64,000 nt of DNA, from NCBI RefSeq assembly GCF_051903065.1, contig NZ_CP178438.1. One strand, written 5' to 3'. Position 1 is the stretch's first letter, and each line of letters starts with the position of its first letter. This document shows, one piece after another, positions 1 through 64,000 of the stretch. A program made the translations under genes and the position numbers. The notes below the pieces were generated by a model. It saw only the letters and a list, made by a program, of their open reading frames with translations, did not search any database and had not been told where the DNA came from. This DNA comes from Escherichia coli (GTDB taxonomy: Bacteria > Pseudomonadota > Gammaproteobacteria > Enterobacterales > Enterobacteriaceae).

Positions 1-45
1 CCAGATCATGAGTTCTCCTGCGTAATCAGAACTCATGATATCTGG
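1..45. terminator. Imperfect inverted repeat (about 16-bp arms, 11-nt loop) beyond the 3' end of adeQ
   Basis: ccagatcatgagttct ... agaactcatgatatctgg read directly; no clear U-tract. Confidence 0.3.
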
Positions 46-61
46 AAACCCTCGCCAGTTA

Positions 62-1396
62 CTAATCCACCAGAATAATCTTCAGTGCAAACAGAGCTGC
101 GACCACCACCACACACAGGTTCAGATCGCGCCAGCGCCCGGTGCATACTTTCATGATGCAGTACGACATAAAGCCGAGTGCAATCCCTTCGGTGATCGAG
201 AAAGTAAAGGGCATCATCACCGTGGTAATAAACGCAGGCACCGATTCGGTAAAATCATCCCAGTTAACGCGCGCCAGGCTCGAAGTCATCAGCACGCCAA
301 CAAAGATTAACGCTCCGGCGGTTGCGTAAGGAGGAACTATCGCCACCAGCGGTGAGAAGAACATAACCAACAGGAACATAACGCCAACCACAACCGCAGT
401 CAGCCCCGTGCGGCCACCGACTGCCACACCAGAAGTACTTTCAATATAGGCAGTAACAGACGAGGTGCCGATAAACGCACCCGCCACCGAACTGACGCTA
501 TCAACATACAGCGCCTTATTCATATTGGGGAATTTACCGTTACCATCTATTAAGCCCGCTTTATCAGTTACACCAATTAATGTTCCTGATGAATCAAATA
601 GGTTGATCAGCATAAAGGAGAAAATGATACCGGCGAGTTCAAGTGTTAACGCGCCGCTCAAATCTACTTCACCAATGACGCCGCTAATATCAGGCGGAAT
701 GGAATAGACGCCGCTAAAATGAACATCACCGAAAAATAATCCACAGCAAGACGTCACCACAATAGAAACCAGCACCGCGGCATGAAAATGACGTGATGAC
801 AACACGGTTATAATAAAAAACCCTAAAATACCTAACAACACGCCGTGAGAACTTAAATCGCCAATCATCACCAGCGTGTCTTTATTGGCGACAATAACGC
901 CAGTATTTTTTAATCCCATTAAGGCGATAAATAATCCAATTCCGCTGGTGATACCAATACGTAAACTTAAGGGAATGTTGGAGATCATCCAGTACCGGAT
1001 ACGAAACAGCGTGAGCAAAAATAGTCCAACTGCGCCCCAGAATATTGCGCCCATCCCGGTCTGCCAGGAGATGCCCATCGCCCCCACGACCACGAAGGCA
1101 AAGAAGGCGTTCAGCCCCATTGCCGGAGCCAGCGCCACGGGTAAGTTAGCAAATATCCCCATCGCAATACTGCCGATACCGGCAATCAAACAGGTGGTAA
1201 CAAACACCACTTTCGGGTCCATTTGTGCCGCGCCGAGGATTTGCGGGTTCACAAAAACGATGTACACCATGGTTAAAAAAGTGGTCATCCCCGCAATCAA
1301 TTCTGTGCGGACGGTGGTCCCATGCTGAGGTAGTTTAAATAATCGCGAAAGCGTCCCTGATTCATTACTCACGTAATCGGTATTGTCATTATTCAT
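62..1396 (-). CDS. adeQ: Purine (adenine) permease, NCS2 family
   Basis: Long ORF; translation near-identical in core to the permease at 51871-53208; adjacent to ade; start chosen at internal ATG 1394-1396 giving 444 aa (track ORF extends to 1474). Confidence 0.85.
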   Translation of the reverse strand: MNNDNTDYVSNESGTLSRLFKLPQHGTTVRTELIAGMTTFLTMVYIVFVNPQILGAAQMDPKVVFVTTCLIAGIGSIAMGIFANLPVALAPAMGLNAFFAFVVVGAMGISWQTGMGAIFWGAVGLFLLTLFRIRYWMISNIPLSLRIGITSGIGLFIALMGLKNTGVIVANKDTLVMIGDLSSHGVLLGILGFFIITVLSSRHFHAAVLVSIVVTSCCGLFFGDVHFSGVYSIPPDISGVIGEVDLSGALTLELAGIIFSFMLINLFDSSGTLIGVTDKAGLIDGNGKFPNMNKALYVDSVSSVAGAFIGTSSVTAYIESTSGVAVGGRTGLTAVVVGVMFLLVMFFSPLVAIVPPYATAGALIFVGVLMTSSLARVNWDDFTESVPAFITTVMMPFTFSITEGIALGFMSYCIMKVCTGRWRDLNLCVVVVAALFALKIILVD

Positions 1397-1570
1397 TTTT
1401 TTGTCCATTGGAGGAGATTTAATCCCTTGCTTTTGTAAAACAAATGACAACAACGGTTCAGTGATAATTATCACATTTCAATTGCACATTAATGGATATT
1501 CTTTAATAATCTCGCGACGTTTCTTTATGATAAATAATAATCAAATTGATAAAATCAAAATGAGAAAAAT

Positions 1571-3337
1571 ATGAATAATTCTATTAACCATAAATTTCAT
1601 CACATTAGCCGGGCTGAATACCAGGAATTGTTAGCCGTTTCCCGTGGCGACGCTGTTGCCGATTATATTATTGATAATGTCTCTATTCTCGACCTGATCA
1701 ATGGCGGAGAAATTTCCGGCCCAATTGTGATTAAAGGACGTTACATTGCCGGTGTTGGCGCAGAATACACTGATGCTCCGGCTTTGCAGCGGATTGATGC
1801 TCGCGGCGCAACGGCGGTGCCAGGGTTTATTGATGCTCACCTGCATATTGAATCCAGCATGATGACGCCGGTCACTTTTGAAACCGCTACCCTGCCGCGC
1901 GGCCTGACGACCGTTATTTGCGACCCTCATGAAATCGTCAACGTGATGGGCGAAGCCGGATTCGCCTGGTTTGCCCGCTGTGCCGAACAGGCAAGGCAAA
2001 ACCAGTACTTACAGGTCAGCTCTTGCGTACCCGCCCTGGAAGGCTGCGATGTTAACGGTGCCAGTTTTACCCTTGAACAGATGCTCGCCTGGCGGGACCA
2101 TCCGCAGGTTACCGGCCTTGCAGAAATGATGGACTACCCTGGCGTAATTAGCGGGCAGAATGCGCTGCTCGATAAACTGGATGCATTTCGCCACCTGACG
2201 CTGGACGGTCACTGCCCGGGTTTGGGTGGTAAAGAACTTAACGCCTATATTACTGCGGGTATTGAAAACTGCCACGAAAGTTATCAGCTGGAAGAAGGAC
2301 GCCGGAAATTACAACTCGGCATGTCGTTGATGATCCGCGAAGGGTCCGCTGCCCGCAATCTCAACGCGCTGGCACCGTTGATCAACGAATTTAACAGCCC
2401 GCAATGCATGCTCTGTACCGATGACCGTAACCCGTGGGAGATCGCCCATGAAGGACACATCGATGCCTTAATTCGCCGCCTGATCGAACAACACAATGTG
2501 CCGCTGCATGTGGCATATCGCGTCGCCAGCTGGTCGACGGCGCGCCACTTTGGTCTGAATCACCTCGGCTTACTGGCACCCGGCAAGCAGGCCGATATCG
2601 TCCTGTTGAGCGATGCGCGTAAGGTCACGGTGCAGCAGGTACTGGTGAAAGGCGAGCCGATTGATGCGCAAACCTTACAGGCGGAAGAGTCGGCGAGACT
2701 GGCACAATCCGCTCCGCCATATGGCAACACCATTGCCCGCCAGCCAGTTTCCGCCAGCGACTTTGCCCTGCAATTTACGCCCGGAAAACGCTATCGGGTC
2801 ATTGACGTCATCCATAACGAATTGATTACGCACTCCCACTCCAGCGTCTACAGCGAAAATGGTTTTGATCGCGATGATGTGAGCTTTATTGCCGTACTTG
2901 AGCGTTACGGGCAACGGCTGGCTCCGGCTTGTGGTTTGCTTGGCGGCTTTGGACTGAATGAAGGTGCGCTGGCTGCGACGGTCAGCCATGACAGCCATAA
3001 TATTGTGGTGATCGGTCGCAGTGCCGAAGAGATGGCGCTGGCGGTCAATCAGGTGATTCAGGATGGCGGCGGGCTGTGCGTGGTACGTAACGGCCAGGTA
3101 CAAAGTCATCTGCCGTTACCCATTGCCGGGCTGATGAGCACCGACACGGCGCAGTCGCTGGCGGAACAAATTGACGCCTTGAAAGCCGCCGCCCGTGAAT
3201 GCGGTCCGTTACCCGATGAGCCGTTTATTCAGATGGCGTTTCTTTCTCTGCCAGTGATCCCCGCGCTAAAACTAACCAGTCAGGGGCTATTTGATGGCGA
3301 GAAGTTTGCCTTCACTACGCTGGAAGTCACGGAATAA
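1571..3337 (+). CDS. ade: Adenine deaminase
   Basis: 588-aa ORF with amidohydrolase-type metal-binding motif (DAHLHIES) and conserved position. Confidence 0.92.
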
Positions 3338-3364
3338 TAAAAAAAGCCCGGCGTCATGCCGGGC
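3336..3364 (-). terminator. Rho-independent terminator downstream of uhpT
   Basis: GC hairpin gcccggc-gtcat-gccgggc followed on the minus strand by a T-run. Confidence 0.6.
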
Positions 3365-3382
3365 AAAAGTCACCAGTTACGT

Positions 3383-4774
3383 TTATGCCACTGTCAACTG
3401 CTGAATTTTTTTCTCGCGGCGGATTTTGCGTTCTTCCATTACCGCCACTATCGCCATCAGGCAGATACAACCAATCGCGGCGATATCCAGCGCGGCGAAG
3501 GTGCCTGCCCAGCCGGTAAGGCCGAATACCGGCGTCCCATCGGCAATCATTCCCAGACCTAACTTGGCAAAGCTGTCACCAATCAGGTAAGCAAAGGTGC
3601 CTTTAATACCATCGGCAGCGCCAATCGCTTTTTTAGGTACAAAGCCAACAGCAGCCACACCAATCAACAATTGCGGGCCAAAGACCAGGAAACCCAACGC
3701 AAAGAGAGAAGCCAGATAGATATATTCGTTACTGGCATGTTGATACACACCGAGCGTGGCGATAATCAGCGCCAGCGCGATGCAGGCCACCAGGCCACGG
3801 CGACCGTTCGCCAGGTCAGAGAGCCAGCCCCACAGCAGCGTACCGACCAGCGCACCAGCTTCAAACAGCGTAAAGCCCTGAATCGCCACCGCTTTAGAGA
3901 GTTTCAGTTCCTGGAACGCGTATACGGTTGACCACTGGTCGATACCAATACGTACCACATAGAGGAAAATGTTGGCGAAGCACAGCAGCCAGATCACTTT
4001 GTTTTTCAGCACATACTCAACAAAGATCTGCCACTTGGTCATATCGGTAGATTCTGTCTCTTTGTCCTCTTCGCTGATCTCCTCGCCGAACAGTTCTTCA
4101 GCTTTGCCGAGGCCATAAGATTCCGGGGAGTCGCTGCCGTAACGCAGGCCGATAAAACCGACAATCAGCGCGATAATCGACGGGAAGATAAACATGCCGA
4201 TGACATGGCCATCGAACAGGTAATTTGCCCCGAACAGCGCCACACCTGCTGCGCCTGCACCGCCAAGGTTGTGAGAAATATTCCAGAAACCGAGGAATGT
4301 CCCGCGTTTACGACGCGGCGTCCATTTGGTGATGGTGGAGTAACTGCACGAACCGCCGGTACTCTGGAAAAAGCCGCTTAAGGCGTAGAAGGCAATCATC
4401 AGGAACAGGCTAACCGAGCCGCTGCCCATACTGGCACTGAAGCCCAGCATACAAATAGCAGAGAGGATCAGCATGAACGGCAGGAATTGTTTGGTGTTTT
4501 TGCCGTCGGCGTAGTAGGAAACCAGCGTTTTACCCACGCCATAAGTGATGGAGAAACCCAGGCCGATCATCCCCAGCTGCGTCATGCTCAACCCGTAGGT
4601 CGAAATCATATCGTTCTGCGCGATGTTAAAGTTCTTGCGAATCAGGTACATCGTCAGGTAGCCGATAAAGACCACCAGGTAGGATTGCATGAACGGTTTG
4701 AACCACATTTTGCGCCGCACTTCGAGCGGAAGGTCCAGGGTCGGCTTGCGAACCTGGTTTAAGAAAGCCAGCAT
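3383..4774 (-). CDS. uhpT: Hexose-phosphate:phosphate antiporter (MFS)
   Basis: 463-aa ORF, MFS organophosphate antiporter family, upstream of uhpC/B/A. Confidence 0.93.
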
Positions 4775-4841
4775 GGGTTACTCCTGAAATGAATACCTGC
4801 GTGAGGCATGCATTGTAAAAATCAGCAGCAAATCAGGCCTG

Positions 4842-4862
4842 AGATAGCGTCCAGGCAAAACC
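4842..4862. promoter_or_regulatory. Inverted repeat CCAGG-caaaa-CCTGG in the uhpT promoter region, candidate UhpA site
   Basis: Palindrome read directly, about 70-90 bp upstream of the uhpT start; assignment to UhpA is inference. Confidence 0.35.
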
Positions 4863-4911
4863 TGGAAAATTTCTTAGTTTTGCCGGATATGAAGTGAAAA
4901 GGTGAGATGCA

Positions 4912-6231
4912 TCACGCTTCGCGCGGTGTCTGGGCGTTCAAAAAGGGCAGTAACAGCAGTGCGGAAATCCCGGCGGCGATAGAGATAACCACAAAAAATC
5001 CGCTCCAGTGCCAGGTATCGAGTACTTTCGCCAGCGGCCAACCAGCAAGCGACGCCCCCAGATAAGCAAACAAGCCGACAAACCCCGTCGCCGCCCCTGC
5101 CGCCTCTTTGTGGGAACACTCTGCCGCCGCCATACCGATTAACATCTGTGGGCCAAAGACAAAAAAACCAATGGTGAAGAAGCAGGTTGCCTGCATCACG
5201 TAGCTGGCAAATGGCATCAGCCACAGGGAGCCGACTGAAAGCAAAATTCCGGCGGCGAAAATCAAATTCATCGGCCCTCGGTTGCCGTTAAACAATTTGT
5301 CCGAGCCCCAACCGGCTACCAGCGCACCGATAAATCCGCCCAGTTCAAACATCGTCACTGCCGTATTCGCCGTGACCAGATCGACGCCCAGTGTCTCGGA
5401 CATATACAAATTGCCCCAGTCGTTGATCGCCGCCCGGACCACATAGACCAGCACATAGCAAAACGAAAGCAGCCAGATATACGGATTCAGCAACACATAT
5501 TTGGTGAGGATCTCTTTACGCGTCAACCCTGCCCCTTCTTGTTGTTGAGCAATTTCCAGCGCGTCGTGTCGCCATTCACCGACCGCCGGTAAACCTAACG
5601 CCTGCGGGCGATCGCGTAGCCGCCAGCAGAGAAAAATCCCCACGACTATCGCCATACAACCAGCAATCATCATCCCGGCACGCCAGCCGTAATGCAGCGC
5701 AGCCGCTGCCATCACAATGGGAATGAGTGCGCCGCCGACGTTATGCGCCGTGTTCCATAATGCCCACCAACCGCCGCGCTCGGTACGTGAATACCAGGCC
5801 GTTAACAGACGCGCACACACCGGTGAACCCCAGCCCTGGAAAAAGGCGTTCAGCACCCAGAGCACGGCAAACGCCCATAGCGACGTCGAGAAGCCAAACA
5901 GAATGTTGATAATGCCCGTGGCGATAAGCCCTATCCCCATAAAATAACGGGCATTTGAGCGATCGCTGACAATGCCGGAGACAAACTTCGACACGCCATA
6001 GGTAATGTAAAACAGGGTCGCTAACAGGCCGATATCGCTACGGCTGAGCACGCCGTTAGCAAGGATTTCTGGTACGGCGGCGTTAAAACTTTTCCGCGTG
6101 AAGTAAAACAGCGCGTAACCCAGCCAGATGGTCAGCAGAATATGCCGACGCCAGTAGCGATAGCGGGCATCAATTTCATATTTATCAGTCATTAATGGCG
6201 CATCGGCAGGCGCTTTCAGAAACGGCAACAT
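4912..6231 (-). CDS. uhpC: Membrane sensor protein of the Uhp system (MFS-like)
   Basis: ORF 4912-6237 homologous to uhpT-type transporters; start at third Met (MLPFLK) assumed. Confidence 0.88.
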   Translation of the reverse strand: MLPFLKAPADAPLMTDKYEIDARYRYWRRHILLTIWLGYALFYFTRKSFNAAVPEILANGVLSRSDIGLLATLFYITYGVSKFVSGIVSDRSNARYFMGIGLIATGIINILFGFSTSLWAFAVLWVLNAFFQGWGSPVCARLLTAWYSRTERGGWWALWNTAHNVGGALIPIVMAAAALHYGWRAGMMIAGCMAIVVGIFLCWRLRDRPQALGLPAVGEWRHDALEIAQQQEGAGLTRKEILTKYVLLNPYIWLLSFCYVLVYVVRAAINDWGNLYMSETLGVDLVTANTAVTMFELGGFIGALVAGWGSDKLFNGNRGPMNLIFAAGILLSVGSLWLMPFASYVMQATCFFTIGFFVFGPQMLIGMAAAECSHKEAAGAATGFVGLFAYLGASLAGWPLAKVLDTWHWSGFFVVISIAAGISALLLLPFLNAQTPREA

Positions 6232-6240
6232 CATCAAACC

Positions 6241-7746
6241 TTAGACATAGCGTTGAGGTAGAGAAACGCTGACACGCGTGCCGTGCAGACAGGAAATGTG
6301 TAATGTGCCACCCAGCGCCGTTACGCGCTCGCGCATTCCGGTGAGGCCAAAACCTTGTTGCCCGGAACCCGGCGGCAAACCGCTGCCATCGTCTTCAATA
6401 ACCAGCATCAACCGTTCATCCTGCTGCCAGCCTTGCAGGGTGACCGCGCTGGCATCAGCATGTTTCACAATGTTGTTCAGCCCTTCCTGGCAGACACGAA
6501 ACAGCGTCACGCGCTGGTTTTCGCTTAACGCTGATTCATCGATTCGCCATTCGAGATGGCTGACAATACCGCGCCCTTCCAGCTCCATTTCCCGCATCAG
6601 TGAGCGGATGGCCTGCTCCAGGGTGAGATCATCCAACTGGCGCGGACGTAACCGACCCAACAAACGGCGCACCGCGTCGTAAACGCCCAGCGATAGTTGT
6701 TCGATGAGCTGCCCGCTCTGCTTCACGCTGGCGTTATCTGCCGCCAGCCGCTGAACAATGCCCGCCTGAGTACGAATAGCAGTGATGGTCTGACCGATAT
6801 CATCATGCAGCTCACGCGCCACATCACGGCGCACGCTCTCTTCGGTTTCCAGCAACCGTTCAGCCAGATGCTGATTGCGCGCCAGTTCCTTTTGCAGCGA
6901 CTGGTTAAGTTCACGCAACCGCTGGATGCCAGCGCCAAGCAACAACCCTGTCAGACTTTGCACCAGCAGCGAGAGCAATAAATCCACCGGATGATCGCGC
7001 CAGGTTTGACTGGCGATCAGCGCGATGGCGTTCATCAACGTCGCAATCAGCGCCCCTTGCCAACCATAGTGCCAGGCCAGCGCGATAATCGGCAGCGCCA
7101 GACAGAATGGCGTAAAGCGCGACAGTTCGTCCGGCAATCCCAACTGGAGCCAGAGACTGATAACAAACAGCAGCAAGTACCAGACCAGATGTCGCCCGCG
7201 CCAGTTGATTGGCTGAGAAACCAGTGACGGACCGAGCGGCAGCCAGGTGTTATTGGCGAGATAGTGCCAGAACACCAGACATATCGGGGCCAGCGTCAGG
7301 CCGCCAGTTAAAGTCAGCAACAGCGCATTCCACGACTCTTTGCCGTGCCAAAGCCAGGGCAGCGACTGCAACAACGCCGCCGCCGTTAACGCCGCCCCCT
7401 GTAACAGCAAGGTGCGCCAGTCACGCTGATGGCGATAGCGCGAGATCAGCGCTACGGGCAGTAACGTCAGTAAACTACCGATCATCAATAACGGAAAATG
7501 GGTTAAACCGACCGCCTGCGTTAGCCAGTAAATCAGCAGCCACTCCGCGCCCAGCAATACGGGCCAGTATCCGCGCGGGCATTGCAGCATTAGCCCCAGA
7601 CGCAGACCAAACGGAAATAACAGCACCGCCATATCAGGGCGCTCAACCAGATGCAGGCTGATACTCCACAGGCAAAACCATGCGGCAGAGAAGATAAAAA
7701 AGCAGGCAATAACGGTAATTAAGCGGGAGAACAACGTCTTCATCAC
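6241..7746 (-). CDS. uhpB: Sensor histidine kinase
   Basis: 501-aa ORF with N-terminal membrane domain and C-terminal HisKA_3/HATPase-like region; overlaps uhpA start by 4 bp. Confidence 0.9.
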
Positions 7747-8333
7747 CAGCCATCAAACATGCGGCGCGCCAGCTCTACGTCGTTACTGACGCCCAGTTTT
7801 TCCATCAGATTGGCGCGATGGACGTGTACCGTTTTCGGTGACAAGCCCAGTTCGGCGGCAATCTCTTTCACCGCCATTCCTTGCGCCAGTTTTTCCGCCA
7901 CCTGGCGTTCACGTTTGGTTAGCGGGTCCTGACGACCGGATGCCAGTTTAATGGCAATATCCGGCGTCAGATAACAGCCGCCCGTGGCAACCGTATGCAC
8001 CGCAGCAATGAGTTCATCCGGGCTACAGCGTTTGGAAAGAAAGCCGCGTGCCCCCGCGTTAAGCGCCTGCTCAACCAGCGCAGGACTGTCGTGAACGGAG
8101 AGCATAATCGTCGCCATACCTTTCGGCAGCTGGCTTAGCAGCTCCAGACCGGAGATATCGGGCATGGAGATATCGCAAATACACACCTGCACACCGCGCC
8201 CCGGCAGCCCCGCCAGCGCCTCGCGCCCCGAACCAAACTCGGCAACTACCTGCAAATCAGGTTCCAGCCCCAGCAGCTGCGCAAAGCCGGAGCGGACGAT
8301 GAGGTGATCGTCTATAAGGGCAACGGTGATCAT
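7743..8333 (-). CDS. uhpA: Response regulator, NarL/FixJ family
   Basis: 196-aa ORF with receiver domain plus LuxR-type HTH. Confidence 0.93.
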
Positions 8334-8408
8334 GGTCTTGTCCTGGCGGGTAAAAAAAATACGCGCTTACCTTAACGATAAGCGCGATGTTGTTCAAGCC
8401 TTGAGCGG

Positions 8409-8699
8409 TTACTGAAAAAACACCGCGATCTTGTTAAACATCGTCGGATCGGACTGATTACGCTGCACTTTCACGACATCTTCCAGCTTATCGATTTGGC
8501 TTATCATCTGCTCCAGACGCTGGTCGTCATTGACCAGTAGCCAGATATGGCTTTTGTCGCTGTCCTGAATCGGCAGACAAAGAATGCCTTCAACGTTAAA
8601 AGCGCGGCGGGCAAAAAGGCCACAAACGTGGGTCATTACGCCCGGATGGTTGCGAACGGTGAGCTCCAGAATTACGTTGTCATGAGTTGTGTTTTGCAT
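8409..8699 (-). CDS. ilvN: Acetolactate synthase I small (regulatory) subunit
   Basis: 96-aa ORF with ACT-domain-like sequence immediately downstream of ilvB. Confidence 0.9.
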
Positions 8700-8702
8700 G
8701 GC

Positions 8703-10391
8703 TTATTCCCCCACCATTTCAGTATTCGCCGCACCTGGCGGCACCATCGGGTAAACTTTTTCTTCGGCATCAATGCGCACATGGATCAGCGCCGGGCCAG
8801 GGCGATTGATGATTTCCTGCAATGAAGCCTGCGGATCGGCTTCGTTATTCAAATCACAGGTTTCGAGGCCGAATCCGGCGGCAATCTGCATAAAGTTGAT
8901 TTTGCCCGGATAGGTGGCGGCAAAAACGCCTTGCTCGTAGAACAGACTCTGTTGCTGATGCACCAGCCCCAGCGCTTCGTTGTTCATCAGAATGATTTTG
9001 ACATCCAGCTGATTTTCACTGGCGGTCGCCATCTCCTGAATATTCATCATCAGGCTGCCGTCGCCGGAGAAACACAACACTTTGCGATCCGGGTTCGCCA
9101 GCGCAGCGCCAATCGCCGCAGGCAGGCCAAAACCCATCGTGCCCAGCCCACCGGAGGTCAGCCACTGGCGTGGGCGATTGAGCGGATAAGCTTGCGCGGT
9201 CCACATCTGATGCTGACCAACGTCGGTGGTGATAATTGCATTGTCATCGACACAGGCGGCAACGGCGTTGATCAGGCCGTAATGGCTTAACGGATCGCAC
9301 GCTTTCGGGATTGGACACGGAAACTCACGCTGCAAATCCGCTACCAACTGGTGCCACTCTGCACGCGGTTGCGCTTCCACCAGCGGGATCAACTGCGCCA
9401 GCACGTCATCAACATCCGCCTGAATCGCCACGTGCGGCTGCTTGATTTTACCCAGCTCTGCACGGTCGATATCGACATGAATGATTTTGGCATTCGGACA
9501 GAACTGCTCGGTTTTGCCAATCGCCCGGTCATCAAAACGCGCACCGAGCACTATCAACAAATCCGCCTCCTGCAAAATATAGTTGGTGCTGCGCACGCCG
9601 TGCATCCCCAGCATACCCAGCGACAACGGATGCGCTTTTGGCAACATGCCCAGCGCCATTAAAGTCATGGTGGTAGGCAGTTGCGCTTTCTCCGCCAGTT
9701 CACGCACCCGTGCGGGCGCATTGATCACACCGCCGCCCAGATAAAGCACCGGGCGTTTGGCAGCGTTAATCATCGCCGCTGCGTCACGAATGCTTTCTTC
9801 GCTAAAGGCGGGGGCGGCGGCTTTTTCTGCCATAGCGGGCTGTGTTTCAATCTCAAAAACTGCCGTTTGCACATCCTTAGGAATGTCTATCCACACCGGG
9901 CCTGGGCGGCCTGATTGCGCAATGCGGAAGGCATCGCTCATGACCTGCGGGAGTTCTTCGATATGTCTGACCAGATAGTTGTGTTTGGTGATGGGGATAG
10001 AGATGCCGTAGGTGTCCACTTCCTGGAAGGCGTCGGTGCCGATCATCGAGGCGGGAACCTGACCAGTGATGCAAATCAGCGGGATGGAGTCCAGCCGCGC
10101 ATCGGCAATGGCGGTCACCAGGTTAGTCGCACCCGGTCCGCTACAGGCCATACAGACCGCCGGTTTACCGTCGGTGCGCGCCATTCCCTGAGCGATAAAG
10201 CCCGCGCCCTGTTCATGACGGGCCAGAATATGGCGGATTTGCGTGCTTTGGCTTAAGGCATCGTAAACAGGCAGGATAGAACCGCCCGGAATGCCTGTCA
10301 CAATCTTAATGCCCTGCTGTTCCAGGAAATGAACGATAAATTCTGCGCCGGTAAAGCGCTTACGCGTCGATGTTGTGCCCGAACTTGCCAT
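8703..10391 (-). CDS. ilvB: Acetolactate synthase I large subunit (ThDP enzyme)
   Basis: 562-aa ORF with ThDP-binding motif (GDGS...N). Confidence 0.93.
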   Translation of the reverse strand: MASSGTTSTRKRFTGAEFIVHFLEQQGIKIVTGIPGGSILPVYDALSQSTQIRHILARHEQGAGFIAQGMARTDGKPAVCMACSGPGATNLVTAIADARLDSIPLICITGQVPASMIGTDAFQEVDTYGISIPITKHNYLVRHIEELPQVMSDAFRIAQSGRPGPVWIDIPKDVQTAVFEIETQPAMAEKAAAPAFSEESIRDAAAMINAAKRPVLYLGGGVINAPARVRELAEKAQLPTTMTLMALGMLPKAHPLSLGMLGMHGVRSTNYILQEADLLIVLGARFDDRAIGKTEQFCPNAKIIHVDIDRAELGKIKQPHVAIQADVDDVLAQLIPLVEAQPRAEWHQLVADLQREFPCPIPKACDPLSHYGLINAVAACVDDNAIITTDVGQHQMWTAQAYPLNRPRQWLTSGGLGTMGFGLPAAIGAALANPDRKVLCFSGDGSLMMNIQEMATASENQLDVKIILMNNEALGLVHQQQSLFYEQGVFAATYPGKINFMQIAAGFGLETCDLNNEADPQASLQEIINRPGPALIHVRIDAEEKVYPMVPPGAANTEMVGE

Positions 10392-10440
10392 GCTCCAGTC
10401 CTTTTCTTCTGGGCCGACTTTCCGGGAGGTGCTTAAACGA

Positions 10441-10475
10441 AAAACCCCGCCCGGTTTGCGCCGGCGGGGTTTTGG
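10441..10475 (-). terminator. ilvBN attenuator terminator
   Basis: GC hairpin (ccccgcc...ggcgggg) followed by a U-run on the minus strand, between leader peptide and ilvB. Confidence 0.7.
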
Positions 10476-10496
10476 AATCGTGTGTTGTTCCAGTCC

Positions 10497-10595
10497 CTAC
10501 GGCGCATTGCCGACGACCACCACCACACGCACGACGACCACTGCGGCGGATGGCGCAGTTGGTAGTAGTTTTGCGTTGAGCATGGAAGTAGTCAT
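10497..10595 (-). CDS. ivbL: ilvBN leader peptide (32 aa, Val/Leu-rich)
   Basis: Minus-strand translation MTTSMLNAKLLPTAPSAAVVVVRVVVVVGNAP read directly. Confidence 0.85.
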   Translation of the reverse strand: MTTSMLNAKLLPTAPSAAVVVVRVVVVVGNAP

Positions 10596-10725
10596 TGGGG
10601 ACCTTGTTGGTTTTGTGTTTAACAATATTTATACAAGCACAGCTTTACAGGGGAGACAATGGAAAATTTTTCAGCAAGGGAAAATTGAGGGGTTGATCAC
10701 GTTTTGTACTGAATTGCAGATAACA

Positions 10726-10865
10726 AAAAACCCCGCCGGAGCGAGGTTTCGTCAGTCGCCTGCGGCTGGTAACCGCAAAGCACACTGTATTATGTCAACA
10801 CTGAAAGTATACGTGTTCCGCGCAGAACGCGCAATTTCGGCACGAATTTTGACGTATTTAGTGCA
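10726..10865 (-). ncRNA. istR: IstR antitoxin sRNA region (istR-1/istR-2), approximate bounds
   Basis: Divergent from tisB; contains a 21-22-nt segment (10779-10806) that is a direct repeat of the tisAB leader segment 11038-11066, so its transcript would be antisense to that mRNA; minus-strand terminator near 10726-10750. Confidence 0.5.
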
Positions 10866-10905
10866 TAGTTGAGTATCGATCACAGTTTGCGTTTTGTCCA
10901 AATAT

Positions 10906-10925
10906 TACTGTTTATTTATACAGTA
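10906..10925. promoter_or_regulatory. LexA box (SOS operator)
   Basis: tactgtttatttatacagta matches the CTGT-N8-ACAG consensus. Confidence 0.8.
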
Positions 10926-11159
10926 AACTTCTATAATATCACTGTACGCAATGTGTTATGCGGGGGCCGCATCGTTACCCGGCGCACTAAGTCCTGGCTG
11001 AAACGGGTGGTGCCGTCAGCGCCTTAACCCCGCGTGAGCACACTGTGTTATGTCAACAAGCACAACGTTTCTCCTTGAGATACCGCGTGCACAACAGCTG
11101 GCAACAGGCAGCGGAAAGGTACGTCAGCTGGCAGTGCTCCTGAACCACAGGAGACGCGT

Positions 11160-11249
11160 ATGAACCTGGTGGATATCGCCATTCTTATCCTCAAACTCAT
11201 TGTTGCAGCACTGCAACTGCTTGATGCTGTTCTGAAATACCTGAAGTAA
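11160..11249 (+). CDS. tisB: Type I toxin TisB (29 aa membrane peptide)
   Basis: Translation MNLVDIAILILKLIVAALQLLDAVLKYLK read directly; LexA box upstream. Confidence 0.85.
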   Translation: MNLVDIAILILKLIVAALQLLDAVLKYLK

Positions 11250-11528
11250 TTCAGATTCAAGTCGCACCAAAGGGGAGCGGGAAACCGCTCCCCTTTTATA
11301 TTTAGCGTGCGGGTTGGTGTCGGATGCGATGCTGACGCATCTTATCCGCCCTACCATCTCTCCCGGCAACATTTATTGCCGCTTTTGTTTACATATTCTG
11401 CCGCTAAACAATTCCCCATTCCTGGCGTATATCTGGCTAACATTCATCAATGTGATAGATTCCTCTCCCGCATTTATGGGAATGCGTAGTGACTTATTCT
11501 AATTATTTTTATAAAAGCATCCGTGATA

Positions 11529-12713
11529 ATGAAAAGGCAAAGAAACGTCAATTTGTTATTGATGTTGGTATTACTCGTGGCCGTCGGTCAGATGGCGCAA
11601 ACCATTTATATTCCAGCTATTGCCGATATGGCGCGCGATCTCAACGTCCGTGAAGGGGCGGTGCAGAGCGTAATGGGCGCTTATCTGCTGACTTACGGTG
11701 TCTCACAGCTGTTTTATGGCCCGATTTCCGACCGCGTGGGCCGCCGACCGGTGATCCTCGTCGGAATGTCCATTTTTATGCTGGCAACGCTGGTCGCGGT
11801 CACGACCTCCAGTTTGACGGTGTTGATTGCCGCCAGCGCGATGCAGGGGATGGGCACCGGCGTTGGCGGCGTAATGGCGCGTACTTTACCGCGAGATTTA
11901 TATGAACGGACACAGTTGCGCCATGCTAACAGCCTGTTAAACATGGGGATTCTTGTTAGTCCGTTGCTCGCACCGCTAATCGGCGGTCTGCTGGATACGA
12001 TGTGGAACTGGCGCGCCTGTTATCTCTTTTTGTTGGTTCTTTGTGCTGGCGTGACCTTCAGTATGGCCCGCTGGATGCCGGAAACGCGTCCGGTCGATGC
12101 ACCGCGCACGCGCCTGCTTACCAGTTATAAAACGCTTTTCGGTAACGGCGGTTTTAACTGTTATTTGCTGATGCTGATTGGCGGTCTGGCCGGGATTGCC
12201 GCCTTTGAAGCCTGCTCCGGCGTGCTGATGGGCGCGGTGTTAGGGCTGAGCAGTATGACGGTCAGTATTTTGTTTATTCTGCCGATTCCGGCGGCATTTT
12301 TTGGGGCATGGTTTGCCGGACGTCCCAATAAACGCTTCTCAACGTTGATGTGGCAGTCGGTTATCTGCTGCCTGCTGGCTGGCTTGCTGATGTGGATCCC
12401 CGACTGGTTTGGCGTGATGAATGTCTGGACGCTGCTTGTTCCCGCCGCGCTGTTCTTTTTCGGTGCCGGGATGCTGTTTCCGCTGGCGACCAGCGGCGCG
12501 ATGGAGCCGTTCCCCTTCCTGGCGGGCACGGCTGGCGCGCTGGTCGGCGGTCTGCAAAACATTGGTTCCGGCGTGCTGGCGTCGCTCTCAGCGATGTTGC
12601 CGCAAACCGGTCAGGGCAGCCTGGGGTTGTTGATGACCTTAATGGGATTGTTGATCGTGCTGTGCTGGCTACCGCTGGCAACGCGGATGTCGCATCAGGG
12701 GCAGCCCGTTTAA
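11529..12713 (+). CDS. emrD: Multidrug efflux MFS transporter
   Basis: 394-aa hydrophobic MFS ORF in conserved position. Confidence 0.92.
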   Translation: MKRQRNVNLLLMLVLLVAVGQMAQTIYIPAIADMARDLNVREGAVQSVMGAYLLTYGVSQLFYGPISDRVGRRPVILVGMSIFMLATLVAVTTSSLTVLIAASAMQGMGTGVGGVMARTLPRDLYERTQLRHANSLLNMGILVSPLLAPLIGGLLDTMWNWRACYLFLLVLCAGVTFSMARWMPETRPVDAPRTRLLTSYKTLFGNGGFNCYLLMLIGGLAGIAAFEACSGVLMGAVLGLSSMTVSILFILPIPAAFFGAWFAGRPNKRFSTLMWQSVICCLLAGLLMWIPDWFGVMNVWTLLVPAALFFFGAGMLFPLATSGAMEPFPFLAGTAGALVGGLQNIGSGVLASLSAMLPQTGQGSLGLLMTLMGLLIVLCWLPLATRMSHQGQPV

Positions 12714-12720
12714 GCGCACA

Positions 12721-13218
12721 TCATCGCAGCATCGTCATCAGCTCCATGGGAGAACGATGCTGCTTTATCAGATCACGCATCACCCGCATATGCGGTGCGG
12801 AGTAAGAATAAAACGCCTGATAGCCCGCACATAGCATGCTGTCTGGCGTCTCCTCCCGAGCGTGCGGACACAGCCGATGCCAGTCGCACGCCTGGCAGTC
12901 ACGGCGCGGGTGCGGGTTTTCGCTGCCACACCATTTTTGTAGGGTGGAGTCAAATAGCTCAATCGAGATACGACTGATATCTGCCCGCACCCAACACTCG
13001 AACAGGGCAATTAAAAATTTCCCCCACAGCTCTGCTGTCACCGAAGCGGCCGTCATATCGCCCCGGTCATCAAATTCAAGATGGGGAATAAGCTGTACGG
13101 AGCGGATGCCCCGCTGTTTGAAATTGTGATAAAAATCGGCAGGTTGCAGAGCATCCTTGTACTCTACAACCAGTTTATGCCTGTCCTCTTCAGCATCAAT
13201 GACCTGACTTCCTGTCAT
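12721..13218 (-). CDS. yidF: Cys-rich protein of unknown function (radical-SAM-maturase-like)
   Basis: 165-aa ORF, conserved position. Confidence 0.8.
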   Translation of the reverse strand: MTGSQVIDAEEDRHKLVVEYKDALQPADFYHNFKQRGIRSVQLIPHLEFDDRGDMTAASVTAELWGKFLIALFECWVRADISRISIELFDSTLQKWCGSENPHPRRDCQACDWHRLCPHAREETPDSMLCAGYQAFYSYSAPHMRVMRDLIKQHRSPMELMTMLR

Positions 13219-13577
13219 GCGACTCTCTCAATAAATACGATAAGTTGATGTATATGCGTTACAGCAAACAGTATTGCGAGAGATAACACCGCGAGGGAGA
13301 TCAAAAATTTGTCACGGACTACGTGAAATTGGGAAAAATCGCTATTCGTGACATCCATTAAATTGCGATTACGAGTGTAGTGCCAGAGGATCAGCGCCAC
13401 GATGGCGAGGATGCCAATCGAAATCCAGAATAACATGCCCGCCTGGTGCCAGTTGTGTTTGATAGCCAACGCCATCAACGCGCCGTAGCCCAGCATGGTA
13501 CGAAACCACGCCAATGATGTACGCTCCGGCTGCAGCCCTGGGTCGGCAATGCGTCTGGCTTTGCGGCTATCCGGCAT
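13215..13577 (-). CDS. yidG: Inner membrane protein
   Basis: 120-aa hydrophobic ORF overlapping yidF and yidH by a few bp. Confidence 0.8.
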   Translation of the reverse strand: MPDSRKARRIADPGLQPERTSLAWFRTMLGYGALMALAIKHNWHQAGMLFWISIGILAIVALILWHYTRNRNLMDVTNSDFSQFHVVRDKFLISLAVLSLAILFAVTHIHQLIVFIERVA

Positions 13578-13914
13578 ACAACACCAGTCCCATAACGATC
13601 ACTGCTACGACCATCAATATTAAGCTGATGATTAATAAGCTGTTGGTGTAGGGCAGGTCCTCTTTCAGACGCATCGCTTTTTCATTGCGTAACCAGCGCA
13701 AGTAGCCATACATCGCTAACCCGCCGGAAAACAGACACAACAACAACGCCAGCAGTTCGCGAATGACGGGCGTGGCGAAATCTGGCGCAAGTTGATCAAG
13801 CCCAACCCCCGCCGCCAGAAATCCTAGTGCAGTACGGATCCACGCCAGAAAAGTACGCTCATTAGCCAGCGAGAAGCGGTAATCAGGCGCTTCTCCGAGG
13901 CGGGAAATTTTCAT
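13567..13914 (-). CDS. yidH: Inner membrane protein (DUF202-like)
   Basis: 115-aa hydrophobic ORF. Confidence 0.8.
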   Translation of the reverse strand: MKISRLGEAPDYRFSLANERTFLAWIRTALGFLAAGVGLDQLAPDFATPVIRELLALLLCLFSGGLAMYGYLRWLRNEKAMRLKEDLPYTNSLLIISLILMVVAVIVMGLVLYAG

Positions 13915-14022
13915 TGTTGCTCCTTTGCAATTTCACTAACGCTCTACCTTTAGCGGTTTTTTTTAAGAATTTCGTCCGCCCGTTTCCTGATATGCTTTTG
14001 CCATCCGCTACAAGGAGGTCAG

Positions 14023-14472
14023 ATGGGTATCATAGCGCAAAATAAAATCAGTTCATTGGGCATGCTATTCGGTGCCATCGCTTTAATGATGGGGATTATC
14101 CACTTTTCATTCGGCCCTTTCTCCGCACCACCGCCAACGCTTGAAAGCATCATGGCGGACAAAACGGCTGAAATTAAAAGAGGTCTTCTCGCCGGAATAA
14201 AAGGCGAAAAAATTACCACCGTGGAGAAAAAAGAGGACGTAGATGTCGATAAAATCCTCGATCAAAGCGGTATCGCACTGGCCATTGCTGCGCTACTTTG
14301 CGCATTTATTGGCGGTATGCGTAAGGAAAATCGCTGGGGCATTCGCGGCGCGCTGGTTTTTGGCGGCGGGACGCTGGCTTTCCATACCTTGCTTTTTGGT
14401 ATCGGCATCGTGTGCAGCATTTTGCTGATATTCCTTATCTTTTCCTTCCTGACCGGCGGTTCACTGGTTTAA
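14023..14472 (+). CDS. yidI: Inner membrane protein
   Basis: 149-aa hydrophobic ORF. Confidence 0.8.
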   Translation: MGIIAQNKISSLGMLFGAIALMMGIIHFSFGPFSAPPPTLESIMADKTAEIKRGLLAGIKGEKITTVEKKEDVDVDKILDQSGIALAIAALLCAFIGGMRKENRWGIRGALVFGGGTLAFHTLLFGIGIVCSILLIFLIFSFLTGGSLV

Positions 14473-14518
14473 GCAGCCTGAATAATGCCCGCCGGGTGTT
14501 CATCAGCGGGCATTATCG

Positions 14519-16012
14519 TCAGAACTTCTGTTTTTTCTCTTCCACCTTCACCCCTTGTGTCGGTAGGCCGGTGTCATAGTCGCGTACCACTGGCGAATAA
14601 CCATCTTGTGGGCGTGGACGAAATGCCCCCATCCAGCGCGGCTGTGCATCTTTACGCCACGGACGCAGGCTCCATTGGTAACTGCGGAACGGATCGCGAA
14701 TTTTGTCCATATAATCCAATAAGGCATCATGCATTTTGCTGCGAACGTCGGCAAAATGGGCATCATCGATCAGGTTATGCATTTCATTTGGATCATTACG
14801 GCGATCGTAAAGTTCATCACTGGTGAAGAGGTTGAGCACCAGTTTAAAGTCATCCGTCACCCAGCAACGCACCGGAATAAAACCGCCAAAGCTGTCATGC
14901 TCAATCTCGTAGCGGTTAAATTCCACCATCACGCCGCGTGGCTCTTTCACGGCAAGGATATTTTCCCCCGGCAGAATCTCTGGTTTTTCAATATCTGCCA
15001 GCGCCATCATTGTCGGCAGTAAATCGATATGACTGACTGGCGTATTGACCTGTCGCCGCTCCCCTTGCGGCGAACGGATGATCAGCGGAATACGGGTGAT
15101 GTCGTCATACATCGCCGCTCCTTTACTGATCAGCTTATGTGCGCCCATCATTTCGCCGTGATCGGATGTATAAATAACCCACGTATTTTCACGTTGCTCT
15201 GGCGTTAAAGCATTGATGACCCGTCCTATTTGGTCATCAACAAAGTCATTACAGGCAAAATAGAGCGGATGGTGATAAAGCCCGTCATCACCGACTGGCG
15301 ATGGCATCGCCTGCGCCCATAAGCGGTGATGTTCTGGTTTGTTCGCCAGGTCATCCTGTGCTTTCTCGCCCAGCTCGTAGTAAAAATCAGCGTATTTCTC
15401 TAAATACTCCACCGGACAGGTGAACGGGTGATGCGGCTCATCATACGAAACCACCATCAGGAAGGGTTCCTCGGTGCGCGCGGGCTGTTGCAGAAAATCC
15501 ACCGCCCGATTGCTGATGCGGTGCGCCCAGGTGAAGGTTTCGTCGATATGGTTCGCCTGTAAATCCTCAACGCTATTTAGGCCATTGCGCCACAGGCTAA
15601 TCTCTTTCTCCGTCAGTTCGCTAAGATAGTTCGCCCCATCGAACCAGTAATCAGCATCCCACTCCGGCGGACACTCGCCAGTGCCGAAATAGTCATGTCC
15701 ATCGAGATGCCATTTGCCGATGTAACAGGTGTGATAGCCGGCATCCTTAAAGTAGCGCCCCATAGTGGAGATGTTTTTGCCTGGCGCGACGTTGTTGGTC
15801 CACGGGCCGGACTGGTTAGCGTAGATACCGGTGAATAGTCCGGCGCGTGCAGGCGTACAAACCGGTGAACAGGTGTAGGCGGAATTAAAGCGAATACCTT
15901 CCGCCGCCAGACTATCAATAGTCTGCGTATTCAGCGGGTTACCGCTATAGCACCCGACCATATTGGTGGCCTGGGTATCGGTCATGATGAACAGAAAATT
16001 GGGGCGTTTCAT
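14519..16012 (-). CDS. yidJ: Sulfatase family protein
   Basis: 497-aa ORF with sulfatase signature C-X-P-X-R (CTPAR). Confidence 0.88.
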   Translation of the reverse strand: MKRPNFLFIMTDTQATNMVGCYSGNPLNTQTIDSLAAEGIRFNSAYTCSPVCTPARAGLFTGIYANQSGPWTNNVAPGKNISTMGRYFKDAGYHTCYIGKWHLDGHDYFGTGECPPEWDADYWFDGANYLSELTEKEISLWRNGLNSVEDLQANHIDETFTWAHRISNRAVDFLQQPARTEEPFLMVVSYDEPHHPFTCPVEYLEKYADFYYELGEKAQDDLANKPEHHRLWAQAMPSPVGDDGLYHHPLYFACNDFVDDQIGRVINALTPEQRENTWVIYTSDHGEMMGAHKLISKGAAMYDDITRIPLIIRSPQGERRQVNTPVSHIDLLPTMMALADIEKPEILPGENILAVKEPRGVMVEFNRYEIEHDSFGGFIPVRCWVTDDFKLVLNLFTSDELYDRRNDPNEMHNLIDDAHFADVRSKMHDALLDYMDKIRDPFRSYQWSLRPWRKDAQPRWMGAFRPRPQDGYSPVVRDYDTGLPTQGVKVEEKKQKF

Positions 16013-17724
16013 AGGCTATCCTTTGCATCGGGAGTAAAGGTTACGGCTGGGTCGTGACGATGCCGCCAGCTGTCAAAAATCAGGTAGACAATCACTACGG
16101 CGGCAATGAAATAACTGATCATCGCTAACCAGCGCGTACCGTAGCCGCCGAATTCAGCCAGCCCGGCATAGACGCCAATCATCGCGAACAGGATGCCAAT
16201 TGACGCGATCTTGACGTTTTTCCACGGTTTCATGTCCACCGCAAACGCATCTTTGAAGGTGAACGGCGTGGCGCGCGGTTTGATAAAACCGATCACCAGC
16301 ATCACGACCACGTTGATGCAGAACGTACAGGCCAGCACATAGAGGAAATGGAAGTCGAACTTCACCAGATAGTTGATGGTGATGTAGCTGATTATGCCAA
16401 TCCCCATCGCCACTTTTGCCGCCAGCGCCGGGATGCGCGGGAAGAAAAAGCCCATAATGATGATGGTAACCAGCGGCACGTTGTAAATGCCGTTGAGCTG
16501 TTTCATCCAGCTATACAGCCCCTGCGGCGCGTTGGCGATCCACGGCGCTACCAGCACCGAAACGATAGCGATAAAGAAACCAAATTTGCGCCCGACGGTG
16601 ACCAGCTGCTGCGGCTCGGCATTCTGGTTAATGATGCGACGGTAAATACCCATACTGAATAACGTACTGGCGCTATTCAGAAAGCCGTTGAAGGTACTGA
16701 TCACTGCACCAAATAACACCGCGCCGAAGAAACCCACCAGTGGCACTGGCAGAACGTTATTGACCAGCGTCGGGTAGGCCATGTCGGCTTTCGGTAGATC
16801 CTGATACAGATGAAACGCAATCAACCCTGGCAGCACCAGTACCAGCGGGTCGAGCATTTTCAGCACCGCCGTTAACAGCGCCCCCTTTTGCCCTTCCGCC
16901 AGGCTTTTTGACGCCAGCGTGCGTTGCACGATGCCCTGATTTGTACACCAGTAAAAGGTGTTCACCAGAATTAAACCGGTAAATGCCGCGCCAATCGGCA
17001 AGGGATCGGTCGGGCCACCGACTGAGTTTAATTTCTCGGCGTGAACGGTGGTAATTTGCTCAATGCCCTGCATAAAGCTGCCCTTGCCCATCGCGATCAG
17101 GCCAAATACCGGCACCATCAACCCGCCGATAACCAGCCCAATACCGTTGATGGAGTCCGCCACTGCCATTGCGCGCAGTCCGCCGATCACCGCATACAAA
17201 ATTCCCGCCAGACCAAGCAAAATTACCAGTAGCCAGATAGCCGCACCGTGAGAAATCTGTAGCGATTCCCCGACGTGAAACAGGCTGTTGAGCGCCAACG
17301 CGCCGGAGTAGAGAACAATCGGCAGAAAGCAGACGCCGGTGGCAATGAGGAAGCAGAAGTCGATGATAATACGCGTCGTTTTATCATAACGTTCCTCCAG
17401 AAAATCGGGGATGGTGGCAATGCCGCGCTTCAGATAGCGCGGTAAAAAGATTAGCGCGAGGAAGATCAGCGTCACCGCTGAAGTCACTTCCCAGCCCATC
17501 ACCGACATGCCGCTTTTGTAGGCCTGCCCGGAAAGACCAACCAGTTGTTCCGTGGAAAGGTTGGTTAACATTAACGAAGCGGCAATAACCGGCGCTTTTA
17601 GTGAACGTCCGGCAAGAAAATAGCCTTGTTGCGATCCGGTATCTGTTTTGCGAACCTTCCACCAGGTGATGATCGCCACCAGCAGCGTAAAACCGACAAA
17701 ACTCAAGATTTGTAACGAATTCAT
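16009..17724 (-). CDS. yidK: Sodium:solute symporter (SSS family)
   Basis: 571-aa polytopic ORF; 4-bp overlap with yidJ. Confidence 0.88.
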   Translation of the reverse strand: MNSLQILSFVGFTLLVAIITWWKVRKTDTGSQQGYFLAGRSLKAPVIAASLMLTNLSTEQLVGLSGQAYKSGMSVMGWEVTSAVTLIFLALIFLPRYLKRGIATIPDFLEERYDKTTRIIIDFCFLIATGVCFLPIVLYSGALALNSLFHVGESLQISHGAAIWLLVILLGLAGILYAVIGGLRAMAVADSINGIGLVIGGLMVPVFGLIAMGKGSFMQGIEQITTVHAEKLNSVGGPTDPLPIGAAFTGLILVNTFYWCTNQGIVQRTLASKSLAEGQKGALLTAVLKMLDPLVLVLPGLIAFHLYQDLPKADMAYPTLVNNVLPVPLVGFFGAVLFGAVISTFNGFLNSASTLFSMGIYRRIINQNAEPQQLVTVGRKFGFFIAIVSVLVAPWIANAPQGLYSWMKQLNGIYNVPLVTIIIMGFFFPRIPALAAKVAMGIGIISYITINYLVKFDFHFLYVLACTFCINVVVMLVIGFIKPRATPFTFKDAFAVDMKPWKNVKIASIGILFAMIGVYAGLAEFGGYGTRWLAMISYFIAAVVIVYLIFDSWRHRHDPAVTFTPDAKDSL

Positions 17725-17890
17725 CTCATAGCCCTTATTTATGTTTATGTCCCGGACGCATGAATATAGGGAGAGGTAAAATGCGTCGGGTCAGGCAGTC
17801 AGATTCTTAAAATACAAACGTCGTATCCCTGAACGGATTGTTTTCTGTTAAGTTCAGGTTGTGAGCATAATTCGCCGGAGGGATATTAAA

Positions 17891-21719
<3,829 letters not shown>

Positions 21720-22014
21720 TTCCACATCCTCTTTTCTCAATTCTGTAAGTAGGAAGCCTGATTGGTTATGCGGCAGGCCTGGAGCGAGGATAGGAAGATG
21801 CGATCGGCAGAACATGACGACCCAATGGGATTCGTGATCGCTTTCATGCTTTTCGTTGGGCGGTAGAGATCTACGTTTTCGCGAAAAAGTAGACCTCTGT
21901 GAGCACAGGTACACAGCATCGAACACATCTTTAAAAATAAGATGTTTTTTCAATCGATTAAGCAGAACTTGTGGGCGCATTACCCGGGCTTGCAGGCAAA
22001 AAAGAGATCTAGAG

Positions 22015-22731
22015 ATGATCTACAAAAGCATTGCGGAGCGGTTAAGAATTCGACTTAATTCCGCAGATTTCACGCTAAACAGCCTTCTTCCCGGTGAAAA
22101 AAAGCTGGCGGAAGAGTTTGCGGTATCGCGGATGACCATCCGTAAAGCCATTGACCTGCTGGTAGCGTGGGGGCTGGTGGTCCGCCGCCACGGCAGCGGC
22201 ACTTACCTGGTGCGCAAAGATGTGCTGCATCAAACCGCCAGCCTGACCGGGCTGGTGGAGGTGTTAAAACGTCAGGGAAAAACGGTCACCAGCCAGGTGC
22301 TGATTTTTGAAATCATGCCTGCGCCTCCGGCCATTGCCAGCCAGTTACGGATTCAAATCAACGAGCAGATCTACTTCTCCCGTCGCGTTCGTTTTGTGGA
22401 AGGGAAACCGCTGATGCTGGAAGACAGCTATATGCCGGTAAAACTGTTCCGTAATCTTTCGCTGCAACATCTGGAGGGGTCGAAGTTTGAATATATTGAA
22501 CAAGAGTGCGGGATTTTGATTGGCGGTAATTATGAAAGCCTGACGCCGGTGCTCGCCGATAGACTGCTGGCGCGGCAAATGAAGGTAGCGGAACACACGC
22601 CACTGCTGCGGATCACCTCGTTGTCATATAGCGAGAGCGGGGAGTTTTTGAATTATTCAGTGATGTTCAGAAATGCCAGCGAATACCAGGTGGAGTACCA
22701 TTTACGGCGACTCCACCCGGACAAGAGTTAA
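22015..22731 (+). CDS. yidP: GntR/HutC-family transcriptional regulator
   Basis: N-terminal GntR HTH, C-terminal UTRA-like; start at ATG 22015 (238 aa). Confidence 0.85.
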
Positions 22732-24413
22732 CCGATACTCCAGAAGAGCACCGCCAGTAATTGGGGGGTGATAATGCGCAGGAACATCACTAACGGATAG
22801 ACAGTGGCGTAAGAGAGCGCCGCCGCACCGCTGGTTGGATGAAGATTATTAGCAAACGCCAGCGCCGGAGGATCGGTCATGGAACCTGCCAGCATCCCGC
22901 ACATGGTCAGGTAATTCATTTTGGCTAACATCCGCGCCAGAATGCCAACAGTAATCAGCGGAACGGCGGTGATCAGGGCACCATAACCAATCCAGCTTAG
23001 CCCTTCGCCATTGACCAGGGTATTCACAAAATCCCCACCAGATTTCAGACCAACGACCGAGAGGAACAGCACGATCCCCAGCTCCCGCAGCGCGAGGTTG
23101 GCACTTGGCGGCATAAACCAGTACAGCTTGCCGATACTGCCGATACGCCCGAGGATCAACGCCATAATCAGCGGACCGCCCGCCAGCCCCAGTTTCAACG
23201 CGGCCGGGAATCCCGGCACAAAGACGGGAATAGAACCTAACAATACGCCTAGCCCGATGCCAATAAACACAGGCAGCATCTGAACCTGTTGCAGTTTTTG
23301 CTGCGCATTCCCCAGCACATTGGCAACGGCATCAATTGCGGACGGACGCCCCACCAGATTGAGGATATCGCCGAACTGCAGGCTGATATCGCCACTGGCG
23401 ACCAGTTCGACCCCGGCACGGTTCAGGCGCGAGATAACAACGTCATAGCGTTCTTTAAAATGCAGGTCGCGAATACGCTTACCAAGCACGTTTTCATTGG
23501 TGACCACCACACGCTCGACGCGCAAATCAGTGCCTTTCGTGGACAGCGAAGTATCGACCTCCTGACCAATCACCAGTTGCGCATTATGTAAATCCGCTGG
23601 CTGCCCCACCAGATGCAGCAAATCGCCCAGTTGGATAATGGTATCTGGCGAAGGAACTTTTAGGGTTTCTTCGCGTTTCAGACGCGAGCAGATAATTTTG
23701 TCGCCGTTGAGAATCGGTACATCTTTAATGGCTAAATCATGCAGGTTAGGGTTCTCAACGCGAATATTGATAGTCCTGATCAGCGCGCCGCCATTGGTGC
23801 GTGAAGACTCGTGCTGCTGGGCTTCTGTCTCGACATTGACGCGGAAAATAACCCGCAACATCCACATGGTGAACAATATCCCGCAAATGCCGAATGGATA
23901 CGCCATCGCGTAACTCATCCCCATCTGATCGACCATTTCCATTGGTGTACCCAGGTCGCGCAAGATCTGCTGCCCTGCCCCCAGCGCTGGCGTATTGGTT
24001 ACCGCACCGGAGAAAATCCCCAGCACTACCGGCAGTGGAATATCAAACAGTTTATGCAGGATGGCGGTAACCAGACCACCGATGATGACGATCAAAACAG
24101 CAAACAGGTTGAGGCGTAATCCGGAGACGCGCAATGAGGCAAAGAAGCCCGGCCCTACCTGAATCCCGATGGTATAAACGAACAGGATCAGGCCAAATTC
24201 CTGAATAACATGCAGCATATCGCTACTTAATGTCATCCCCGCCTGAGAAACAAAATGGCCGACGATGATCCCACCAAACAGCACGCCGCCAATACCTAAT
24301 CCTATGCCGCGAAATTTGACGTTGCCGATAAACAAACCGACGACTGCCACCAAAGCCAGAATACTGACCGTTAATGCTATATCACTCATCGTCCATTTCT
24401 CTTGAGATAACAT
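22728..24413 (-). CDS. yidE: Putative transporter with duplicated membrane domains and central TrkA-C/RCK-C-like domains
   Basis: 561-aa ORF, AAE-transporter-like architecture. Confidence 0.85.
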
Positions 24414-24540
24414 TTTAATTGCTACGGATTATGGCTGAATCGGTGAAGCAGATTTGCCTTATAGCGCACATTATCACGGGAAAGAACGTGCCGAAATATC
24501 TTAAACAGTCGAAATTTAACGCATTGTTGAAGAAGAAAGA

Positions 24541-24569
24541 CAAAAAAAGCCCCACCAGAATGGTGGGGC
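24541..24569 (-). terminator. Rho-independent terminator after ibpB
   Basis: gccccacca-gaa-tggtggggc hairpin with T-run on the minus strand. Confidence 0.65.
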
Positions 24570-24584
24570 AAAGAGAATAGCTAG

Positions 24585-25013
24585 TTAGCTATTTAACGCG
24601 GGACGTTCGCTGATAGCGATACGCTGCGCTGCGATGGGTTCAGGCTCATTACGAATTAAATCAATATGCAGTAAACCGTTTACGAAAGTTGCGCCAGAGA
24701 CTTCCATATTTTCAGCCAGCGTAAAGCTCAGGCTAAATGGCTGATTCATAAGCCCTTGATGCAGCCATTTTTTCTCTTCTTTTGGCTGCTCCGGCGTGCC
24801 TTTTACGCTCAGGCGCGTACCTTCCAGTTGAATCTCTAAATCTTCCTGACGGAAACCTGCCAGCGCAAGGGTAATGCGGTAGTGGTTATCGTCGCTTTTC
24901 TCAATGTTGTACGGCGGGAAGCTCTGGCTTTCACCGGCGTTTTGCAGTGCGTTGGCCAGTTTGTCAAAACCGATCCATTGACGCATCAGTGGGGATAAAT
25001 CGAAGTTAGGCAT
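24585..25013 (-). CDS. ibpB: Small heat-shock protein (alpha-crystallin family)
   Basis: 142-aa ORF, paralogue of ibpA; start at ATG 25011-25013 with AGGAG 8 nt upstream. Confidence 0.92.
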
Positions 25014-25125
25014 AGTCATTTCTCCTTCTAAGAAGCGAGTAAGTACCTGCAAATCCGAAGATTCGCATATGCTCCCTGACGGCGAGCATGGAGATGTCAG
25101 GCCGCGCCAGGCGCGCCTTAGGGAA

Positions 25126-25539
25126 TTAGTTGATTTCGATACGGCGCGGTTTTTTCGCTTCCGGAATCACGCGTTCGAGATCGATATACAGCAAACCATT
25201 TACCAGGTTAGCGCCACGAACATGAATGTTCTCAGCTAACTGGAATTTGCGTTCAAAGTTGCGTTCAGCGATGCCCTGGTACAGATAGGTGCGCTCTTTT
25301 TGTTCGTCGGCGTGAGCACCTTTCACCACCAGCAGATTATCCTGGGCGGTAATTTCCAGTTCGCTCTCAGCAAAACCAGCCACAGCGATAGCAATGCGGT
25401 AATGGTTTTCGTCTACCAGTTCAACGTTATACGGAGGGTAGCCGCCATTACTCTGGCTCTGGTTGTTTTCTAAGTGGTTAAACAAACGGTCAAATCCAAT
25501 AGCAGAACGGTAAAGCGGGGATAAATCAAAGTTACGCAT
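25126..25539 (-). CDS. ibpA: Small heat-shock protein (alpha-crystallin family)
   Basis: 137-aa ORF; start at ATG 25537-25539 with AGGAG upstream. Confidence 0.93.
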
Positions 25540-25640
25540 AATCAATAGCTCCTGAAATCAGCGAGAATGTAAGACCTTCCACAATGGACAGGTCAGGTAG
25601 CCAGAACACCCATCAGGCGCGTCCTCATCGGCTACGATGT

Positions 25641-25671
25641 AAAAATGGGTCTGGAAATGAACTTTTCAAGC
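25641..25671 (-). promoter_or_regulatory. sigma32 heat-shock promoter of ibpAB (-35 CTTGAAAA, -10 ACCCATTTTT)
   Basis: Minus-strand read of 25641-25671 matches sigma32 consensus elements; long 5' UTR (25540-25640) follows, consistent with an RNA thermometer. Confidence 0.65.
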
Positions 25672-25844
25672 CTTATCAGCGGACTTTTTTTTGCAGTTTA
25701 TGGTCTATTGCATAGACTGAGGGGGCAGCACGAAACGTTAAAGTGCGATAGCCGCCACAGTGCGACGTAATGATGATGTTATTTTCAGCAAGGGATCGCT
25801 ATAACTCATCAGGCCAACACCCACGATCAACAGATGAATTTATT

Positions 25845-26177
25845 ATGATAAGAAATGTGTTGTTAGCGTTCATGATATGCAGCGGAATGACATTACTCGG
25901 AGGATGCTCCAGCGTGATGTCCCATACCGGGGGGAAAGAAGGAACGTATCCCGGCACCCGCGCCAGCGCCAGCATGATTGGCGACGATGAAACCAACTGG
26001 GGCACTAAGTCGCTGGCGATTCTCGATATGCCGTTTACCGCTGTGATGGACACACTTTTACTGCCGTGGGATGTGTTCCGCAAAGACAGCTCGGTGCGCT
26101 CACGCGTTGAAAAAAGCGAAGCCAACGCGCAAGCCACCAATGCGGTTATTCCACCGGCCAGAATGCCTGATAACTGA
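25845..26177 (+). CDS. yidQ: Small lipoprotein
   Basis: 110-aa ORF from ATG 25845 with lipobox LLGGC. Confidence 0.8.
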   Translation: MIRNVLLAFMICSGMTLLGGCSSVMSHTGGKEGTYPGTRASASMIGDDETNWGTKSLAILDMPFTAVMDTLLLPWDVFRKDSSVRSRVEKSEANAQATNAVIPPARMPDN

Positions 26178-26178
26178 T

Positions 26179-64000: not shown

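What the first reader, a model, noticed from the sequence alone, without database searches (positions are those of the whole stretch)
10726..11249. tisB/istR type I toxin-antitoxin locus with LexA box and a 21-nt direct repeat that creates trans-antisense pairing
tisB (29 aa) is read exactly at 11160-11249 and a consensus LexA box lies at 10906-10925. The segment gcacactgtattatgtcaacactg (10779-10802) is repeated as gcacactgtgttatgtcaacaagc at 11038-11061. An RNA made from the minus strand over the first copy would be complementary to the plus-strand tisAB leader at the second copy, which is the expected IstR-1 target arrangement. The two copies differ at one position inside the pairing region (a versus g), which may slightly alter duplex stability.
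Basis: partly seen in the sequence, partly recalled or inferred. Interest (0 to 1): 0.4.

Follow-up and report, generated by a model that had tools for sequence, protein, structure and literature searches.

The report
Known tisB/istR toxin-antitoxin locus
This is the well-studied E. coli K-12 tisB/istR-1 toxin-antitoxin locus, base-for-base identical to the reference strain, and the 21-22-nt repeat is the already published pairing site between the IstR-1 antitoxin RNA and the toxin mRNA, so it is correct but ordinary.

Summary
Window 10600-11350 is 100% identical to E. coli K-12 MG1655. tisB (11160-11249, Pfam TisB_toxin), the LexA box (10906-10925) and a full-length Rfam istR match (150 bits, minus strand 10725-10854) are all present. 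The direct repeat is 22 nt (10779-10800 and 11037-11058), 21 of 22 identical, against at most 18 of 22 in 200 shuffles. Read from opposite strands, the copies give the published IstR-1/tisAB duplex at the ribosome standby site (+93 to +114), with the published RNase III product end (+106) in its middle. The a/g difference is a G·U wobble. It is predicted to be as stable as an A-U pair, it is the K-12 wild-type state, and it was found in all five Escherichia loci examined. In 27 loci from six genera the helix stays 99% paired while both flanks diverge. Two positions changed in both copies together. Interest is low: already known.

The parts
10726..10799 (-). istR-1 gene. IstR-1 antitoxin sRNA of about 74-75 nt: a 5' antisense tail, then two stem-loops, the second being the terminator.
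   Evidence: Rfam RF01400 matches 10725-10854 (-) at 150.1 bits. The start at G10799 is inferred from its position 7 nt downstream of the TATACT -10 box. In the fold, nt 1-12 are unpaired and two hairpins follow (MFE -32.5 kcal/mol, z = -4.2).
10726..10865 (-). istR-2. A longer transcript of about 140 nt, under LexA control, that contains all of IstR-1.
   Evidence: The promoter-like site TGGACA-17-GATACT lies at 10900-10872 (-), and these are the hexamers listed in PMC11264685 Table 1. The start at about 10865 is inferred. PMC2826370 states that IstR-2 is LexA-controlled and contains IstR-1. In the Rfam consensus structure, GUUGAC of the antisense tail is paired within the IstR-2 5' hairpin.
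10727..10750 (-). Intrinsic terminator of istR-1 and istR-2.
   Evidence: A 10-bp stem followed by a T-run. It is conserved across genera.
10779..10800 (-). Repeat copy 1, the antisense segment at the 5' end of IstR-1. The RNA helix conserved across species uses 10778-10799.
10806..10811 (-). istR-1 -10 box (TATACT).
   Evidence: Invariant in the 13-locus alignment. Listed as the istR-1 -10 box in PMC11264685 Table 1.
10829..10834 (-). istR-1 -35 box (TTGCGC), with a 17-nt spacer.
   Evidence: PMC11264685 Table 1.
10872..10900 (-). istR-2 promoter: -35 TGGACA at 10895-10900 and -10 GATACT at 10872-10877.
   Evidence: PMC11264685 Table 1.
10906..10925 (.). LexA box (TACTGTTTATTTATACAGTA) between the divergent istR-2 and tisAB promoters.
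   Evidence: The only match in the window, with 0.04 expected by chance. The CTGT-N8-ACAG core is conserved in 13 of 13 aligned loci.
10932..10937 (+). tisAB -10 box (TATAAT). The transcription start (+1) is at about 10945.
   Evidence: PMC11264685 Table 1. The +1 position comes from calibrating the published mutant names C50, C51, G54, C55, U56, G57 and C74 onto the sequence, which gives window = 10944 + N.
10945..10985 (+). 5' segment (+1 to +41) of the primary tisAB mRNA. It is removed by processing to give the active +42 mRNA, and it holds a partial third copy of the repeat (CAATGTGTTATG, 10949-10960).
   Evidence: PMC6690012 and PMC5668327 describe the +1 mRNA as inactive and +42 as active. 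RNAfold of the +1 mRNA pairs 10946-10956 with target nt 11037-11048. The partial copy is family D1.
10991..11033 (+). 5' stem-loop/pseudoknot element of the +42 mRNA, the structured half of the standby site.
   Evidence: A nearly invariant block across six genera. It covers the published stem-loop at pos. 50-64 and the pseudoknot arm at 73-77 (PMC7708055).
11037..11058 (+). Repeat copy 2. This is the IstR-1 target and the single-stranded half of the ribosome standby site (+93 to +114). The RNase III product end +106 falls at 11050.
   Evidence: Literature: PMC6690012, PMC4147584.
11050..11163 (+). tisA, an untranslated 37-codon frame whose ATG lies inside the IstR-1 target.
   Evidence: PMC2826370 describes tisA as an untranslated ORF. 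The frame is not conserved across genera.
11149..11154 (+). tisB Shine-Dalgarno sequence (AGGAGA), predicted to be mostly base-paired.
   Evidence: PMC11264685 Table 1. Mean unpaired probability of SD plus AUG is 0.19-0.20.
11160..11249 (+). tisB, the 29-aa membrane toxin.
11269..11296 (+). tisAB intrinsic terminator.
   Evidence: A 12-bp perfect stem followed by a T-run.

Best explanation
This is the canonical E. coli K-12 tisAB/istR type I toxin-antitoxin locus.

LexA bound at 10906-10925 represses the tisAB promoter, and the divergent istR-2 promoter, until DNA damage occurs. The primary tisAB mRNA starts at about 10945 and is translationally inert. Removal of its first 41 nt yields the +42 mRNA. 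In that form the segment at 11037-11058, together with the structured element just upstream, serves as a ribosome standby site about 100 nt upstream of the structured tisB RBS.

IstR-1 is made constitutively from the minus strand, from about 10799 to about 10726. Its 5' tail is the reverse complement of repeat copy 1. It therefore forms a continuous duplex of 21-22 bp with copy 2 in the mRNA, including U·G wobbles. This blocks 30S/S1 standby binding and triggers RNase III cleavage to give the inactive +106 mRNA.

Shown here:
- all the sequence elements
- identity to K-12
- the RNA and protein family matches
- the predicted duplex
- cross-genus conservation and covariation of the helix

Taken from the literature rather than tested here: the transcripts, the processing, standby binding, RNase III cleavage and toxicity.
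For: - 100% identity to K-12 MG1655 over 751 nt, with the flanking genes ilvB/ivbL and emrD as in K-12.
- Rfam istR match at 150 bits and Pfam TisB_toxin match.
- A unique LexA box.
- The published promoter hexamers and SD sequence found at the expected places (PMC11264685).
- A repeat of 21/22 identity against at most 18/22 in 200 shuffles.
- A continuous 22-bp duplex of -35 kcal/mol. The next best site for the IstR-1 tail anywhere in the 64 kb is -23 kcal/mol.
- Cofolding IstR-1 with the +42 mRNA gains about 24 kcal/mol over the separate folds.
- The published numbering maps +106 to 11050, inside the duplex.
- Cross-species support: 28 TisB loci from Escherichia, Salmonella, Citrobacter, Leclercia, Enterobacter and Intestinirhabdus. 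The repeat was present in all 25 loci with enough upstream DNA, and its flanks diverge at both borders.
- Rfam istR lies on the strand opposite tisB in 10 of 10 diverse loci tested.
- The intermolecular helix is 99% paired across 22 distinct sequences, against 20-50% when slid by 1-3 columns. Two pairs changed on both sides (A-U to G-C in 4 distinct rows, U-A to C-G in 1). All 20 one-sided changes are U·G wobbles. None of 500 shuffles reached the observed covariation score.
- The 11 distinct cognate pairs (10 from the 26-locus alignment plus the recovered Enterobacter locus L033) keep 20-22 of 22 positions paired.
Against: Nothing contradicts the explanation. The caveats are these.

- No expression data can be obtained with these tools.
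- In silico, the predicted accessibility of the target differs only modestly between the +1 and +42 mRNAs (unpaired probability 0.39 versus 0.47).
- 16 of the 22 helix pairs never vary, so the covariation evidence rests on two positions.
- Concerted change of two direct repeats could in principle reflect gene conversion rather than selection on pairing.
- Four loci carry an A·C mismatch and the Enterobacter locus carries two mismatches, so perfect pairing is not strictly required.
Confidence: 0.97

Rival explanations
1. The repeat is a chance match or a neutral remnant of a local duplication, with no role in RNA pairing.
For: Direct repeats can arise by duplication. An unconstrained duplex prediction extended the pairing to about 70 nt, which at first suggested a longer duplicated segment.
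Against: The extension beyond the core is not significant. For the flank alignment, 43 of 500 shuffles scored at least as well, and the flank duplex energy is no better than for shuffled sequence. The 22-nt core is far beyond chance. It is conserved in 25 of 25 loci across genera while the sequence directly on either side diverges.
Confidence: 0.01
2. The two copies are kept alike because both are DNA sites for the same binding protein, or because gene conversion homogenises them, rather than because of RNA-RNA pairing.
For: The same substitution appears in both copies in some lineages, which concerted evolution would also produce. The core ACAC-T-GTGT is nearly palindromic, as protein-binding sites often are (read directly from the sequence; one search shows a partial copy of it pairing with the target).
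Against: All 20 one-sided differences are of the type that still pairs in RNA (U in IstR opposite G in the mRNA). A DNA-site or conversion model does not predict that bias. At 22 nt the repeat is at or below the usual minimal length for efficient homologous recombination in E. coli (general knowledge, not tested here). Published in vitro work shows IstR-1 base-pairing to this site, displacing 30S and S1, and inducing RNase III cleavage (PMC6690012).
Confidence: 0.02
3. The effective antisense regulator is the longer, LexA-controlled IstR-2 rather than IstR-1.
For: IstR-2 contains the whole antisense segment, and its promoter is conserved.
Against: The literature reports that IstR-2 does not repress tisB translation (PMC11264685, PMC2826370). 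In the Rfam consensus structure, the first bases of the antisense segment (GUUGAC) are paired within the IstR-2 5' hairpin, which would hinder initiation of pairing. That last step is inference.
Confidence: 0.03

Closest known systems
tisB/istR-1 (tisAB/istR) type I toxin-antitoxin locus of E. coli K-12 MG1655
   Same: Everything is the same. The sequence is 100% identical over 10600-11350, and the gene order, promoters, LexA box, pairing region and terminators all match.
   Different: Nothing.
[quoted passage not shown]
   Same: They share the architecture. [quoted passage not shown] The toxin mRNA needs 5' processing to become active. dinQ is also under LexA control (PMC5668327, PMC4147584).
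   Different: The sequences and toxins are unrelated. dinQ/agrB does not use ribosome standby (PMC5668327).
hok/sok-type type I TA loci
   Same: A small membrane toxin is silenced by an antisense RNA, with RNase III cleavage of the duplex.
   Different: Sok is cis-encoded and overlaps its target, and it acts on a leader ORF (mok). In tisB/istR the antisense is trans-encoded through a direct repeat and competes with standby ribosomes (PMC4147584).

Membership tests
tisB/istR type I toxin-antitoxin system | A 29-aa hydrophobic TisB peptide (Pfam PF13939) | tested here: met
   37.4 bits against a cutoff of 25. RefSeq annotates the identical ORF as tisB.
tisB/istR type I toxin-antitoxin system | An IstR sRNA gene (Rfam RF01400) divergent from tisB and not overlapping it | tested here: met
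   150.1 bits against a gathering score of 45, full-length match at 10725-10854 (-), about 300 nt upstream of tisB.
tisB/istR type I toxin-antitoxin system | About 21 nt of complementarity between the IstR-1 5' end and the tisAB 5' UTR, about 100 nt upstream of the tisB RBS | tested here: met
   A continuous 22-bp duplex of -35 kcal/mol between 10779-10800 (-) and 11037-11058 (+). The SD sequence is at 11149-11154. The helix is conserved and covaries across genera. PMC4147584 states 21 nt.
tisB/istR type I toxin-antitoxin system | A LexA box at the tisAB promoter (SOS control) | tested here: met
   TACTGTTTATTTATACAGTA at 10906-10925, 7 nt upstream of the TATAAT -10 box. Conserved in 13 of 13 aligned loci.
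tisB/istR type I toxin-antitoxin system | Constitutive IstR-1 transcript, +1/+42/+106 mRNA isoforms, and RNase III cleavage of the duplex | not testable with these tools
   Sequence only. The published numbering maps +106 to 11050, inside the duplex. The experiments are reported in PMC6690012, PMC7708055 and PMC4147584.
tisB/istR type I toxin-antitoxin system | Toxicity of TisB and its neutralisation by IstR-1 | not testable with these tools
   Reported for this exact sequence in K-12 (PMC4147584, PMC2826370).

The most novel reading that the evidence does not exclude
The locus itself is not new. The most novel reading left open concerns its evolution. The cross-genus data suggest that the IstR-1/tisAB helix evolves through tolerated intermediates. 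In four species the target has changed U to C while IstR keeps A, giving an A·C mismatch. In three clades both sides have changed, giving G-C. All one-sided differences elsewhere are U·G wobbles. The same T-to-C change destroys the tisA start codon, so selection appears to act on the RNA helix and not on tisA. The two U·G wobbles in Escherichia might then tune how much tisB mRNA is needed to overcome IstR-1. Such tuning is purely speculative.
Probability: 0.15. Interest if true: 0.2.

Novelty: already known. Interest (0 to 1): 0.06.

Why it matters
tisB/istR-1 matters as the textbook example of SOS-induced persister formation and of antisense control through competition with standby ribosomes. 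All of that is already published for this exact sequence. The practical value here is limited to two points. First, the first-stage reader recognised the locus and its pairing logic correctly from raw sequence. Second, no istR feature is annotated over this region in the RefSeq records inspected, although the RNA is well characterised.

Tried and rejected
1. Extended homology or pairing beyond the 22-nt core. An unconstrained duplexfold gave a -78.7 kcal/mol interaction of about 70 nt. The flank alignment (43 of 500 shuffles at least as good) and the flank duplex energy (222 of 300 shuffles at least as low) show this is GC-rich chance pairing.

2. The TisB peptide (29 aa) is too short for the search for related loci and the search for homologous proteins. 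I used a degenerate codon pattern on genome contigs instead. Three of the 31 hits (L006, L013, L024; Eubacteriaceae, Emergencia, Flavobacteriaceae) are chance matches with no in-frame ATG.

3. Counting pairs over a 33-column helix that included the flanks gave no signal, because the flanks are unpaired. This defined the helix borders, and the 22-pair core was then tested separately.

4. Variation within E. coli is too low (98.5% identity or more) for a covariation test.

5. L026 (Enterobacter) lacked the istR side. It was recovered as L033 through the neighbouring EamA gene. It gave two concerted changes but also two mismatches, so it offers only partial support.

6. The original 2004 IstR paper (PMID 15620655) is not held. 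The 75-nt and 140-nt transcript sizes therefore rest on my recollection, together with the promoter and terminator geometry.

7. A second IstR-1 site at the partial third copy (10949-10960) was considered. It lies in the +1 to +41 segment that is removed on processing, and in RNAfold it pairs with the target itself. I therefore read it as part of the published 5' inhibitory element, not as a second target. It was not tested further.

Full report

Yes. The ORF list gives an ATG ORF at 11160-11249 (+) encoding MNLVDIAILILKLIVAALQLLDAVLKYLK. It passes Pfam's TisB_toxin threshold at 37.4 bits against 25. TACTGTTTATTTATACAGTA at 10906-10925 is the only match to TACTGT-N8-ACAGTA in the 64-kb window, with 0.04 expected by chance.

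The repeat finder reports a 22-nt direct repeat, AGCACACTGTATTATGTCAACA at 10779-10800 and AGCACACTGTGTTATGTCAACA at 11037-11058. It has one difference, A10789 versus G11047. Copy 2 is placed correctly. The best 22-mer direct match in 10400-11500 is 21 of 22, whereas 200 dinucleotide-preserving shuffles gave best matches of 14-18 of 22.

**2. What is it?**

Window 10600-11350 is 100% identical to E. coli K-12 MG1655 and to many other E. coli chromosomes. The K-12 annotation shows ilvB and ivbL on one side, and tisB, ysdE and emrD on the other. The full locus is present in 4150 of 5426 complete E. coli genomes, always at 98.5% identity or more.

On the minus strand, Rfam's istR model (RF01400) matches full-length at 10725-10854, with 150.1 bits against a gathering score of 45. 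The hexamers that PMC11264685 (Table 1) lists for the three promoters all occur exactly once in 10701-11260:
- istR-1: -35 TTGCGC at 10829-10834 and -10 TATACT at 10806-10811
- istR-2: -35 TGGACA at 10895-10900 and -10 GATACT at 10872-10877
- tisAB: -10 TATAAT at 10932-10937
- tisB SD: AGGAGA at 11149-11154

Intrinsic terminators lie at 10750-10727 (-) and 11269-11296 (+). G10799 lies 7 nt downstream of the istR-1 -10 box. A transcript from there to the terminator is about 74 nt. It folds into a 12-nt free 5' tail followed by two hairpins, with MFE -32.5 kcal/mol and z = -4.2.

**3. Mapping the published numbering**

PMC7708055 names mutations C50/C51, G54, C55, U56, G57 and C74 in the tisB mRNA. 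These bases fit the window sequence only with window = 10944 + N (sequence). This gives:
- +1 at about 10945
- +42 at 10986
- the repeat copy at +93 to +114
- +106 at 11050, the end of the RNase III product, in the middle of the duplex
- the tisB AUG at +216

The target therefore lies about 100 nt upstream of the RBS, as published (PMC6690012, PMC7708055).

**4. The duplex**

The reverse complement of copy 1 (IstR-1 5'-UGUUGACAUAAUACAGUGUGCU) forms a continuous 22-bp duplex with copy 2, at -35.1 kcal/mol. The a/g difference becomes a U·G wobble. Replacing it by A-U leaves the energy unchanged, and replacing it by G-C gives -37.0 kcal/mol.

No other site in the window approaches this energy. 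The next best is -23.1 kcal/mol. The plus strand of istR itself is trivially complementary and is excluded. Cofolding IstR-1 with the +42 mRNA yields -165.8 kcal/mol against -142.0 for the two folded separately, with the duplex at the expected place.

In the RNAfold MFE structure of the +1 mRNA, target nt 11037-11048 pair with 10946-10956. That partner is absent from the +42 mRNA. This agrees with the published model in which the first 41 nt mask the standby site (PMC6690012, PMC5668327). The computed difference in accessibility is modest, however (0.39 versus 0.47).

**5. Independent comparative test**

A codon-level pattern built on the conserved TisB residues reported in PMC11449926 places no constraint on istR or the leader. 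It found 31 loci in the one-genome-per-species collection. Of these, 28 encode a 29-aa TisB, in Escherichia, Salmonella, Citrobacter, Leclercia, Enterobacter and Intestinirhabdus.

In all 25 loci with enough upstream DNA, the best direct repeat upstream of tisB is this same element, at a spacing of 237-258 nt. Sequence identity between the copies ends at the repeat borders. Rfam istR hits the strand opposite tisB in 10 of 10 diverse loci.

I joined each locus's IstR segment to its own target (alignment A1) and counted pairs. Over a 33-column helix the flanks are unpaired, and a 22-pair helix stands out: IstR 10799-10778 with mRNA 11036-11057 in K-12 coordinates. On this core:
- 99.0% of cells pair, against 20-50% when slid by 1 to 3 columns
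- 16 pairs are invariant
- 3 pairs vary on one side only, always C-G to U·G
- 2 pairs change on both sides: A-U to G-C in 4 distinct sequences, and U-A to C-G in 1
- none of 500 shuffles reaches the observed percentage paired or the covariation score

Exceptions exist. Four loci have an A·C mismatch, where the target changed and IstR did not. A divergent Enterobacter locus, recovered through a neighbouring gene, shares two concerted changes but has two mismatches.

Across the 11 distinct cognate pairs, 20-22 of 22 positions pair, with ΔG from -30 to -40 kcal/mol.

Two caveats apply. The covariation rests on two positions, the events are not all independent, and gene conversion between the copies cannot be formally excluded. 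The exclusive U·G nature of the one-sided changes favours selection at the RNA level.

**6. The wobble is the wild-type state**

The A at 10789 is present in K-12 and in all five Escherichia loci examined: the window, two E. coli species representatives, E. whittamii and Escherichia sp. E1V33. In other genera this position is G in both copies.

In 3517 of 4356 E. coli genomes that carry the region, the 57-mer around it is identical. Two sampled variants keep the A and differ elsewhere.

**7. Mechanism**

Steps shown here versus steps taken from the literature are marked.

- Shown: the LexA box between divergent promoters, the antisense segment at the very 5' end of IstR-1, the target 100 nt upstream of a structured RBS, and the conserved helix.
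- From the literature: LexA represses tisAB. The +1 mRNA is inert. The +42 mRNA is translated through 30S/S1 standby binding at the single-stranded target plus the upstream pseudoknot. IstR-1 is constitutive, pairs with the standby site, blocks 30S and S1, and induces RNase III cleavage to give the inert +106 mRNA. IstR-2 is LexA-controlled and does not repress. TisB depolarises the inner membrane and promotes persisters (PMC4147584, PMC6690012, PMC7708055, PMC5668327, PMC2826370, PMC11264685).
- Inference: in the Rfam consensus structure, GUUGAC of the antisense segment is paired in the IstR-2 5' hairpin, which may explain why IstR-2 is ineffective.

**8. Comparison and novelty**

This is not merely a member of the tisB/istR family. 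It is the type locus itself, identical in sequence. Every sequence-testable defining feature is met. The expression-level features cannot be tested here but are published for this sequence.

Novelty: already known. Interest: low.

**9. Side observations**

- The tisA frame, whose ATG lies inside the target, is not conserved across genera: ACG replaces ATG in 11 of 29 loci, lengths range from 12 to 66 aa, and frames differ.
- The leader between the target and the RBS stem varies in length, while the block at 10991-11033 is nearly invariant.

Noticed in passing
window 11050-11163 (+); loci L002-L033: The tisA frame is not conserved across genera. Its start codon lies inside the IstR-1 target and is ACG instead of ATG in 11 of 29 TisB loci. 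ORF length varies from 12 to 66 aa and the frames differ. This fits reports that tisA is untranslated. It contrasts with the more than 99% conservation within E. coli that PMC11264685 notes as unexplained.
   Followed up: partly
window 11059-11095 (+) and the aligned loci: The leader between the IstR target and the RBS stem varies in length. Most Citrobacter and Leclercia loci have a deletion of about 33 nt, putting the target 83 nt rather than 117 nt before the tisB ATG. The Enterobacter locus L033 has an insertion, putting it 155 nt before. The standby distance is therefore not fixed.
   Followed up: partly
window 10991-11033 (+): The block AAGTCCTGGCTGAAACGGGTGGTGCCGTCAGCGCCTTAACCCC is nearly invariant across six genera and is the most conserved non-coding part of the locus. 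It coincides with the published 5' stem-loop/pseudoknot of the +42 mRNA (PMC7708055).
   Followed up: partly
window 10949-10960 (+): A partial third copy of the repeat (CAATGTGTTATG) lies at +5 to +16 of the primary tisAB mRNA. The repeat core ACAC-T-GTGT is nearly palindromic. In RNAfold the 10946-10956 segment pairs with target nt 11037-11048 in the +1 mRNA. This is probably the published 5' inhibitory element.
   Followed up: partly
L008, L022, L027, L028 (Citrobacter spp., Intestinirhabdus); L033 (Enterobacter): These loci carry non-pairing positions in the IstR/target helix. The first four have one A·C mismatch, where the target is C and IstR still has A. L033 has A·C plus G·A. They look like intermediates towards the G-C state seen in Leclercia and the C. 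youngae group.
   Followed up: partly
window 10725-10865 (-); RefSeq records NZ_CP032667.1, NZ_CP073768.1, NZ_CP028603.1: No istR feature is annotated over this region in the RefSeq records inspected, and search hits report 'none' under the match. The RNA nevertheless matches Rfam at 150 bits.
   Followed up: no
L034 (E. coli SH19PTE6), equivalent to window 10788: This E. coli strain has T to G at the base next to the wobble position in the istR copy (CTGTA to CTGGA). If its target is unchanged, that would put C opposite U in the duplex. The target side was not checked.
   Followed up: no
window 11373-11447 (-): The small ORF ysdE (24 aa) is annotated between tisB and emrD in K-12. It corresponds to the 25-aa TTG ORF.
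   Followed up: no
window 11318-11350 (+): A weak match to naRNA4/REP-like sequence (22 bits, E = 0.86). This probably explains the extra short BLAST places per genome seen.
   Followed up: no
window 10436-10473 and 10497-10595 (-): These are the ilvB attenuator hairpin and the ivbL leader peptide gene. The hairpin resembles the istR terminator: 16 nt are 94% complementary or identical (I1 and D4). PMC11264685 also notes short BLAST matches to the 3' end of istR elsewhere in the genome.
   Followed up: no
E. coli genome collection: Only 4150 of 5426 complete E. coli genomes (76%) hold at least 80% of the locus. Some hold truncated versions, for example H49 and H50.
   Followed up: no

Follow-up and report, generated by a model that had tools for sequence, protein, structure and literature searches.

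The stretch of the Escherichia coli chromosome analysed here (64,000 nucleotides; the window) carries, with a probability of about 0.95, the native control region of the ibpAB small heat-shock operon, in which three layers of control are combined: a sigma-32 promoter, an RNA thermometer of the Rfam ROSE_2 family and feedback by IbpA itself. Our own evidence for this reading consists of the identity with K-12, the membership of an Rfam family, the fold that is predicted, and conservation and covariation across genera. For sigma-32 dependence, temperature-dependent translation and IbpA binding, we rely on published work with the identical sequence. The control region is intact, ordinary and already described. 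The original prediction, which had called it known biology in an intact region, was correct. The control region is identical to that of K-12 MG1655.

A 1.5 kb segment around the control region was matched in 5419 of 5426 complete E. coli genomes, with 100% identity in three of them and at least 99% in 4331. At the matching place, RefSeq annotates yidQ, a ROSE feature, ibpA, ibpB and yidE. The identity with K-12 MG1655 is base-for-base from the promoter to the ibpA start, and continues past the -35 element by at least 110 nt in the upstream direction and, downstream, well into ibpA. All three differences from K-12 lie downstream of the control region: a synonymous change in ibpA (GGT to GGC), a 1-nt insertion in the spacer between ibpA and ibpB, and an R2P substitution in IbpB. 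On the minus strand, the ibpA coding sequence (25126..25539, 137 aa) encodes a protein identical to K-12 IbpA. Its start is the ATG at 25539-25537, as annotated in identical genomes, whereas the mechanical list of open reading frames gave an upstream TTG at 25545. The ibpB coding sequence (25013 down to 24585, 142 aa, minus strand) begins with the ATG at 25013, and the intrinsic terminator of the operon lies at 24549..24569 on the same strand (GCCCCACCA UUC UGGUGGGGC, then a U-run). Several weak Rfam matches at 24541-24675 (Hrs1, anti-hemB, PrrF and others) were below their gathering scores and correspond to the ibpB terminator hairpin, and the plus-strand open reading frames of 41-43 aa that cross the leader (25584-25715 and 25645-25770) are mechanical and unsupported. 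Elsewhere in the window, Rfam matches above gathering score were obtained for istR (10725-10854, minus strand, 150 bits), for AsdA, the antisense RNA of dnaA mRNA (36504-36584, plus strand, 102 bits), and for ES036/CssrF (30985-31027, plus strand, 48 bits).

The sigma-32 consensus consists of a -35 element, CTTGAAA, and a -10 element, CCCCATNT, spaced by about 13-15 nt, and is said to go back to Cowing 1985 and Nonaka 2006. Upstream of ibpA, the minus strand reads CTTGAAAA at 25670-25663 and ACCCATTTTT at 25650-25641. Within these strings, CTTGAAA at 25664..25670 agrees with the consensus at 7/7 positions and is followed, 14 nt past it, by the sigma-32-type -10 element CCCATTTT at 25642..25649. 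Compared with the consensus as aCCCATtT, the -10 element agrees at 6/7 specified positions, and the spacer to that 8-mer is 13 nt. The promoter had originally been placed at 25641-25671 on the minus strand, which is right to within one base, and about 100 nt upstream of the ibpA start; the ATG lies 101 nt past the end of the -10 string. This was the sole exact match of the promoter pattern in the window: CTTGAAA-N14-CCCATNT occurs once in 64 kb, against 0.08 expected, and 7 of 100 shuffles contained at least one match. On the window alone, the probability of such a match by chance is about 0.07, which is only suggestive. Comparative evidence across Enterobacterales is decisive in establishing the promoter as real beyond chance. 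The -35 core TTGA.A was invariant in all 59 Enterobacterales ibpA upstream regions aligned, as was the A of the -10 element, and the flanking C and TT were at least 90% conserved at a fixed spacing. The ibpAB operon has been reported to be sigma-32 dependent (bioRxiv 10.1101/2020.04.20.050740, PMC4370416), and SELEX with the RpoH holoenzyme gave a peak in the spacer between ibpA and yidQ (PMC5493296). A promoter scan of positions 24300-26300 returned no sigma-70 promoter.

The geometry of the promoter suggests that ibpA transcription starts at 25636-25634. The published numbering, in which the bulged G of the thermometer is G71 (PMC2896394) and the element is described as 96 nt long (PMC6096418), would fit a +1 at G25632 if the AUG is counted. 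Whichever of the two is taken, the leader is 93-97 nt long (25540..25636 at its longest, minus strand). No mapped start site was found in the supplements of two start-site papers, from which ibpA is absent. Further upstream, a tract of eight A residues (25685..25692, minus strand), about 50-57 nt from the proposed start, resembles an UP element and may act as one. The A-rich run, which follows a TGC, is conserved in most Enterobacterales ibpA upstream regions, and is A7 in some E. coli genomes.

The original prediction had proposed that this long 5' UTR might sequester the AGGAG Shine-Dalgarno (SD) sequence in a ROSE-type thermometer. The leader proved to be a full-length match to Rfam ROSE_2 (RF01832; 25533..25605, minus strand; model positions 1-73 of 73), with a score of 100.4 bits against a gathering score of 65 (E = 3e-23), and a scan of the whole window returned the same match. 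Of hairpin I, the matched segment includes the 3' side; it also takes in hairpins II and III together with the SD, the AUG and the beginning of the coding sequence. It lies directly upstream of ibpA, a gene for an alpha-crystallin-type protein, and so stands in the expected small-heat-shock context. No other ROSE model exceeded its gathering score in the ibpA leader (ROSE_3, 20.8 bits against 43), and the element is of the enterobacterial ibpA type and not of the type described by the rhizobial ROSE1 model.

Folding of the 100-nt leader through the AUG gave three hairpins with a minimum free energy (MFE) of -34.4 kcal/mol (z = -2.8 against dinucleotide shuffles, 2 of 200 of which folded equally well). 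Hairpin I (25597..25635, minus strand) is predicted to be stable, with an upper stem AGGACGC / GUGUUCU arranged around a bulged G, a CC/GG pair and a tetraloop. Hairpin II (25573..25594, minus strand), GACCU-G-UCC / GGA-AGGUC, also has a bulged G and appears in the Rfam consensus structure, in the fold and in the covariation; its core, CUGUCC...GGAAGG, is conserved in sequence. Hairpin III (25549..25565, minus strand), CUC-G-CUG AUUU CAG-GAG, is the thermometer core. In it, the anti-SD motif UCGCU (25564-25560), with G25562 bulged, pairs with the SD AGGAG (25553-25549), which ends 9 nt before the ATG. This pairing is found both in the Rfam consensus and in the MFE fold, where the ROSE pairs reach a probability of 0.95 or more at 37°C when the leader is folded by itself. 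ROSE-like thermometers are defined by a U(U/C)GCU motif (PMC3669281) that pairs imperfectly with the SD and contains a bulged G (PMC3669281, PMC6096418), and UCGCU is one form of it. Such thermometers have two to four hairpins, stable ones on the 5' side and a labile one at the 3' end, an arrangement that the predicted fold shares. The proposed comparison with the ROSE consensus therefore came out as a match, and the outcome that would have told against the prediction, a UTR with no SD-sequestering structure, was not what we observed.

We investigated the conservation of this structure by scanning one genome per species for the N-terminal coding pattern of IbpA, which yielded 120 loci. From these, 58 distinct upstream regions of the Enterobacterales type were aligned with the window, giving 59 sequences. 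In this alignment, all five measures for the whole structure exceeded those of the shuffled control and of every slid control. The upper stem of hairpin I was paired in 96% of cells, with compensatory changes at 4 of its 7 pairs, and hairpin II was 91% paired with three compensatory pairs. The hairpin III core was 99.4% paired and had no compensatory pairs, its positions being invariant or showing wobble changes only; thus, covariation neither proves nor disproves the anti-SD/SD helix. Two parts of the structure were poorly supported, namely the basal stem of hairpin I (38-63% paired) and the two outer pairs that Rfam assigns to hairpin III (51% paired). Within E. coli, the 97-nt leader was identical in 4231 of 5417 complete genomes. 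The two natural leader variants that were inspected, C25569G and C25597U, both spare the anti-SD/SD core: the first affects the outer helix of hairpin III, which is weak, and the second turns a G-C pair into G-U.

These results bear on the most sceptical reading, that the strings resembling a promoter and hairpins arose by chance in an ordinary untranslated spacer and have no regulatory role. The promoter pattern does arise in about 7% of shuffled windows. However, this reading is opposed by the Rfam E-value of 3e-23, by -35 and -10 cores that do not vary and compensatory changes that occur in 58 other species, by the near-identity across about 5400 E. coli genomes and by the published experiments on the identical sequence. 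We give chance next to no credence, and the conservation and covariation data already contradict it.

The original prediction had proposed folding the 5' UTR at 30°C and 42°C as a check. The SD was sequestered in the fold, but the nearest-neighbour model gave no switch between the two temperatures. For the leader alone, the MFE structure was the same from 20°C to 50°C, with hairpins I and II persisting throughout, and the SD was almost as likely to be paired at 42°C (probability 0.96) as at 30°C (0.99). The predicted free energy of hairpin III was -5.6 kcal/mol at 30°C, -4.6 kcal/mol at 37°C and -3.8 kcal/mol at 42°C. The outcome of the folding depended on the length of coding sequence included. 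With 15 nt of coding sequence, a weak competing fold that leaves GGAG in a loop became the MFE structure at 20-37°C, and the probability of the ROSE pairs was 0.13-0.32. When 33 nt were included, the ROSE pairs were again dominant (0.6-0.75). Nearest-neighbour models leave unscored the non-canonical pairs known in ROSE hairpins. In-silico melting between 30°C and 42°C is only weakly informative here, and we did not take it as a refutation. The same conclusion has been reached for ibpA in published work, in which its computed melting could not be distinguished from that of ordinary mRNAs (PMC2896394).

The competing fold raises the question of whether the SD might be controlled by pairing with the first ibpA codons (CGC/GCG of AUGCG, and UCAG/UUGA) and not by the ROSE hairpin. 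Although this fold is the MFE structure when 15 nt of coding sequence are included, its energy advantage is just 0.1-1 kcal/mol, it loses its place once 33 nt are included, and it is compared by a model that does not credit the ROSE hairpin with its non-canonical pairs. It would also leave GGAG unpaired, so translation would not be repressed, and both the Rfam consensus and the 99.4% pairing in 59 species favour the ROSE hairpin. Structure probing of the K-12 leader reportedly found AGGAG protected and UCGCU paired at 30°C (PMC3669281, bioRxiv 10.1101/2020.04.20.050740). We therefore consider control by the coding fold very improbable.

For the function as a thermometer, the evidence comes from published experiments on the K-12 leader, whose sequence is identical. 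In a bgaB fusion, the E. coli ibpA thermometer gave a 4-fold induction between 25°C and 42°C (PMC3669281, citing Waldminghaus 2009), and deletion of the bulged G71 abolished thermosensing (PMC2896394).

The ibpA leader is also an operator for translational self-repression by IbpA, a layer that was absent from the original prediction. Oligomeric IbpA binds the ibpA 5' UTR and represses translation (bioRxiv 10.1101/2020.04.20.050740, PMC10474464, PMC8155344). It is released from the leader when it is sequestered into aggregates, and it represses ibpB translation as well (bioRxiv 10.1101/2020.04.20.050740, PMC8155344). Mutations in stem-loops 1-3 disturb the repression (bioRxiv 10.1101/2020.04.20.050740, PMC8155344), and residues Y34, R93, R97 and K98 of IbpA are needed for mRNA binding and self-repression (PMC10474464). 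All four residues are present in the IbpA of the window, and the leader is identical to the one tested. It is possible, though we think it rather unlikely, that the leader is mainly such a protein-responsive operator, an aggregation sensor working through IbpA, and that melting of hairpin III is minor in vivo. The computed melting of the SD is slight and not distinguishable from that of ordinary mRNAs (PMC2896394), deletion of IbpA or the presence of aggregates strongly de-represses a leader-gfp fusion at constant temperature (bioRxiv 10.1101/2020.04.20.050740), and hairpins I and II carry invariant blocks beyond what pairing needs. Against this stand the 4-fold induction of leader fusions by temperature and the loss of thermosensing on deletion of the bulged G, both cited above, and the two mechanisms have been described as cooperating and not as exclusive.

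The spacer between ibpA and ibpB, which is the ibpB leader, lies at 25014..25125 on the minus strand, exactly where a second AGGAG-containing leader had been predicted. Four hairpins are predicted in it. Next to ibpB is an anti-SD hairpin analogous to that of ibpA (25022..25039, minus strand), CUC-G-CUUC UUA GAAG-GAG in the fold, with UCGCU, a bulged G and the SD GAAGGAG. Its AGGAG is at 25026-25022, 8 nt before the ibpB ATG. The hairpin motif was found in 43 of 43 ibpB leaders from other species, against none expected in shuffles, while no Rfam ROSE model matched within 25014-25125 at E-values up to 1. The ibpB leader is thus ROSE-like in its predicted arrangement, with a UCGCU/SD hairpin and a bulged G, and is not a member by model score. 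Its function as a thermometer and its repression by IbpA have been published (bioRxiv 10.1101/2020.04.20.050740, citing Gaubig 2011).

Two of the differences from K-12 fall in and next to this leader. The insertion is a G at about 25114, in the first of the four hairpins (GGCGCGCC, against GGC-CGCC in K-12), and is predicted to make the perfect 7-bp hairpin longer and bulged. Only 3 of 5417 complete genomes have the insertion, and across the 1.5 kb searched all three have the same sequence as the window. Codon 2 of ibpB (25010-25008, minus strand) is CCT (Pro), where K-12 has CGT (Arg). Of 5417 complete E. coli genomes, 47 have this substitution, and many of the 47 are O145:H28; it also occurs in the type strain of Escherichia albertii (L007), and other genera have Arg. 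A sigma-54 promoter for ibpB has been reported (PMC4370416), but nothing convincing was found in the ibpA-ibpB spacer. The best sigma-54-like candidate upstream of ibpB, TGGTAAATGGTTTGCT, lies within the 3' part of ibpA (25205-25190, minus strand) and has the GG-N10-GC core and 9/12 consensus positions.

Taken together with the published work, the region would operate as follows. Sigma-32 RNA polymerase would start transcription from CTTGAAA-N14-CCCATTTT, and the mRNA would rise as sigma-32 accumulates. The leader of about 95 nt would form three hairpins, the two on the 5' side stable and the one at the 3' end only marginally so. In this last hairpin, UCGCU with its bulged G would pair with AGGAG and limit 30S binding at low temperature. 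With rising temperature, the 3' hairpin would open gradually, as in a zipper-type RNA thermometer of the ROSE_2 family. Oligomeric IbpA would bind the same leader, repress translation and promote decay of the mRNA, until protein aggregates titrate IbpA away and lift the repression. From the same transcript, ibpB would be translated through its own leader, which has the analogous anti-SD hairpin and would also be repressed by IbpA.

The closest known system is the K-12 ibpA RNA thermometer (ROSE_2; Waldminghaus et al. 2009, cited in PMC3669281), from which the control region in the window does not differ. The founding member of the group, ROSE1 of Bradyrhizobium japonicum hspA, shares the U(U/C)GCU/SD pairing, the bulged G, the 3'-proximal hairpin and the position in a small-heat-shock leader, but has four hairpins and a different Rfam model, whereas the ibpA leader has three hairpins and an unpaired start codon. 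The short ROSE-like thermometers of Pseudomonas ibpA (PMC3669281) precede an orthologous gene and have the same anti-SD motif; unlike the enterobacterial leader, they are much shorter, with two hairpins, and lack the enterobacterial hairpin I with its GCC-N4-GGG. Across alpha- and gamma-proteobacteria, U(U/C)GCU was present in the last 71 nt (65 nt before the ATG and 6 coding bases) of 116 of 118 ibpA-like upstream regions. Many non-enteric ibpA-like regions have a short two-hairpin form, AUAUUGCU...GAGGAUAU, as in Pseudomonas. The known ibpB thermometer (Gaubig et al. 2011, cited in bioRxiv 10.1101/2020.04.20.050740) has the same 3' hairpin, CUC-G-CUUC/GAAGGAG, as the spacer in the window, which differs in carrying the extra G in its first hairpin.

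One further feature is common to the two leaders. A hairpin with GCC-N4-GGG occurs in hairpin I of the ibpA leader (25618-25609) and in the second hairpin of the ibpB leader (25083-25074), both on the minus strand, and in each a covarying stem surrounds a bulged G that does not vary, a CC/GG pair and a loop of four bases. All 59 Enterobacterales ibpA leaders contained GCC-N4-GGG, as did 34 of 43 ibpB leaders, where about 2-4 would be expected by chance. No RNA-binding motif is known in IbpA. How IbpA recognises its mRNAs has been called an open question (PMC10410725). The hairpin is a candidate, if a doubtful one, for a sequence-specific element recognised by oligomeric IbpA or by an RNase that works together with it. 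Just as well, the hairpin could be left over from the tandem duplication that gave rise to ibpB and be retained only as a folding scaffold. It was absent from rpoH, a third IbpA target, between -244 and +300, which lowers the idea of a general mark of IbpA targets.

A textbook three-layer stress switch is thus confirmed as intact in this strain. As a discovery this matters little; as a positive control, it is a case of a real regulatory element recognised from sequence alone. The GCC-N4-GGG hairpin, present in both of the leaders that IbpA represses, offers a concrete target for mutagenesis directed at how IbpA picks its mRNAs.
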